In this document: positions 1-64,000 of the stretch, in pieces
How positions within the stretch are numbered: the first letter of the stretch is position 1
How the letters are laid out: each line of letters begins with the position of its first letter
DNA from: a virus
Virus record (IMG/VR): IMGVR_UViG_3300020390_000002
Location: 1 to 64,000 of that record
Reading direction: 5' to 3' (one strand)
Length of the DNA stretch: 64,000 nucleotides
Position numbers and translations under genes: made by a program
The notes under the pieces: model-generated
What the model saw: only the letters and a program-made list of their open reading frames with translations
Told to the model about the DNA's origin: nothing
Database searches by the model: none

Positions 1-133
1 TTACCGGGGGCGTCGCCGGCGGCGGGGCCGGGGGTTCAGGATTGGGAGCACCGCCGCTACCCTGTCCAGGGTCGCCGGCGTCGGTCGCTGTGTTCATCGG
101 CCCGTACTTGAGCCATTGGTTCCGGATAAGCAT
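1..133 (-). CDS. Probable head scaffolding protein, N-terminal part (runs off window start)
   Basis: ATG at 133 with GAGGA RBS; MLIRNQWLKYGPMNTATDAGDPGQGSGGAPNPEPPAPPP is a G/P-rich N-terminus; lies directly downstream of portal. Confidence 0.6.
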   Translation of the reverse strand, partial: MLIRNQWLKYGPMNTATDAGDPGQGSGGAPNPEPPAPPPATPPV

Positions 134-201
134 CTACAGTCCTCTGGCCAGTCTCTCGGCCGTCGTGGTTGGGGTGACCTGTCTCTCGGTCGGTTCTGGG
201 C

Positions 202-1713
202 CTATTCCGCCGTCGCGGTTTGGGCTCCGGGTTGGTCGGCTGAATTGCCGGCCGGGTCTTGTTCGGCCGGGTCTGTCGGCCAGTCATTGATCTGTTGCTT
301 CAGGCGCGCTTTCAGGTCGCGCGACATCTGCGGGAACAACTTGCGAGCAACGACATCCATCTGGCTCTGCTGGAGCGCCTGCGGCGCGTTGAGCAGCGAC
401 AGGCGCGAAGCGATCTCGATGTCGTCGAACAGCCCGCGGACGTCGAAGTCCTTCGGGTAGGTGACCGGCTCGAATCGGTCCAGGTCGCGGCTGCGCGGCT
501 TGCCGGTCCACAGATCGACCAGCTGAGCCAGTCGATTCTCGGCGCGGTTGAGGGTCGCGGCCTTGGAGGCCAGCAGCGAGTTCACCCGCTCGAAGTCGTA
601 GGCTTTGGCTACGCCTGAGCTGTTGTCGATGCCGACCGCGTTGTCCTGCTTGGTGCGCTCACCCGCCATGCCGACGGTGTGATAAATCTCGTTGATGATC
701 GTCTTGATCACCGTGATGATCAGCTCGGCCTGGGTCGGGTCTGGCGACAGGTAGTGCGGCTTGTTGCCACCCTCACCGCCGTCGTAGACGAAGATGCGCT
801 TGGTGCCCAGCTCCAGCAGCTTCTTGTAGGTGTCGTCCTGCGCCGAGATGTTCTGCGCCGGCATGGCCAGCTGCGAGAACGTCTGGTCCTGGATGATCGC
901 GTCGAGGTTGCTCAGGTAGTTGGCAACCGCGCGGTCCAGGTAGGCGATGTCATTGATCAGCGACGGGCTGTGATACAGGTCTTCCGAGACGCCCATATGG
1001 TCGACCGGGAAGCCCGGCACCACGCCGAGTCCGTGAACGCCGGAGGCGACCTGAACGATCGGCCCGTCGTGTTCGTCCCCGGACGCCTGAAATAGCATCC
1101 ACTCGTTGCGCGTCCAGAGCCGATACTGCTCGATCACGTCGCCGGTGCAGTTCAGCGGGTCGGTGTCGTCGCGGTCGTGCTCGAGAAACAGCACCCAGAG
1201 CGGCACACCCATGCGGTCATAGCCGACATCCAGCACGTTCTGGGGGCGCACGATGTAGGCGTAGATCCGCGCATCCTGCTCACGCTGGTCGGCCAGGTTC
1301 TTCGTGCCGCCGGTGGCGGTCGAATCGGTCATCACCCAGATGCGGCCGAACGTGGACGACTTGGTGTCGACCAGACGCATGAACTGGGAGATGTCCTGCC
1401 CGTCGCGGGTGGCGCAGTGCCAGAAGTCGCGGAGCACTTCGCTCGCGCCTTCGTCGTTGCGCAGGATCTCGCCTTTGAAAATGTACTTCGACACGAGATT
1501 GACCACCTCGCGCGAATGGTTGAACCGATAGGCCCGGTTCACACGGGCGCGGTATTCGCCGCGACCTTCCTTGTGATACTTGAAGACGTTGTCCTTGAAC
1601 CACGCCCGGCCGCCGCGATACGTGGATTCGACGAAGTCCCAGTGGGGCTTCATCGCGTCGTAATCGGGGTGACGGCGCTTGACTAGCTTGTCCAGTGCAG
1701 TTTCTTGGGGCAA
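202..1713 (-). CDS. Portal protein
   Basis: 503 aa immediately after terminase; TTG start with GAGGA RBS; HPDY...W start and SGVAKAYDF motif typical of siphovirus portals. Confidence 0.85.
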   Translation of the reverse strand: MPQETALDKLVKRRHPDYDAMKPHWDFVESTYRGGRAWFKDNVFKYHKEGRGEYRARVNRAYRFNHSREVVNLVSKYIFKGEILRNDEGASEVLRDFWHCATRDGQDISQFMRLVDTKSSTFGRIWVMTDSTATGGTKNLADQREQDARIYAYIVRPQNVLDVGYDRMGVPLWVLFLEHDRDDTDPLNCTGDVIEQYRLWTRNEWMLFQASGDEHDGPIVQVASGVHGLGVVPGFPVDHMGVSEDLYHSPSLINDIAYLDRAVANYLSNLDAIIQDQTFSQLAMPAQNISAQDDTYKKLLELGTKRIFVYDGGEGGNKPHYLSPDPTQAELIITVIKTIINEIYHTVGMAGERTKQDNAVGIDNSSGVAKAYDFERVNSLLASKAATLNRAENRLAQLVDLWTGKPRSRDLDRFEPVTYPKDFDVRGLFDDIEIASRLSLLNAPQALQQSQMDVVARKLFPQMSRDLKARLKQQINDWPTDPAEQDPAGNSADQPGAQTATAE

Positions 1714-1784
1714 GGACAGTCCTCGGTGTAAGGTGCAATTATCTCAACAAAGGCGCTGGCGATCAAGTCAGCGCTGACTTATTT

Positions 1785-3023
1785 TTACAGCGAAATACCG
1801 GCCAGCGTGTGCTTGATGATCGGGAACTCGAACTCGAGCGGGTAACCCAGCGCGTCGGTCGCGTGTTCGGCGCCCGCCTGCTTGTCGATGTCGCGCGACC
1901 CCGGCTTGTAGATCGTCTGTTCGAGCGACTTGATGGTGTTCTTGCAGGACTCGTCGATATGCAGGCGCACCACACCGGAGGCGGTCTCCAGCAGCGAGTT
2001 GACCGCGTTCACGCGGTCGGCGATCGGCGGGTGCTTCTTGCGGTGCTTGATCTTCCTGAAGCCGGCCTGGCGGAACACGTCCAGATCGGACTCACCGCGC
2101 CCGGACTGTCGATAGCTGCCGGCCGGATCGGGGTAGATCGTGACGGCGTCCTGCCAGCGCCAGAACTTGCGATCGAGCGCCGCACAGACGTCGGCCGTGT
2201 TCGAACTCGGCAGATATATCTCGTCGACCACCCACAGCTCGCCGGAGGGCTGCGGCTGGATGATCACGCTCGACATCGGGTCGATGTTGAAGTCCTGCCC
2301 GACCCAGATCGGCAGACCCGGGTTGAAGGGGAACTTGCCGACGTGCTTGGTGCGATCGAACGGGTAGTAGACGCGCCCGGCCATCGACTCGAAGCTCGCC
2401 TCGTACTCCTGACGGAACGTCTTGGGGTCCAGCTCGTTGCGCGCGGCCTCGATCTCCTCCGGCGGCACGAACGGCGACTGTGACGTCGGGAACTGCCAGG
2501 ACTTCCACACGCCCGCCTGCTGGTAATCGCCGCGCTGGCCCATGCGGTAGTGGTCGTAGAGGATGTTGAAGCCCTTGGGCGTGCCCTGAATCAGCGCGCC
2601 GCCGCGGGTGGCCGACAGGGTCGGTCGGATGACCTTGCCCCAGACGTCGGGCTTCATGTCCTGGGCCTCGTCGAGGACCACGTAGTGCAGACCCACGCCG
2701 CGCAGGGTGTCAGGCTTGTCCGCGCCCTTGAGCTCGATCACCGAGCCGTTGATGAGCAGGATGCGCAGGCGCGTGTCGTTGATCTTCTTGATCCAGCGCC
2801 GCGGGATCGCGTCCTTGAGCTCTTCCCACATGATGTCGCGCGCCATCTGATAGGTCGGCGCGACATACCAGATGCGCTGCTTTTTCTTCTTGCCCGCCTT
2901 GTCGATCATGATCACGCGGGCCAAAAACGTCTTGCCGGATCGGCGCCCCGCCACCATCGTCTTGAATCGGTGCGGCGCAGAGTAGACCTCGAGCTGCTTG
3001 GGGTGCAGCGGCAGCGCAGGCAT
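1785..3023 (-). CDS. terL: Terminase large subunit
   Basis: Walker A AGRRSGKT, Walker B VVLDEAQD, coupling motif GTPKG, nuclease motifs GQDFNIDP and HATDALGY. Confidence 0.95.
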   Translation of the reverse strand: MPALPLHPKQLEVYSAPHRFKTMVAGRRSGKTFLARVIMIDKAGKKKKQRIWYVAPTYQMARDIMWEELKDAIPRRWIKKINDTRLRILLINGSVIELKGADKPDTLRGVGLHYVVLDEAQDMKPDVWGKVIRPTLSATRGGALIQGTPKGFNILYDHYRMGQRGDYQQAGVWKSWQFPTSQSPFVPPEEIEAARNELDPKTFRQEYEASFESMAGRVYYPFDRTKHVGKFPFNPGLPIWVGQDFNIDPMSSVIIQPQPSGELWVVDEIYLPSSNTADVCAALDRKFWRWQDAVTIYPDPAGSYRQSGRGESDLDVFRQAGFRKIKHRKKHPPIADRVNAVNSLLETASGVVRLHIDESCKNTIKSLEQTIYKPGSRDIDKQAGAEHATDALGYPLEFEFPIIKHTLAGISL

Positions 3024-3688
3024 TATCCGGAGATGTCCGCGCCATCCAGGTCGGATTCGCTCAGGTCGTCGAGATCCTCGGCGAGCTTGTCGTCGCTGTA
3101 GTTCTGCAGGTGCTCGGCCAGTTCGTCGTCGTTCTGGATCACGTGCAGGCGCGCGATCTCCTCGGCGGTCAGGCCGCGGATGATCAGCTCCGGCAGCTCC
3201 TCGTCCAGGCCGACATCCTTGTCGAGGCCCAGCAGCGTCCAGCGCTCCTCACGCGCGATCTTGCAGATTTCGATCGCCACCTTGATCGCCTTGAGGTTGG
3301 CCATCGCGGTGGCCATCGGGTTGCCCTTATTTCGGGCCGCGGCCAGCTCGGCCATGCCCAGGCGCGCGAGCATCTGCGCCCACTTGTAGTGCTCTTCCTT
3401 GGTCTCGCGAATCTTGATCAGCAGCTCGGCGCCGTCGTTGGCACCGGCTTCAGCGATACTGTCGCGAACCGCGGTGGCCACATCCTTGGAGCCCTTGACG
3501 ACGCCGCGCTTGGTGAAGCGACGGGACAGCGTCTCGTGACGCACGCCGAAGCGTTCGGCCAGCTGCTTGAGGGTGAACTCGCCGGAGGCCCACAGGGCTT
3601 CGGCTTCTCCCCACTGGGTGGGCGTCAGACGATTCGACTTGGGGGTAGCGATGCGTGCAGCCAGATCATCGCGCTTGGACTTGGCCAT
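3023..3688 (-). CDS. terS: Terminase small subunit (N-terminal HTH)
   Basis: HTH TLKQLAERFGVRHETLSRRF; acidic tail; abuts terL start. Confidence 0.75.
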   Translation of the reverse strand: MAKSKRDDLAARIATPKSNRLTPTQWGEAEALWASGEFTLKQLAERFGVRHETLSRRFTKRGVVKGSKDVATAVRDSIAEAGANDGAELLIKIRETKEEHYKWAQMLARLGMAELAAARNKGNPMATAMANLKAIKVAIEICKIAREERWTLLGLDKDVGLDEELPELIIRGLTAEEIARLHVIQNDDELAEHLQNYSDDKLAEDLDDLSESDLDGADISG

Positions 3689-4310
3689 TGGATTCCCAGA
3701 AAGCGGGGTCCATGCGGACCCCGAATACCCAGCGGAGGAGGAGAACGGACAACGGCTAACCGAAGCATTGTCCGGGCGGATTATATCGCGGAAGCGTGTT
3801 TACGTTCAATCAGCGCTGACTTACTTTGACAGCAGGGCGCTCCTGGCCGGTGCTCACGCTTCGATCGTCACGTGGGCCGTGTCCTCGTATCCCCTGCCCT
3901 CTGATCTACGCTCCTAGCGCTTCCTAGAGCGTCAAACGTCATCTGAATCCAGTGATTACACAATTTCCGTTTATGTGTGTCTTTTTTATTGTGTTTTCGC
4001 TATTGTTTATTGGTTCTGATTTCTGATGGCTGTTGTTATAAGATAGGGATCGGGTGTTATGAATTAAAAATCGCGAATTTCCTTTTAAAATCAACTGGCC
4101 AACGCAATTTACGGATTTTCATAACGGCAGTTTTCAAGGCATGTGCCTCAGAGCTCAGAAAGAGATCGATGAGACTCGCGGAATGGTGATCCAAACTGCC
4201 CCGACGCCGCGCGATAGTTTTTAGCTATCGTCATCATTACCCCGATCTATCACCCTCGCGGAGCGCGCTTCAGCACCCGCTGATGCCTGCGGCGTGCCGC
4301 GCGGCAAACC

Positions 4311-4634
4311 TCACTGATCGCTGATGCTCGCGTCCGTTTTCTCTTGATGCGGGCCGGGTGCGCGCCCCACGTGCTTATAGAGATCGCGCCCCATGACCTG
4401 CATGCCGAGCACGGTGGCTGCGATCACGCGCCGGTTGCGCTCCCTGCGGGTCTCGCAGTCGAGCTTGGTGAGCAGCCCCTTCTTGACCAGAAACCGAATC
4501 GAGCACTGCAGCGCCTGGCGCTTGCACTCGTAGGACAGGCGCTCGTGGATCTGCCCCATGTCCAGCCACTGCCCCGCCCCGTCGCCGCGGGAGACGATGT
4601 TGAGGATTTCGATCTGCTTGGCAGTCAGTCGCAT
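4311..4634 (-). CDS. Winged-helix DNA-binding protein
   Basis: LTAKQIEIL...SIRFLVKKGLLTK...RRVIAATVLG, MarR/wHTH-like pattern. Confidence 0.65.
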   Translation of the reverse strand: MRLTAKQIEILNIVSRGDGAGQWLDMGQIHERLSYECKRQALQCSIRFLVKKGLLTKLDCETRRERNRRVIAATVLGMQVMGRDLYKHVGRAPGPHQEKTDASISDQ

Positions 4635-4825
4635 GGCTTGTCGCGCTCCATCGCGTCCAGATAGGCGGCCCGCTCAGGCGTCCAGGGCAGCGCCATGTCG
4701 AGCCCCTCGTGGCTGTAGAACTCCAGCCGGCAGCGCTGGCACACAATGCGCGCGCAGTGCGCGTTGTAGCGGTGCGCGACATGCAGATCGTGACCCTTGA
4801 AGATGCAGAGCAGGGATTGCCACAT
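4625..4825 (-). CDS. Hypothetical Cys/His protein
   Basis: MWQSLLCIFKGHD...CQRC; coupled to neighbours. Confidence 0.55.
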   Translation of the reverse strand: MWQSLLCIFKGHDLHVAHRYNAHCARIVCQRCRLEFYSHEGLDMALPWTPERAAYLDAMERDKPCD

Positions 4826-4827
4826 CG

Positions 4828-5085
4828 CTAGTCCTCGATCAGTTGATTGGCATGGGTGGAGATACGCGGGCCGAACGGCTCTTCGCCCAGGCGCGTGAAG
4901 TCCCAGCGCCCGAACAGATCCTTGTCGCAGTCGGCGCATCGATAGCCCACATGCCAGCCGTGATCGATGCGCAGCAGCGTCGGGTGCTTGCAGGTGTTCT
5001 GATGCCACCAGCGCACCAGCCGACGAGCCCAGCGCGCCAGCGCCTGCTTGAACCGCTCCACCGCGAGCCGGATTTTCTCGATCAT
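4828..5085 (-). CDS. Hypothetical zinc-finger-like protein
   Basis: CKH...CADC; start overlaps upstream stop. Confidence 0.55.
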   Translation of the reverse strand: MIEKIRLAVERFKQALARWARRLVRWWHQNTCKHPTLLRIDHGWHVGYRCADCDKDLFGRWDFTRLGEEPFGPRISTHANQLIED

Positions 5086-5306
5086 GAGTCGCTGACCTCG
5101 CCCTGATCCTCGACCGACTCGAACCAGACATCGAAGGCCGGGTCGCCGCGCTCGATGCTGTAGCCGAAGGCGCCGTAGGAATCGCGAGTCAGGCCCAGCG
5201 ATGCCTCGTAGCTGTCGTGATGGAAGGTGCGGACGGTGCCGTCCATCGGATACAGCACGGTGCCGGCCGGAATGACCACGTCGTGCTTCAGACGAATTGC
5301 CCTCAT
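5082..5306 (-). CDS. Hypothetical protein
   Basis: ATG with GGAGA RBS; phage-like codon use. Confidence 0.6.
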   Translation of the reverse strand: MRAIRLKHDVVIPAGTVLYPMDGTVRTFHHDSYEASLGLTRDSYGAFGYSIERGDPAFDVWFESVEDQGEVSDS

Positions 5307-5366
5307 GGGGTCTCCTTTCGTGATTCGCGAACTGGAATGGTGGGCGGGACCGGGCACTCCCGATCG

Positions 5367-5600
5367 TCAGTCGTTGCCGACCTCCCCTTGCGGGCCGCCC
5401 GTTGATTTTTCGAACACAGCGATCCGATCGCCCAGCACGACGCTGAGCGAGCACATCAGGCAGTGCTGGCGCCGCAGCAGCCTCCGCTCATCCGGGGCGA
5501 GATCGGCGAACTGATAGGTGCCCAGGAAATAGCCCAGATTGGCTCTTCGCCTATCGAGATCGGCCTTCTCTTCGACGACGCGCTGCTGAAGCGGTGTCAT
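5367..5600 (-). CDS. Small helical phage protein (crAss001_48-like)
   Basis: QQRVVEEKADLD...F..L...ERRLL..Q...M......L..RI pattern. Confidence 0.6.
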   Translation of the reverse strand: MTPLQQRVVEEKADLDRRRANLGYFLGTYQFADLAPDERRLLRRQHCLMCSLSVVLGDRIAVFEKSTGGPQGEVGND

Positions 5601-6499
5601 GCAGATTCCCCCTGAAGGTTGGTGAGTCGCGACAGATCCAGCGGCTGGTCGTGGCGCTGCCAGTCGAACGCCGACAGCGGCAACCGGGCCGGCAGCTCGC
5701 GGCCGGCATCGGGGTTGGTGTAGCAGCCGTACATCGGCGAGCTGAATACCAGCTGATTGATGTTCTTGAGCAGCTCCGGGGTCGCCATGCCGGCGACATG
5801 CTCGACGCCGTCGTTGTTCTTGCGCCCGGTCTTCTCGGTCGCCGAGTGCTTGTAGTAGAACGCCTTGAGGTCGCGGATCGCCTTCTTGCGCAGCCCCGAC
5901 GGCATGGTCTCGATCTCTTCCAGGATCGCCTCGGAGTCCGCCGGGTGGGCGTCGAAATACCGCGCCATGAGCACGATGCCCTGGTCGTACATCTTCGCCA
6001 GGGTCGGCTCGTTGAACACGAAGCCGGCGCGCATGGCGAAGGGGTTGAACTTGCTCATCGAGGAGGCCAGCTCGGTGTAGCGCTTGCCTTCCATACGACA
6101 GGCCAGGTTGAGCATCCGATAGCTCACGCCGACGCTGCGATAGAGCGTATCGACGACGGTGCGGCTGCAGGTGTTGAAGTTCCGGTTGATGAACTTCGCC
6201 CGGTAGACGTTGGTGACCTTGGTCTCGACGCCCGGCTTGAGCTTGGGGAACATGATGTGGCGCTGGGCGAGCAGCAGACGCGGCACGCACAGAACGACCA
6301 CACCCACCAGCTGCGGGCCATGCTCGGTCTCGAGCATGCAGCGCCAGTAATGCGGGCCGACCAGATTGCCTTCCGCCTTGTAGTGGAAGCGATGCAGTCG
6401 GTCCCAGTCGGCGGTCACGCCGCGCTCGACATACATCCGGTCGAGCAGGGAAAACGGCTGGGCGTCGCCGGAGCGGCGCTCGATGGTGACGTCACGCAT
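5597..6499 (-). CDS. GNAT-fold acetyltransferase-like protein, putative DNA-modification enzyme
   Basis: SRTVVDTLYRSVGVSYRML resembles GNAT acyl-CoA motif A; MSKFNPFAMRAGF C-terminal motif; next to ABC ATPase and ParB genes. Confidence 0.7.
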   Translation of the reverse strand: MRDVTIERRSGDAQPFSLLDRMYVERGVTADWDRLHRFHYKAEGNLVGPHYWRCMLETEHGPQLVGVVVLCVPRLLLAQRHIMFPKLKPGVETKVTNVYRAKFINRNFNTCSRTVVDTLYRSVGVSYRMLNLACRMEGKRYTELASSMSKFNPFAMRAGFVFNEPTLAKMYDQGIVLMARYFDAHPADSEAILEEIETMPSGLRKKAIRDLKAFYYKHSATEKTGRKNNDGVEHVAGMATPELLKNINQLVFSSPMYGCYTNPDAGRELPARLPLSAFDWQRHDQPLDLSRLTNLQGESA

Positions 6500-6806
6500 C
6501 GGCAGCGATCAGCTGCGCCAGGGTGCGCAACTGGCGCTGCCCGTCGATCATCACCGCCAGCAGCACGGTGTCCCGGGCCTTGTAGATCGGATTGCGGCGA
6601 TAACCGTCGGTGAGCACCACGCCCGAATAGAGCATGCCGCGGGTGTGCATTTCGTCCCACCCGTAGACCAGCGGCGTATGCAGCTTGTCCTCGGCCGTCT
6701 CCGCGCTGCTGCGCTCGTGGCAGTAGCCTCGGAACAGGTTGACGTTGCCGGCGAGCACGAGGATCGGCTTCGGCCGGCGCCACTTCTTCTTCGGGGTGTT
6801 GATCAC
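6492..6806 (-). CDS. Hypothetical protein
   Basis: Overlaps both neighbours in the operon. Confidence 0.55.
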   Translation of the reverse strand: MINTPKKKWRRPKPILVLAGNVNLFRGYCHERSSAETAEDKLHTPLVYGWDEMHTRGMLYSGVVLTDGYRRNPIYKARDTVLLAVMIDGQRQLRTLAQLIAADA

Positions 6807-7456
6807 GAGCGGCGCTCCGGGTAGGTGGATACAGCGACCCGGTTCTCGTAGTGCTTGGTCACCACGAGGGTCGGGTTGAGATCGAATTCGAGATCGCTGT
6901 GGGTAGTGGCCACCAGCACGGTTGCGCCAGCCTCGCGCGCCATCTTCTGCAGGCAGAAGGCCACGACCTTGGCGGTGTCGCGATCCAGGGTCGCGCCGAA
7001 CTCGTCAGCGACCCAGACGGTCGCGCCGGACTCGATGACCTTGGCGAGCTTGAAGCGATACTTCTGCCCGTCGGAGAGCTGACTCGGCGAGCGCACGAAC
7101 AGATAGGCGTCGTTGAGCCCGGCCATCGACAGCAGACGCACGGCGTCCGCCATGTTCTCGCCCACCTGGTCGATCAGGGGGCGCTCGTCGTATTGCACCT
7201 CGTCGAGCGAGGCGACGCGCAGCCACTCCTGGGTGCGCATCTGACGATGCAGTTCCTTGAGCAGCTGCGACTTGCCCGAGCCGGACTGGCCGGTGATATA
7301 GACCACGTCGCCCTGCAGCACCTCGAGCTTCAGCCCCTCGTAGAGCACGAACTCCTTGTTCGCCAGGCCGATGCCGAAGGCTTCGGCGCACTCGAGCACT
7401 CGCGGGGTGCGATCGACACGCGAGGAGAACGACTTGCTGATGACGTATTCGGTCAT
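6803..7456 (-). CDS. Soluble ABC-type ATPase
   Basis: GQSGSGKS, signature LSDGQ, Walker B WVADEF, H-loop ATTH; no permease nearby. Confidence 0.9.
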   Translation of the reverse strand: MTEYVISKSFSSRVDRTPRVLECAEAFGIGLANKEFVLYEGLKLEVLQGDVVYITGQSGSGKSQLLKELHRQMRTQEWLRVASLDEVQYDERPLIDQVGENMADAVRLLSMAGLNDAYLFVRSPSQLSDGQKYRFKLAKVIESGATVWVADEFGATLDRDTAKVVAFCLQKMAREAGATVLVATTHSDLEFDLNPTLVVTKHYENRVAVSTYPERRS

Positions 7457-8115
7457 GCCGGCAGCCCGCTGTGCTTCTCGGCGTACATCAGGAAGGCATC
7501 CAGCCCCTCGGCTTCGGTCTCCTCCTCGATGCGCCCGATGAAGGCGGCCACGATCTTCTGCATGGTCGCGGGGACCCTCTTGAACCCCAGCAGGTCGGTG
7601 ATCGCCACGTCGCCCTTCTTGGCGTTCTCGATCGCGGCTTCCTGGGTGCGGGTCTGGGCATCCACGGAGGCGCCCAGATCGATGACCACCTTCTCGTCGC
7701 TGAAGTCGCCGAGATCGGCGGTCAGAAAGTCCAGCTCGCGCGCGTCGAAGCCGGTGTTGAGCAGGTCGTCGGTCATCGCCAGCGCGGCCAGCTCGGCCTG
7801 CAGCAGCTCGGTGTCGTAATCGGTCGAGGAGACGCGGTTGTCGGCCAGGCGAGCCGCCTTGACCTGGTCGGGGGTGAGATCGTCACGCACGATCACCGGC
7901 ACCTGGGTCATGCCCAGCTTGAGCGCCGCCAGGCGCCGGCCGTGCCCCTTGATGATCACGCCGTCGGCGTCGACCACGATCGGCTGATCCCAGCCGTGCT
8001 CGCTGATCTGCTGGGCGAGCTTCGTGACCTGCAGCTCGTCGTGGATCTTGGCGTTCTTTTCGTAGGGCAGGATGGTCTCGATGTCCCGCGCGACGATCTT
8101 GAGCTTGTCGGTCAT
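7453..8115 (-). CDS. ParB/Srx N-terminal domain protein
   Basis: PYEKNAKIH...GWDQPIVVD...IIKGHGRRLAA...RLADNR. Confidence 0.9.
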   Translation of the reverse strand: MTDKLKIVARDIETILPYEKNAKIHDELQVTKLAQQISEHGWDQPIVVDADGVIIKGHGRRLAALKLGMTQVPVIVRDDLTPDQVKAARLADNRVSSTDYDTELLQAELAALAMTDDLLNTGFDARELDFLTADLGDFSDEKVVIDLGASVDAQTRTQEAAIENAKKGDVAITDLLGFKRVPATMQKIVAAFIGRIEEETEAEGLDAFLMYAEKHSGLPA

Positions 8116-8262
8116 TTACCAGCCCTCGCTGAAATCAAGCGGCTCGCGCTCGTCGACGGGCTCGTATTGCTCGCCGGCCGGGCACTCGTCACAGACGTCG
8201 GAGTTGCAGTCCTCGAAGTTCACGCAGGAAAGGCACTCCGGGAAACGGATTCGGTCATTCAT
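8116..8262 (-). CDS. 48-aa Cys-rich protein (not in ORF track)
   Basis: MNDRIRFPECLSCVNFEDCNSDVCDECPAGEQYEPVDEREPLDFSEGW fills the gap between the two ParB genes. Confidence 0.7.
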   Translation of the reverse strand: MNDRIRFPECLSCVNFEDCNSDVCDECPAGEQYEPVDEREPLDFSEGW

Positions 8263-8950
8263 GGCTTGGCCCCTTCCCCTGGGCCGAATGGGTGATGAGA
8301 TGGAGTAGCGCGTTGCCGGCGTTGATCTCGGCGAGGTCGTCGGTGAACGACTGCGTGCGCATGATCTTTTCGATGACGTCGGTGACCACGTGGGCGTCCT
8401 TGACGGGCACGCGGAACTTGATCGTCTGATGGGTGGGCGGTGCCGTGGGCTCCAGCGGCGCGGTCGTCACCGTGGTGGGCTCATCGGGGAAGCCGATGCT
8501 GTCCAGATCGATGTCGGTGGCGGCGAAGATCGCGTCCACATCGGTCATCTCGATCGGCAGCAGTTCCACCAGGGTGTCGGCGCCCAGCTCACGGAAGATG
8601 TCGGCAAGCAGCAGGCTGTCGTCGGTGCCGTAGCGGCCGTTGTCGATCAGCCCGATCTCCTTCGCCTGTGCGTCGTCGATCGGCCCCAGGTTGATGACCG
8701 GCACGCTGGCCAGACCCATGCGCTCGGCGACCTTGACGCGGTGCGCGCCGCCCAGGATTTCGAGCTGGCCGTCGGCACGCTCGCGCACCAGCACGGGCTT
8801 GAACATGCCGTTGCGACGGATGGACGCCTCGATCTTCACCTCGTTCTCGGGACCGACCACGTTCGGGTTCCACGGATTCGGGTGCAGCCGAGACGGATCG
8901 ATCTTGAGGATTTCGTGTGCGTCCAAAAAAGATTCTCCCAGGGGTTGCAT
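8255..8950 (-). CDS. ParB/Srx N-terminal domain protein
   Basis: LHPNPWNPN...GMFKPVLVRE...EILGGAHRVK; exact start uncertain. Confidence 0.88.
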   Translation of the reverse strand: MQPLGESFLDAHEILKIDPSRLHPNPWNPNVVGPENEVKIEASIRRNGMFKPVLVRERADGQLEILGGAHRVKVAERMGLASVPVINLGPIDDAQAKEIGLIDNGRYGTDDSLLLADIFRELGADTLVELLPIEMTDVDAIFAATDIDLDSIGFPDEPTTVTTAPLEPTAPPTHQTIKFRVPVKDAHVVTDVIEKIMRTQSFTDDLAEINAGNALLHLITHSAQGKGPSHE

Positions 8951-8973
8951 TTAAGTCAGTGCTGACTTACTAT
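8937..8973 (+). promoter_or_regulatory. Sigma70-like promoter with palindromic operator in spacer
   Basis: CCC-N5-TTGCAT-N17-TACTAT; TAAGTCAGTGCTGACTTA at 8952-8969, between divergent operons. Confidence 0.75.
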
Positions 8974-10696
8974 GACTGCACGTTTTATCACGAATGAGGC
9001 GCCACAGGCAACAGAAACCGTGAGCAGGATCATCCAAATAGCCCATAATGCGGTCAACGCGATGCTGGTTAAGCCAGACGAGGCCGTACAGCTAGAGGCT
9101 CAGCAGATGCTGAGCTATATGGTTGAGGGTGCAGAGCGTTCCGCGGCCTATCAGGCTGCCGAATGGGATGGTCGGTCGACGTTCTTCGACTTCCGCAACA
9201 ACGGTTTCCCCACTGGCTTCGTCGAGCTGGTCAAGCGTCGTCTGACCAAGCTCGGCTACGAGGTCAAGATCGTGCGCAAGCCCCTGCCGGCCGCGCTCGG
9301 CCCGACCCATCCGGTCGTTGACACGTTTGCGGTCGATCCCCGTTACGAGTATCAGCCGCGCACCGTGGATCTGCTGATCAAGCACGGCATGATGATCGCC
9401 CAGGTCGCCACCGGCGGCGGCAAGTCGCGCATCGCCAACCTGGCCACCGCGCGGATCAAGCGCCCCACCCTGTTCATCACCACCCGCTCGGTGCTCATGC
9501 ACCAGATGAAGGACGCCTTCGCGGCAGCCCTGAAGGTGCGGGCCGAGAACGGCGAGCCGGATCTGCGCAATGCCGAAGTTGGGGTCATGGGCGACAAGGA
9601 ATGGCGCCCGCGCGGCTATATCAACGTCGCGACCGTGCAGACCCTGGCCGCGCGGCTGCGCGAGCCCAATTTCGTGATCTCTTCGAAGAAGAAGGGCAAG
9701 GACGGCAAGCCGTTGAGCTCCGAAGAGCGCGAAGCCCTGGGCGTGGCGCAATACCGGCGCATGAAAAAGCGTCGCGAGGAGACCCTGCGGCTGCTGAGCC
9801 TGTTCCAGTTCGTGATCGCCGAGGAAGCCCATGAGGCCGGCGGCGACACCTTCTTCCAGATCATGCGCCACTGCACCCGCGCCCACTACCGGCTGGCGCT
9901 GACCGCGACGCCGTTCATGCGCGCGGACGCAGAATCGAACATGCGCCTGATGGCCTCCTGCGGGCCGATCGGCATCCGGATCACCGAGAAGCTGCTTATC
10001 GATCGCGGCATCCTCGCGACCCCGAGCTTTCGCACCATCGTGACCGGCTACGCGCCCGACAAGGACGCCCTCGCCCTCTACGAGAAACCCAAGCCCGGCA
10101 AGACGCGCATCTCGACGGTGCTGGGCAACACGTCCTCCTACCAGCGGGCCACCAAGCTCGGCATCGATTTCAACCTGGCGCGCAACCGCGCGATCGTCGG
10201 CGAGTGCGTGCGCGCGCGCCGCTACGGCCTGCCCGTGATCGTGCTCGTGAACCACACGGTCCACGGCAAGATCGTGCTGGCGATGCTGGAAGCGGCCGGC
10301 CTGAACGCGCAGTTCATCTGGGGCGACGACGACAGCGCTGCGCGCCGGGCTGCCCTGCTGGGCCTGGCCGGCGGCATGCTCGATGTCGTGATCGGCTCCA
10401 CGATCCTCGACGTGGGCGTCGATGTGCCCAGTGTCGGGATGATCATTCTGGCCGGCGGCGGCAAGGCTGAAGTGGCCCTGCGTCAGCGCATCGGCCGCGC
10501 GCTGCGCGAGAAGAAGGACGGCCGCCCCAATCGCGCCTTCATCGTCGACTTCGCCGACGACTTCAATATCCACCTGCGCCGGCACGCCATGACCCGACGC
10601 GCAATCGTCGCGGACACCCCCGGCTTCGTCGAGAACCAACTGCCTGTCGGGGCGGACTTCGACTTCACCGGCTTCGAATTACAGGAGATCGCATGA
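8972..10696 (+). CDS. SF2 DEAD/DEAH-like helicase
   Basis: ATGGGKS, variant motif II AEEAH, LTATP, DVGVDVP, QRIGRALR; true start may be GTG 9020. Confidence 0.92.
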   Translation: MTARFITNEAPQATETVSRIIQIAHNAVNAMLVKPDEAVQLEAQQMLSYMVEGAERSAAYQAAEWDGRSTFFDFRNNGFPTGFVELVKRRLTKLGYEVKIVRKPLPAALGPTHPVVDTFAVDPRYEYQPRTVDLLIKHGMMIAQVATGGGKSRIANLATARIKRPTLFITTRSVLMHQMKDAFAAALKVRAENGEPDLRNAEVGVMGDKEWRPRGYINVATVQTLAARLREPNFVISSKKKGKDGKPLSSEEREALGVAQYRRMKKRREETLRLLSLFQFVIAEEAHEAGGDTFFQIMRHCTRAHYRLALTATPFMRADAESNMRLMASCGPIGIRITEKLLIDRGILATPSFRTIVTGYAPDKDALALYEKPKPGKTRISTVLGNTSSYQRATKLGIDFNLARNRAIVGECVRARRYGLPVIVLVNHTVHGKIVLAMLEAAGLNAQFIWGDDDSAARRAALLGLAGGMLDVVIGSTILDVGVDVPSVGMIILAGGGKAEVALRQRIGRALREKKDGRPNRAFIVDFADDFNIHLRRHAMTRRAIVADTPGFVENQLPVGADFDFTGFELQEIA

Positions 10697-11232
10697 ACCT
10701 TGAGCCCATCGTGAAGACGTCGGCCGTCGCCGCGGCAAAGCGTCACAGCATCCCGTCCCCGCTGGTGCTGGCCATGATCGTGGTCGAGTCCGCCGGCAAC
10801 ACCTTCGCCACCCGCTTCGAGTCGCATTACCGCTACTGCTGGAACATGCGCTCGAATCAGCCGTTCACCGCCCGCGGCGTCGATGCCAGCGGCTCCACCG
10901 CGCCGTCCGGCTTCCCGGGCTTCGGCGGCATGTCCGCCAACACCGAGTGGGTCTTCCAGAAGACCAGCTGGGGCCTGCTGCAGCTCATGGGTGCCAACGC
11001 GCGCGCCTACGGCTTCCGCGAAGAGATGCCGCGGCTGTGCAAGATCGACCTGGGTCTGGAATACGGCTGTCTGCATCTGGCGCGCTGCCGCGACCGCTGG
11101 CTGAAGAGCAACGGCTGGGCCGGCGTGCTTGACGCCTACAACGACGGCAACGGCGCCATCGAATACAAGCGCGACTACCCACACAAGGTGGCGGAGGTGT
11201 CGATCGACGCCCGCGAGATTCTCGGCCTCTAG
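10693..11232 (+). CDS. SLT-family lytic transglycosylase / endolysin
   Basis: AMIVVESAGN catalytic Glu, SWGLLQLM, AYNDG. Confidence 0.85.
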   Translation: MNLEPIVKTSAVAAAKRHSIPSPLVLAMIVVESAGNTFATRFESHYRYCWNMRSNQPFTARGVDASGSTAPSGFPGFGGMSANTEWVFQKTSWGLLQLMGANARAYGFREEMPRLCKIDLGLEYGCLHLARCRDRWLKSNGWAGVLDAYNDGNGAIEYKRDYPHKVAEVSIDAREILGL

Positions 11233-11271
11233 TTCATCCACGCGCGCGAGCGCACAACCCAAGGAGACGAT

Positions 11272-11406
11272 ATGAAGAAAGCCCTGTCCGTCCTGGCCCT
11301 GATCGCAGTTCTGGCCCTGGCCGCCTGCAGCCAGCCGACCGAGGAAGACCTGAAGGACAACAACTTCGGCCAGATCCAGTCGGAAGAAACCGTCGTTATC
11401 TGCTGA
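11272..11406 (+). CDS. 44-aa lipoprotein (not in ORF track)
   Basis: AAGGAG RBS; MKKALSVLALIAVLALAAC lipobox. Confidence 0.75.
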   Translation: MKKALSVLALIAVLALAACSQPTEEDLKDNNFGQIQSEETVVIC

Positions 11407-12323
11407 TGAAAAAAGCACCCCTGGTCATTTACCACCACCCTTGCGCCGACGGCATGGCCGCGGCGTGGGCGGTTCGGCTTGCGCTGCCGAACGCCGAGTT
11501 CGTGCCCTCTCATTACGGCACGAACCCGCCCGACGTCACCGGACGTGACGTCATCCTCGTGGACTTCTCCTACAGCGCCGATGTGCTGCGCGAGATGAGC
11601 GCGACCGCGAACACCATCCTGGTGATCGACCACCACGAGTCGGCGGCGAATGACCTGGGGGCGCTTCGGCGCCCGCCCAAGGGCGCCTACCGCCCGGACA
11701 GCTGGAGCTGGAACGTGGTCGAACCGACCCACTGCCCGGTCTTCGCGATCTTCGACATGACGCACTCCGGCTGCGTGCTGGCGTTCCACTACTTCAACCC
11801 GCTGCTGATTCCGCCGCTGCTGCTTCTGCACCTCGAGGATCGAGACCTCTGGCGCTTTCACATGCACGGCACGGAAGAAATCCAGGCTGCGGTCTTCTCC
11901 CATCCCTTCGACATCGACGTCTACGACCGGCTGATGGCGATGGACGTCGAAAAGCTCTACCGCGACGGCAAGCCGATCCTGCGCAAGTATCACCGCGACA
12001 TCGACGAGATCCTGTCCGCCCAGGTTCGTCTGATGACGATCGCCGGGCACGAGGTGCCGGTGGTCAACTGCTCGAAGGTGTTCGGCTCGGACGCGGCCAA
12101 CGAACTGTGCAAGCGCAACCCCGATGCGCCGTTCACGGCCTACTACTATGACCGCGCGGACTGTCGCGAAATCTCGCTGCGCACCATTCGGGACGACGTG
12201 AACGTCGCCGAGATCGCCGAGACCTATGGCGGTGGCGGGCACCGCAAGGCAGCCGGATTCATCACGGCCCTGGACTGGAACGGCGACATCACCATCAAGG
12301 AGGTCACATGCGCGGCGTGCTGA
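11406..12323 (+). CDS. DHH/DHHA1 phosphoesterase
   Basis: YHHPCADG, LVDFS, IDHH, GGGHRKAAG. Confidence 0.9.
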   Translation: MKKAPLVIYHHPCADGMAAAWAVRLALPNAEFVPSHYGTNPPDVTGRDVILVDFSYSADVLREMSATANTILVIDHHESAANDLGALRRPPKGAYRPDSWSWNVVEPTHCPVFAIFDMTHSGCVLAFHYFNPLLIPPLLLLHLEDRDLWRFHMHGTEEIQAAVFSHPFDIDVYDRLMAMDVEKLYRDGKPILRKYHRDIDEILSAQVRLMTIAGHEVPVVNCSKVFGSDAANELCKRNPDAPFTAYYYDRADCREISLRTIRDDVNVAEIAETYGGGGHRKAAGFITALDWNGDITIKEVTCAAC

Positions 12324-12586
12324 TTCTGAATGCAATGATCCTGGTGGCGGTTCTGGTGGGCGTGGCGACCGGGCACCCGGAAGCGCTGCTCGGCGCGCTG
12401 ATGCTGATCCCGATGCCGCACCCCGACATCACCTACCTCACCGAAGAGGCAGGCGTCGATGACGATTACCAGGTGACCGACGCCACCGGCTTCATCGGCT
12501 TCATCGACACCAACGATTACGAGGACGACTGGGAGGAAGACGACATAACCCAGCCGAATGTTGCGCGAGACACTGCACTACTATAA
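12308..12586 (+). CDS. Small membrane protein with acidic tail
   Basis: Two hydrophobic segments followed by D/E-rich tail. Confidence 0.55.
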   Translation: MRGVLILNAMILVAVLVGVATGHPEALLGALMLIPMPHPDITYLTEEAGVDDDYQVTDATGFIGFIDTNDYEDDWEEDDITQPNVARDTALL

Positions 12587-12589
12587 AAT
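12553..12589 (+). promoter_or_regulatory. Sigma70-like promoter
   Basis: GCC-N5-TTGCGC-N17-TAAAAT. Confidence 0.7.
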
Positions 12590-12629
12590 TAGTTCAGTTT
12601 CGAAAGCACAACAACGCAAGGAGTTCACA

Positions 12630-12899
12630 ATGGAAAAGAAGCGTATCAGCGTCACCTTCACCGAGGAAAGCCATGCCCGGATGAAGGAGATCAAGAAGGC
12701 CGCCGGCCTGTCCAGCCAGGACGCCGCGATCTCGATGATCATCGAGCATATCCCGCTGGATCAGGTCCGCGAGATGGGCGACAAGCATCGCGCCGAAGTC
12801 GAAGCTGACAAGCAGCGTCGCACCGATGCCCGGGCGCGATTCAACCAGCTGCCCGTCGAAGAGATGGAACGGCTGATGGCCCAGGCCGAAAGCAATTAA
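12630..12899 (+). CDS. Ribbon-helix-helix-like protein
   Basis: AAGGAG RBS; KRISVTFTEESHARMKEIKKAAGLSSQDAAISMII. Confidence 0.65.
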   Translation: MEKKRISVTFTEESHARMKEIKKAAGLSSQDAAISMIIEHIPLDQVREMGDKHRAEVEADKQRRTDARARFNQLPVEEMERLMAQAESN

Positions 12900-12907
12900 C
12901 CCACGCA

Positions 12908-12928
12908 CTATCCGGCCCCGCCGGATAG
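12908..12928 (+). terminator. Hairpin after RHH gene
   Basis: CTATCCGGC/GCCGGATAG inverted repeat. Confidence 0.5.
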
Positions 12929-12964
12929 TTGCGCCCAGAAACTACAGTCAGGAGTGACTTATCT

Positions 12965-13408
12965 ATGAGCGACGACGAATTCGACCGTCAAGCCCCGACC
13001 GACCCGAGTCAGATCGTCGTCGGCTCGATCGTGCGCGCAGCCTTCACGGTGCGCGACGACCTGCGCAACACCGGCCCCGTGAAGGGCGAGCTCGGCGTCT
13101 GCCTCGCGGTCCTGCCGCGGCCCCACGGGCAGCAGACCCGCATCGTGCTGTTCCATTCCGGCCCCCTGATGACCTTCACGCTGGAGGGCGTCGAACGCCA
13201 TTTGTGGCCCGAGGGTCGCGTGGTCGAGGGCCTGACCAGCTACCAGCTCAACCTGGAAGACGAATATCAGAGCGTCATGAAGCAGTGGAGCCAGGGCTAT
13301 TTCAACGAAGCCTGGACATTCCGCGCGCCGCGGCTTGTGGCCTCGAATCCCGAAAAGCGTTCGACCGCGAGCGCCGACACCAAGACCACCCCCAACGGAG
13401 CCGCCTGA
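12965..13408 (+). CDS. Hypothetical protein
   Basis: ATG with AGGAG RBS. Confidence 0.65.
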   Translation: MSDDEFDRQAPTDPSQIVVGSIVRAAFTVRDDLRNTGPVKGELGVCLAVLPRPHGQQTRIVLFHSGPLMTFTLEGVERHLWPEGRVVEGLTSYQLNLEDEYQSVMKQWSQGYFNEAWTFRAPRLVASNPEKRSTASADTKTTPNGAA

Positions 13409-13677
13409 TGATTACCCTGATCTGCACGCGCGGCAATGTCGAGCGCATCGTGTCGACCACCGGCCCGGTCGACAAGGCCACCGCCACCGACGTCGTGACC
13501 TTCGTGGCCGATGGCCAGCATTACTGCGTGTCGTCCGCCGCCCGTGACGGCGCCGAAGGGCATTACGAGTCGATTCAGGTGTTTGGCGCGTCGGGCGCTC
13601 ACCTGCAGACCGTCTCCATCGCGCAGCGGCCGGCTGTCGAGCCCCCTCAAGAAGAAGAAGGCCAGGCCGATGGGTAA
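13408..13677 (+). CDS. Hypothetical protein
   Basis: TGATG coupling. Confidence 0.6.
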   Translation: MITLICTRGNVERIVSTTGPVDKATATDVVTFVADGQHYCVSSAARDGAEGHYESIQVFGASGAHLQTVSIAQRPAVEPPQEEEGQADG

Positions 13678-13828
13678 GCGCTACGACGTGGTGCTGGTCG
13701 ACTACCTTGAAGACGGCACGATCTACGACTACGCGACCTTCCCCGACTGCGGGCTGCTGCGTCGCTGCGTGCTGACTTTTGCGGCAATGACGCTCGGCTA
13801 CGAGGTCGAGTTCCATCCCACGAAATAA
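13670..13828 (+). CDS. Hypothetical protein
   Basis: MGKRYDVVLVDY; overlaps upstream stop. Confidence 0.55.
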   Translation: MGKRYDVVLVDYLEDGTIYDYATFPDCGLLRRCVLTFAAMTLGYEVEFHPTK

Positions 13829-14032
13829 TCCATCCCCAGCACTGGATTTATCTTCACATTGCGCGATAATAGCTCAGTATTGAGCGAATAAATCCGATCG
13901 CGCGTCCTTATAGACGTTCGTATTAGATTCCTTCAATCAGCAAGTTATGGACGCTCGGTAAGCTCAATTTTAATTGTGTTAAAGCTGAAACTGCACACTT
14001 TCCGATAAATCACTAATAATGCAGGAGAACTG

Positions 14033-14470
14033 ATGTATACCGAGCTACACCTCACCGCCATGTTATCCGCTGACACGCCCACGGACGTGATCGACACGAT
14101 CAAGCGCATGACTGGCCAGTCCAACGATCCGATCCGCAAGCCGGACCATGCCCTGTTCCAGATTCCGGGCTGGGATTCGATGCTTCAGTCGGATTCGGCC
14201 CTGTTTGCTGGCATTACCTACAGCCGTATCGAGCAGCGCAACGCCAGCGGACGCTACGCCCTGTCGGTGCATTGCAATTTCCGCACCGAAGAGAAGTTGC
14301 CCGCCTTCCTGGAATGGATCTGGCAATACATCGACAGCGCGCCGGGCCGCTTCATCGGCTATCACCGCCGCGAGGGCGAGGCGGACCCCACCCTGATCTA
14401 CGTCCCCAAACCCGAAATGCTCGAGCCCAGCGAGGCGCTCGTCGAAGTGGACATGGCGGGCTACGAATGA
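14033..14470 (+). CDS. Hypothetical phage protein
   Basis: AGGAG RBS; MYTELHL...FLEWI..YI. Confidence 0.7.
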   Translation: MYTELHLTAMLSADTPTDVIDTIKRMTGQSNDPIRKPDHALFQIPGWDSMLQSDSALFAGITYSRIEQRNASGRYALSVHCNFRTEEKLPAFLEWIWQYIDSAPGRFIGYHRREGEADPTLIYVPKPEMLEPSEALVEVDMAGYE

Positions 14471-15690
14471 GCACCCAGCACTACATCTACGACGGCAGCG
14501 CCCGTCACCCGATCAAGGGCTGGACCAACGGCGTCGTCGTCGAACACGAGGCGCAGCAGCAGCTGCGCAACATCGCCAACCTGCCCTTCATCCATAAGCA
14601 CGTCGCGGTCATGCCCGACGTCCACTTCGGCAAGGGCGCGACGGTCGGCTCGGTGATCCCGACCCGCAAGGCGATCGTGCCGGCGGCGGTGGGTGTCGAC
14701 ATCGGCTGCGGCATGTGCGCCGTGCGCACCTCGCTGTCGGCCGCCGACCTGCCCGAGTCCATGCGGGCCGTGCGTGCCGAGATCGAGCACGCCATTCCGC
14801 ACGGCGGCCCGGGCGTCAAGGGCTCCTGGAAGGAAGCCGGGCGCTACGGCACGCCCAACAGCGTGGCCCGGCTCTGGCGCGATCGTTTCGAGCAGCCCTA
14901 CAAGGCGCTGCTCGACAAGCACCGGCATGCGTCGTCGAAGGCGACCGCGGATCAGCTGGGCACGCTCGGCGGCGGCAACCACTTCATCGAGGTCTGTCTC
15001 GACGAGGACGACCGCGTCTGGGTGATGCTGCATTCCGGCTCGCGCGGCCTGGGCAATCGCATCGGCAGCTACTTCATCGACCAGGCCAAGGAGCTGATGG
15101 CGCAGATGCACATCGAGCTGCCCGATCGCGATCTGGCCTATCTGCCGGAGGGCGTCCCGCTGTTCGCGGACTACTGGAGCGCGCTGCAGCTCGCGCAGGA
15201 CTTCGCGCGTGCATCGCGTGACGTCATGCTCGATCGCACGCTGGAAGCGCTGCGCAAGCACTTGCCGCCCTTCGTGCTCACGGAGCAAGCAATAAATTGC
15301 CACCACAATTACGTCGCGCTGGAGAACCACTACGGCGAGAACGTCTATGTGACCCGCAAGGGCGCCGTGCGCGCTCGGGAGAACGACCTGGGGATCATCC
15401 CTGGTTCGATGGGCACCGGCAGCTTCATCGTGCGTGGCAAGGGCAACCCCGAGAGCTTCTGCAGCTGCTCGCACGGCGCCGGCCGCGCGATGAGTCGCGG
15501 TGCTGCCAAGCGCGCGATCTCGCTCGAGGACCACGCGAAGGCGATGACCGGCATCGAGGCCCGGCTGGATGCCGGCGTGCTCGACGAATCGCCCGCCGCC
15601 TACAAGGACATCAATGCGGTCATGGCCGCGCAATCAGACCTGATCGAAGTCGTCTATCGGCTGCGTCAGATCGTCAACGTGAAGGGGTAG
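14467..15690 (+). CDS. rtcB: RtcB RNA ligase
   Basis: MPDVHFGKG, GVDIGCG, GTLGGGNHF, HSGSRG, HHNY, PGSMG, SHGAGR. Confidence 0.97.
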   Translation: MSTQHYIYDGSARHPIKGWTNGVVVEHEAQQQLRNIANLPFIHKHVAVMPDVHFGKGATVGSVIPTRKAIVPAAVGVDIGCGMCAVRTSLSAADLPESMRAVRAEIEHAIPHGGPGVKGSWKEAGRYGTPNSVARLWRDRFEQPYKALLDKHRHASSKATADQLGTLGGGNHFIEVCLDEDDRVWVMLHSGSRGLGNRIGSYFIDQAKELMAQMHIELPDRDLAYLPEGVPLFADYWSALQLAQDFARASRDVMLDRTLEALRKHLPPFVLTEQAINCHHNYVALENHYGENVYVTRKGAVRARENDLGIIPGSMGTGSFIVRGKGNPESFCSCSHGAGRAMSRGAAKRAISLEDHAKAMTGIEARLDAGVLDESPAAYKDINAVMAAQSDLIEVVYRLRQIVNVKG

Positions 15691-15693
15691 CCA

Positions 15694-16017
15694 ATGGAAA
15701 AGATTCTCGATGAAATCCGCGCCGAGCGCGAAAAGCAGATCGCCAAGTTCGGCGGCGTCGAGCGCGACGCGCGCGACGCGCGCTACGTCAATGCCGAACT
15801 GGCGCGTGGCGCGGGCGCCTACATCATGGCCGGCGTCGGTCAGCAGCAGCTTTCGCCGCTCTCCCCGCGTGCGCTCAAGGCTCTGTGGCCCTTCCCGATC
15901 GAGACCCTGAAGCTCGAGGACGCGCGGCGGAACCTGATCAAGGGCATCGCTATGGCGGTGGCCCAGGTCGAGGCGTGGGACGCGGATCAGAACGCGACCT
16001 TCGACAGCGCCCAATGA
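15694..16017 (+). CDS. Hypothetical phage protein
   Basis: EIRAEREKQ...ELA...WPF...RRNLIKGIA. Confidence 0.7.
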   Translation: MEKILDEIRAEREKQIAKFGGVERDARDARYVNAELARGAGAYIMAGVGQQQLSPLSPRALKALWPFPIETLKLEDARRNLIKGIAMAVAQVEAWDADQNATFDSAQ

Positions 16018-16310
16018 GCGCCATTTACGCGCGGCTCAAGATCCGCCCCATCACGGTGCCCAACTACGTCACCCTGATCTCGGGCGACGAAGATCGCGGC
16101 GACAGCATGCGCGGCGACGAAAAGATCCCGGTGCGCGACCTGGACGTCCAGGCGATCGAAGCCCTGGCCGCCCAGTTTCGACGCGACCTGTTCGAGCGCG
16201 CGGGCAAGCAGCCCACGACGAGCCCGCTTGAGCAGGCAATCAAGCGCAATGTCGGCACTGTCTTGCGTGACGAAATGCGCTCACGCAGCAAAACGGGTGC
16301 CCGCTCATGA
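16014..16310 (+). CDS. Hypothetical protein
   Basis: ATGA coupling. Confidence 0.6.
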   Translation: MSAIYARLKIRPITVPNYVTLISGDEDRGDSMRGDEKIPVRDLDVQAIEALAAQFRRDLFERAGKQPTTSPLEQAIKRNVGTVLRDEMRSRSKTGARS

Positions 16311-16792
16311 GCGAAACCCAAGAATCCATCTGCCAGTGGGCACAGGACAGCTTCGGCACCGCCAAATCGCTGTTTCGCATCCTCACGCGGGCGAACGAGG
16401 AGATGACCGAGCTGCTGGTCGCGATCGAGCTGAACCCCGACAAGGCGCCCGAGGAGGCCGCGGACATCGCGATCATCCTGTGCCGCGCGGCAAAGCGCCT
16501 CGACCTGGAAGTCCGTTTTGGCGCCGGCAAGGGCTCGATCTACTTCGGGCTTACCCCGATTCGGTTGGCAGTGCTCGCCAACAGCGCCCTAAGTGACGCG
16601 ATCAAAAGCGTCGTCAACGATCGCCCGGAGACCGCACGGGTCGAGATCGACGTGTGTGTCGACTGGCTGATTGACCTTGAGCTGCACTACGGCACCACGC
16701 TCCAGGCCGAGATCGACAAGAAAATGGCCATCAACCGGGCACGCACCTGGGACCTCGACGGTTCCGGGCACGGCTATCACTGTGGAGCCTGA
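16307..16792 (+). CDS. MazG-like dATP/dGTP pyrophosphohydrolase (DUF550-like)
   Basis: WAQDSFG, EEMTEL, EEAADIAI, KMAINRARTW. Confidence 0.7.
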   Translation: MSETQESICQWAQDSFGTAKSLFRILTRANEEMTELLVAIELNPDKAPEEAADIAIILCRAAKRLDLEVRFGAGKGSIYFGLTPIRLAVLANSALSDAIKSVVNDRPETARVEIDVCVDWLIDLELHYGTTLQAEIDKKMAINRARTWDLDGSGHGYHCGA

Positions 16793-16793
16793 G

Positions 16794-16997
16794 ATGCGCG
16801 CCTACTTCAACGCCGCTCTGCTGCGTATCGAGAACCGCATCGACCTGCTGCGCATGCAGGCCAACCAGCTCTGCCTGCTGCGCAGCGAGCAGGCCCGCAT
16901 GAAGGCTTTGGTCCAGCGCGAGCTCGCCCTCGAACTCGAGCAGGACCTGGCCCATGTGCGCGCCCTGCTGGAGGACGGTCAACGTGTGCAGCGCTGA
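16794..16997 (+). CDS. Hypothetical coiled-coil protein
   Basis: GGAG RBS. Confidence 0.55.
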   Translation: MRAYFNAALLRIENRIDLLRMQANQLCLLRSEQARMKALVQRELALELEQDLAHVRALLEDGQRVQR

Positions 16998-17478
16998 GAC
17001 CGTCACCGTCGAGGAGCTCCGCGGCGCGGGCTTCGCCGACGGCAACCACTTCATCACCTGCGCCTGCGGAAGCGTGTTCACCGGCGACAAGCGCGCGCTG
17101 CGCTGTCGAACCTGCGCCGAAACCGAAGCCCTGCGCCTGCGCCCGATCCTCGCCCACCGCGAGCGCGTGCTGCACACCTACCCGGACTGGATGCCCGAAG
17201 ACCAGCGCCCCCAGCGCCGCGTCGTATGTGCCGCCTGTCGCAGCGACAAGGGGCGTCTGATCGTCGGCCCGCGTCACTTCGACCCGATCATGAAGGCCCA
17301 GATCGACACGATGAACTATGCCGGCGACGACGTCGGCCTGTTCGAAGAGCAGGGCTTCATCGATCAGTGGGGCCAGTTCCTCACCCGCGAGGACGCCTGG
17401 ATCGTGGCTAAGGCCGCGCACCAGATCATTCGCCACGTGGAGCGCCCCGGCACGCTCTACTCCGAGAATCTCTACTAG
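16984..17478 (+). CDS. Hypothetical protein (zinc ribbon plus EQGFIDQWGQFLTREDA domain)
   Basis: GTG with GGAGG RBS; ends LYSENLY. Confidence 0.65.
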   Translation: MCSAETVTVEELRGAGFADGNHFITCACGSVFTGDKRALRCRTCAETEALRLRPILAHRERVLHTYPDWMPEDQRPQRRVVCAACRSDKGRLIVGPRHFDPIMKAQIDTMNYAGDDVGLFEEQGFIDQWGQFLTREDAWIVAKAAHQIIRHVERPGTLYSENLY

Positions 17479-17492
17479 GGGGAGCCCATCGA

Positions 17493-18011
17493 ATGGCCAC
17501 AAGCAAAACACTCACAGCGCCCCAGGCCCATATCCTGAATTTCCTCGACGTGCATGCCGGCTTCTGGCGGCTGCGCGACATCATGAGCGACACCGGGCGC
17601 CACTTCACGTCCGGCGCCAGTGCAATCTGGCATCTGCGCACGCATCGCTGGGTCGTGCGCGAGCAAAAGCGCCGCGTCACCGACCCCAACCGCTATGCCA
17701 TCACCGACCGCGGACGCACGATCCTGGCCCAGGGCGTCGCCCGCTCGGCAGTCAACCCCGATCTCGAGGGCGGGCTGACGATCACCGACCTGATCACCCA
17801 GCTGCAGCGGGTGCGCGCCGAACAGGGCGATCTGCGCGTGGTCACGCCCGGTCACTCCGTCTCGCGCTTCAACGACGTCGAGGTGGCCCGTCCGCGCTGG
17901 ATCAGCGTGCGCGCCGCCGCCTCCGGCGTGGCCAAGCACCGCGAGACGCCTGCCCGCACTGCCGGCGCCCAGAAATGTCTCGTGCTCGACTTCAAGGGCA
18001 AACGCACATGA
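17493..18011 (+). CDS. Hypothetical protein with N-terminal wHTH-like region
   Basis: LTAPQAHIL...YAITDRGR. Confidence 0.55.
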   Translation: MATSKTLTAPQAHILNFLDVHAGFWRLRDIMSDTGRHFTSGASAIWHLRTHRWVVREQKRRVTDPNRYAITDRGRTILAQGVARSAVNPDLEGGLTITDLITQLQRVRAEQGDLRVVTPGHSVSRFNDVEVARPRWISVRAAASGVAKHRETPARTAGAQKCLVLDFKGKRT

Positions 18012-18199
18012 GCCGTCTCTTCCCGATGATCCTGTACGCGCTCGGCGCGCTGTCGCTGATCGGATTCGCTGCGATCGCGATCCTGGCCCATCATCGCGGC
18101 CTCGAGCTGCCCCTGAGCGTCGTGGTCGGCTGCTGGGGCCTGGCCTGGGTGCTGTCGACGGCTGGCGTCATCCTCGATTCGCGTCGGGGCTACCAATGA
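18008..18199 (+). CDS. Two-TM membrane protein
   Basis: Hydrophobic; ATGA coupled. Confidence 0.6.
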   Translation: MSRLFPMILYALGALSLIGFAAIAILAHHRGLELPLSVVVGCWGLAWVLSTAGVILDSRRGYQ

Positions 18200-18285
18200 A
18201 CGGCATTATCGTGTGGGCCATCCTTTCCCTGATCGTGGTCGCCGTCTTCTATCTCGGGCGCGATGGTCGCGGCAGCAACCGATGA
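18196..18285 (+). CDS. 29-aa single-TM protein
   Basis: MNGIIVWAILSLIVVAVFYLGRDGRGSNR; coupled on both sides. Confidence 0.55.
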   Translation: MNGIIVWAILSLIVVAVFYLGRDGRGSNR

Positions 18286-18488
18286 GCTTCGTCATACTGC
18301 TGGTTACGGCGCTGATCGTGCTCGGGATGTGGCTCGGGCGGCCCGATCGCGTCTGGACCGACGCCAACGGTGTCGAGCATCACCCCGACGGCAGCGCCCG
18401 GCTGCCCCGGGCCACCCTGCTCGCCAGCCCGAAGGTCCAGGCCGACCTCGCCAAGATCCGCGAGCTGCGCCGCCAGGGCAAAATCTGA
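18282..18488 (+). CDS. Single-TM protein
   Basis: MSFVILLVTALIVLGMW. Confidence 0.6.
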   Translation: MSFVILLVTALIVLGMWLGRPDRVWTDANGVEHHPDGSARLPRATLLASPKVQADLAKIRELRRQGKI

Positions 18489-18676
18489 TGCCCGAGATCC
18501 AGCAGCCGGTGCCGGCAGTGCGCGTGGACTTCACCTGCGACGACTGCGGGCGGGGCCACTACCGGCCCACCGGCATGCTGGGTCTGACCGTGCCGCCCCG
18601 GCACCAGCACAAGTGCGATTACTGCGGGCACGAGCAGTTCCTGCCCAAACGCTACCCCTTCCTCAAGCGCGCCTGA
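18488..18676 (+). CDS. Zinc-ribbon protein
   Basis: CDDC...CDYC. Confidence 0.65.
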   Translation: MPEIQQPVPAVRVDFTCDDCGRGHYRPTGMLGLTVPPRHQHKCDYCGHEQFLPKRYPFLKRA

Positions 18677-18886
18677 CTTTACGCTACCGATCGCACGTCG
18701 CTATGCTGGGCACGTGGGCGCCTTCCTTCCTTCGCATCCCTCGAACCAGGTGGCGCTCACGCCTTGCCAGCGGGGCGCCGCCAGGCGCCCCTGCTGGTCT
18801 TCTCGGCGGTCTGCGCTATCCCTGTACGGCCTGGGTCGAGATCGCGTTCCCTGACCCTCTTCCCGCTCGGATTTTCGGGCAATAGA

Positions 18887-19043
18887 CCCCTACCCCTCGA
18901 CCCCGTCACCCCTAGACCCTCAGCGAGTACGTTCTACGGGCTCAGGGCTGGGTGCTGGGGCGTGGGCGTGGGCGGTGGTGCAAGGCTGTGGGTGCTGGGG
19001 GCTGGGTGCTGGGGGCTGGGTGCTGGGTGCTGGGTGCTGGGGG
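18887..19043. repeat. C-run tract followed by (GCTGGGT/GCTGGGGG)n G-run repeat
   Basis: CCCC runs at 18887-18919; more than 10 GGG runs at 18945-19043. Confidence 0.9.
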
Positions 19044-19099
19044 CGTGCCTGTGCAAGGCTTGTCTCCGGGGTCCGCCGCTCCTGTGCAAGGCTGGTCTC
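18978..19099 (+). repeat. Three direct repeats with core GTGCAAGGCT
   Basis: 18978-18987, 19048-19066, 19081-19099; last two are CCTGTGCAAGGCT(T/G)GTCTC. Confidence 0.85.
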
Positions 19100-19241
19100 A
19101 CCCCTGGAAAAATACGGCGGCTGGGCGTAGCGATAGATGTATGCTACATCTAAGACTTTGCTTGTATGCTACACACAGTCATCCATCTGTATGTAGCGCG
19201 CATTCATGTGCTTGTGTGTTACATGCAGGAATGCAGTGCAC

Positions 19242-19275
19242 AAAAAAAGCGCGCTAGTCGTGAGACTAGCACGCT
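19242..19275 (-). terminator. Rho-independent terminator
   Basis: AGCGTGCTAGTC-TCAC-GACTAGCGCGC followed by T7 on minus strand. Confidence 0.85.
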
Positions 19276-19293
19276 GTGTGCTGCGCTCTACTA

Positions 19294-19560
19294 CTAGAGC
19301 GCTTCTAGTTCGAGCATGAGCATCTTGTGTGCACGGATCGCGCGCTGAGCGCGCTGGATCGCGTCCATGCTCATGCGATGCGTGCGCTTGTTCATGTAGC
19401 GAATCGAGCGCTTGCATGCGTCGATGAACGCGCGATCATCTGCGCGTCGCGATTCGCTGGATCGATTCGCGGAAAGCTTCAGATAAACGCGCATCGCGTC
19501 CACGTCCGCGCTATCGAATGCTTTATGTATTGCTTGCGGATTCATGCTGATTAGTTTCAT
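19294..19560 (-). CDS. Hypothetical basic protein with no Gly
   Basis: 88 aa; own promoter and terminator. Confidence 0.7.
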   Translation of the reverse strand: MKLISMNPQAIHKAFDSADVDAMRVYLKLSANRSSESRRADDRAFIDACKRSIRYMNKRTHRMSMDAIQRAQRAIRAHKMLMLELEAL

Positions 19561-19601
19561 TGTGCTGATTGTTTTAGTGTCATGCGATATTGCACGATTT
19601 A

Positions 19602-19638
19602 ATATTAGCACACTGTTTATGCTTGTGCGCATCTTGGC
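19602..19638 (-). promoter_or_regulatory. Promoter of the 88-aa gene
   Basis: GCC...TGnTAATAT; shares G(C/T)GCACAAGC...AGTGTG with the promoter at 20315-20342. Confidence 0.65.
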
Positions 19639-19653
19639 AAACTTTTTTTGCAC

Positions 19654-19682
19654 AAAAAAGCGCGCTCAAATGAGCGCGCTTT
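19654..19682 (-). terminator. Rho-independent terminator
   Basis: AGCGCGCTCA/TGAGCGCGCT hairpin plus T-run. Confidence 0.85.
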
Positions 19683-19698
19683 GTGACTCAGCGCTGAT

Positions 19699-20268
19699 TT
19701 ACTTATACAGCGCGACTAGAGCGACGATGAACGGATGCTTTCTGTCGAGCGTCCACGTGCGACGCTTCGCGTCTTTGTCCGTTTTCTGTTCCGTGACGCA
19801 TCCGAGCAGCTTCAGCATATTCATAAAGTAGATCGCTTGCGTGTCCGTCACGTGATTCATCTGCGCTTGAATCTCGCGATTGCTGAACGTTTTCTGACTA
19901 TGCTTCGCTTTGATATAGTGCAGTGCAGCGTCTGCTGCGTTGTCCTTCACGCTCGCGAGCGTCGCATTGACAGACAACGCTGTCATCATGCTTGTGAAGC
20001 GCTTCAGAAACTCGCGTGATTGACGCGCGACATGCGTCGGATTGATCGCGAAAGTCTCCATTGTCGCGAGCGCTTCATCGCTGCACTTTTCCATGCGTGC
20101 GATATACTGAGCATGCGTATCCGCAGTCTTTGCGAGCGCGTTGTCCTCCGGAGTCTGGAGCGCTGCATGCTTGTCGCGCGTCGCTTCGAACTCAGCGCGG
20201 ACACTTGCGAATGCTTCGCGAGCGTTCGAGACAAAAACGTTCGTGCTGTTGTTGTTCGTGCTATCCAT
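19699..20268 (-). CDS. Hypothetical protein, paralog of 30794-31357, putative C-terminal wHTH
   Basis: AAGGAAG RBS; shared ED..L.....THA, P..V...SREF.KR and H.T.TQA.Y......LG.V motifs. Confidence 0.8.
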   Translation of the reverse strand: MDSTNNNSTNVFVSNAREAFASVRAEFEATRDKHAALQTPEDNALAKTADTHAQYIARMEKCSDEALATMETFAINPTHVARQSREFLKRFTSMMTALSVNATLASVKDNAADAALHYIKAKHSQKTFSNREIQAQMNHVTDTQAIYFMNMLKLLGCVTEQKTDKDAKRRTWTLDRKHPFIVALVALYK

Positions 20269-20754
20269 GATCGTGCTTCCTTTGTAGTGTGCGTGGATGC
20301 TTTCCACAATTCAAACTATACACACTTTTTGCGCTTGTGCACGTTTTTCTGAAAAATATTTTGCATTGTTTTCTATCGTCGTTCGAAAAACGATAGTGCA
20401 AAACTATCGCTGTTCTATTCCTTCAAACACGCGCGAGCGCGCGCGAGTAGCACACTTTTCAAGATAGTGTCAATTTATTTTTGTAAATATTTTTCTTGCA
20501 CAATCCTGCAAAGCATGATCCAGATTCCTGCGCGCGTGCTCATAGTCCGCGCGCGGCGTCAACGATCGGCAGTGATTTATTTTCGCTGCGTGATACAGCG
20601 ATTTTCGTGTAGGATGCACGCATAATAGTTGTACTATACATGCACAATAGCTGCACTATGCAGACGATTTTCGGCGGCACGGCGGATGGCACGGCCTGGC
20701 GTGCGGCGAACGGCAGGCGCCGCGGCACGGCCCTTGGCCACAGCGCCGCGGGCA

Positions 20755-20780
20755 TGATCTGAGCCGCCTTATACCTATGG
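20755..20780 (+). repeat. 26-bp repeat, copy 1 (copy 2 at 22698-22723)
   Basis: TGATCTGAGCCGCCTTATA(C/T)CTATGG. Confidence 0.85.
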
Positions 20781-20911
20781 GCCGCCGCGGTGCCATAGGG
20801 GCCGCCTTATATGTATAGGCCGAGCCGATCCCTATAGGGGCCGCGGCAAGCCATAGGGCCGCGGCTGGGACGGCGACAAAAGAACGCTGCGGGGCGCGCA
20901 GCGTCCTGGGG

Positions 20912-21196
20912 TTATGGGTGCATGAACTCCTTGAACACGCGATCCAGAAAAGCGTGCGCTGCGCGCTCCTCATTGTCGTCCTGGTCGTCGGTGAGCGCGT
21001 CCTGAATCATCGGGGTCGCGATCAGCGAAACGAATCGCGCTTCCGCTTCGCTGCGCGTCCGACATGGCCGCGTCTGATGCAGCGCGCCATCTCTGTGACA
21101 GTCCACGCGGAATTGCGTCTGTCCGTCCTGAGACTGCTCGATCAGCATGATCGATTCGCTCGATTCGGTGAATTGCGCAATGATGTTTTCACTCAT
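20912..21196 (-). CDS. Hypothetical acidic protein
   Basis: Own promoter (21239-21275) and hairpin near 20885-20904. Confidence 0.7.
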   Translation of the reverse strand: MSENIIAQFTESSESIMLIEQSQDGQTQFRVDCHRDGALHQTRPCRTRSEAEARFVSLIATPMIQDALTDDQDDNEERAAHAFLDRVFKEFMHP

Positions 21197-21288
21197 GGGT
21201 TTTCTCGTTGTGCGTCAGTCCTAGCGCTGACGTAGATCATTATCGAATCCAGCACACGGCACTCCAACGATCGGCGATCATTCACCAC

Positions 21289-21350
21289 ACACGCGCGTGG
21301 CCGGGGTTAGGCGAACCGTACACGCGCGTGGCCGGGGTTAGGCGAACCGT
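21289..21350 (+). repeat. Perfect 2x31-bp tandem repeat
   Basis: ACACGCGCGTGGCCGGGGTTAGGCGAACCGT twice, then 10-bp GCCRTGGGTC repeats to 21380. Confidence 0.95.
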
Positions 21351-21651
21351 GTTGCCATGGGTCGCCGTGGGTCGCCGTGGCTAGGACACAACACAAAAGC
21401 GCAGCGGTGATCCGCTGCGCTCAATCGCTAGACTCCGATGCGTGTCAGTTCGATCAATCGCATGAGCGCTCGCTATCTGCGCGCTATGCTCGCGGCTCAA
21501 TGCGATTCGTGCCTTGGGCAGTTCAACCACATGGACTTGAGAAACGCTGAAGCCAGTCTTTTGGCAGGGTTGGTGCCGGGCCATCAGATTAGCGAAATAC
21601 GGATTTGCACCAACTGTCAGTCGAGGCTTGCGCATTAGGCTTTGAGTTGAA

Positions 21652-21993
21652 TCAACAAAACTCATAGCGCGCTCGGAATCTACCGTATGGACCGTCCCAC
21701 CATTGATCGACTGCATCTTCGTCTTCTGGCCATCCGCGCATATAGTCGCGATCAGGGTCACCAAACGCCTCAATAATCAGCAGCCCCATCGGGCCGTTCG
21801 GATCGGTGTAGTTGCTGTAATCGGGGTGCACATAACCCGGCCGGTTAGGGTCTTCCCCTTCAAATTCCGCGTCGCATCCACGCCACGGCTCGCAAATCTT
21901 GTCGAGCAGGTATAGCGCCTTTTGATCTGTCCGCATTTCTAAAGCCATCTCTGTGGCTTTGCCCATTGCTAGACCTGCCGTGTGATTTCCCAT
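21652..21993 (-). CDS. Hypothetical protein
   Basis: GGAG RBS; MGNHTAGLAMG. Confidence 0.65.
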   Translation of the reverse strand: MGNHTAGLAMGKATEMALEMRTDQKALYLLDKICEPWRGCDAEFEGEDPNRPGYVHPDYSNYTDPNGPMGLLIIEAFGDPDRDYMRGWPEDEDAVDQWWDGPYGRFRARYEFC

Positions 21994-22048
21994 TTCAAAC
22001 TCCTTTTTTGAGAGTGCATTCCACACTCAGCCAGATCTCTCTTAATGC

Positions 22049-22357
22049 TCATTCCCACACGCTTTTCCGAATAGCCCCTGCGTCGAAGTCTGCATAGAGC
22101 GCGACGTGCGTGAATTCGCGCAGTTCGACGTCGAGCGCGAGCAGTTCGACAGAGAACTGTCCGTTGATGATGCCAACGAATGGATCGCTGAGCGCTCCGT
22201 GGTCGTAACTGAACGCTTTGTCTTCGCTGTCTTCGCTGATCGTGAAAGATTGCGTTGCGTCCTTGAGCGTGTCCGTGATCTGCGCATAGATGCTGTCGTT
22301 GAATGCGCTGTAGTGCTCGATGATGCTTTTGTCGCGTGCTGTGTTTTGTGTGTTCAT
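22049..22357 (-). CDS. Hypothetical acidic protein (GGB-poor gene)
   Basis: Promoter and operator at 22398-22434. Confidence 0.7.
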   Translation of the reverse strand: MNTQNTARDKSIIEHYSAFNDSIYAQITDTLKDATQSFTISEDSEDKAFSYDHGALSDPFVGIINGQFSVELLALDVELREFTHVALYADFDAGAIRKSVWE

Positions 22358-22792
22358 AGCTCTTTTCGTTGTTATCAGCGATTGTGCTGACAACTGAATA
22401 ATAGCTCAGCGCTGACTTAATGCACAGCAACGGCGAAAATTATTTTCGATTCACCAGGAGCGTGCAGTCGTATCCAGCCATGGCTGTGTCCAGCGTGCCG
22501 CGGCAGCACGGCACTTCGACACACGGCACGCGGCACTTTTGCTTCCCCGAAACAGTCGAAAACGGCTGTATTGGCACAAAACAGCCATGGGGAGCGAGCC
22601 ATGGCTGCCCGGTCGTCATGGGGAGTAAGCCATGGTCAGCCATGGCGTGCCGCACCCGTATCTGCCATGGCGACCCGGTCGCCACGGGGCTCGGTCTTGA
22701 TCTGAGCCGCCTTATATCTATGGCCGTGGTGAAACGCCAAGGCGGCTGCCTTATATAAATAGGCCCCGTCGTTCACCAACGGGGCCTGGGGC

Positions 22793-23158
22793 TTATTCGA
22801 TGGGCTCGAGGCGGTCGTCGAGACCGAAGGCTTGGCGAGCTTTTTCGAGCGCCTGACGGCGAATCTGGAGATGCTGTGCCATTTGCTCGTCGGTCATGCC
22901 GTAACTACCAATGATCAGCGCCTGCTTGTCCAGCATCAGCACCGCGCACTCCAGGGCTGCCCGCAGATCCACCAGGCTGATCTCCTGCCCGTTGAACTTG
23001 ATCTGGGCATGATCGTCGATCGGCTGCTTGACCAGGCGTCTGAAGTCTGCGCCCCAGGCTTGAACGTCATCGTAATCGGGATCGTCCGGCAGACCGTCGA
23101 AGGCGATCTCGTCGGCAGCAGCAAGGCTGATCTGGAGCTTCTGGGCTTGTTCGTTCAT
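22793..23158 (-). CDS. Hypothetical protein
   Basis: AGGA RBS; hairpin at 22761-22787. Confidence 0.65.
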   Translation of the reverse strand: MNEQAQKLQISLAAADEIAFDGLPDDPDYDDVQAWGADFRRLVKQPIDDHAQIKFNGQEISLVDLRAALECAVLMLDKQALIIGSYGMTDEQMAQHLQIRRQALEKARQAFGLDDRLEPIE

Positions 23159-23281
23159 GGCAGTGTCCTGTTGAGTCGTCGCTGTTTGCGACAGTTCTAT
23201 TGTTGTGCAGGCTCCGCGGCACGCAAACACTCGGGGCACGGCTTATGCGCGTGCCCCTGTGGCCGGGAATCGAGGAACCGT

Positions 23282-23470
23282 CTAGGTGGTGATCTCCTTG
23301 AGCAGGCGGCGCAGGGCAACGATCGCGGCATCCTCTCGGTGGCGCACAATCGGACCCAGGTCGCCAATCATGCGTCGGTGCGCGACCAGCTTCGCCTTGT
23401 GGTGGGCAATCCGCTCTTCGATCTCATTCACGATCTCGTCCGCGGTGAGCGTGGCTTTGGGGCTGCTCAT
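23282..23470 (-). CDS. Hypothetical protein
   Basis: Coupled to upstream gene. Confidence 0.55.
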   Translation of the reverse strand: MSSPKATLTADEIVNEIEERIAHHKAKLVAHRRMIGDLGPIVRHREDAAIVALRRLLKEITT

Positions 23471-24075
23471 GCGTCCCCCGTCAGCACAGCCAGGGCGCGC
23501 TTCTCGTCACTGTTGAGGGTGCTCCAACCCATGATCCGGCGACCGATCTCACGGGCCTCTACCACGCTCATGGGGTCGGGGTCGAAATCCTGGGCGACCA
23601 GGTAGCGCCCCTCGATCCTGATCGCCTCGTAAGCCGCATGAGAGGCGGTCTCCGGGATCATCGGGCGCAGGCGACCGAAGAGCGACTTGGACAGCTCGCC
23701 CCGTGCATGCCCGAGCAGCCCCGTGATCAGCGCCAGCTCCTTGAGCGTCAGCTGCACGGTGTAGTCCGTCGGCACGGTCTGCGGGGCGTCATCGACTGCC
23801 CGGCGGGCCTCGATCAGGGCGTGCCAGGCATCGGTGTCGCCGGCGTGGCTAAAAATGCGCGAGTTGAAGCCGTGATCGACCGCTTGCCCCTGATACAGCG
23901 CCAGGGCACGAAGTCCCTTGTGGTAGTTGCCGTAAAGCTGACCCAGAACGCAGCGGCTTTCGTCTCTCTGGTCCAGTGCCTCCAGGTCGATCTTGTGCCA
24001 CCAGCCGGGCTTCTTCTTGTCGAGCAGGTCCGCGCCATCGAGGATGCGCGGGTCGATGTTCTGGTCGTCTTTCAT
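23467..24075 (-). CDS. Hypothetical protein
   Basis: GAGG RBS; GADLLD...PGW...CVLGQLYG. Confidence 0.7.
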   Translation of the reverse strand: MKDDQNIDPRILDGADLLDKKKPGWWHKIDLEALDQRDESRCVLGQLYGNYHKGLRALALYQGQAVDHGFNSRIFSHAGDTDAWHALIEARRAVDDAPQTVPTDYTVQLTLKELALITGLLGHARGELSKSLFGRLRPMIPETASHAAYEAIRIEGRYLVAQDFDPDPMSVVEAREIGRRIMGWSTLNSDEKRALAVLTGDA

Positions 24076-24544
24076 GTATTCGTCCTCGTTTTGGAGATTC
24101 CATTATTTGTCAGGCTTCCTGGCGCATAAACACTCGGCAGCAGGCGTTTTCTCAAGCCCCGAAAAATCCGACCCGGGGAAAAAGACGCTCGAAGGCGCAG
24201 ATAACTGCCGTGGCGTCCCCGCCGCGGCTTTATCCCACAAGGCATCCGCCGCGGTCGTACAACAAAGCCCGTGGTTCGATCCCGTGGGGCGCCTGCCGTG
24301 GCAGTTCCTTCACCGTTGCCGTTGCTTTCAACGCCGTCTGCCGTGCGATAAGATGAATCGAGCGTATTTGGACCCTGACCGAGCGCTCGCCACCCTGCCC
24401 CGTCCATCCCCGCCTCGAGCCACCCTTTGATAACCCTGGCCGTATCCCTTTGACCCGTGGCCCCGTATCCCGTGGGGTTGCCGCGGCGCTCTATCCACAA
24501 AAGACAGGCCCGGCATGGTGTCCGGGCCTGTGGCGCTATACGTT

Positions 24545-24769
24545 CTAGTGCCCGGAGTAGAAAGCGGACACGCCGTCCTGAAGCTGGTGGCGCGCGGACT
24601 GGGCACGCAGGGCATTGCGCTGAGCGCGGAATGCACGGCCATTGGTGCGTTCGGCAGTGCGCGCGGTCTGACGCACGGGGCTGGTGGTCAGGCGCTGAGC
24701 CCGTGCCGGTGCCTGCTCGGAGATGAACTGCATGATCTGGTCGTTGGCGCTGGGGGTCTTGTTCTTCAT
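24545..24769 (-). CDS. Hypothetical basic protein
   Basis: AAGGA RBS; promoter TTGCGC-N17-CATAAT and operator upstream. Confidence 0.6.
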   Translation of the reverse strand: MKNKTPSANDQIMQFISEQAPARAQRLTTSPVRQTARTAERTNGRAFRAQRNALRAQSARHQLQDGVSAFYSGH

Positions 24770-25462
24770 GGCTTGGTCCTTTGGAGTTAAGTCAGTGCTG
24801 AGTGAAGTTTGATTATGCAGAAGGCGAATCAGGCGCGCAAGCGCTGGGAGCGGGGTTTTTGCCCAAGGGTTTCCGGGGCGCCGGAAATATATGCCGTGGC
24901 AGCACGCTGTAACCTAGCGGCACGGTCCTTTCCCCTTCACCCAGCGCTAAGCCCCACGACCCTAGCCCTATGCGCCAAGCGTTAGGAACCTACACTCAGC
25001 GCTGAGCAATCCGGGGACGGTCTCCTTTATGCCTGTACTCGAGGGACCTATGGCCTATGGGGGAGTAACCGTGTCTGTTTGTGCTATGGGAGTGACGCGC
25101 TGAGAGCGTCTCTAAGACACGGGAGTGCTTATCCTGTATGCGTGTACGTCTCTATGGACGATCGCAGCGGGAAGGAGCGCTGGATGCGCTGGAATGACGT
25201 GGTTCGTGGATGCTATATCGCTGTTTGCATCGCGCATAGGTCAGAGCGTGCTGCTTTGCGTATCGATCCGGGGGTTTGTCAACGATCCGGGCCTGGGCTT
25301 TCTGTGTGTCTTTCGCTTGGCGTTTGCGGGATTTTGTGCGTTGACGGGTGGTTGGGTTTTGTGGCGCTTGTTTGCGGGTTCGCGTGATCTGGATTTGACC
25401 GGGATTCAATCGTTTAGCATTTTGCGGTTATAACGTGCGGTATAAGGCTGGGGCTGTGGGGG

Positions 25463-26286
25463 TCAACTCGGGTCATACGGGGCTTCGATCAGCAGCAGCG
25501 CGGGGCTACGGGGTTTGGCCTGGAGCTGGCGCAGTTCGCGGTTGTAGCGCTCGATCCGGTCGCGGATTTCGCGATGGCGGTGGCGAAGGATTTCAGCCTG
25601 GGCGAGGTCGAGGGTGGTGCGCATGATGATACCGCGGTGGGTTGCCGCTGCATCATAGCGAAAGCGGGCTACGGTGTCTTGATGGCCGGGAAGGCAACCA
25701 TGAAGTGATCGCGACTGATCCAGCCGCGATTGAGTAGCCAGACCTGGAACGGGTGGTCGCTCATGACCTGACCCGCCGGCCGAGCGGCTGGTATCGCTGG
25801 TCGAGGACGGCGCCGGCGATCGTGATACAGATGATGCCGCCGATCTCGCGCAGCCCGATGGGTTGCCAGTCGATCAGCATGCCGATGCCGATGATGAACA
25901 GGGCGTAGCCGCCGATCGTGAGCAGCATGGTGCGCATCAGTAGTCGCCGTCCTCGTAGATGGCCTCGATCAGCTCGGTCAGCTGCGTGCGCAGGGCCGCC
26001 CAGTCGACGCCGGTGTATTGCTCGCTGGCGTTGCCGCCCTGCTGGAGGACCAGATATACGGTTGTGGTGCTCATGCGCCTGGCCCTTCGATAAACGCAGG
26101 GCACTGCTCGTGCTTTCCGAACGGACGGCGCTGGCACAGCAGCTCGCCGTCGTCTGTCTCGTAGAGCGCGACCGGGTGACCCTGGGCGAACTCGTTGATC
26201 GAGACGCGGCGGTTCAGGTGCGCGGCGTCGGTCGCGCTGTGCGGCACGATCTCGATGTCGTCGGTGAAGAATTTGATGGGCTTCAT
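25463..26286 (-). CDS. Run of small hypothetical ORFs: 25463-25624, 25761-25937 (membrane), 25937-26074, 26071-26286
   Basis: Coupled start/stop codons downstream of promoter 26317-26353. Confidence 0.5.
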
Positions 26287-26320
26287 GTGCTGAGTCCGTG
26301 TTGTTTTCGAGATTCCAGTA

Positions 26321-26692
26321 TCAGTCCGGGTCCGCGGGGCTTCCAGCAACGGCGCGCGGCTTGACGAAGAGCACCTGCGCGAACCCCTGCATGCGAAACT
26401 CGCTCAGGTCGATACCGAGCGCCTTGGATTCCAGCTCACCCGGCCAGAAGCCGCTCCAGCGCGAGAAGGCGGGGTCGTGATCCTCGCAGGCACACTGCAG
26501 CCGCTGATCGCCACAGGAGGAGCACCGCTCAATGTCGCAGCCGTCTTGATGCGGTTGGCCGGCGGACACGCCGCAGTCGTAGCAGTTCGGGAGCTCGGTG
26601 CCCTGCTCTTCCTCGCACAGGCATTCCGATTCGTATTCGCCGCAGAACTCGCAGTGGTTCTCGACGTAGGAACCGTCGTATTCGCCGCTCAT
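26321..26692 (-). CDS. Cys-rich zinc-binding hypothetical protein
   Basis: Multiple CxxC; CYDCGV..GQPH..GCDIERC. Confidence 0.7.
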
Positions 26693-26880
26693 GGGTCGAT
26701 TCCGATTTCGTGGCCCAGCGGCACGATCACTTCGTTTTCGACGCAGCGCTCGGCTTCCGCCTCTTCTTTCGAGCGAAACTTCCGAGCCCGCGCGACGTTG
26801 TTGGTGTAGCTGCTTTTGGAACCAGGCTCGGCGACATAGCCGCCGCCCTGATCAGTGCGCTTGAGAACGTAGTGGCTCAT
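26689..26880 (-). CDS. Hypothetical protein
   Basis: GGAG RBS; [10 protein letters not shown]. Confidence 0.6.
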
Positions 26881-26964
26881 CAATATCTCCGAAATTTGTC
26901 GCGCCGCAACGTGCGCGAGCGGGTGTCTGTGTCCGACGATGGCGATACACTTGTCGCTCACCGC

Positions 26965-27180
26965 TTACTCCGTCAGGTCCAGCCGGCGTTCGATCCGGTC
27001 GATACGACGTGCCATTGCGCGCATCGCTTCGCGATCGTCACCGGCGCCCGCATAGATGTGGCCTACGGTGTGCTCGATCGACGAGAGCCGCGTTTCGATC
27101 CGGTCCAAACGGTTCGCCGCATCCTGCTGATCGGCACGGATCGCCTTGAGGTGTTCGAGTATCAGATTGTCGTCAGCCAT
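26965..27180 (-). CDS. Small coiled-coil protein
   Basis: GAGG RBS; NLILEHLKAIRA...RIERRLDL. Confidence 0.65.
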   Translation of the reverse strand: MADDNLILEHLKAIRADQQDAANRLDRIETRLSSIEHTVGHIYAGAGDDREAMRAMARRIDRIERRLDLTE

Positions 27181-27206
27181 GAACGTGTCCTCGTGTTGTC
27201 CATGTC

Positions 27207-27425
27207 TTATTGTCGAACAGACTCCGCGGCGAATCGAGTGTCGGGCAGATAGAACTTCGTATCGCCATGTCGTTTCCCGTCCACAGCCTTTCCGCACACG
27301 CGCCCATCCGGCAGCTTGTAAAGCGACACGTAAGGGAAGTTGCCGGTCGGGTAAGGCGTCACGTTCTGTGGCCCGATCTCGCGGTAGAACTCGTCCTTGG
27401 TGACTTCGCGCCACTGATCGCTCAT
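27207..27425 (-). CDS. Hypothetical protein
   Basis: Coupled ORF. Confidence 0.6.
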   Translation of the reverse strand: MSDQWREVTKDEFYREIGPQNVTPYPTGNFPYVSLYKLPDGRVCGKAVDGKRHGDTKFYLPDTRFAAESVRQ

Positions 27426-27847
27426 GAGTTGCCTCCGGAAGCGGCGATGACCTGCTCGAAGTCGTCGCGGGTGATGAGGGTGCTCGGGTCCGCCAGGTCC
27501 ACCGGCTTGGAGATGAACATGCCGTTCGCCTTTGCATGCTGGGTGGTCATCGTGCCGCTGTAGAACTCGGCTATGCAGAAGCTCTCGATGCCGTCGTTCG
27601 TGCGCCAGCGCATCGGCGGCAACACATTGAGCGCGTAGTCGAAGCGCTCCTCGTTACTGGCTACCGCCGGACCCAGGAAGGCGTCGCGCTCCCACTGCGT
27701 CTTGAACGCCAGATACTCGTCCCATTCCATGAGCACGGGCTCGACGTATTCGGGATTGGCGCGATACTTCACGGGGATCTGGTCGTCGAGCACGACGGTC
27801 AGGATCGAGCCGCGGAAGTTGCCCTTGTCGATTACTACCTTCTCCAT
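27422..27847 (-). CDS. Hypothetical protein
   Basis: EERFDYALNVLPPMRW motif. Confidence 0.7.
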   Translation of the reverse strand: MEKVVIDKGNFRGSILTVVLDDQIPVKYRANPEYVEPVLMEWDEYLAFKTQWERDAFLGPAVASNEERFDYALNVLPPMRWRTNDGIESFCIAEFYSGTMTTQHAKANGMFISKPVDLADPSTLITRDDFEQVIAASGGNS

Positions 27848-27876
27848 TGCAGTCCCTTGTTATTGCTGTAGTTTTA

Positions 27877-30126
27877 TTATCCGCAACGCTGCGCGGGGCT
27901 GCGAGCGATGGCAGCGGGGATCGTCGGATCAGCCGCGCGCGCTTGCCGCAGCAGCGCCAGCGCTTTGCGGCGGACGTATTCCGGCAGCGGGTGCTTCGCC
28001 CGGGTGGTGACCTCGCCGAGCCTGTCCACGGTGTAGGTGTCCACGCGGGTGATGTCGGCGGGACCGAAGTAGCCGCAGCGCAGGAACTGGACGATCACCC
28101 GCTCGGATGTGACGGCCGATGCCTGCCAGTGGCTCGCTTTGTTGGCGCCCAGGATCAGCGCGCTCATCCGATCTCACCCAGCAAACTCAGCGGCATCCGC
28201 AGGCGTTTCGCATAGTTGATCCGGCCGCACAACGACTGGAACAGCAGCGACACCAGGTCTGCGTTGCCTCGCGCATGAATGTCCAGAAACCATTGGCCGC
28301 TCAATAGCCCGACCAACTCCGCCAACGTGACCAGCTGCAACCCGCCAGCGAGTTCAGCCAGCCGTTGGACGACCTGGCCCAGATGCACATCTTCGAGGTC
28401 GCATTCGAGCTTTTCTGCCCAGACCTTCATGGCGCTGGATTCACGCTCACTCGCCGCCATCGCGGTGCAGGCGAGCTGTAGCAGCCTGACATCGTGGTCG
28501 TCGAGCGTGACCGAATGCTCACACAGGTCGGTGAAGGTGCGAGTACGACTCATGGCTACTGCACCGCCTCGAGCGCGGCATCGAAGATGCGGTCGCTCGA
28601 GCCGTCGGGGCGGACGCCGTAATCGCTGATCGCGTCTTCGCCGTTGCCCAGGATGAAGCAGGCCCACAAATGGTCGCCAGACTTGTTGCGGAATCGGATC
28701 GTCGCCATGTCGACCGCATCCACGGCCTCCACCATCTCGGTTCGAGTCGGCGTCCGGACAATCTCGTCGTCGCCGTAGTCTACCTCGAGAGGCGCGAAAC
28801 CTTCCTTGTCGGCCTCTTCGATATAGGCATTGAGCAGCGTGCGTTCGATGAAGTTCATGGCTACACCTCGATGTAGTGGATGGATTCTTCCCAGGGCGTA
28901 GCCACGTTCGGGATATAGTTCGTGCCGCCCCGGCTGTGCGGATAGACCGTGCCGTCTTCGGCAATCTCGACCAGATCCCCAGGCTCGTAGATTTCGGGCA
29001 CGGTCTCCTGGTGATAGGGGCGCGGCTCGAAGCGCTCGTTGTATTGCGCTAGCGCTTCGTCGAGCCACTTGCGATAGGCGATCATGAAGGCGCGGTTCAT
29101 GACTGTGCCGCCAGTTCTGGGTCACGCTCGAAGTGTTTTGCACCGTTGAACGTGCCGGGTGGGAATTGATCGCGTCTCGCCAGCAGCAGCACGGTCATCA
29201 GGGCCGCATACCAGCTCTCGTCGTGCGGCTTGTCCTGCTTGGGCAGCGCCGGATAGAAGCGATAGGGGTTGGTGTAGTCGATCATCGTGGCGATCGACGC
29301 CAGTGCGTGTTCATCCACGATCTTCGCCAGGCGCGACACGACATACATGCGGCGCACGTCCTCGACCGGCATGCCACAGCGCTCAGCCCAGAGCTTTCTG
29401 GCATAGGGCCAGCTGTCGCCGACATCGGACTTCGCCAGCATGATCAGGCGCACGTCCCATTGGTCCAGGGGCGGCGTGAAACGAGCCGGCCCGATCGTGG
29501 ATGACCAGAGTTTCATGCCGCTCATGAGTTTGACTCCCGCTGTGCCTTGACCCAATCCACGTAGCCGCGCCGCGTGTCGTTGTTCGTGACTTCGAGCTGC
29601 CAGTCCTCGACCGAGAACTCCGGGTCCTCGCCCCAGGGGTTGACCTCCGGCTCCGGCTCGATCTCGTAGGTGTCGTAGGGGTCACCCACCGCCTCGTGCG
29701 TTTCGCTCGGCGGGCAGGACTTGAGGTCGCGCAGGCGCGCCTCGAGTCCGTTGAGAATCGCTCGCGCTGAGGCGGTCTTGGGGTCCAGACTCTCGACCGA
29801 GAAGCCGATCTGATAGGCGTGGTTGTATTTCTTCATGGCTACTCTTCCTCCGCGGGGTCATTTGTCATATACACCGCTTCCACTTCGTCGTTGTCGCGGG
29901 CTTTTTGCGTGACCACGTAGCCCACGCAATTGACCCAGTGATAGCGGGGCACCGCATATAGGGAGCCGTCGTCCGTGCCGTCGACGACGGTCCAGACTCG
30001 GTCGATCGGGTAGGTTTCGACGAGCGCCCGATCGTTGGTGCATAGATCGCCGCCAACCTCTATCGGCTGATAGTCATCCCAGAATTCGTCTTCGGTAATA
30101 AGCGTTGGTTCGGGGAGGGTCTTCAT
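27877..30126 (-). CDS. Operon of hypothetical ORFs: 27877-28167, 28164-28553, 28556-28858, 28861-29100, 29097-29525, 29522-29836, 29839-30126
   Basis: Tightly coupled with RBSs; promoter and operator at 30157-30193. Confidence 0.65.
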
Positions 30127-30199
30127 GTGCTGAGTCCGTTTTGTTGATCTGCTTAAAGCATGTCAGCGCTGACTTGGCTTTGCGCGCGAAGGTGCGCGG

Positions 30200-30652
30200 C
30201 TAAAGTCCGATCGCCTCGAGCCTATCCGCCAGCTGGTTCATGTCGTCGCGGAAAGCGCCCGGATCATCCTTGTGAGGGGTCACTTCGACACACACCAGAT
30301 TGTGCGACTTGAGCTGGTCGTAAGAATCCGAGAATGTATCCTTGTCGGGATCAGAAAGAAGGAGGACCGTCTGGAGCACTTCGCCCCTGCGCAGTTCGTC
30401 CAGAGCTTTGAGCGCCAGGCGATCTTCGCCGAAATCCTGCGGGACAGCATTCACGTGAAACGGCCAATTCAGCGTGCGCGCCATCACTGCCCCTGCGAAA
30501 CAAACCGTGCATGTGCCCGGGAATTCCCAGTCGGTGTTCTGGTGGTAATAGTCGTCCATGCTGACGATGTAGCGATGGTCCTCCTCGACCTCACCCAGGT
30601 CAGCCAACGCCACGCGGATCAGTTCGGACGGAATGTTCGGCAGTTTTTTCAT
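30200..30652 (-). CDS. Hypothetical protein, paralog of 33743-34165
   Basis: LPNIPSELIRVALADL...CTVCFAGAVMARTL. Confidence 0.75.
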   Translation of the reverse strand: MKKLPNIPSELIRVALADLGEVEEDHRYIVSMDDYYHQNTDWEFPGTCTVCFAGAVMARTLNWPFHVNAVPQDFGEDRLALKALDELRRGEVLQTVLLLSDPDKDTFSDSYDQLKSHNLVCVEVTPHKDDPGAFRDDMNQLADRLEAIGL

Positions 30653-30684
30653 ACGCTGAGCCTCTGTTGTTGTTGTCTGCGTTG

Positions 30685-30721
30685 ATTATGTCAGCGCTGA
30701 CTTATGCCTGCAATAGCTGGC
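30685..30721 (-). promoter_or_regulatory. Promoter with operator in spacer
   Basis: GCC-N5-TTGCAG-N17-CATAAT; palindrome at 30687-30704. Confidence 0.8.
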
Positions 30722-30793
30722 GGCGGCTATTTCGTGCTCGCCGCGGCGTCTGCCTGGACGAAAGAAAGGGGCGCCGAAGCGCCCCTTGTTGGG

Positions 30794-31357
30794 TCAGGCG
30801 GCGACTGCCTCCTTGCCCTTCTCGGCGATCGAAGCCATCGCCGGATTGTCGTAGTCGAAGGTCATCGTGGTCTCGATACCCTGGCCCCGGACGCTGGAGA
30901 CGCCGCCGAGTTCCATGAAGAAGGTCTTGATGTAGTTCGCCTGGGTCGCCGTCTTGTGCCCGGTGACGCGCATGATCTTGGCGTAGTCCAGCGTCGCCGG
31001 CTTCTTCGCCTCGATCAGCTCGATCACTGCGCGCAGCGGCTTGTCCGCCACCGCCTGCCGGAGACCCTTCGCGAACGCCACGATCGCCAAGCGCTTCTTG
31101 AACTCGCGCGAACCGGCTTCGACCTTCACCGGGTCGAGGTTGTTGCTCTCGCACCAGCCGATCGCATCGTCCGGCAGCTTGAACAGCACCTCCGCCATCT
31201 TCGCGTGGGTCTTGCTGGCGGATACGAGCTTCGCATCCTCCATGTCGCCGTGCGCCTCGAAGCGCGCCTGGGCTTCCTTCGCCGTGTTCAGACGACTCTT
31301 GATGGCGTCCTTCATGACCTTGCGGAACTTGGTGGTGTATTCATTCTTCTGCGTCAT
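30794..31357 (-). CDS. Hypothetical protein, paralog of 19699-20268
   Basis: GAGG RBS; terminator hairpin at 30766-30787. Confidence 0.8.
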   Translation of the reverse strand: MTQKNEYTTKFRKVMKDAIKSRLNTAKEAQARFEAHGDMEDAKLVSASKTHAKMAEVLFKLPDDAIGWCESNNLDPVKVEAGSREFKKRLAIVAFAKGLRQAVADKPLRAVIELIEAKKPATLDYAKIMRVTGHKTATQANYIKTFFMELGGVSSVRGQGIETTMTFDYDNPAMASIAEKGKEAVAA

Positions 31358-31674
31358 GGTGTTACCTCTCATGCTGTGTGTGAATTGACACTTTCGTGCC
31401 TGTTTTTCTATGTCGCTTATTTCCCTGCGACAACTATAGTTTCGTGGAGGCGACGCGGCTGCGCAATAGATTTTTACGGCTAATTTCAACGCCTTGCGAT
31501 TTCACCACAAGAAAGGCAAAGCGAGGCGTTGCGTCGAATCCAGCGCTCCATGCTCGGATATGTCTTATCTTTTGCCGTCGCTTAGAAGCGCTCACACGCG
31601 CTCGCCCTGCGAAGACGATACGACGCGCTCAGTGCATCCGCGCATCGGACAGAACCGCGGCTGAAGCCGGATAC

Positions 31675-31700
31675 AAAAAACCCCGCGCGAGGCGGGGTTT
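31675..31700 (-). terminator. Rho-independent terminator
   Basis: CCCCGC-GCGAG-GCGGGG with A6 on plus strand. Confidence 0.75.
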
Positions 31701-31703
31701 GGT

Positions 31704-31889
31704 TCAGCGGTCGTATCGTCCGGGTCGTCCGATCAGCGGGTGACGATGCTCGCGTCTGCGGCGATCTTCGAATTTCAGGCGACGCTCGCGACAGCGGCAG
31801 TCGCGGAACTCTTCGGCAAGGAGCGCTGCGGCCATGAAGGCGAGTATCACCACCGCGACCCAGAAGAACCAGGGTAGTAAGTCAGCCAT
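31704..31889 (-). CDS. Small membrane protein
   Basis: N-terminal TM; GGAGG RBS. Confidence 0.6.
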   Translation of the reverse strand: MADLLPWFFWVAVVILAFMAAALLAEEFRDCRCRERRLKFEDRRRREHRHPLIGRPGRYDR

Positions 31890-31892
31890 GAG

Positions 31893-32072
31893 TCAGACCT
31901 CCGCGTAATAGTTGGCCCAGTCGGCGTCGTCCGACAGGGGTGCGCCGCTGCCGAGATCGTCGGCGTCGTCGTGCTCGGGAAAGAGCGTGTCCATATCCTC
32001 GTCCGAGAAATAGTAGCGGCCGTTGCTGCTTTCGCTCGGGCTCAGGTCAAGATCGAAGTGCTGAAGTGCCAT
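31893..32072 (-). CDS. 59-aa highly acidic protein (not in ORF track)
   Basis: MALQHFDLDLSPSESSNGRYYFSDEDMDTLFPEHDDADDLGSGAPLSDDADWANYYAEV; GAGG RBS; own promoter and operator. Confidence 0.7.
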   Translation of the reverse strand: MALQHFDLDLSPSESSNGRYYFSDEDMDTLFPEHDDADDLGSGAPLSDDADWANYYAEV

Positions 32073-32238
32073 GTCGTCCTCTCGTTGTTTTAGCGACGAT
32101 TAAAGTATGTCAGCGCTGACTTACTACCTGCAACACTTTTTTACGGCTTACGCGAGATCGCCAGGCGCTCCAGAAAACTGATCGCAATCCAGGCGACACC
32201 CGCGAGGCAGACGGCGAGGACGATGATGCCGATGACGC

Positions 32239-32421
32239 TCATGTGCCCTGCTCCATCGTGTCGAAAGGCGCGCCGAGATTGGTCAGCAGTTCGGTGTCGT
32301 TGCTCTTGTCGAGCCAGTCCCGAATCGCTTGGCGCGCCTCGTCTGCGGTGATCTCGCCCTCTTTGCTGCCATTGACCAGCTCGAAGGCGAGCGTGAATGC
32401 GTGGTTGTATCGCTTGCTCAT
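32239..32421 (-). CDS. Hypothetical protein, paralog of 29522-29836 N-terminus
   Basis: KRYNHAFTLAF...GAPFDT vs KKYNHAYQIGF...GDPYDT. Confidence 0.65.
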   Translation of the reverse strand: MSKRYNHAFTLAFELVNGSKEGEITADEARQAIRDWLDKSNDTELLTNLGAPFDTMEQGT

Positions 32422-32780
32422 GCCAGCGGCTCCCCTTTTGCGTCGCAGCCGAAGGCGCGCACCGCGATCTCCGCAGCTTCGGCGACGGCGTCCAGATCGA
32501 ACTCGTCGCCATGTCGCCCTTCCGTATAGGCGCGCGCCAGTGCCCGTGCAGCTTCGAGGGCATCCGCCAGGCTCTGCAGCCCATAGGTGGCGGTGATGTT
32601 GCCGTCGATGTCGGTGTTCTCGAGAACCGTCTCGCGGATCGGGCGACGGATCATGTTGTCGAAGTCGTTGGCGATAGCCTGGGCATTGGGGTAGTCAGCG
32701 CCCTCGAACGTGACCGCTCTTGCCGTATCCAGCGCCACGATCATGGCGTCGTGCCGGCTCTTCTGATTGGTGTCGCTCAT
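32418..32780 (-). CDS. Hypothetical protein, tandem paralog
   Basis: FEGADYP...AFGCDAKGEPLA. Confidence 0.75.
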   Translation of the reverse strand: MSDTNQKSRHDAMIVALDTARAVTFEGADYPNAQAIANDFDNMIRRPIRETVLENTDIDGNITATYGLQSLADALEAARALARAYTEGRHGDEFDLDAVAEAAEIAVRAFGCDAKGEPLA

Positions 32781-33142
32781 GCCAGCGGCTCCCCTTCGGT
32801 GTTGCAGCCGAACGCTTCGCAGGCGATTTCACCCGCCCTGCACACCCAGTCGGTGTCGATGTGCTGGGTGTGGCGGGCGTCCAGATACAGCGCCAGCAGC
32901 GTTTCGCAGGCGCTGATCGCAGCCTGGAGATTGCACAGCTTGAGGTCGTGCATGCGCTCGTCGTCCTCGTCCCGCACTTCCACGCTGGCTTTCTCGATCG
33001 GCTTGCGGATCATGCCGCGGAAGTTCTCCGCGATGATCGGTGCGCCGGGCCAGTCGGCGCCCTCGAATGCGATTTCGCTCGCCGTGCCCAGCGCTTCGAG
33101 CATGGCTTCGCGCGAGGGGTTGTTGACTTGAATCTCGTTCAT
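32777..33142 (-). CDS. Hypothetical protein, tandem paralog
   Basis: FEGADWP...AFGCNTEGEPLA. Confidence 0.75.
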   Translation of the reverse strand: MNEIQVNNPSREAMLEALGTASEIAFEGADWPGAPIIAENFRGMIRKPIEKASVEVRDEDDERMHDLKLCNLQAAISACETLLALYLDARHTQHIDTDWVCRAGEIACEAFGCNTEGEPLA

Positions 33143-33226
33143 GGTGTTATTCCGTTGTCGTCGCGATTTGCGACAGGATCAGTACTGAGTCGGGGCGTGG
33201 CGTTGATAGCGATGGCAATCCGTCGC

Positions 33227-33676
33227 CTAGCAGTGCGCCTCGATGAAGTCCGCTATCTGGGTGAACTTCAAGCCGCTATCGTTCATCCTTGTCAGGCACG
33301 TCACGTCGTCGTCTCTGCCCAGGAAGTGGAACATCGTGATGGCCGCTCGTCTCTGATCTTCGTTGAGTGCGCCCGCAAGGTGGAAGTCCGGGTCATCTCG
33401 GAACTCCGCTATCTTCCGGTCGGCATCTTCGAGAACCATCGTCTCGCTCGCGACCGATTCGGGCAGCAGGGTCTCGCCGTCCAGGTAATTGATGCCGTCC
33501 CAGGTATTTCCGGTTTTCTGTGCATGGAGATCGCACAGGACACCCAGGCAGCAATAGCCCATAACCTCTGTGCGGTCGTCAGGGTCGAATCGGCGCAGCT
33601 GCCCGTCGATCTGCTCGTAGGCGCCGCTGCGGAGAGCGGCGACGAGCTCGGTTTTGTAGGGTTCGATCAACTTCAT
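33227..33676 (-). CDS. Hypothetical phage protein
   Basis: ALRSGAYEQ...YCCLGVLCDL...MNDSGLKFTQIADFIE. Confidence 0.75.
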   Translation of the reverse strand: MKLIEPYKTELVAALRSGAYEQIDGQLRRFDPDDRTEVMGYCCLGVLCDLHAQKTGNTWDGINYLDGETLLPESVASETMVLEDADRKIAEFRDDPDFHLAGALNEDQRRAAITMFHFLGRDDDVTCLTRMNDSGLKFTQIADFIEAHC

Positions 33677-33742
33677 GGCGTGCTCCTTTGTTCTTGATCG
33701 GATCATTATTGGATCGGGTCCGCGGCACTTATAGCGATGGCG

Positions 33743-34165
33743 CTAGAAGCCCTTCGCCCGCAGTCTTTTCGCCAGGTCTCGCATATCTGCCTTGAATTCT
33801 TCGGGGTCTACCGCGTAAGGGGTTGGGCGGAAATCCCACTCACTGGCTAGCTCGGGCGTCCACTCCACGCCGAAATTCATCAGCCCGTCAGCGACCTCGC
33901 CGCATCGAAAGTCATCCAGCGCCCCCAGGCGCTTAGCAGTGCGGCCCGAGAAATTACCGGGATGCTTGTCGCTACCCACTGGGGACTTGAGGGTCTTGGC
34001 CATGACGGCGCCGGCGAAGCAGACCGCGCAGTGGTTTCCACTCAAGGGCTCGTGCCAGGTGCTCATGTCGATCCGATAACGAGGATCGGCCTCGACGAAC
34101 TCAAGATCGGCCAGTGCGACTTCGATCACGTCAGAGGGCAGGTTGGGCAGTAAGCGCTTGGGCAT
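33743..34165 (-). CDS. Hypothetical protein, paralog of 30200-30652
   Basis: LPNLPSDVIEVALADL...CAVCFAGAVMAKTL. Confidence 0.75.
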   Translation of the reverse strand: MPKRLLPNLPSDVIEVALADLEFVEADPRYRIDMSTWHEPLSGNHCAVCFAGAVMAKTLKSPVGSDKHPGNFSGRTAKRLGALDDFRCGEVADGLMNFGVEWTPELASEWDFRPTPYAVDPEEFKADMRDLAKRLRAKGF

Positions 34166-34182
34166 AAATCCTCCTTGAACGG

Positions 34183-34422
34183 CTACCAGCCGTTGGTGTC
34201 TCGGCAGTGGTTGTGGCAGGGGCAGGTGTCGTCCTCGATGCGGAACTGGGCCTGCCAGAACGTGTGCTTGCCGCCGACCCAGGTGAAGGCGTCCTGCTGC
34301 TGTCCACAACGGCGGCAGTAGCGGCGATAAGGGTTGCGCTTGTCGTAGGCGAACAGCGGCTTGCGGGTGAGCCACCACAGCATCACCAGCGCGATCGCCA
34401 GCAGAACGATCAGGCGAATCAC
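34183..34422 (-). CDS. Membrane-anchored zinc-finger protein
   Basis: GTG start; TM then CRRC...CPCH. Confidence 0.55.
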   Translation of the reverse strand: MIRLIVLLAIALVMLWWLTRKPLFAYDKRNPYRRYCRRCGQQQDAFTWVGGKHTFWQAQFRIEDDTCPCHNHCRDTNGW

Positions 34423-34769
34423 TTCTGATACCCGATATGACCCGCACAGCGCATGGCGCGATGCAGCACCTGAGTCAACGAGGGATCGAGGTCCGGGCGC
34501 AGCGCCCATTGCCCGACGAGCTGGCACCCTTCGACGAGCCAGTCTTCGATACTGCTGGCCATTTCATAGGCCATGACAAAGCGGGCGATGTCGTCGTCGG
34601 GCATGTGGTCGCTCATGTCCGTGTAATGCCAGGCGACACATTGGGCCGCCGCGATCTTGATCAGGTGAGCGACATCGCCCGCCTTTGGCATCGCTTCGAT
34701 ATAGAAGCCGTAGCCCAGCGGATAGCGGCGCCCGGTGTGTTCCATGCAGTCCTTTGCGGTGATACTCAT
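34419..34769 (-). CDS. Hypothetical protein, tandem paralog
   Basis: TGRRYPLGYGF. Confidence 0.7.
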   Translation of the reverse strand: MSITAKDCMEHTGRRYPLGYGFYIEAMPKAGDVAHLIKIAAAQCVAWHYTDMSDHMPDDDIARFVMAYEMASSIEDWLVEGCQLVGQWALRPDLDPSLTQVLHRAMRCAGHIGYQK

Positions 34770-34779
34770 GAGGTCTCCT

Positions 34780-35250
34780 TCAGGCGCTCTTGGCGAGCGG
34801 CGATTTCTTGAATCGAGGGTCGTCCGGATACATGCGCAAGCTGCTGCGCGTGCGCAGCCCGGCGAGCCCCGGCAGGCTCGGACTCGGGGTGTAGTTGCTG
34901 AGAAAATCGGGGTGCCCGCATCTGCCGAGCATCGACTTGATCTGGTGCGCGATGTTCCAGTCAGCCTTGCCCTGCTCGATGCGGCTGTAGATCAGCTGGC
35001 AGCATTCGATCATCCACCCGTAATCGTCCTTGGCGGTCTCGGAGGCGACGACGAATCGAGCCACGTCGAGATCCCCTGGCTGAGTCATGTCGTTGAAGAA
35101 CTGCTTGGCGACAACCCCGAAGGCGTCGCGCTGGAGCAGGTAGCGGTTCTCCCAGGCGCCGGGCATCTGATCGATGGCGAAGCCGTAGCCCGGCGGGTAT
35201 TTCCGTCCGGTCCTGGCAATGCAATCGGCGCTGGTGACGATTTCACTCAT
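34780..35250 (-). CDS. Hypothetical protein, tandem paralog
   Basis: TGRKYPPGYGF. Confidence 0.7.
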   Translation of the reverse strand: MSEIVTSADCIARTGRKYPPGYGFAIDQMPGAWENRYLLQRDAFGVVAKQFFNDMTQPGDLDVARFVVASETAKDDYGWMIECCQLIYSRIEQGKADWNIAHQIKSMLGRCGHPDFLSNYTPSPSLPGLAGLRTRSSLRMYPDDPRFKKSPLAKSA

Positions 35251-35321
35251 GTGGGTGTCCTGTTGTTTCGATAATTCATTGTCGCGCTAAGTCAGCGGTG
35301 ACTACAGAATCGGCGCGCGGC

Positions 35322-36881
35322 TTATCCGTGCGCCGGGCGGATGCCGTGATCCGACAAAGCCTTTTGCGCCTCTTCGACCGACTGCATATAGCTGTCGTAC
35401 TCGCCGATCTCGTCGATCGTGGCGAACGAATACCACCAGCGGCCGTCGTCTCGACGCTGGGCATGACACAGCACGCCGTATTGATTGATCACGCCGATCT
35501 TCACGCCGACTCTGTTGTAGAGGTTGATCGAGCGCTTGAACGCCCGATAGGAGCCGACCACCTTCGGGTCGATGACATCGGCATCCTTCGGCTTGACCTG
35601 GTTGTAGAACCGCTTGCCGTTGAGTTCGATCATGCTCGCACCTCCACTTCGTCGATCCAGCTCAGGGGTATGCGGAAGGCGCCGGTGATGACGTGCGCCT
35701 CCGCGCCCTTGCCCTTGACGCCTTCGCTGATGTAACCGCTGAACAGATAGCCCTGCGGGTCGCGGTAGCGGATCAGCGCGCGCGAACCCGCGACATAGGC
35801 TGCGTTGAACTTGGCCAGCGTCATGCTGGCCGCTCGAAGCGATCAACGACACTAGCCTGCAACCCTTGCCCTCTCGCCAGCTCGCGCAGTTTCTGTGGCC
35901 ATTCGCAAACTTCACTGGCGTCGTGAACCATTTGCAGGCGGTGAATCAGCGAGGCGTGCTGAGTTGGCACGCGACCTTGAGCATGCAGCGTGGGCCAGAC
36001 CTTGCCCTCTTGAATCTGACACAACTCGCTGTCGGCGACGAAGCAGCCCGCCGCGCAGGCCAGTCCGTCGAGCGTCCGGTATCGGCAAAGATTGTGTCCC
36101 GCCCCGTCCGATTCTCGGCTCTTGGCGTTCTGGGTGAGGAGGTGCTCCGCTGCCTGGTCGAAGACCGCCTGAGCGGTGGCCTGGGGCAGCGTAGCGAGGG
36201 TGATTTTTTCGGCCATGACGGTCTCCTAGTAGAGAGCTTCGAGAAAATCCCCGAAGCCCAGGAAGTCGAGAGCAAGGATGGTGAGTGCGATGAAAACGAC
36301 GAATACCTTCATGCCGGATCGATCGCCTCCGGCGTGCGGATGCCGCCTTTCAAGCCATAGATTTCGTTCACCAGGTTGATCGCCTGCTTCCACTCGCTCC
36401 AGTCGCCATCCGATCTGATCGTCCAGCAGCCGGGTGCCTCGTTCTCGCAGACCAGCAGCAGCGCGCAGACCAGCAGGTCGTAGGGCTTGCGTGCGGTCTT
36501 GCAGAAGTTGAAGATCCCCTCGCCCGACTTGAAGGCGTCCTCCTGCCAGTCTTCCGGCGTGCAGGTGCGCTCCAAGAGCATCGTTTCGTGGCCGAGATCG
36601 GCTTCACCGCCGCCGTCGGCAGGTTCGCAGCCGTTGAATAGAATCATCGACTCGGTGCTCACGAAGGTGTGCTCTATCGTGCTGTTCTTCGACGCCACTT
36701 TGAACACGCCTTCGGTTTCGCCTTGAGCGTCGATAGCCAGCGGGTCCTCCTCGTGATAGCCGCCCGCCGTGCCGGTGAACTCGGGTGCGCGATGAGCGCA
36801 TTGCAGGAACTTGGCCCGGATCGCGTCCCACTGCTCGTCGGTGGGCGCCTTGTGCCATCTGAAGTAGTGCGTGTAGCCCAT
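35322..36881 (-). CDS. Operon of hypothetical ORFs: 35322-35633, 35630-35824, 35821-36216, 36226-36312, 36309-36881
   Basis: Coupled ORFs; promoter and operator at 36900-36953. Confidence 0.65.
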
Positions 36882-36945
36882 ATTGTTGTAACCTCCTGTT
36901 AAGTCAGCGTTTACTTATTATTTCAGACGCAAAGCGGCTGTTCGA

Positions 36946-37350
36946 CTACAGGTCCTGGGACGCCATTATCGTGACCACTACCTCGCCCTCGTCGCCGGGG
37001 CCGACGTTCACGAACACGCGGTTAAGCTCAATCTCCTGGTCCGGATACCTCAGCGCCGGAACCTCGAACTCCAGGTCGCCTGAAACCGGCTTGTCCCTGG
37101 TCGCAAGCATGTGGCGCATGGCCTCATGCAGCAGTATGTATTCGCGCGCGGTCTCGTAGCCCAGGCGTTCCATCGGCTCCTCGCTCGGCCAGGCGACGTT
37201 CTCGTTCCAGCAGTTGATGGCGATTGCCACCGGCACCTTGAAGCCCATCGCAGCGGCGCCATCGGTGACGTCTTTCAGGACGCCATCCTCGAGGGCTTGC
37301 GCCCTAGAGTAGGTGAAGATCGGCTCGCCGAAGATGTCGTCCATGCTCAT
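36946..37350 (-). CDS. Hypothetical protein (DUF6573-like)
   Basis: YSRAQALEDGVL.DV...GPGDEGE.VVTIM. Confidence 0.7.
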   Translation of the reverse strand: MSMDDIFGEPIFTYSRAQALEDGVLKDVTDGAAAMGFKVPVAIAINCWNENVAWPSEEPMERLGYETAREYILLHEAMRHMLATRDKPVSGDLEFEVPALRYPDQEIELNRVFVNVGPGDEGEVVVTIMASQDL

Positions 37351-38105
37351 GCCGCCACCTTCTGCGACAGCTTCTGGGTCAGCGGGTGATCGCGCTCGAT
37401 AGTGAACTCGCCCCGGACGCCGGTCGGCTTGAGCATGCCCACCGTCACGAGCAGCCCCTTGAGCTGACCCGCCTGGGCATTCGCGGTGCCGGGCCGATAG
37501 CCGTTGTCCGCATAGACCTGCTTGAGGTCGACCATGTGGACGATGCCGCTGTCCTTCGCGAGCGCGGTGTCGATGGCGAGCTCGGTGTAGCGCGAGAGCT
37601 TCGCGCCGGACACCAGGTGCTGCACGAGATTGACCGCCTTGTCCTGGGTCTTCTTCGGCAGATCGCTGAGCCGGTCGAGCAAGATGGCGGTGCGCTCCTG
37701 GCGGCCCGCATCATCCAGCGCCGTGAGGTCCAACACGCCCTCGCCTGCCAACGGCGGCCCCACAAGCGTGAGCTGACCGTCCTTGACGAGTTCGCCGACA
37801 CGCGCGCTGACGGTCGCACCCGGCGCGCGGGGCGCGCGCTTCGCCTTCGGCGCAGCAGCCGCTTCCGACTTGACGGCGACTTCGGTGAGTGCGTCCGGGT
37901 TGTCTTCGAGCTGCTTGGCGTAGACCTCGTGGCGCATTTCGTCGCTGGCGATCGCCTTCTCGAGGGTCTGCATGTTCTCGCTGGAATCGGCGAGCATGGC
38001 TTCGATCTCGTCGGCGATGTCGCCACGAGCGTCTTCCGCGGCGTCGATTTCGCTGAGCGCCGCGTCCAGATCGAAGTTGTCGTCGAGGCTGATTTCTTCT
38101 TTCAT
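37347..38105 (-). CDS. Acidic N-terminus plus putative wHTH C-terminus
   Basis: GGAGG RBS; GTANAQAGQL..LL..VGML...FTIERDHP. Confidence 0.75.
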   Translation of the reverse strand: MKEEISLDDNFDLDAALSEIDAAEDARGDIADEIEAMLADSSENMQTLEKAIASDEMRHEVYAKQLEDNPDALTEVAVKSEAAAAPKAKRAPRAPGATVSARVGELVKDGQLTLVGPPLAGEGVLDLTALDDAGRQERTAILLDRLSDLPKKTQDKAVNLVQHLVSGAKLSRYTELAIDTALAKDSGIVHMVDLKQVYADNGYRPGTANAQAGQLKGLLVTVGMLKPTGVRGEFTIERDHPLTQKLSQKVAA

Positions 38106-38151
38106 TTTACCTCCTGCGTGTAAGTCAGTGCTGAGTCATTACTCGAATCGA

Positions 38152-38188
38152 ATTATGTGCGATCCGATACGGCATGACAATAGCTGGG
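38152..38188 (-). promoter_or_regulatory. Promoter with downstream operator (38121-38138)
   Basis: CCC-N5-TTGTCA-N17-CATAAT. Confidence 0.8.
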
Positions 38189-38195
38189 AGCGGCT

Positions 38196-38693
38196 TTAGT
38201 AACGCTCGGTCTTGCTCCACAGGCCCCAGGCCAGCAGCTGCCCGGCGCAGGCATCATTGGCGCGCTCGTGCAGTTCGTCGGAGCGGATCGGACGCGGCAG
38301 CGTGAACACGGCGCGCGTCATGTTTTCCCGCATCTCGAGGTTCTTGGCGCTGGCCCGCTCGATGCCCGGCACGGTCTTGTAATACTCGCGTATCTCGGCC
38401 TCGCTCATGCCGCCGTTGATGAAGCCTGCGACCTCTTCGGCGTGCTCGCTGAACACGCGGCAGACGTAGAGATTCTCGGCGCCGGAGAAGTATGGGTGGT
38501 CGTAGTCGGCCAGCAGCGGCTGGGGTGCGTCGGGTGACGGCTGGTCAAAGGCGACGGCTTGAACCGACGGCTGCTCTTTGACATCGCTGGCCGTATCCAC
38601 GGCCTCGCCCTGGGTCACGGCATAGGCGGTCAGCGCGCTGCCGCAGATGATGCCGGCACTCAGCGCGCCAGTGATCAGGATGGTTTTCTTCAT
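38196..38693 (-). CDS. Secreted/periplasmic hypothetical protein
   Basis: Signal-peptide-like N-terminus. Confidence 0.65.
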   Translation of the reverse strand: MKKTILITGALSAGIICGSALTAYAVTQGEAVDTASDVKEQPSVQAVAFDQPSPDAPQPLLADYDHPYFSGAENLYVCRVFSEHAEEVAGFINGGMSEAEIREYYKTVPGIERASAKNLEMRENMTRAVFTLPRPIRSDELHERANDACAGQLLAWGLWSKTERY

Positions 38694-38849
38694 GTGGCCC
38701 CCTATGCTGTGAATGGACGATTTATTAGATAACGTCCGCAGCGGCGCGTCTATATTCGGCAGAGGCCAGGCATAAAAAAGCCGGCCCCATAAGGGCCGGC
38801 AATCACACTACTCAGCACGAGTAGAGAATAGCCGCTGTCAGCGTGCGCT

Positions 38850-39413
38850 TCAAGCGGCCTGGTGGTCCTCAGATTCTTGATTCGGCAGCGCAAAGAACCC
38901 CATGTCGATCCCCCGGAAGAGACACTCCATCATCACCCTGACGTCGTACTCCGCAGCGTGGGCCTGCTCGGTGTCATAGTCGACGCCGAGCGCGAACGCC
39001 AGCTCCATGAGCTTCGGCTTCTTGCCGTCCGGCGTCGCCCACCGCGAGTCCAGGGTGTCGACCACACTCAGGTGCGTCGGCACCGGCTGCTTCACCCGAT
39101 TCAGCTCGGCTGCGAGGAACGGCACGTCGAACGACATGGCGTTATGGGCCACCAGCACATTGCACTTCGCCAGAATCTTGTTGACCTGCTCGGCCATCTG
39201 CTCGAACGTCGGGCAGCCTTCGAGGTCTTCGAGCGCGATGCGATGCACGGCCTGCGCCTTCGGGTCGATGCTGCGCCCCGGATAGATGCGCCGGGTGAAG
39301 TTCAGCAGCTCGCGCCGCGATGGCCAGTGATAGAGGATCAGCGAAATCTCGATGATCCGATGGTCGTTGAAGTCCAGCCCCGTCGTTTCGAGGTCGAATC
39401 CACCCAGGATCAT
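38850..39413 (-). CDS. DEDDh 3'-5' exonuclease (DnaQ/epsilon-like)
   Basis: FDLETTG, AHNAMSFD, HAAEYDV. Confidence 0.92.
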   Translation of the reverse strand: MILGGFDLETTGLDFNDHRIIEISLILYHWPSRRELLNFTRRIYPGRSIDPKAQAVHRIALEDLEGCPTFEQMAEQVNKILAKCNVLVAHNAMSFDVPFLAAELNRVKQPVPTHLSVVDTLDSRWATPDGKKPKLMELAFALGVDYDTEQAHAAEYDVRVMMECLFRGIDMGFFALPNQESEDHQAA

Positions 39414-39850
39414 AGCTTGACCCAGCCGGTGCGGCCGACGATCTCGGCGATGAACTTGCGATAACCTTGCTCCGCTTCGAGATACGGTTGTTCTTCGGCC
39501 GAAAAATCCTTCTGCCGGTGCTCGCCGTCGATCGTGTAGCGGAACACCTCGTCTCCGGGCATCCAGTAGGCCGTGATGTAGTGGCCAGACTTGGAAAAGA
39601 CCTGCATGCCGATGAGCTCTTCGGGCATCCGGCTGGCTGTGTCGGCCGCCTGCTCAAGTATCCGGCGCACCTTGTCCGAACACAGGCCGCTGACGCTCGA
39701 CCATACGACCTGAACGCCACAGACCACCTCTTCGCGCGAAATGCGTCGCAGCTTGTGGTCGGTGAACAGGCGCTTGAGCGTATCAATCGCCTTGCGATCC
39801 AACTCTTCCTCGAAACTCGGGAAGTCCATCGACTCCGCGGTTGCACTCAT
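39410..39850 (-). CDS. Hypothetical protein
   Basis: PSFEEELDRK; ATGA coupled. Confidence 0.7.
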   Translation of the reverse strand: MSATAESMDFPSFEEELDRKAIDTLKRLFTDHKLRRISREEVVCGVQVVWSSVSGLCSDKVRRILEQAADTASRMPEELIGMQVFSKSGHYITAYWMPGDEVFRYTIDGEHRQKDFSAEEQPYLEAEQGYRKFIAEIVGRTGWVKL

Positions 39851-40057
39851 TCGGATTCTTCCTCGTTGGTGCCGGGCCGGTGCCTTTTGAGCGAGCCCAG
39901 GCGATTGATGATGTCGTCGATCACGTCTGAGGTGGTTTCTCGGGTGCCGCCGATACAGATCGAAGCCAGGCGCACGCACCCATCCATTAGGATTTGATGC
40001 GCCTGGCTGGGAGACGGCCCTCTCATTCGGATTCTTCCTCGTTGGTGCCGGGCCGGT
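39846..40057. repeat. 36-bp direct repeats flanking a 59-aa ORF (39847-40026)
   Basis: CTCATTCGGATTCTTCCTCGTTGGTGCCGGGCCGGT at 39846-39881 and 40022-40057. Confidence 0.9.
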
Positions 40058-40304
40058 AACTCGGCCCGATTTGGGTTGCGATACGGGCGATCGTGTCGTC
40101 GACCAACAGGCGAACGTCAGCCGGGATGCCGGCATCGTTCATCGCCGCGAGACGCGCAAACGCCTCGGAGAGAATGTCGCGATGCTTTTCCAGGCGCTCG
40201 ATCTCGCGCTCGGCGCGCATCATGTCGGCGATGACGTTCTCGAGGGTGCGCTTGGCACCCTCGACCTCACGTCGCGAGAGCTGCTGCTTGCGGATCGTAT
40301 TCAT
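40023..40304 (-). CDS. Hypothetical coiled-coil protein
   Basis: ATGA coupled. Confidence 0.65.
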   Translation of the reverse strand: MNTIRKQQLSRREVEGAKRTLENVIADMMRAEREIERLEKHRDILSEAFARLAAMNDAGIPADVRLLVDDTIARIATQIGPSYRPGTNEEESE

Positions 40305-40885
40305 GCGGCCTTGTTGGTGATGCCGAGCATCGCGTTGATGTCGATCACCTTCATCGGCAGATTGACCGTCGGCGGGGCGTCCTCCGGCGGCATGAAGCGC
40401 TCTGCTTCCGGCCACAGGGCCAGGAGCTGGCTCGTCGTCTTGACGGCGTGAAGCAGGTCGTAGAGCCCGCGATCGATCTGTTCGATCTGCTTTTTGCATT
40501 CAACCAACCGTCCGACAGCCTTCGAATAGGCTTCGAATGCCCGCTGCTGCTTGGCGGTTTTCAGGGTCTCGCCGTCACCGCCCTCGGACCTCAGCCAGGC
40601 GGCGGGAAGACGCAGCCGCTTGCCGTCCATCCTGACGTAGGTGCCCTCACGGTCGCTGCTGGTGAGAAAGACGCGGAAGCCGTCGTGGCTCACGAAGAAA
40701 TCCTCGGGCACCGATCTGAAGGCGTCCAGCCGGTCGTCAAGCAAGATGTCGCGAAGGGCGATTACCGCCTTGTTCACGTCGCGGCCGGCTTTCTCCCGCT
40801 CTTTCGTGGCGGGCGCATCCTGCAGCGCCGCGCGCTTGATGGAACTGCGCAGGTTATCGCTGAGATTCTTGGATTTACGGGCCAT
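40301..40885 (-). CDS. Nmad5-like (nucleotide modification-associated domain 5) protein
   Basis: C-terminal VKTTSQLLALWPEA..FMP...NLP.....INAMLG. Confidence 0.7.
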   Translation of the reverse strand: MARKSKNLSDNLRSSIKRAALQDAPATKEREKAGRDVNKAVIALRDILLDDRLDAFRSVPEDFFVSHDGFRVFLTSSDREGTYVRMDGKRLRLPAAWLRSEGGDGETLKTAKQQRAFEAYSKAVGRLVECKKQIEQIDRGLYDLLHAVKTTSQLLALWPEAERFMPPEDAPPTVNLPMKVIDINAMLGITNKAA

Positions 40886-40958
40886 ATTTTTCTCCTTTGT
40901 GCTGTGTAGTAGACTGATTTTGTTGGATTAGAAGCGGCTGATCACGCTTAGGTGACGG

Positions 40959-41564
40959 TCAGTGCGTCCCTGCCACCTTCGCCAGCTCCATGTCGTCCTG
41001 CTGCAGGCTGTGCCGCATGGTGTCGAGCATTTCGACCCGCTGATCGAGCGCCGTTACCGACGGCCGGCAGAGCATCGCTCGGCATCTATTCAGATCGAAT
41101 GCGACGCCACGCACGATAGCGTTGAACTGCGCCATGTAGGCCGTGTTGGGCTCGGCCTTGCCCTCTTCGGCAGCGATCGGTATGCCCGGCTGCAGGATCA
41201 AGACGCCGCCGAAATAACGGTCGGTCAGGTTCAGACAGGCGGTGACGTATTTCGACACGATCACTTCCATGACGCCGGACGTGCAGTTGCGGGCGTCCGC
41301 GAGCGTGTACGCGATCAGGTCGAGCGGCGTGCGGTCGCTGATGAACACGCCGCCGGCCTCTTTGAACAGCTCAGTGAAGTGCGCCAGCAACGCCTGTTGC
41401 AGCAACATTCGAGATGCGAACGGGATCGGCCGATCGACAGGAATCCCCATGACTTGCGCGATGGCGCCGACATTGGTTTCGATGAACGGGATGTCTGCCA
41501 GCTCCGCGTAAGCCCTGGCGAGTGTGGTTTTGCCCGTGCGGTGGGCGCCGGTGAGTCCGAGCAT
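40959..41564 (-). CDS. P-loop nucleotide kinase-like protein (AAA_28)
   Basis: GLTGAHRTGKTT, SDRTPLD. Confidence 0.8.
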   Translation of the reverse strand: MLGLTGAHRTGKTTLARAYAELADIPFIETNVGAIAQVMGIPVDRPIPFASRMLLQQALLAHFTELFKEAGGVFISDRTPLDLIAYTLADARNCTSGVMEVIVSKYVTACLNLTDRYFGGVLILQPGIPIAAEEGKAEPNTAYMAQFNAIVRGVAFDLNRCRAMLCRPSVTALDQRVEMLDTMRHSLQQDDMELAKVAGTH

Positions 41565-41654
41565 GTATTCCCTCCTTGAGGTCAGCGCTGAACCCCTATT
41601 GACTCAGCGCTGACTTATCATTTTAGACGAAAGCAAACGGTTTGCAAGCCCTGG

Positions 41655-42050
41655 CTAGTAGCTGCCGCTGGCACCACCACCGCCGAAGTCGCCACCGCCG
41701 CCGGAGAAGCTGCTGCCGCCCGCATCGTGGCCGCCCCAGCCGAAGCCATCGCCACCCATGCCGAAGCCCATGCCGGCCCCGTACAGGCTGGCTGAGCGCA
41801 TCTCCTCGTCTTCATCGTCGAGCCGCCGGCGGCGCGCTCGTTCGGCCTCGCGGTGCCGGCGCTCCGATTCCTCGACGATGCGCCGCGCCGTCCAGCCATC
41901 GGTGATGCTGTCCTCGTCGTCGGCTTCGTCCAGCTCCGGGGTGTCGGTATAGCGCGCGTGAACTTCGTCCAGGCGGTCGTCCATGAAGGCCGCCAGCCGC
42001 TCTTCCCGACGCCGCGCGTAGAGTGCTTTGATCCGGGCGATTATGCCCAT
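41655..42050 (-). CDS. Hypothetical protein with Gly-rich tail
   Basis: FSGGGGDFGGGGASGSY. Confidence 0.7.
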   Translation of the reverse strand: MGIIARIKALYARRREERLAAFMDDRLDEVHARYTDTPELDEADDEDSITDGWTARRIVEESERRHREAERARRRRLDDEDEEMRSASLYGAGMGFGMGGDGFGWGGHDAGGSSFSGGGGDFGGGGASGSY

Positions 42051-42082
42051 AGTTATCTCCTTTTGAGTCAGTGGTGAATTAT

Positions 42083-42490
42083 CTATGCGGTCGCGTGGGA
42101 GCCGCCCGTGTGGACGGCATCACAGCCGGAGCCGCCCGTGTGGGCGGGGATGTAGCCGAAGTCCTGGCGCTGACGCACTACGCGCAGGGGCTCATTGCCC
42201 GAGTCGAGGCGGGTGCAGATCGTCAGCTCCGCTTTCGGCAGATTCCACCGCGCGACCTCGTTGCCGGCGTGGAAGAACAGGCCGAACATGCCGTTGTTGC
42301 GATCGGTGACGACCATCGACTGATCGAACCGCACGCCGAGCGCCTCGAGCGCGAGCTGGCCGAAGTTGATGCCTTCGATCGTGACGCCGCCGCAGACACT
42401 GCGCCGCAGGCCACGTGCGCCGTGCTTGTTGCGCAGGTCATCCATGCGATGACCGACCTGGGCCAGAATTACGTCTTGCTTGGTTTCCAT
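42083..42490 (-). CDS. Hypothetical protein
   Basis: TGATG coupled to thyA. Confidence 0.5.
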   Translation of the reverse strand: METKQDVILAQVGHRMDDLRNKHGARGLRRSVCGGVTIEGINFGQLALEALGVRFDQSMVVTDRNNGMFGLFFHAGNEVARWNLPKAELTICTRLDSGNEPLRVVRQRQDFGYIPAHTGGSGCDAVHTGGSHATA

Positions 42491-43977
42491 CAGATTGCTA
42501 CCTCCGCAGAGATTTTCGGGTGTGAGTTGTAGCCCTGGAGATCGAAGTCGTCGTAGACGAACTCGTCGATGGTGGCGCGCGGTGCGATCACCATTCGGGG
42601 CGGCAGCCGGGGCTCACGGCTGAGCTGTTCTTGCACCTGCTCGAGGTGATTCGAATAGATATGGGCGTCGCCGATGGTGTGGACGAAGGTCTGCGGCACG
42701 TGGCCGGTCACCCGCGCGACCATCATGGTCAGCAGCGCATACGAGGCGATGTTGAACGGCACGCCCAGGAACAGGTCGGCGCTGCGCTGATAGAGCTGGC
42801 AAGAGAGTCCGCGGCGCGGGATGTTGGCGCGGTCCATCGCGTCATGCCCGCCCCAGCCGCCCTTCGGCTCGCCCCACTGCTGGCGATACAGCTCGCAGCG
42901 GTGACCCAGGGTCAGCGGCTGGGAGTAGAACTGGAACAGCAGATGGCACGGCGGCAGCGCCATCAGCTCCACTTGCCCCGGATTCCATGCGGAAACGATA
43001 TGCCGGCGACCATCGGGGTTAGTCTTGAGACCCTCGATCACGTTGGCGAGCTGATCCACCCCATCATTGAGGTTTTCTACGGATACCAGCTCGAACCCGT
43101 ATCGTTTTTTACCGAGCTTCGGGTCGACCCAGAGATCTGACAGGTTTCGACCATCAACGGCACGGCCGTCTGCATTCATGCGCTCGCAGAAAGCCGCTAT
43201 GTTGGTGAACTGATACGACCTGTTTTCATCCTTGATCGTGTAGAGCTTGTTCGCGCCAAAGCCCGCGTTCGCTTCGTCGGTCACCCAAACACAATGTTCA
43301 GGGGCATAGACGAAGCCGTTACCCGCGGAGTCCTTATCGAGAACGTATCGTCGATCAGACTTTACCTTGTCCGAGTATCCCGGCAGCCGCTCGGCGTCCG
43401 CCGCGAATGCGGCGAACTCCAACCAGCGGTTGCAAACCGAAACGCCGCGCGCGCCATATCTCGCGTAGCTAGGCGAGTGAATGTCATAGCAGCGCGCGAC
43501 CATCCCTTCCCATGTTTTACCCAGAGCGTGCTTGGACTTGCCGGCGCCATTAGCTACGCCGAGATAGGTAGCGGCAACACCCTCCCGCAGTTTGGGCGTC
43601 GGCTGCGGCACACTTTCCGGCCGCTTGCCGTAGCGTCGCCAGGACCAGCCGTACACCGGCCCCAGATCCCCGTTCTCGTCGGCCCACTCGTCCCATATCC
43701 GCACGCCGTTTTCTTTCAGGTAGCGGATATTGGTGTCGCCGCGGATGAACCACAGCAGCTCATGGATCACCGACTTCAGGTGAACCTTCTTGGTGGTCAG
43801 CAGCGGGAAGCCGCGCGCCAGGTTGAAGCGCATCTGGGCGCCGAAGTAGCTGATCGTGCCGGTGCCGGTGCGATCGTCCTTCTCGACGCCATGCAGCAAC
43901 ACCCGGGTGAGCAGGTTCAGATATTCCGCCTCGTTGGCTACGCTGGCGGCGAACAGTGCGTTGTGGGGGCTACTCAT
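42490..43977 (-). CDS. thyA: Thymidylate synthase with in-frame HNH-type insertion
   Basis: [59 protein letters not shown]. Confidence 0.95.
43063..43629 (-). mobile_element. HNH homing-endonuclease-like domain inside thyA
   Basis: W..M..RC......Y..YG.RGV.VC.RW..F..F..D and LDKD...Y.PEHCVW; lower-GC codons. Confidence 0.8.
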
Positions 43978-44338
43978 CGGCGCCGCGCTCCTTCATGGCT
44001 TGCGCCAGGTAGAGGTCGAAATCCCTGGTCTTTGCGCTAGCCGAATGCTCCATGACATCGGCGTAGTCGCTTTCCAAGTCGGGATGGATCACGTGGACCA
44101 GCTCTTTCGGGTCCGTGCCGTCGGTGTCGTAGTCGAGGATCGTGACCTGCACCGGCAGGTTCGATTCGATGCCCTGCGCGACGCCGCCGCGAACGTGAAT
44201 GATCACGTGGGCTTCGGGGTCGGCGCAGCGACAGCGCATGACGCTTTTCGGGATACTGCCGAAATACGGCGGCGCGGGCGGCGGAGCTGGGCGTTGGGCG
44301 CCCTCCGGCGGGTTGGGATTGGAGCCTTTCTTACTCAT
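43970..44338 (-). CDS. Hypothetical protein
   Basis: AGGAG RBS; promoter 44367-44403. Confidence 0.65.
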   Translation of the reverse strand: MSKKGSNPNPPEGAQRPAPPPAPPYFGSIPKSVMRCRCADPEAHVIIHVRGGVAQGIESNLPVQVTILDYDTDGTDPKELVHVIHPDLESDYADVMEHSASAKTRDFDLYLAQAMKERGADE

Positions 44339-44420
44339 TTCGTCTCCTGCGTGTTGCGTTGGAGTTATTGTTGAATCGGGCAGACGGGCACGCACGCATC
44401 GGCGCACGTGCCCCTTGCTG

Positions 44421-44810
44421 TTAGCCGCTGATGCTCGTTTCCAGATCGATATTCGGGATGATCGATTGAGGCTTGAAGATCACGCGGTAGTGGAAGGTGC
44501 TGGCCTTCGTAGAATCGAGCTGCTCCGAGAAGTAGGTCACGTTGTCGCTCAGCCCCAGGTGATGCTTCTTGAGTTCGCCGTTTTCCGTCATGCAGAGCAC
44601 GCGCAAAACGCTGGAGCCGATGTCGATCGAGCAGCGCCCCTCGATTACCAGCATGTATTTGTCGGTGATGCCGTTGTAGAAGACGATCCGGCGGTTCAGC
44701 TCGAACTCGTCGCCGGCCTTGGACAGGTTTCGGGATGCAACGGTGGCAGCCGTATCGCAGCCGGCCAGGAGCGGCAGAGCCAGGCAGGCCGCAATGATGA
44801 GTTTTTTCAT
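44421..44810 (-). CDS. Phage lipoprotein
   Basis: LLAGC lipobox; RRIVFYNGITD. Confidence 0.8.
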   Translation of the reverse strand: MKKLIIAACLALPLLAGCDTAATVASRNLSKAGDEFELNRRIVFYNGITDKYMLVIEGRCSIDIGSSVLRVLCMTENGELKKHHLGLSDNVTYFSEQLDSTKASTFHYRVIFKPQSIIPNIDLETSISG

Positions 44811-44820
44811 GGGCACCCCC

Positions 44821-45339
44821 CTATGCCGCGGACGCGGCTGCGTTTTTGGCAGCCTCGATCGCCATGTCCGAGAAGTCGGCTTCGGCGTAGTCCGGCCCCT
44901 TCACCCACTTGTGGTTGTCGCGGCGCTTGCAGATCGCCTTGCCGGGGATCGGGGTCGGCTCGAAGTAGACCTCGTCCACCGTGAGCTCGTGGGTGGCCAG
45001 ATGGTCGACGATCTGCTCGTCGGTCATGCCGCCCGGCCAGAGCTTGCTGAGATTCGCCTCGTGAATGCGGGCGGTCACGATCTTGCCGTTGACGCCGGCC
45101 TCGACGAACGTGCCGTCGACGAAATACTTGATGTCGCCCAGCGCATCGACGAACTGGGCGAAGTCGCCGGCCTCGATAGCCTGAAACAGCTCCACCAATT
45201 CCGACTTGATGTAGTCGGCGCGCTGGGTCATGCGAAGCTCGGTCATGAGCGTCGGGCGGTTGGCGATCGGGTGCCCGGCGATCTCGTGCATTTCACGCAC
45301 CATCGTCTGCGATCCCACCAGGGTGTAGTCCTTGGACAT
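44821..45339 (-). CDS. MazG/PRA-PH-like NTP pyrophosphohydrolase
   Basis: SELVEL, DALGDIKYF, HEANLSK, KWVKGPDY. Confidence 0.8.
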   Translation of the reverse strand: MSKDYTLVGSQTMVREMHEIAGHPIANRPTLMTELRMTQRADYIKSELVELFQAIEAGDFAQFVDALGDIKYFVDGTFVEAGVNGKIVTARIHEANLSKLWPGGMTDEQIVDHLATHELTVDEVYFEPTPIPGKAICKRRDNHKWVKGPDYAEADFSDMAIEAAKNAAASAA

Positions 45340-45404
45340 CGGTTCTCCTTGCGTTGACGGGCGCGGCCGTATGCCGCGCCCTGTGTGGTTGGTCCTGTGG
45401 CCGG

Positions 45405-46415
45405 TTAGACGTGACAATCGATCGCGGTCAGGATCGTGTCGTCGTCCAGAGCGTCGAGCACGGCCCATGCCTTGTCGTGCCATTCATCGGCGCCCTGTTC
45501 GTTGCTCACGCAGCCGAACCAGCCCATTTCGCCCTGCTCCATCCACTCGCCGTCGACCAGCAGGGCGAAGGGAGTGATGGCCTTCTTGCGGGCGCGCTCG
45601 ATGAAGGCGTCGCGATCGCCTGCGCAGAAGTGCTTGCGCAAAGACCCGGCGACCCAGATCAGGTCCTGGTCCAGTTCTTTCAGGGCTATGATCGCCGGGT
45701 GCTTGTTGTGCTCGTCCCGTGCGGTATCGATGTCGCCGCCGGTCTCGTTGTGCCGATCGCGGATTTCGTCCCAGCAGGGCAGCTGGCTGAGGTCGGTGAT
45801 GGCGGCGGCGCGATCGAACTCAGCGGCAGCCTTTTCGCCGGCTTTGGTCATCATCGCCTCGAAGTCGATGTCACCCTTGCGCAGGCTGTCGGCGCGGCCT
45901 TCCTCGGCCGGCTCGGTCATAAGTCCGGGGCGGCCGATCTTGCCGCTCTGCACGCCGGGCTTGGTCTTGAAGTAGCCGGTCCAGCGACCGCCGACGAGAT
46001 ACCAATCCCACTTTGCGTTCGGATTCTCGAAGTAGCCGAAGCGGGGTTCGTCGTAGCCATCGATCTGACGAGGGTCGAAACCGTGATACTCATGGGCGAA
46101 CTCTTCGAGCGAGCCGTAGATTTCCTTGTTCGGCTTCTCGATCTCGGTCGCGCCTTCGGGCAGGACCAGCTCGCGACGTGCGAAGAGCGTATCGTCGACC
46201 GGCTTGTAGACCTCGTCGCTGTAGCGCGGGATCTCGCGGCCGTCGGGCATGCGCACCATTGACCGGGTGCCGTTCTCGTAACCATCGACGACATCATCGG
46301 TCTCATCGTGGAACTTCAGGTATTCCGCAGGGCAGTCACCCATGTTGTTTTCCTGAAACGGCGCGAGCGCGGCGTCCACGTCTTCTCCGGCCACGATTAC
46401 TACGAAATGACTCAT
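45405..46415 (-). CDS. Hypothetical phage protein
   Basis: MSHF.V.V, NPNAKWDWY..GGRW, GEMGWFG, DCHV. Confidence 0.8.
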   Translation of the reverse strand: MSHFVVIVAGEDVDAALAPFQENNMGDCPAEYLKFHDETDDVVDGYENGTRSMVRMPDGREIPRYSDEVYKPVDDTLFARRELVLPEGATEIEKPNKEIYGSLEEFAHEYHGFDPRQIDGYDEPRFGYFENPNAKWDWYLVGGRWTGYFKTKPGVQSGKIGRPGLMTEPAEEGRADSLRKGDIDFEAMMTKAGEKAAAEFDRAAAITDLSQLPCWDEIRDRHNETGGDIDTARDEHNKHPAIIALKELDQDLIWVAGSLRKHFCAGDRDAFIERARKKAITPFALLVDGEWMEQGEMGWFGCVSNEQGADEWHDKAWAVLDALDDDTILTAIDCHV

Positions 46416-46575
46416 AGGCTGTTCTCCTTGTTATGTCAGTGCTGAGTTATCTTTGGGAGCGCGGCTTTGCGCTCGTTTCGTTTCAGAGCGCTTATGATGC
46501 GCAAAAAAATGCGAGTTGTAAATCAGTGGTGACTTACAACCCGCATAGTATTTTCCTATCGTCGGACGACGGTCG

Positions 46576-47586
46576 CTACCAATCGAGCGCGCCGCTCAGG
46601 TAGCCGGTGACCTTCCCTTCGAAGAAATTCTCCGACGTGCCGTCGACGCGGCTGTAGTCGTCAAACCAGGCCACCGGGCTCCGCGTGCCGTAGAGTGTGC
46701 CCAGGCCGATCGAATTGGCGCGCAGGTCGGCCAGATTCTCGACATGGGCACGGCAGACGCGGTCATTCATGCCGGGCACGCCGCCCTGCACGAAGTAGGC
46801 GCCCCACTCGGCTTCCATATCGACGGCATTGCGCAGGATCTGGCGCGCGTCCTCCAGCAGCTCGGCCGTGAACAGCTCCGGGCGCTCGCGCTGGATCGCA
46901 TACCAGATGTTCACGAACAGCTCGAGGTGGGTCACCTCGTCGCGCTGGATGAACTTCACCATCTTGGCGCTGCCCTGCATCTTGCCCATGCGAGCCAGGG
47001 TGTAGAACAGCAGGAAGCCGTTGTAGAAGTAGATGCCTTCCAGCGCGATGTTGGCCACGACCGCGCGCACGAAGTTCGCCGCGGAGTAGTCCTCGCCCAG
47101 GATGCGCGACTGCTTGAGGATCGCCGCGTTCTTGGCAGCCAGCATGCCGTCGCGCTCGAACATGAAATAGACCTCGGTGGGCTCGAAACCCATCGACTCG
47201 ATCATGTGCGCGTAGGACTCGACGTGCATCGCCTCTTCCCACGCCTGGCGCACGAGGCACTGATTGATCTCCGGCGACGTGATGTGCTGGTTGATGTTGT
47301 TCGTGAGGTTGTTGAGCTGGATGCCGTCGAGGTTGCTCAGCGCGGCCAGGACGCACTTGTAGGCGCGCTGCTCACCTTCGGACAGGTCGCCGTTGATCCA
47401 TTGCTTCTGATCTTCGCCGAGCGGCGCTTCTTCCTCGGTCCAGTGGTTGTTGCGCATCTTCTTGAGCATGTCGCGGGCGAACTGATGGCGCACCGGACGC
47501 ACGCACATGAGCTCAGACCGTTCGCCCTCAATCACGCGCCGCGCGTTGATCACTTCGGCCGGCGTTGGGATTCTTCCTTCTGTCAT
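46576..47586 (-). CDS. nrdB: Ribonucleotide reductase class Ia beta subunit
   Basis: EEAMHVESY, LEGIYFYNGF, RDEVTH, NFFE. Confidence 0.95.
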   Translation of the reverse strand: MTEGRIPTPAEVINARRVIEGERSELMCVRPVRHQFARDMLKKMRNNHWTEEEAPLGEDQKQWINGDLSEGEQRAYKCVLAALSNLDGIQLNNLTNNINQHITSPEINQCLVRQAWEEAMHVESYAHMIESMGFEPTEVYFMFERDGMLAAKNAAILKQSRILGEDYSAANFVRAVVANIALEGIYFYNGFLLFYTLARMGKMQGSAKMVKFIQRDEVTHLELFVNIWYAIQRERPELFTAELLEDARQILRNAVDMEAEWGAYFVQGGVPGMNDRVCRAHVENLADLRANSIGLGTLYGTRSPVAWFDDYSRVDGTSENFFEGKVTGYLSGALDW

Positions 47587-48242
47587 TGATTGAACCTTCC
47601 TTTGTTGGTTAGATGTTTATGCAGGGGCTCCGTGACTGCCCTCTCTTCGGTCCAGCCCTTCTTGAGCCGACTACGGATTGTTTCCGGCTTAACGCCCAGG
47701 CGCTCAGCCCATTGATTGATCGAAAGGGATAGGTCTCCACAGGCGATCAGGGCCGGGATTCTCCCGTTGCGACGTCGATTGTTCGCCTGCTCCTTGTATG
47801 TCGCCCATCGACAGTTTCCGGGTTCGTAATTGCCCTCGTTATTGGATCGCTCGATCGTTAGTCCGGGTGGCCTTTCGCCCATGTCGGCTAGAAAGTTTTC
47901 GAACGAGTGCCACCGCTCGCACACTCGAATCCCACGCCCTCCATAGCGGCAAAAACTCTTGTTCTTCGGGTTCCGACAGCGTTCGAGCATCCCGAACCAG
48001 ATCGTGTACGTGGAAGTGCCGTAGTAGCCGTGCTTCGTTGCCTTCTCCCTCGAGACGTCGCCGCGCAGGCAGCCGCACGATTGAGTCTCTCCGGATCGCA
48101 GCCTTTTACCCTCGACCTTTGCGGTCGAGCCGCAATCACAGCGACACAGCCAAAGCGCCTTACCGTCGCTCGTGCTGCCGGAGCGTTCGGCCACCAAGAG
48201 GCGGCCGAAGCGCTCGCCAGTAATATCTATCGTGCGGGACAG
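47583..48242 (-). CDS. Free-standing HNH homing endonuclease
   Basis: DITGERFGRLLV...WLCRCDCG...SCGC...YGGRGIRVCERW...ER.NN.GNYEPGNCRWAT; probable CTG start at 48242. Confidence 0.88.
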   Translation of the reverse strand: MSRTIDITGERFGRLLVAERSGSTSDGKALWLCRCDCGSTAKVEGKRLRSGETQSCGCLRGDVSREKATKHGYYGTSTYTIWFGMLERCRNPKNKSFCRYGGRGIRVCERWHSFENFLADMGERPPGLTIERSNNEGNYEPGNCRWATYKEQANNRRRNGRIPALIACGDLSLSINQWAERLGVKPETIRSRLKKGWTEERAVTEPLHKHLTNKGRFNQ

Positions 48243-48244
48243 GG

Positions 48245-48754
48245 TTAGGCGTCCTCTTCCTCGGGATACGCAGCCTTCTCGGCGGCTTCCGGATCGAAGT
48301 CGGCGAGCTTGCCTTCGTAGAGCACGCGGTCGTCGCCGGAATAGCCGACCTTTTCGACGCGCAGCATCAGCGGGCCGTAGGTGGCGAAGAATCCTTCACC
48401 CTCGCCCTCACCCGGATAGAGGCGATAGATGTAGTCCTCGCCGCAGTCCGAGCTACCGGCCGGATACACGTAGACATTGCCGACGCTCGGCGAGGCGGGG
48501 TTGTTCTTGTAGTCGGAGTCGTGCATGCCGCCGAACTTGAGAAAGGCGATCAGCTGCGCGGCCAGACAGCCCATGCCGTTGGCCACAGGGTTGTCCGAGA
48601 TGCCGAAGCCGTTGACGATCTCGTGCTTGCCGAAGCTGTCGAGCAGTTCCTGCCCGTGTCCGGTCGGGTAGCCATCGAACTGTCGATAGATAGTGACGAG
48701 CGGCCGATTGTCGCCCTTCTGTTCGTAGACGTGCGTGAGTGATCGTGTGCCCAT
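48245..48754 (-). CDS. Hypothetical phage protein
   Basis: MGTRS...YRQFDGYP.G.G. Confidence 0.75.
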   Translation of the reverse strand: MGTRSLTHVYEQKGDNRPLVTIYRQFDGYPTGHGQELLDSFGKHEIVNGFGISDNPVANGMGCLAAQLIAFLKFGGMHDSDYKNNPASPSVGNVYVYPAGSSDCGEDYIYRLYPGEGEGEGFFATYGPLMLRVEKVGYSGDDRVLYEGKLADFDPEAAEKAAYPEEEDA

Positions 48755-48939
48755 ACTGATGTCCTCCTGTGTTTTGCGTGCTCTTATAGTATGTAAGTCA
48801 CTGTTGACTTAGCATCTTTCGGCGGATATTCGCCTGAACTGAAAAGGAGGGGCGCCGTAGCGCCCCTAATGGTTGAATCTCGCTGTGCCCTTTGATCCAG
48901 CGTTAAGTCAATACTGACTTACTTTCTGGAAGAAAGCAA

Positions 48940-51285
48940 TCACTGGCAAGAGGTGCAGTCCGGGCCGTTTTCGATCGAACAGACCAGCGCGTCGAGCGGT
49001 TCGGAGCTGTTGTTGACGACGCTGACCGTAACCGGCGCGACGCCCTGCTCGTCGACCTTCACGCGGTAATCGCTAGCAGCGAGCCCAGCGGGGGCCATCA
49101 CCTCGACGACCGGCTTGATCTCGCCGATGACCTTGTGGTCCACGTCGTTGATCTGATTGCGCAGGTAGTAAGTCGTCTTGACGCCGAGACGCCAGGCAGT
49201 GCGATACCAATCGTCCAGCTCGCGCCCGAGGGTGCCGAACTTGGCGAACAGGTTCAGGCTCTGGGCCTGGTCGATCCACTTCTGACGCACGGCCGCGGCA
49301 CGGATCAGCCACTTCTGGTCGATCTCGAACACCGTCTTGATCTGGTCGGCAGACAGATACTTGAACGTGGGGTCGAGCACCTTGAACAGGCCGGAGGTCT
49401 GCTCGAAGTTGCCTACCCGCTCGAACGCCGGCTCGATGCAGGGGCTGCAGCCGGTGATGTGGCTGATCGTGGCGGTCGGGGCGATCGCCATGACGTTGGA
49501 GTTGCGCATGCCGTGGCGCTTGATGCGCTCACGCAGGCCGTCCCAGTCCACGCGACCGCCGCGCCCTGACCAGGCCGCCGGCAGCTTGCGGGCCGTATCG
49601 ATAGGCAGCAGTCCCCGATCCCACTTCGAGCCGTCGTAGCTCTCGTAGGTGCCGCGGTCGGCTGCCAGATCGCAGCTGGCGCTGATCGCCCAGTAGCTCC
49701 ACTGCTCGAAGAACTCGTCGGTCAGGCGCAGATGCTCCTCGCTCTCCCAGTCCACGCCCATGCGGGCCACGTATTCGTTCCATCCCATCAGGCCCAGGCC
49801 GATCGGGCGATGGCGCATATTGGAGTAGCGCGCCTTTTCGGACGGGTAGAAGTTCAGGTCGATCACGTTGTCGAGCATGCGCACCGCAACGGTGATGACG
49901 CGGCGCAGCTGGGCCGGGCCGATGCGGCCCACGTTCACGCTACCCAGGTTGCAGACTGCGGTTTCGTCGTCGGAGGTGTTGAGGGTGATCTCGGTGCAGA
50001 GGTTGGAGTTGTGGACCGTGCCGACGTGGTCCTGCGGGCTGCGGCGGTTGCACTCGTCCTTGAAGGTGATCCAGGGCGCGCCGGATTCCGCGAGCGAGGT
50101 GATGATCTTGCGCCACAGCGTGTTCGCATCAACCTTGCGGACAGCCCCACCCTCTGCTTCGGCGGCCTCGTAGGCGGCCTTGAACTCGTCGCCGTACAGC
50201 TCGTGCAGCTCGGGGTATTCGGCGGACGAGAACAGCGACCACTCGCCGCCGGCCTCGAGGCGCTCCATGAACAAGTCGTTCATCCACAGGGCCGGGAAGA
50301 TTTCGCGGGCACGCATGCGGTCGTCGCCGGCGTTCTTCTTGAGGTCGATGAACGCCTCGACGTCGGCATGCCAGGGCTCAAGGTAGGCCGCGAAGGCGCC
50401 GTTGCGCTTGCCGCCCTGATTGACGGCCACGGCCGTATCGTTGAACACCTTCAGGTAGGGCACCACGCCGGACGACTTGCCGCGCGTGCCCTGGATCAGA
50501 TCCCCGGACGGGCGAACGCGCGTCCAGTCCGTGCCGATGCCGCCCGCCCACTTCGACAGGTGCGCGCACTCGGTGATCGTGCCGTAGATCCCCTCGATCG
50601 AGTCGTCGACCGTATTCAGGTAGCAGCTCGACATCTGGCTGTGGTTTGTGCCGCTGTTGAACAGCGTCGGCGTGGAGCTGACGAACTCGAACTGGGACAG
50701 CACGTCATAGAACTGAATGGCCCAGAAGGTGCGCGCGGACTCATGTTCGTTGAGCGCCAGGCCGAGCGCGACGCGCATCCAGAAGTGCTGCGGCATCTCC
50801 ATCACGGTGCCCTTGGAGCCGCGCTTGCCCTCGCGACGGATCAGGTAGCGGTCATAGACCGTCTGCATGCCGCGGTAGTCGAACAGCATGTCGCGGTCGG
50901 GATCGATCGCCTTGTCGATCGCCTCGAGATCGAAGCTGAGCAGGTCGTAGTTCAGCGCCCCCTGAGCCACGCCCTCTTCGATGTATTCACGCAGCGGCCG
51001 GTAGCTGACTTCGCCGCCGGTGGCCTCCTTGTAGGTGCGCTGCATGAGCAGGCGCGCGGCCACGAACGTGTAGTCGGGGTTGTTGACGGTGACCGCTTCC
51101 GCCGCGGCCTTGATCAGAAGATCCTGCATCTGTTGGGTCGACACGCCGTCGTAGAAGGCGATGCCGCTGTTGTCGATGACCAGCTGGGGGTTCACGTCGA
51201 GTCCGGCGCACGCCCAGCGCACGCACTTCTCGATCTTTTCGGGACAAAGGGGCTCTTTCGAGCCATCACGCTTGATGACTTCCAT
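48940..51285 (-). CDS. nrdA: Ribonucleotide reductase class Ia alpha subunit with ATP cone
   Basis: VIKRDG, STPTLFN, SSCY, SNLCTEI, CNLGS, APTAT, KTTYYLR, terminal CTSCQ. Confidence 0.97.
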   Translation of the reverse strand: MEVIKRDGSKEPLCPEKIEKCVRWACAGLDVNPQLVIDNSGIAFYDGVSTQQMQDLLIKAAAEAVTVNNPDYTFVAARLLMQRTYKEATGGEVSYRPLREYIEEGVAQGALNYDLLSFDLEAIDKAIDPDRDMLFDYRGMQTVYDRYLIRREGKRGSKGTVMEMPQHFWMRVALGLALNEHESARTFWAIQFYDVLSQFEFVSSTPTLFNSGTNHSQMSSCYLNTVDDSIEGIYGTITECAHLSKWAGGIGTDWTRVRPSGDLIQGTRGKSSGVVPYLKVFNDTAVAVNQGGKRNGAFAAYLEPWHADVEAFIDLKKNAGDDRMRAREIFPALWMNDLFMERLEAGGEWSLFSSAEYPELHELYGDEFKAAYEAAEAEGGAVRKVDANTLWRKIITSLAESGAPWITFKDECNRRSPQDHVGTVHNSNLCTEITLNTSDDETAVCNLGSVNVGRIGPAQLRRVITVAVRMLDNVIDLNFYPSEKARYSNMRHRPIGLGLMGWNEYVARMGVDWESEEHLRLTDEFFEQWSYWAISASCDLAADRGTYESYDGSKWDRGLLPIDTARKLPAAWSGRGGRVDWDGLRERIKRHGMRNSNVMAIAPTATISHITGCSPCIEPAFERVGNFEQTSGLFKVLDPTFKYLSADQIKTVFEIDQKWLIRAAAVRQKWIDQAQSLNLFAKFGTLGRELDDWYRTAWRLGVKTTYYLRNQINDVDHKVIGEIKPVVEVMAPAGLAASDYRVKVDEQGVAPVTVSVVNNSSEPLDALVCSIENGPDCTSCQ

Positions 51286-51362
51286 TGGGTCTCCTGTGTG
51301 GGATTAGGGGGTTCGAATCCGGCGGGGCCGGGATTATAGCATAGTCAGCGCTGACTTATTTT

Positions 51363-51782
51363 CTACCAACTTCCGCGCAGCGGATCGTCGGCGGGCGCCG
51401 CTTCCACGCCCAGCTCCTCGTCGAGGGTCAGCTCACGCTCGGGTGGCACGTTGATCTTGCGGGGCGGTATGCGCTCTGCAGGCAGCAGCAAGCTGGGTAT
51501 TTCGCGGGCCGTGTAGACGCAGCCCTGCTTCGGCGATCGGGTGCAGCTGTTTCGCATGCTGAAGACGCGGTCGAAGGTCGCGTTGCCTTCCTCCTCGAAC
51601 CGGATCGACCGATACGGGCACCCTGCGCACGACGGGTGCATCTCGGCCTCGCAGCCGCGAGTCAGCTCCTCCTGAGCCCACGCCTCTATGCGCCCGGTGG
51701 GCATCATTTCAGCCATGTGGCGGTCGAGGGAGATGTAGTTCTTCATGACCCGGCCGATCAGCTGCTCGCGAATGTCACTCAT
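51363..51782 (-). CDS. Hypothetical protein with C-terminal RGSW
   Basis: ATG overlaps ruvC stop. Confidence 0.65.
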   Translation of the reverse strand: MSDIREQLIGRVMKNYISLDRHMAEMMPTGRIEAWAQEELTRGCEAEMHPSCAGCPYRSIRFEEEGNATFDRVFSMRNSCTRSPKQGCVYTAREIPSLLLPAERIPPRKINVPPERELTLDEELGVEAAPADDPLRGSW

Positions 51783-52366
51783 GCGTTGACAGCCACCGCA
51801 CGGATCATGCTGCGCATCATGGCGACGGCCTGGGCATACTGGGCAGTCCGGATGCCGGCATAGATCACCGCGACCGCATCGGCCAGGTGCTCGTTGTCGT
51901 TCATCAGCACCTGCTTGCCTTTGAGCTTGCGCACCAGCCAGGGGGCCGACGGGTGCAGTTCGGTCGCCCAGCTGATCATCTCCTCCTTGCTGGCGGTCTT
52001 TTTGCCGACGGAAGCCAGCTTGACCTCTTTCTGATCGACCTCGATCAGCGGGATCGGCAACGTGGCCAGCAGCCCGGTCGCGATGCCGAAGGCGCGCGCG
52101 GTCGAAGCGCTCTGGCCGCCGGTAGGCACTTCCGCGATCGCCAGGTGACACTGGGCGCAAGCAGCATTGAGCGCGCCGTGTATCTGTCGAGCGCGCTGCA
52201 GGTTGTCCGACGACGCCCGCACCTGCTTGCTCTTGGTCTTTGCGGTCTTCACCAGATCCATCTGACGGATCACGACCGCACCGTCATGCAGATCGACGTC
52301 GGCGAACACGAGACCCACGTTGGCCAGTGCCATGTCGATGCCGACCACCTTTATGATTTCGCTCAT
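51779..52366 (-). CDS. RuvC-like Holliday junction resolvase
   Basis: VGIDMA, IAEVP, ASKEEM, EHLADAV. Confidence 0.85.
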   Translation of the reverse strand: MSEIIKVVGIDMALANVGLVFADVDLHDGAVVIRQMDLVKTAKTKSKQVRASSDNLQRARQIHGALNAACAQCHLAIAEVPTGGQSASTARAFGIATGLLATLPIPLIEVDQKEVKLASVGKKTASKEEMISWATELHPSAPWLVRKLKGKQVLMNDNEHLADAVAVIYAGIRTAQYAQAVAMMRSMIRAVAVNA

Positions 52367-52374
52367 GTTTACTC

Positions 52375-52719
52375 CTAGTTCCAGCTGCCGCGCAGCGTGT
52401 CCGTTTCGCTCAGGTCGGCGTCTATCGTCGTCAGCTCCATGACCCGCGCCTCGAGCGCCTCGAGTGCTTCAAGGCGTCGCTCCAGGCGCTCCAGGCGCTG
52501 GGCGATACCGGGGATCTCGCCGTCGAACTCGACCCTGTCCAGACGGCGCTCGATCATTTCGCGGCGCGTGGTTTCGGCCGAGAGGTCCCCGGACAGCAGG
52601 CTGCTATCGCAAATCAGCCGGTCGACCTCGATACGCATCTGGCCCGAGTTGTGTTCCCAGTCGGTGAGGCGCGTGTTGATCGCGATCACCGCGTCACGTA
52701 ATTCATCGAAGTTGTTCAT
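52375..52719 (-). CDS. Hypothetical coiled-coil protein ending RGSWN
   Basis: GGAG RBS. Confidence 0.65.
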   Translation of the reverse strand: MNNFDELRDAVIAINTRLTDWEHNSGQMRIEVDRLICDSSLLSGDLSAETTRREMIERRLDRVEFDGEIPGIAQRLERLERRLEALEALEARVMELTTIDADLSETDTLRGSWN

Positions 52720-53129
52720 GACCAGCTCCCCCACAGTTGGGCGGGGCTTTCTTCCTCGATGCCCAGCTCCTCGTCGAGGGTCAGCTCGCGACCTGCCGGC
52801 GCGTCGACCTCGTCGCGCGCCACCAGGTTGGGCTCCAGACCCCGGATGAGTGGCTCCAGAACAGCGGCACTCAAAAGGCTCTTCTCTGCCCGTCTCGCCG
52901 GGAGCCGGGCGGCCATCTCTTCCGCGAGCCGAGAGGTCATCCCTTCCGCTTCGCGCGCCTCGATTTCACTCGCAGTAAAGCTCTTGGGTTCAATCAGGCT
53001 CGAGCGGAGGCGCGGAGTGCCGGTGAGCAGGCTTCCGGTGGACACTGGCGTGTTGTATTCCCGTGCCCAATCGATCCAGACCCGTGATGCCGATTCCCGG
53101 ATGATGCTGTCGTATTCTTCGTTGTCCAT
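52716..53129 (-). CDS. Hypothetical protein ending WGSWS
   Basis: TAATG coupled. Confidence 0.6.
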   Translation of the reverse strand: MDNEEYDSIIRESASRVWIDWAREYNTPVSTGSLLTGTPRLRSSLIEPKSFTASEIEAREAEGMTSRLAEEMAARLPARRAEKSLLSAAVLEPLIRGLEPNLVARDEVDAPAGRELTLDEELGIEEESPAQLWGSWS

Positions 53130-53536
53130 TACCAGCTCGCCCACAGGGGATTCCTGGCCACTCGATCAGCCATTGCTGCATTCGCGGTTGCGTCGATCGG
53201 CGGCACGTTCGAGTTGCCCTCGAGGTCCGCCTCCTCGATCACGGCCAGATAGTCGGCAAACCCTTTCAGCAAGCCCCTGGCGACGTCCAGCGTCATTTCC
53301 ATGTGCCGACGCCCCGGGTCATCGCTGTGCGAAAAGATGAAAACTAGACCGCCGCGCTTGCCGACGTAGCACTCGGTCAGCGTGAAGCGATCACCGCGAA
53401 CCATCGACACCTTGAGGAACTTGCCGTTTATCTTGGCGGTGACCTTCGCGGTCGTATTCAGCTGCCAGGAAGGCGCAGCGCCGCCATTCTCTTCGAACAT
53501 GCGCCGTCTCAGGCGCGTGGCATAGGCTTGATCCAT
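53129..53536 (-). CDS. Hypothetical protein ending WASW
   Basis: TGATG coupled to sbcC. Confidence 0.7.
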   Translation of the reverse strand: MDQAYATRLRRRMFEENGGAAPSWQLNTTAKVTAKINGKFLKVSMVRGDRFTLTECYVGKRGGLVFIFSHSDDPGRRHMEMTLDVARGLLKGFADYLAVIEEADLEGNSNVPPIDATANAAMADRVARNPLWASW

Positions 53537-55470
53537 CAGGCAGCGTCCTCCACCAGGGTCGAATAGCCGCCCTCTTTCACCAGCGTCATCGACGTGCGAA
53601 TCCAGTCGCGCAACGGGTTGTGTGACACCACGATCACCGTGCCCTTCTCGCGCGCCTTCTCCTCCAGCACCGCCATCAGGCGCTCGAGGCCCGCCGCGTC
53701 CAGTGCGTCGTCGATCTCGTCGGCGATATACAGGCCGATCGGCTTCTCGGCGCGCGAGGCCACGAGGTCCTGCAGGGCCATTGACGTGGCCAGCCGGACC
53801 TTGCGCTTCTCGCCGCCCGACAGGCTGCGGAAGGACTCCGCGGCCGTCGTGGAGGTGGCCGCGATATGGAACTTCTCGCGCGCCTCACCCTTCGACGTCT
53901 CGCCGATGGTCGACCACACGGCTGACAGATTGCCGTCGGACAGCACGCCCAGGTAATGCGCAGTGCGGTCATTCAAAAACGGGGTGACCTCGTCGAGAAT
54001 GTAGCCGCGCACACCCGCCGGCGAGAACACGTCGCAGGCGGCCTCCATCGGCTTCATAGCCTGCTTCTGATCGATAAGCCGGCGCGTGACGGCCACCAGC
54101 TCGCTCTTCGCTCCATCGGCGCGCTCACGTGCTTTGACCAGCATGGCCGTATACGGGTTGACCTCGTCCTGCGCGGTGGCCAGATTGGCCTCGCAGGTAT
54201 CCTTGATCTCGCCGGCGCGCGTGATGCGATTGCCGGCATCGCGGTGCTTCTGAATCTCGGCGTCGACGCGGTCGCGCGCATCGAGCATCTTGCTGATGTC
54301 CGTCATGGAAGACTCGTAATCGGTGACGCGCTGCGCTGCGATCTGAGCGCGTTTCTCCGCTTCCGAATACGCTGATAGCGCTTTGTCCGCGTTCTCCTGC
54401 TCACGCGCGAGCTGCGCGCTGATGCGGGCCTTTTGATCGGCCACATCATCCTCGCAATACAGCTTTCCGCACTCACCGCAGGGCTTGCCGGGGATCTGTT
54501 CGACCCGGTCGAGCGCACCCTGACTGGCCTTGACGGCATTGCGCGCAGTGTTCAGCGCGTTCAGCGCCGTGTTCTGCTGGTTGATCAGATTGCCCTGCTC
54601 GGCCAGCAGTCGATTGTGTTCGACCTTCTCGCCCGACACGCCGTTGATTCTGTCGCCCACCTTCGCCCGCATGTCGTTGAGCTTGGTAAGCGGGGTCAGG
54701 CGCCCGGCGTCGGCCTGGGCGGCCTTGAGTGAAGCGACGGCCTCGTCCAGCGCCTTCTGCGCCGTCTCGATCTTGGTCGCCTGGGTGCCGCCCCAGCCGG
54801 CCTCGTTGGTGGTCAGCTCGTCTACGCGGCGCTTGGCGTCGTCGAAAACCTGGCGCTTGGCATCCTGGTCACGCACCAGCGATTCGATCTCCTTTTCCAG
54901 CGCGCCGCGCCGGGTGCGCGCCTCGACATAGGCACGCTCGAGCACGGTCACGCCCGCCGCTTCCTCGACAATCGCCTTTAGTTCGCGATCGGTCATGCCC
55001 GGCAGGTCCGGCATCTTCTCCTGGCCGGAGTAGATCGCGGCATTGAATACGTCCACCGGCGCGCCGATCAGCCGCTCGACCATTTCCTGGGTGAGCTTGT
55101 TCGTGCCCTTCGTGACGTCGACGCCGTTGTGATAGACCCACAGCTTGGACTTGAGGGTCTTGTGCTTGCGTCCGCGGCTCACGACCCAGTCGCTGCCATC
55201 CGCAGGATCGGTCAGGCCGATGGTCACGGAGCAGCCCTTGCCGGCAGTGCGATTGATGACCTCGTCGCCGGAGTCGCCTTTGGCCGTGATGCCGTAGAGG
55301 CACCAGGACAGCGCGTCCGGCAGGCTGGACTTGCCGGCACCGTTGGAATCGGCCGAGCTGTCGTCCAGATTCTTGCCCTGCAGCAGCAGCAGCCCGAGCG
55401 AATCGAGGCTGTTCAGGTTGGCCCGGCCGATCGCGCCGAAGTTTTCAAGATGAATGGACTGGAACTTCAT
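53536..55470 (-). CDS. sbcC: SbcC/Rad50-like ATPase
   Basis: NGAGKS, CGECG zinc hook, LSGGEK, ADEID, VSH. Confidence 0.93.
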   Translation of the reverse strand: MKFQSIHLENFGAIGRANLNSLDSLGLLLLQGKNLDDSSADSNGAGKSSLPDALSWCLYGITAKGDSGDEVINRTAGKGCSVTIGLTDPADGSDWVVSRGRKHKTLKSKLWVYHNGVDVTKGTNKLTQEMVERLIGAPVDVFNAAIYSGQEKMPDLPGMTDRELKAIVEEAAGVTVLERAYVEARTRRGALEKEIESLVRDQDAKRQVFDDAKRRVDELTTNEAGWGGTQATKIETAQKALDEAVASLKAAQADAGRLTPLTKLNDMRAKVGDRINGVSGEKVEHNRLLAEQGNLINQQNTALNALNTARNAVKASQGALDRVEQIPGKPCGECGKLYCEDDVADQKARISAQLAREQENADKALSAYSEAEKRAQIAAQRVTDYESSMTDISKMLDARDRVDAEIQKHRDAGNRITRAGEIKDTCEANLATAQDEVNPYTAMLVKARERADGAKSELVAVTRRLIDQKQAMKPMEAACDVFSPAGVRGYILDEVTPFLNDRTAHYLGVLSDGNLSAVWSTIGETSKGEAREKFHIAATSTTAAESFRSLSGGEKRKVRLATSMALQDLVASRAEKPIGLYIADEIDDALDAAGLERLMAVLEEKAREKGTVIVVSHNPLRDWIRTSMTLVKEGGYSTLVEDAA

Positions 55471-56558
55471 TCGACGGCCTCCACGGTGGTCAAAATGTCG
55501 TCGCAGACCGTCTTGACGGCCTCCGGATCGTCGTATCCCTTCTCGTCGATGTACGCCGCAGTCGAGCCACGCAGCGTCTTGCCGGCGGTGACCGCCGCGC
55601 TACGGGTTGCAGCAGCCTTGCGGATGGGGATGACCGTGACGCCCAGCGCGCCGGCCTCCTTGAGCTGATTGCGCACGGTCTCGACGTCGGATTCGTTCTC
55701 GATCTCGACCTTCACGCGCACGAAGTGGCCATCGACCATCAGCTCGATGTCGTTGGGGTCGGTGTCGACCGTGATGTCCACGAACTGCGGCGCCTGGGTG
55801 CAGCGCCACTCGACCTTCTCCGGGTAGACCAGCAGGTGGCCCGCCTTCGTGTTCGGGTCGTTCCAGGTCTGGTGCGTGACCGCGCCGATGGAGTAGACGC
55901 CGTTACCGAAGTCGACATGATTGTGGTAGTGGCCGGCGAACACGCGCTTGAAGCCCAGTGCGGCCAGCTCGTCGGCCTCGAGACCGGAGTCCGGCAGGCC
56001 CTTGATCACGCCGTTGACCGGCGCATGGATGACGGCGTCGACTTGAGCGCAGTCACCGCCGCGTTCCGACAAGCCCTGCAGCCATTCCTGCATCGTCTTC
56101 ATAAGCTGCTGATGTGAACCATGCCAGGGGAAGAGCGCCACGTTCTGGTCGCAGTCGAGCTTGAAGCTGTTGCCGGCAGGATCGTTGACCATCGTCACAC
56201 CCACGCGCGTGAGCGCTTCGGCGGAATTGCTCAGCCGGAACGTGTCGTTGGTTTCCAGATCGTGGTTGCCGGGGATCGCGTAGATGTTCAGGTCGAACTG
56301 AGTTTTCAGTTCGGCGAACAGGTCGAGCGTGACGTTGAGCACCATCGGCGAGACCGAGCCGCGCACGTGAAAGATGTCGCCGCCGATCACCACGTCCCGG
56401 CCGCCGCGATCGATCAGCTCGCGACAGGCAAGCCGGATGTTTTCGCGGATACTCCACAGGCGCGAGTTGACGCCGTTCTCGTTGATGGTCGAGAACGCGG
56501 ACCACTCGTGCATGTGCAGGTCCGAGATCAGCAGATAGGGAACGCTACTTGCCGGCAT
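55467..56558 (-). CDS. sbcD: SbcD/Mre11-like nuclease
   Basis: SDLH, GDIFH, PGNHD, GHYH. Confidence 0.93.
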   Translation of the reverse strand: MPASSVPYLLISDLHMHEWSAFSTINENGVNSRLWSIRENIRLACRELIDRGGRDVVIGGDIFHVRGSVSPMVLNVTLDLFAELKTQFDLNIYAIPGNHDLETNDTFRLSNSAEALTRVGVTMVNDPAGNSFKLDCDQNVALFPWHGSHQQLMKTMQEWLQGLSERGGDCAQVDAVIHAPVNGVIKGLPDSGLEADELAALGFKRVFAGHYHNHVDFGNGVYSIGAVTHQTWNDPNTKAGHLLVYPEKVEWRCTQAPQFVDITVDTDPNDIELMVDGHFVRVKVEIENESDVETVRNQLKEAGALGVTVIPIRKAAATRSAAVTAGKTLRGSTAAYIDEKGYDDPEAVKTVCDDILTTVEAVE

Positions 56559-56793
56559 TCTTGGCCTCGTCAAGCTGGGCCTCGAGGTCTGCATCGGCGT
56601 TCTTGATGAGGTTCGACATCACCATGAAGCCCGTCGCGAGCATCGAGTTCCAGATCAGCAGGCAGATCGCGAGGATCGTGAACAGCCAGTTGGTGCCGAC
56701 CGCGAGCGCGGCGATCAGGGCGACCGACAGGACGAAGTGTCCGAGCGTGAGCAGTGGGTTGAGGGTGCATTTGACGCCTTTGAAATGGTGCAT
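56545..56793 (-). CDS. Two-TM membrane protein
   Basis: GAGGA RBS; hydrophobic. Confidence 0.65.
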   Translation of the reverse strand: MHHFKGVKCTLNPLLTLGHFVLSVALIAALAVGTNWLFTILAICLLIWNSMLATGFMVMSNLIKNADADLEAQLDEAKNAGK

Positions 56794-56828
56794 GTTCTGT
56801 CCTCTTGTTGTGTGCTGAGTCTCTGCTT

Positions 56829-56864
56829 ATGATAAGTCAGCGCTGAGTTATGTCAATAGACGGC
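56829..56864 (-). promoter_or_regulatory. Promoter with operator filling the spacer
   Basis: GCC-N5-TTGACA-N16-TATCAT; palindrome at 56833-56850. Confidence 0.85.
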
Positions 56865-57295
56865 TAGATTTTTATTTCGCCCTGCAGCAGCCGGAAGTGG
56901 ATCAGCGGCAGATACTTCTGATTCGCGCCGCCGCGACGCGAGTAGTCCGCGGACTTCACCTTGTGCGGATCATAGTAGTTGCTGATGTGGGTGAACCATT
57001 TGTCGCGACTGTTGCGCACCAGCACCACGATCCACTCGACGCCGCGCGCTCGTGCCATGCCGAGCGTCGAGACATCGAGCGCCCAGGTGGCGGTGCCCGC
57101 GCGCATGGCATCCGAGAGCGTCTTGCAGTCCGACCCCGCGCGGAAGATTTCGCGCGTGCTGCGATAGGCCACGTAGACCTGGCGGCCGGAGGGATGGAAG
57201 GTCACGAACGCACCGTAGAGCTTGCCCTTGTGCTTGAGCGGCTCGACCGTGCGGTCAGCGTTGGATTTCAGCATCGTGTATCGGCTCGGGGCCAT
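56864..57295 (-). CDS. Hypothetical protein
   Basis: GAGG RBS; basic. Confidence 0.7.
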   Translation of the reverse strand: MAPSRYTMLKSNADRTVEPLKHKGKLYGAFVTFHPSGRQVYVAYRSTREIFRAGSDCKTLSDAMRAGTATWALDVSTLGMARARGVEWIVVLVRNSRDKWFTHISNYYDPHKVKSADYSRRGGANQKYLPLIHFRLLQGEIKI

Positions 57296-57839
57296 CCTCG
57301 TAAGGGGTGAGATAAAGCGCCTGCAGCTGCAGGTCCTCCTTGTTCATGAACGCGCCGTAGGCTTTGCGCAGCACCGCATCGACATGGGCGACGGGATCTT
57401 CGGGCTTGTCGTGGAGCGCGCAGTGATTGAACTTCGCGTGCGCCAGCAGAATGGCGTTGTAGCCGCCGGCGAATACCTGCCGGGTGCGGGCGTAGCCGAA
57501 GATGTTGTCCGCCACGCTGTCGTAGAGCGCAACGGTGGTGCCCGTGCTCAGGCGCTCGGTCCAGGCGCGGCCAAGCCGCATCGTGTTGAAGGTCGTCTCC
57601 ATGCCGATCAGCGGCGGCCGGAAGGCCACCAGCGGTATGAACTTCTCGCACCAGCGCGTGCGTATCTGGACGAACGACGGTGCCGCTGCGAGCCTGCCGA
57701 CCGCGCACAGGGCAGCGCGCCCACAGCAGTCGCAGAGGTTCACGTCGCGCGCCTGCTCGGGCTGCGTCTCGATCGTGAATGCCCCGTTGGGGTGACGCTT
57801 GACCCGCTGGCTGAGCTTGTTGTCGAGGCCGGAGCTCAC
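57255..57839 (-). CDS. Hypothetical protein
   Basis: GTGA coupled; CDCC...FNTMRLG. Confidence 0.7.
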   Translation of the reverse strand: MSSGLDNKLSQRVKRHPNGAFTIETQPEQARDVNLCDCCGRAALCAVGRLAAAPSFVQIRTRWCEKFIPLVAFRPPLIGMETTFNTMRLGRAWTERLSTGTTVALYDSVADNIFGYARTRQVFAGGYNAILLAHAKFNHCALHDKPEDPVAHVDAVLRKAYGAFMNKEDLQLQALYLTPYEDGPEPIHDAEIQR

Positions 57840-58117
57840 GCCTCGTCTTCCTCGGCCGCGCACTTCTGACAGAGCCAGGTCTCGTCGTCGTCGTCGAGCG
57901 TCGCTTCTTCGGTCGGCACGTCGTCGTAACAGTCACCACAGACCTTGTGGTCCGCCGTGTTGATGTCTTCGAAGCTGACCCACTCCCAGGTCTGGACGTA
58001 AGCGCCGTACTCACACCCGAACGAGACGACGGCGTCCGCATCGGCTCCGGACGCGCATGCGTCGCGAACGCGCTCAACTATTTTCTTTTGATTTTCATCG
58101 TACTCGACGTCAGGCAT
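57836..58117 (-). CDS. Acidic zinc-finger protein
   Basis: GAYVQTWEWV, CGDC...CQKC. Confidence 0.7.
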   Translation of the reverse strand: MPDVEYDENQKKIVERVRDACASGADADAVVSFGCEYGAYVQTWEWVSFEDINTADHKVCGDCYDDVPTEEATLDDDDETWLCQKCAAEEDEA

Positions 58118-58254
58118 GCGTGTTCTCCATGTTTTCTGATATGAAAATGATATGCGCACAGAAGCGGCGAAGCACGCAATGGCGAAATGCCACGAGGAGA
58201 TTCGCCGCTGTCGCGCGGATAAACTCCGCTCAGGGTAAAAATCGAGGGAAAAAA

Positions 58255-58488
58255 ATGACGTTGGACGGAATAAAGGAGCGACTCGCATTCGCTCGGGTCG
58301 CAACGGGCCTGATTGTAGTGACGGACGCTTCAATAATTGGCGTGACCTTCAACTCCTGGGGCAACCCGGCGCGCGAGATCACGATCGCCTGGGGCGCGAC
58401 GAGCGCCATTGTCTTAACGGCGATGGCCGTGTGCGCTATCATCTACGCAACGCACCTGATTCGCCGCATGGAGGAAGATCATGCTTGA
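58255..58488 (+). CDS. Two-TM membrane protein on the opposite strand
   Basis: GAGG RBS; hydrophobic. Confidence 0.6.
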   Translation: MTLDGIKERLAFARVATGLIVVTDASIIGVTFNSWGNPAREITIAWGATSAIVLTAMAVCAIIYATHLIRRMEEDHA

Positions 58489-58573
58489 GCTATTCAACAA
58501 CGTAATGGTCCCCCTGTCGGCGGTGTCCTTTGTCGCCATGCTGGGCTGGGCGATCTACTACATCACCCACTAG
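58481..58573 (+). CDS. 30-aa single-TM protein
   Basis: MLELFNNVMVPLSAVSFVAMLGWAIYYITH; GGAGG RBS. Confidence 0.55.
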   Translation: MLELFNNVMVPLSAVSFVAMLGWAIYYITH

Positions 58574-58587
58574 ATCGGACAGTGCAT

Positions 58588-58616
58588 AAAAAGCGGGCCA
58601 TCGGCCCGCTTTTTTT
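58588..58616. terminator. Bidirectional terminator
   Basis: AAAAAGCGGGCC-ATC-GGCCCGCTTTTTT. Confidence 0.9.
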
Positions 58617-58637
58617 ATGCCTGCGATCCGCGAGCGG

Positions 58638-59660
58638 TCAGGCGGATTCGGGGAACAGCTCCAGCAACTTGGCGGTCTCGTCATTGGCCGCAATACGTTC
58701 GATCAGCGTCGAGCGGGGGAATTTCTTGCCGTCCCATTCGATGTTGTTGCCCGCCTTCTCGAGCCGACCCATTTCCAGCAGCGCGTCGATGCTCGAGCCG
58801 ATCACGTCGAACTTGCCGGTGCCGTCCTCCTGGTAGAGGAAGTCCCATTCGCACTTGCCGAACGGGCGATAGACCTTGTTCTTGATGATCTCGGCGCCGA
58901 TGCGCTGACCGATCCGAACCTTCGCACCGCCGACCGTCTTCGTGAGCTGGCTGCGACCGAGCTTCACACGCACCGACGCATAGAACTCGGGCGCGTTGCC
59001 ACCCGGGGTCGTCGTCGGATCGCCGAACATGACGCCGATCTTGGTGCGCGCCTGATTCAGGAACAGCGCCAGCATTTCATACTGCTCGCACCACTGCGCC
59101 AGTGCCGGGAAGCTGGCAGAGGTCGCACGTGCCAGCGCAGTGTTGTCGGACATATTCAGCGCAGCGACACCCTTGTCCTCGATGTTGTTGAACTTCGATT
59201 GCGGCACCATAGAGGCAAGCGAGTCGAACACGCAGACGATCGGGGCGTCCGGGTCGATCAGGCTCTTCTCGCGGATCACCTTCGCCATGTTCATGGCGGT
59301 AGCGATCGACTCCTCGAACGTCTTGGGCGCCTTGTAGACCCACTGGCCCGGATCGACATTCAGGCCGAGCGCGACGCCCTGTCCCACGTCGAAGCTGCGC
59401 TCGTGGTCGAAGAAGGCGGCGACGCCGCCGTTACGCTGTGCGGTCGCCATCGCGCAGGTCGCGATCGCGGTCTTGCCGGAGGACGGCGGGCCGAACATTT
59501 CGACGATACGGCCCAGGGGAAAACCGCCGCCGTGATAGTGGCCGGAGATTTCGTAGTCGAGCTTGGGGTAGCCGGTCGACAGGAACATGCGGACTTCCTG
59601 CCGCGGATCGTTGATGCCGATCGCGGCCTCCAGCTCAGCAGCCAGGTCCTTTACACTCAT
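58638..59660 (-). CDS. recA: RecA-like recombinase
   Basis: GRIVEMFGPPSSGKT, DSLASM, NQARTKIGVMFGDPTTTPGGNA.EFYASVR. Confidence 0.95.
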   Translation of the reverse strand: MSVKDLAAELEAAIGINDPRQEVRMFLSTGYPKLDYEISGHYHGGGFPLGRIVEMFGPPSSGKTAIATCAMATAQRNGGVAAFFDHERSFDVGQGVALGLNVDPGQWVYKAPKTFEESIATAMNMAKVIREKSLIDPDAPIVCVFDSLASMVPQSKFNNIEDKGVAALNMSDNTALARATSASFPALAQWCEQYEMLALFLNQARTKIGVMFGDPTTTPGGNAPEFYASVRVKLGRSQLTKTVGGAKVRIGQRIGAEIIKNKVYRPFGKCEWDFLYQEDGTGKFDVIGSSIDALLEMGRLEKAGNNIEWDGKKFPRSTLIERIAANDETAKLLELFPESA

Positions 59661-59669
59661 GGTGCCTCC

Positions 59670-60602
59670 TTATCGGGAAAAGCGTTCGGCCCAGAGGTCG
59701 AACTTTTGGAGAATCGATTGGAAATTCAGCTCACGACACAGGCGCTCGAAGGCGTCCATGTCGGGCTTGGGGTTGCCCACCTGCAGCTGTAGCCCGGTCG
59801 GGTCCGTTTGCAGGTTCATCAGCTTGAAGTTGCGCTTGAACACGTCCAGGCGCCCGACATGCTCATGCTTCGGACAGGGCTTGTTCTCGGCGAGGTCGCG
59901 GTAGGGCTTGGGAATCTTCTGGCCAGCCAGTTCGCCGCCGTTGTACGCCTTCACGAAGGCCGGCACCGAGCCAAACTCCGCCAGGAGCTCCGCGGCCTTC
60001 TGCTCACCGAGCATGCCGACCGGATGAATGTTGTCCGAGTTGTCACCCTGCAGCGCCTTGCCCTGCAGGAAGGCAGCCGGCGTGGCGTATCCGGTGAGAT
60101 CGAGAAAGGTCTCGTGGTGGACGAACTTGTAGTTGTCGTCGCGGGCATTCATCCAGGCGCAATTCGGGCGCACCAGCTGAATCCAGTCGCGGTCGCCGGT
60201 GACCAGGATCACGCCATTGTTCGGCTTGGCCAGCAGTCGCCGCGCGAGCACGCCGGCGAGATCGTCGGCCTCCTGGCCCGGATCGTAGATGGCGCCGACA
60301 CCCAGCGTCTCGCAGACGCGCTTGATGTCGTCCTTCTGGTCACGGAATGCGGCCCGCATCTTGGCGATCTTCGGGTCCATCTCCCGCTTTTCCTTGTATT
60401 GCGGGTAGAGGTCGTAGCGCCACTGGCTATGCCCGTCCCAGAGAACGATGATGCGTGCGTGGGGCTTTTCGCCGATCAGGAAGTTCAGCTTCTTGGCGAA
60501 GCCGAAGATCGCCTGCACCTCGCGATTGCCGACCGTCAGTCGGGCTGACTGCTGTGCGGCGTATCCGACCGAGTGCGCGTCGATAAGGTATGTCGTTTTC
60601 AT
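59670..60602 (-). CDS. 5'-3' exonuclease (Pol I N-terminal / RNase H type)
   Basis: LIDA, WDG, YK..R, EADD, TGDRDW.QL, GDNSDNI. Confidence 0.92.
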   Translation of the reverse strand: MKTTYLIDAHSVGYAAQQSARLTVGNREVQAIFGFAKKLNFLIGEKPHARIIVLWDGHSQWRYDLYPQYKEKREMDPKIAKMRAAFRDQKDDIKRVCETLGVGAIYDPGQEADDLAGVLARRLLAKPNNGVILVTGDRDWIQLVRPNCAWMNARDDNYKFVHHETFLDLTGYATPAAFLQGKALQGDNSDNIHPVGMLGEQKAAELLAEFGSVPAFVKAYNGGELAGQKIPKPYRDLAENKPCPKHEHVGRLDVFKRNFKLMNLQTDPTGLQLQVGNPKPDMDAFERLCRELNFQSILQKFDLWAERFSR

Positions 60603-60672
60603 TCTTGCCCCTCTAGGAAGCAGGGCCGGATTAACCGGCCCTGCGGGTTGCGCCTTGTGTCCGCGACCGGGC

Positions 60673-61659
60673 TTACGAGCCCAGCGCGTCCAGCTCGGCC
60701 ATCAGGGCATCCACGTCCTCGTCGTCCGAGCTGGCCGCAGCCTGGACCGGGTTCGCGGCCGGAGCAGCAGCCGGAGCAGCAGCCGGAGCAGCAGCCGGAG
60801 CCGGGGCAGCAGCCGGGGCCGGAGCCGGGGCAGCAGCGGCCGGAGCGGCGGGCTCCGACTCGGTGAAGTCGGCATCGCTGACGTCACTGAGGTCTTCGTC
60901 GAGGCTGATTTCACTCAGACTCGGCGCCTTCGCAGCGGCAGGAGCGTGCGTCAGAGCGCCCGCGCCCGTCGAAGCCGTCACCAGACCGCGCGTTGCGTTG
61001 ACCACGCCCAGCGCCTTCTGCAGACCCGCCTCGTATTCCTGATCGACGTACTCGTCGAGGTTGGTCACCTTGTCCATGATCGACGGATCGATCGCGGTGG
61101 ACTTGACGGCCACGTTGACGGTGTATTTCGTGCTCAGGCCGGTGCCGTCGCGTTCGATCATCACGTCATAGCCTTCGGCGAAGTCGAAGATATTGACGCC
61201 TTCGTCGTAGTAGTTCTTGGCGACGTTGCAGAACTGCTCGAACACGGTCATCGGCATTTCCAGCACGACCGGCGTGTTCGGCTCGGAACCATCACGACGC
61301 AGCGCGTTGACCAGCATGCGCGGGGTGGCCTTGCTCGCTTCCAGCGCCTTGATCGTGGCGTCGTCGTGCGCGTCACGGATGCCCTCGCTGATCAGCTCGC
61401 ACACCCGGCACGGACGGCCATAGGTGGCCTCTGCGCAGATGTAGACGGCCTTGACCTCGTCGCTGCCCGGCGCCTTCAGGAAGTGAACGCCGTAGCCGTG
61501 GAAGAACGGCTGCTCTTCACCATTCGGGCCTTTCGGGCGCCAGGACGGAAGCACGCGATAGCGCGACTTGCCCGGCGTGATCTTGGCCGTGCGCTCACGG
61601 CGGCCCGAGCGGGCCTGCGCCTGCTTCTGCGCGGCATTAAGAATGTCCAACATGCTCAT
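60673..61659 (-). CDS. gp32-like single-stranded DNA-binding protein
   Basis: RVLPSW, HF, C...YGRPC.VC, R.GTGL.TKY; (PAAA)n linker at about 60759-60845; acidic tail. Confidence 0.8.
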   Translation of the reverse strand: MSMLDILNAAQKQAQARSGRRERTAKITPGKSRYRVLPSWRPKGPNGEEQPFFHGYGVHFLKAPGSDEVKAVYICAEATYGRPCRVCELISEGIRDAHDDATIKALEASKATPRMLVNALRRDGSEPNTPVVLEMPMTVFEQFCNVAKNYYDEGVNIFDFAEGYDVMIERDGTGLSTKYTVNVAVKSTAIDPSIMDKVTNLDEYVDQEYEAGLQKALGVVNATRGLVTASTGAGALTHAPAAAKAPSLSEISLDEDLSDVSDADFTESEPAAPAAAAPAPAPAAAPAPAAAPAAAPAAAPAANPVQAAASSDDEDVDALMAELDALGS

Positions 61660-61722
61660 AGATAGGTTCCTCTTAGTTGTGCAGTCGTAAATGTAAGTCA
61701 GTGGTGATTTATTACTGCGATG

Positions 61723-62235
61723 TTAATGTTCTCGTCCAACCTGGCCTGCGATTCGGGTTGCCTCGTCACGAGCCGAGCCGCCTGAACCCGTTGTTCCGCT
61801 AACGGTGACACGGGCCTGGCCCTTCATTTCTTCGAGCTGACGCTTACCGACCTGCACGAGCATGTCGCGACGCTGCTTGAAGGCTTCGAGCGCGTTACGG
61901 GCCATTTCCGCGATCATGCGCGAGTCATTGGCCAGCTTCGCTGCCTGGATATAGTCGGGGTGCAGGATGATCCGCTCCTCGACCATGTTCTCCGTCACTT
62001 TCTTGCCGCCCTCCGCGGCATCCTCGCGCACCGCATGGGCGACACGCGCGCGCACGTGGGTCATGTGCGTCTTGAACCGATCCGCCTGATGCTGCGCCTG
62101 CGCGTAAATGTTCCCGTAGTAGGAATACAGCGACGCCTGCTGCATCATGGCCGTGTCGATGTCCACGTCCGAAAAAGCGACCTGCTCCTTGAGCTTCGCA
62201 GGGTCGATGAACTTCTTGAAAACAGGAGCGGTCAT
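61723..62235 (-). CDS. UvsY-like recombination mediator
   Basis: Helical; KVTENMVEE.I..HPDY...EAFKQRRDML. Confidence 0.6.
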   Translation of the reverse strand: MTAPVFKKFIDPAKLKEQVAFSDVDIDTAMMQQASLYSYYGNIYAQAQHQADRFKTHMTHVRARVAHAVREDAAEGGKKVTENMVEERIILHPDYIQAAKLANDSRMIAEMARNALEAFKQRRDMLVQVGKRQLEEMKGQARVTVSGTTGSGGSARDEATRIAGQVGREH

Positions 62236-62263
62236 AGAATTTTGTCCTCTTTCTGATGAATGA

Positions 62264-62306
62264 ACTATAGTCGTCGCTGAGTAGAAAGTCAATCAGCGGT
62301 GACTTA
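62264..62306 (-). promoter_or_regulatory. Promoter with overlapping operator
   Basis: ACC-N5-TTGACT-N17-TATAGT; palindrome at 62289-62306. Confidence 0.8.
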
Positions 62307-62310
62307 CTTT

Positions 62311-63489
62311 TTACACCGCTTCAGCGGCCTTCACGAACACTTCGTCCAGAAGGTTCTGGCGATCCGGCTCGAACGAGATCATCCCCGGATTGAGGCCGAA
62401 GATGATCGTGGCGTCGCGGCGCGTGTCGTACACGGCCTGCCCGCACAGTGCCTCCCAGCCGCCTTTGGCCTCCGGCACGAGGTGGCGTATCGACTTCGAG
62501 CCCAGCGCGATGATGACCGGCGGCTTCAGCAGCTCGATCTCCCGATCCAGGTAGCCGCTGCAGGCGTTGATCATAGCGTTGGTGATGCCGTCCTCGCCCT
62601 TGATCGACTTCACCAGCGTCGTGAAGTAGCCGTCCGAGACCTTGAGCCCGGCGTTCTTGAGCGCGGTCACAAGGAAGTTGGACGCCTTACCCTCGATCAG
62701 CTTGCCGGCCTGGTCCTCCGACCAATTCGGGCAATCGGAAACGACCATGAACTTCGGCTTGCTGCCCAGGCGCGGCAGCGGGTGAACACCGCCGGCGAGC
62801 GGGCACTTGTCGCAGACGCGGGTCTCGTTGATCAGGTGGATGATCTTCGCCTTCACGAACTTGTCGACCACCACCTGCCGATCCGCCTTGACCACCTGAT
62901 TGATCAGGCCGGGCAGCAGCTCGATCTGATCGCGCAGACGATCCGGGTGGCGGGCGTCGATCGACCCCGCTTCGATGGTCGCGAACGCGCCCACGCGGCG
63001 CAGACGATCCTGCACCAGCGAATTGCAGGCGCGCAGGCTCACGTTCTCGATCAGGTCGGTGATCGACTCGAACTTCCCGCCGGACTTGTCGCGCGCCTTC
63101 ATGATCGCCTGGCTGCCCTTGTCGGACACCCCCTTGACTGCAGAGAACGGCATCACGATCGTGGGCTTGGCGCGGCCCGTGTCCCAGGCGATCTCGAAGC
63201 GGTCGGTCGACTCGTTGATATGCGGCGGCATGACCAGGATGCCCTCAGCCTCGATCGCGCTCACCAGCGACGGCCGGCGGTCCTCGTCGGCCATGTCCAG
63301 CGATGCCGCGAAGAACTCGGCCGCGTAGTAGGTCTTGAGATACATGGACCAATAACTGATGACGCTGTATTCGCACGAATGTGACTTGTTGAAGGCGTAA
63401 CCGGCGAACTTCTCGATGCGCGAAAACAGCGCGTGCGCGGCGGTCTCCTCCATGCCAGGGTCGGCAACACTTACGCTCTTAATTTTCAT
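62311..63489 (-). CDS. dnaE: DNA polymerase III alpha C-terminal fragment fused to a UDG-like domain
   Basis: FAGYAFNKSHS..Y..ISY...YLK..Y..EF; PPHINES; VKGV; then CDKC...C..YLDREIELLKP..IIALG. Confidence 0.9.
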   Translation of the reverse strand: MKIKSVSVADPGMEETAAHALFSRIEKFAGYAFNKSHSCEYSVISYWSMYLKTYYAAEFFAASLDMADEDRRPSLVSAIEAEGILVMPPHINESTDRFEIAWDTGRAKPTIVMPFSAVKGVSDKGSQAIMKARDKSGGKFESITDLIENVSLRACNSLVQDRLRRVGAFATIEAGSIDARHPDRLRDQIELLPGLINQVVKADRQVVVDKFVKAKIIHLINETRVCDKCPLAGGVHPLPRLGSKPKFMVVSDCPNWSEDQAGKLIEGKASNFLVTALKNAGLKVSDGYFTTLVKSIKGEDGITNAMINACSGYLDREIELLKPPVIIALGSKSIRHLVPEAKGGWEALCGQAVYDTRRDATIIFGLNPGMISFEPDRQNLLDEVFVKAAEAV

Positions 63490-64000
63490 TTTGCCTCCGC
63501 CAGCTTTCGCTGAATTTGTGTTCTTGAAAAGCCCAGTTCGCCAGCAATCTGATGAAGCGTTAAGCCCCGACCCTTCAGGTTCAGCGCTTGACTTACGTCA
63601 GCCGCAGTCATCCTTCGGAGCTTGCGTTTCTTGTCGGCTAGTGGCCCCGCTACGTGTTTGTATTTTTGCCCCGAGCAAACACGCCAGACGTAGGGCGCGG
63701 TCAACCCAGTTGATCGCGCTATTTCGTCATAAGTAGCTCCCCCCTCGCGTAGATTGCGAATCGTCACCACCTGGTCCGGGCGCAACTTCGACCAGCTCAA
63801 GTCGATGTCGCTCGGCTGCGTCCCGTGAACCAGCTTGTCGGCGCAGTTTTCAGAGGGTGTGCCGTAGCGGAGGTTTTCGATCCCGTCATTACCCGGCACG
63901 TTGTCACCGTGCAGAACGTAATAGCCGGCGGGACACTCGCCGAGGAATGCCTCCGCGACGAGCCTATGTCGAAACTCCCAGTGTCTAACGCCGTACAGGC
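63486..64000 (-). mobile_element. HNH endonuclease ORF with two C-terminal HTHs (partial) interrupting dnaE
   Basis: Frame open to window end: HRLVAEAFLGECP...VLHGD....ND..ENLRYGT.SEN; stop overlaps dnaE-C ATG. Confidence 0.88.

Follow-up and report, generated by a model that had tools for sequence, protein, structure and literature searches.

Why would a phage keep one short stretch of its genome free of a three-letter word that is common in the rest of it? This question is raised by a locus in the window analysed here, a stretch of 64,000 nucleotides (positions 1 to 64,000 of IMG/VR record IMGVR_UViG_3300020390_000002) from an uncultured phage whose genome, 83% complete, amounts to 91,335 bp. 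The word is GG followed by C, G or T, together with its complement (GG[CGT]/[ACG]CC, hereafter GGB/VCC).

A 1.4-kb block is emptied of GGB/VCC

19128..20554, no strand: GGB/VCC-free block with a single site and a normal GGA/TCC density

In these 1427 bp we counted a single GG[CGT] (GGC at 19636) and no [ACG]CC, together with 12 GGA and 23 TCC, as the initial annotation had proposed when it described a near-total absence of the word beside about 35 GGA/TCC. It had also estimated that about 100 sites would be expected by chance. The depletion stands but this figure was too low: 2000 mononucleotide shuffles of the block gave a mean of 131.6 sites (sd 9.9, minimum 94), and about 172 would be expected at genome density. 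The 35 GGA/TCC occur at the same rate as in the genome. The longest site-free gaps extend from 19636 to 20555 (919 bp) and from 19124 to 19636 (512 bp), compared with a mean gap of 8.3 bp. The whole-genome window scan that had been called for was also carried out and, with 300-bp windows over the 91,335 bp, windows with zero sites were found nowhere outside the block.

GC content is 0.50 in the block and 0.62 in the genome. As previously suggested, it is kept up by CG and GC dinucleotides, since CGC/GCG reaches 3.5 times its expected frequency; GCA/TGC reaches 2.1 times and AGC/GCT 1.9 times. The two strands are equally empty of GG[CGT] and [ACG]CC, and the ban spans promoters, leaders, terminators, trailer and codon junctions. 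We examined the bases flanking the tolerated GGA in the block and found no additional rule. Selection has cleared both strands of the block of GG followed by C, G or T, and the ban is specific at its third base, GGC, GGG and GGT being excluded and GGA being neutral.

The block holds two self-contained units

20315..20343, minus strand: candidate sigma-70-type promoter of gene A, read by eye
19699..20268, minus strand: gene A, 189-aa protein, the constant cassette member in all relatives
19653..19680, minus strand: intrinsic terminator of gene A, palindromic AGCGCGCT stem, 6-nt loop, T6, read by eye
19602..19638, minus strand: candidate promoter of gene B, GCC-N5-GCGCAC-N17-TAATAT, read by eye
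19294..19560, minus strand: gene B, basic helical protein of 88 aa that lacks Gly and Trp
19248..19275, minus strand: intrinsic terminator of gene B, 12-bp stem, T7
19149..19160, minus strand: boundary motif CAAAGTCTTAGA (TTGTCAAAGTCTTAGA motif), once in the genome

The cassette consists of two minus-strand units, each with its own intrinsic terminator. The stems of these terminators are made from GCGC only; that of gene A, without GG or CC, is absent from the listing of the terminator scan. A consensus promoter scan of 18800-21000 called nothing, and the promoters of the cassette are readings by eye. The candidate promoter of gene A has a -10 TATAGT at 20320-20315, with a TG just upstream, and a TGCACA-like -35; at the same position the relatives carry CGCTTGCA-N17-TAnAAT. 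The Shine-Dalgarno sequence of gene A, AAGGAAG, relies on GGA, which is tolerated. The sole banned word of the block is the GCC of the gene B promoter (the plus-strand GGC at 19636), which lies at a fixed upstream position of the promoter class of this genome.

The protein encoded by gene A contains 1 Gly (a GGA codon), 3 Pro and 1 Trp, and GCC and ACC codons are absent from the gene. No Pfam or PHROG match was obtained above cut-off, and a profile search against PDB sequences was empty. Its AF2 model (pLDDT 95) shows an N-terminal helical hairpin followed by a C-terminal winged helix. Foldseek matched residues ~90-189 with a probability of 0.94-1.0 but an E-value of ~0.1; comparison with SarS, SarA and TubR gave a VIA Z of ~7 and an rmsd of 2.8 Å over ~80 residues, which is within the background for helical models. 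The gene A product is a putative winged-helix protein, probably a regulator. For gene B, PHROG, Pfam and PDB-sequence searches gave no family, and we found no homologue in the blocks of the relatives, whose second gene is variable.

The ban targets nucleic acid rather than protein function

30794..31357, minus strand: paralogue of gene A without the constraint (28% identity, E 7e-11)

When synonymous codons were resampled, 54 ± 6 banned sites were expected in gene A and none was observed; for gene B, 19 ± 4 were expected and again none was observed. The same genome contains a paralogue of gene A with 10 Gly, 8 GCC and 8 ACC codons, which carries 64 banned words for 71 expected by resampling. 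Because gene A shows 0 sites instead of 54 ± 6 while its paralogue is free of the constraint, we conclude that the ban acts on nucleic acid, as the initial annotation had argued from the clean non-coding parts. In gene A, 17 GGA/TCC were observed for 17.8 expected by synonymous resampling, and therefore the ban is specific at the third base in the coding sequence too. The price of the ban is that codon usage has been rewritten and that Gly, Pro and Trp have been lost. A tRNA- or codon-level cause was rejected, since codon junctions and non-coding DNA are also banned.

The flanks alternate between GGB-dense spacers and leaky units

18677..19127, no strand: GGB-dense non-coding spacer after the block, 102 sites for 54 expected
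20673..20920, no strand: GGB-dense non-coding spacer ahead of the block, 58 sites for 30 expected
20912..21196, minus strand: partly depleted small gene
22076..22432, minus strand: second leaky GGB-poor unit, a 102-114-aa gene (22049-22393) and its promoter

The non-coding spacers between depleted stretches are enriched about twofold in GGB. The first contains CTGGGTG/CTGGGGG repeats and the second has five CCGCGG within 140 bp; the spacers of Pseudomonas phage nickie are similar in this respect. The three partial depletions noticed at the outset were recovered by counting: 11 sites for 38.6 expected at 20921-21240, 2 for 14.5 at 21381-21500, and 2 for 42.2 at 22081-22430. Between the sites that bound the second leaky unit (22076-22432), 2 sites were counted for about 43 expected. 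The gene at 22049-22393 has 6 banned sites for 25.5 expected by synonymous resampling.

The ban is conserved in relatives, with a lineage-specific word

We found a homologue of gene A in nickie, within a single, unique block of 1137 bp free of GG/CC. The two phages have in common the gene family, the two-unit architecture and the GG-rich flanking spacers. They differ in that this phage fully tolerates GGA/TCC whereas the nickie block bans all GG/CC, and in that this phage, unlike nickie as compared, also carries a normal paralogue of gene A. More generally, members of the gene A family lie in a unique GG/CC-free block of 0.7-1.5 kb in nickie, in ZY21 and in 8 of 9 IMG/VR metagenomic loci. One other lineage, L013, also bans GGB only, with 30 GGA/TCC.

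In nickie gp019 there are 0 GG/CC for 55 ± 6 expected by resampling, and nickie-type orthologues differ at 121-135 of 555 nt with zero GG/CC created. The ban persists across 30-80% protein identity and over a genome GC range of 48-62%. Gly, Pro and Trp are nearly absent in 9 of 24 representatives of the family, eight of which have none or a single Pro, and these poor members interleave with normal members on the family tree. In the relatives, GAGAGA replaces the GG-containing Shine-Dalgarno sequence, and the few exceptions to the ban fall for the most part on GGA or Shine-Dalgarno sites. The putative recognition helix, HxTxTQAxY, hardly varies among GG-ban, GGB-ban and unconstrained copies. 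The word that closes the block, (T)TGTCAAAGTCTTAGA, occurs once per genome in nickie and in five IMG/VR relatives.

When the region was compared with cultured phages by megablast and blastn, no match was obtained, and scans of viral and metagenome contigs with single proteins or small alignments gave no closer relative beyond the L013 contig. In SSU5, whose terminase (64% identity) makes it the nearest cultured phage, the first 100 kb contain no GG/CC-free block, the longest GG/CC-free gap being 154 bp. In two relatives the contig end lies 250-640 bp upstream of the block; a reading of contig ends as physical termini was rejected, because the 127-bp end repeat of one relative is a k-mer assembly overlap. 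In the literature on GG-free/CC-free regions and on Nickievirus we found no description of such blocks. The third-base rule, the paralogue control and the conserved boundary motif are new here.

A cassette that may escape a reader of a short DNA word

We propose, with a probability of roughly 45%, that the block is a stealth immediate-early cassette which escapes a protein reader of a short DNA word. The block would be autonomous, with two sigma-70-type units, and probably immediate-early. Long-term purifying selection would keep it free of one short word, GG/CC in Nickievirus-type relatives and GG[CGT]/[ACG]CC in this phage and one other lineage. The factor reading this word on double-stranded DNA would be a protein already active before any phage counter-measure; it may be a nuclease or a binding or silencing factor, either from the host or virion-borne. 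Without the word, the cassette would be neither hit nor blocked, so that the first phage protein would always be made. That expression is early, that the word is read on DNA and not on RNA and that the cassette serves escape is what we infer from the data as a whole.

As the banned word is lineage-specific, a protein reader is favoured over DNA physics, and the specificity of this reader would differ among related phages. Discrimination of GGA from GGC, GGG and GGT would suit a protein whose reading extends to the adjacent base, such as one kept out by the methyl group of the thymine in TCC. Six-bp palindromes of many kinds are purged genome-wide in this phage and in nickie; motif avoidance is therefore already used against DNA-reading enzymes. 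However, a cut elsewhere in the GG-rich genome would also be lethal, and the proposal therefore requires that the DNA enter in stages or that the effect be slow or local. Other observations also count against it: GG-dense spacers flank the block, the nickie block lies ~15 kb from the terminase gene, SSU5 has no such block, and early expression would depend on candidate promoters read by eye.

When a word of two or three letters is banned locally but totally, to the point of stripping Gly, Pro and Trp from proteins, this is a much stronger signal than known motif avoidance, which concerns 4-8-bp restriction sites or, weakly and genome-wide, PAMs. It would imply a reader of very short specificity acting at the very start of infection. 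We tentatively suggest, although we would not bet on it, that the GG/CC- and GGB-free early cassettes betray a widespread and so far undescribed factor which reads GG steps at the DNA level and whose third-base specificity depends on the lineage. If so, this reader could be a new bacterial immunity or a phage takeover weapon, with the first gene written without its word. Since nickie and ZY21, phages of Pseudomonas syringae, are cultured, the question is directly testable by recoding.

Alternative explanations

Among the other explanations, the block could be a safe zone from the phage's own base modification. The virion DNA would carry a bulky modification at GG(B) or its complement, and the first genes would be left unmodified for an unaided host RNA polymerase. 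Phage base-modifying enzymes with 2-3-nt motifs exist; indeed, DpdA inserts preQ0 at GA and GGC in CAjan (PMC7544227). In this phage and in nickie, a ParB-ParB-ABC ATPase operon adjoins the terminase (here two ParB_N proteins and an ABC ATPase at 8950-6803, with a 300-aa last gene without Pfam match), and the leaky neighbouring genes fit a graded, local cost per site. However, Pfam shows no methyltransferase or acetyltransferase domain in this operon, and other early-looking genes are all full of GGB. DpdA/7-deazaguanine was rejected, since no TGT/DpdA gene (PF01702) is present in this genome (83% complete) or in five relatives, namely nickie (complete) and four others, three of them 100% complete. 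Moreover, ACCGGT, AGGCCT and GGGCCC have 0 copies for 13-22 expected, a purge that would be needless if these sites were masked; GG-containing restriction sites are still avoided genome-wide and a protective GG modification is therefore disfavoured. We consider this explanation unlikely.

Less probable still, at about the level of a long shot, is a reading at the RNA level, in which transcripts would avoid GG/CC and thereby evade an endoribonuclease, Rho or a GGA-binding repressor, or keep ribosomes from pausing. It is consistent with the limits of the nickie block, which starts ~30 bp upstream of the -35 and ends ~60 bp past the last hairpin, and so all but matches the transcription units. 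In this phage, however, the ~215 bp that precede the gene A promoter and the ~110 bp that follow the last terminator are also clean, and one RNA reader does not explain the equal loss of GG and CC. Avoidance of Shine-Dalgarno-like sequences or of RsmA/CsrA fails, because gene A contains GGAGGA and GGA is neutral.

The winged-helix protein of gene A could itself be the reader, binding GG DNA broadly, for example to silence the host, with its own gene free of sites. Within the clade, no gene of the block other than gene A is constant, its product has a DNA-binding fold and a helical hairpin that could oligomerise (both predicted), and it could bind the CCGCGG clusters of the spacers that flank the block in both phages. 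But the HxTxTQAxY helix does not track the banned word, and the remainder of the phage genome would be silenced too, which leaves this idea a slim chance.

We give slightly less credit again to the idea that the DNA exposed first is kept clear of CRISPR PAMs (CC for type I-F or NGG for Cas9). GG/CC is the exact I-F PAM, Pseudomonas commonly has type I-F systems, P. aeruginosa phages are CC-depleted genome-wide (PMC12174588), and the full GG/CC ban of the nickie type would fit. Nevertheless, all four NCC, TCC included, are full type I-F PAMs in Zymomonas (PMC6868425) whereas TCC/GGA is neutral in gene A, so type I-F was rejected here, in line with the poor fit noted in the initial annotation; in addition, a clean block would not prevent targeting of the remaining genome.

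Finally, a compositional relic, that is a foreign island or a local mutational bias now without function, would agree with the lower GC of the block, yet it is very improbable given the survival of the ban across the range of protein identity and genome GC described above and over >120 substitutions per orthologue pair, the edges sharp at unit boundaries, the symmetry of both strands and the interleaving of Gly/Pro/Trp-less and normal members on the tree.

Three physical causes were rejected. Oxidation hot spots lie at GG and, from the chemistry, GGA should react at least as much as GGC or GGT, the opposite of the ban; the third-base rule thus mismatches DNA oxidation as it does the known I-F PAM. 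A-philic steps do not account for the block, in which AC/GT is not avoided, nor, again from the chemistry, does Z-DNA, since AA/TT is abundant.

Comparison with known systems

Restriction-site avoidance and CRISPR PAM depletion have been reported in phage genomes (PMC4246573, PMC12174588). The likeness to this block is selection against a short word read by a defence protein, but these cases are genome-wide and partial whereas the ban described here is local and total; compared with the I-F PAM, its word is VCC and not TCC. Classical avoidance of restriction sites (4-8 bp, mostly palindromic) fits the genome as a whole and was rejected for the block, whose word is a three-letter non-palindromic class. 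We know of no site set that eliminates every GGB. Nt.CviPII and M.CviPII of Chlorella viruses recognise CCD, with the degenerate base on the opposite side of CC from the rule of this phage. Like them, DpdA of CAjan (PMC7544227) is a viral enzyme with a two- to three-letter, partly degenerate specificity, and "not A after GG" (that is, "not T before CC") resembles the rules of such enzymes. No DpdA, nickase or methyltransferase was identified in this phage.

Another system invites comparison by analogy only, as staged entry and a terminal position of the block are suppositions here. The first-step-transfer DNA of phage T5 is reportedly devoid of EcoRI sites present in the rest of its genome, a finding attributed to Davison and Brunel in 1979. 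In both cases a small early part of a large siphovirus genome would be free of a word common elsewhere (1 site for ~172 in our block), with strong host-type promoters, those of the cassette being candidates, and small genes of unknown function. T5 has long direct terminal repeats, and the Nickievirus Nican01, a relative, is reported as "DTR (long)", without coordinates (PMC11256456); this is the sole hint that the block may be first-injected DNA, as considered in the initial annotation. Homologues of the T5 pre-early genes (A1, A2, dmp) were not found, genes A and B and their neighbours matching no PHROG or Pfam family. The word avoided in T5 is a 6-bp site; here it has three letters, and two in relatives, hence the rewriting of the proteins.

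Loss of GG[CGT]/[ACG]CC from the block at 19128-20554

The source record is a single contig of 91,335 bp (62% GC), classed by IMG/VR as linear and estimated to be 83% complete; the window is its first 64 kb. Its large terminase, 64% identical to that of SSU5 and 59% to that of Nickievirus, places the phage in the SSU5-like group of siphoviruses and phage-plasmids, and the gene order is the same as in the Nickievirus phage nickie. Judged by this synteny, the plus-strand gene of 574 aa at 8972-10696 probably encodes a DEAD-box helicase and not a terminase.

1785-3023, minus strand: large terminase, 412 aa, Terminase_6N; closest to SSU5-like phage-plasmids

The initial annotation described a block that had lost nearly every GG[CGT]/[ACG]CC (GGB/VCC, hereafter the banned word) and kept about 35 GGA/TCC, with its GC content held up by CG/GC steps and with partial depletion at three neighbouring stretches. 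Our counts agree on each point. Between 19128 and 20554 we found one GG[CGT] (a GGC at 19636) and no [ACG]CC, against 12 GGA and 23 TCC, whereas mononucleotide shuffles of the block gave 131.6 ± 9.9 banned sites (minimum 94) and the genome's own density predicts about 172. Across the window the mean gap between sites is 8.3 bp and the two longest gaps measure 919 and 512 bp; in a whole-genome scan no second 300-bp window was empty of the banned word. The density of GGA/TCC is 24.5 per kb in the block versus 26 per kb in the genome, and the GC content of 0.50 is supplied by CGC/GCG (3.5 times the expectation), GCA/TGC and AGC/GCT. Partial depletion was observed at 20921-21240 (11 banned sites for 38.6 expected), 21381-21500 (2 for 14.5) and 22081-22430 (2 for 42.2), while the non-coding spacers between these stretches are enriched about twofold in the banned word. 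Thus confirmed, the depletion of the block is extreme, and selection maintains it. Other GGB-poor, AT-rich stretches lie at plus-strand promoter-like sites (13835-14039, 12553-12654 and 3897-4012); with 100-200 bp, they are far shorter than the block.

Organization of the two units

The block carries two genes, both on the minus strand:

19699-20268, minus strand: gene A, 189 aa, Shine-Dalgarno sequence AAGGAAG
3' of gene A, minus strand: hairpin, palindrome AGCGCGCT followed by T6
upstream of gene B, minus strand: candidate promoter, -10 TAATAT and -35-like GCGCAC, read by eye
19294-19560, minus strand: gene B, 88 aa, downstream of the gene A unit
19275-19248, minus strand: terminator of gene B, 12-bp stem, called by scan

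A consensus promoter scan of the block region called no promoter, so both promoters are our reading by eye; this reading is supported by CGCTTGCA-N17-TAnAAT elements found at the same place in relatives. The sole banned word of the block is a coding-strand GCC at 19638-19636, five bases upstream of the gene B -35. This placement matches a fixed position in a promoter class recurring across the genome, the statistics of which are circular since the list was selected by the pattern itself. On both sides the ban extends past the transcription signals, by about 215 bp ahead of the promoter of gene A and by about 110 bp after the last terminator. Gene B lacks a Shine-Dalgarno sequence, so its translation may be coupled to that of an upstream ORF. 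A 9-codon ORF is present on the minus strand at 19558-19583, and its TGA overlaps the gene B ATG (ATGA).

A nucleic-acid-level ban with third-base specificity

We resampled synonymous codons with the genome's own codon usage. For gene A, we observed no GGB/VCC for 54.2 ± 5.7 expected and 17 GGA/TCC for 17.8 expected; for gene B, the values were 0 for 19.3 ± 3.7 and 8 for 9.9. As an internal control we used the unconstrained paralogue of gene A at 30794-31357 (28% identity, E = 7e-11), which was close to normal for both words (64 for 70.6 and 16 for 15.1). Gene A has a single Gly codon (GGA) and neither GCC nor ACC codons, versus 10 Gly, 8 GCC and 8 ACC in the paralogue. The ban therefore operates on nucleic acid, in support of the DNA-level constraint first proposed from the sequence, and depends on the third base: GGA is selectively neutral, while GGC, GGG and GGT are each absent from both genes. 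We found no additional rule in the bases flanking the tolerated GGA of the block.

Relatives of gene A and history of the ban

By tblastn, gene A matched only Nickievirus phages of Pseudomonas syringae (34-37% identity). In two of them, ZY21 and nickie, the homologue lies inside a stretch without any GG or CC, the only long one in its genome; in nickie this stretch measures 1137 bp versus a mean gap of 7.6 bp. The layout in nickie is as here: gene A with its promoter and terminator, then another small unannotated ORF with a terminator, and GG-rich repeat spacers on both sides. No GG/CC-free block was found in the first 100 kb of SSU5. Nickie gp019 has 0 sites for 55 ± 6 under synonymous resampling, and among nickie-type orthologues 121-135 of 555 nucleotides differ without one GG/CC having been created.

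With a full HMMER search we obtained 24 representatives of the family, 9 of which almost lack Gly, Pro and Trp, the other 15 being mostly ordinary. Eight of these nine proteins contain none of the three residues or just a single Pro; the ninth, the gene A product of this phage, contains one Gly, three Pro and one Trp. In 8 of 9 fetched IMG/VR loci the homologue stands within a GG/CC-free block (0.66-1.5 kb). The ninth, L013 (an 80-kb contig, 50% GC), has one ordinary copy and a second copy in a 674-bp block with 1 GGB/VCC and 30 GGA/TCC, the same GGB-only flavour as in this phage. These two GGB-type proteins group weakly in the tree (support 71/62). On this tree, members that use Gly, Pro and Trp are intermixed with members that lack them, two mixed pairs being well supported, so either the state has changed several times or pairs of paralogues have arisen more than once.

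Gene A is the only constant gene of the block; the downstream gene varies by locus, and no gene B homologue was found in the relatives' loci. In GG-free loci, GAGAGA replaces the normal Shine-Dalgarno sequence. The relatives' blocks contain five exceptions, among them two GGA (one in a Shine-Dalgarno sequence) and one AAGGTG Shine-Dalgarno sequence; from their nature, GGA looks like the least harmful GG word across relatives, and it is harmless in this phage. In the Nickievirus phage Nican01 (PP179318, 105106-105673), genes for tRNA-Gly and tRNA-Trp are among five tRNA genes, and the first gene of this phage uses neither amino acid.

An AlphaFold model of the gene A product (18-sequence alignment, pLDDT 95.2) begins with a long helical hairpin (residues 1-75), to which a C-terminal domain is added. 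This domain matches winged helices of the MarR/SarA/ArsR/TubR type with Foldseek probabilities of 0.94-1.0 but E of about 0.1, and VIA gave Z of about 7 and an rmsd of 2.8 Å over about 80 residues; by the tools' own notes, such scores make the predicted winged helix suggestive, not decisive. Searches of curated families with the protein gave no match. H52, R85, E86, H139, T141 and Q144 are invariant, and SRExKKR and HxTxTQAxY are identical in copies banning all GG/CC, copies banning only GGB/VCC and unconstrained copies, so the putative recognition surface stays the same whichever word is banned.

What the block may escape

Our best reading, to which we give a probability of about 45%, is a stealth immediate-early cassette escaping a putative reader of GG[CGT]. 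Since the effect is confined to this region and graded, as the leaky genes nearby show, the cost may fall on expression of the unit (block, nick or silencing) and not on survival of the genome. Alternatively, the block may be the only part of the DNA exposed at first. T5 has long direct terminal repeats, and the same is reported for Nican01 from PhageTerm, no coordinates being given (PMC11256456, Table 2).

The main rival, which we consider unlikely, is that the block is an unmodified zone, safe from the phage's own DNA modification. In this phage and in nickie many 6-bp palindromes are strongly avoided genome-wide. This genome has no copy of ACATGT, ACCGGT, ACGCGT, AGGCCT, GATATC, GGATCC or GGGCCC; ACCGGT, AGGCCT and GGGCCC, which contain the banned word, were each expected 13-22 times. 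Of palindromes with its own banned word, nickie lacks AGGCCT, CCATGG, GGATCC, GGGCCC and GGTACC; also missing from it are CAGCTG, for which about 74-87 copies were expected, and CTCGAG, CTGCAG and GAGCTC, with about 50 expected. The purge suggests that GG-containing palindromes are open to restriction enzymes, which weakens a blocking modification at GG. DpdA as the reader is weakened by the lack of a TGT-family gene here, in nickie and in four relatives.

Avoidance of type I-F PAMs, already judged a poor fit in the initial annotation, is not supported: TCC is neutral here, yet in Zymomonas every NCC, TCC included, is a full PAM (PMC6868425). A GGAGGA inside gene A weakens the case for a reader that recognizes Shine-Dalgarno-like or GGA motifs on RNA. 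DNA physics is weakened because specificity differs between related phages, which points to a protein reader; such a reader would be what remains of the candidates considered. Our literature searches turned up PAM depletion and restriction avoidance at the scale of whole genomes, and nothing on local dinucleotide-free blocks.

Edge elements and spacers

This phage adds the third-base rule, a paralogue control in the same genome and conserved boundary elements. The word (T)TGTCAAAGTCTTAGA closes the block, once per genome, in nickie (105063) and five IMG/VR relatives (L006-L011); its conservation is far above that of the surrounding DNA, and this phage retains CAAAGTCTTAGA at 19160-19149, its single occurrence in the genome. 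This phage and nickie also have CCGCGG clusters in common in their upstream spacers; in both, such clusters fill GG-rich non-coding spacers between small early-looking genes:

20720-20859, 22498 and 24222-24481 of the window: CCGCGG clusters, often GCCGCGGC
101037-101378 and 103376-103546 of nickie: CCGCGG clusters, often GCCGCGGC

The boundary word and the clusters are candidates for an operator, promoter, repeat boundary or packaging site, and the clusters could be arrays to which a phage protein binds. Just past the block, at 18940-19040, lies a CTGGGTG/CTGGGGG repeat array. Apart from one additional G it resembles E. coli Chi, GCTGGTGG, and it is oriented such that an enzyme arriving from the block side would meet it face on.
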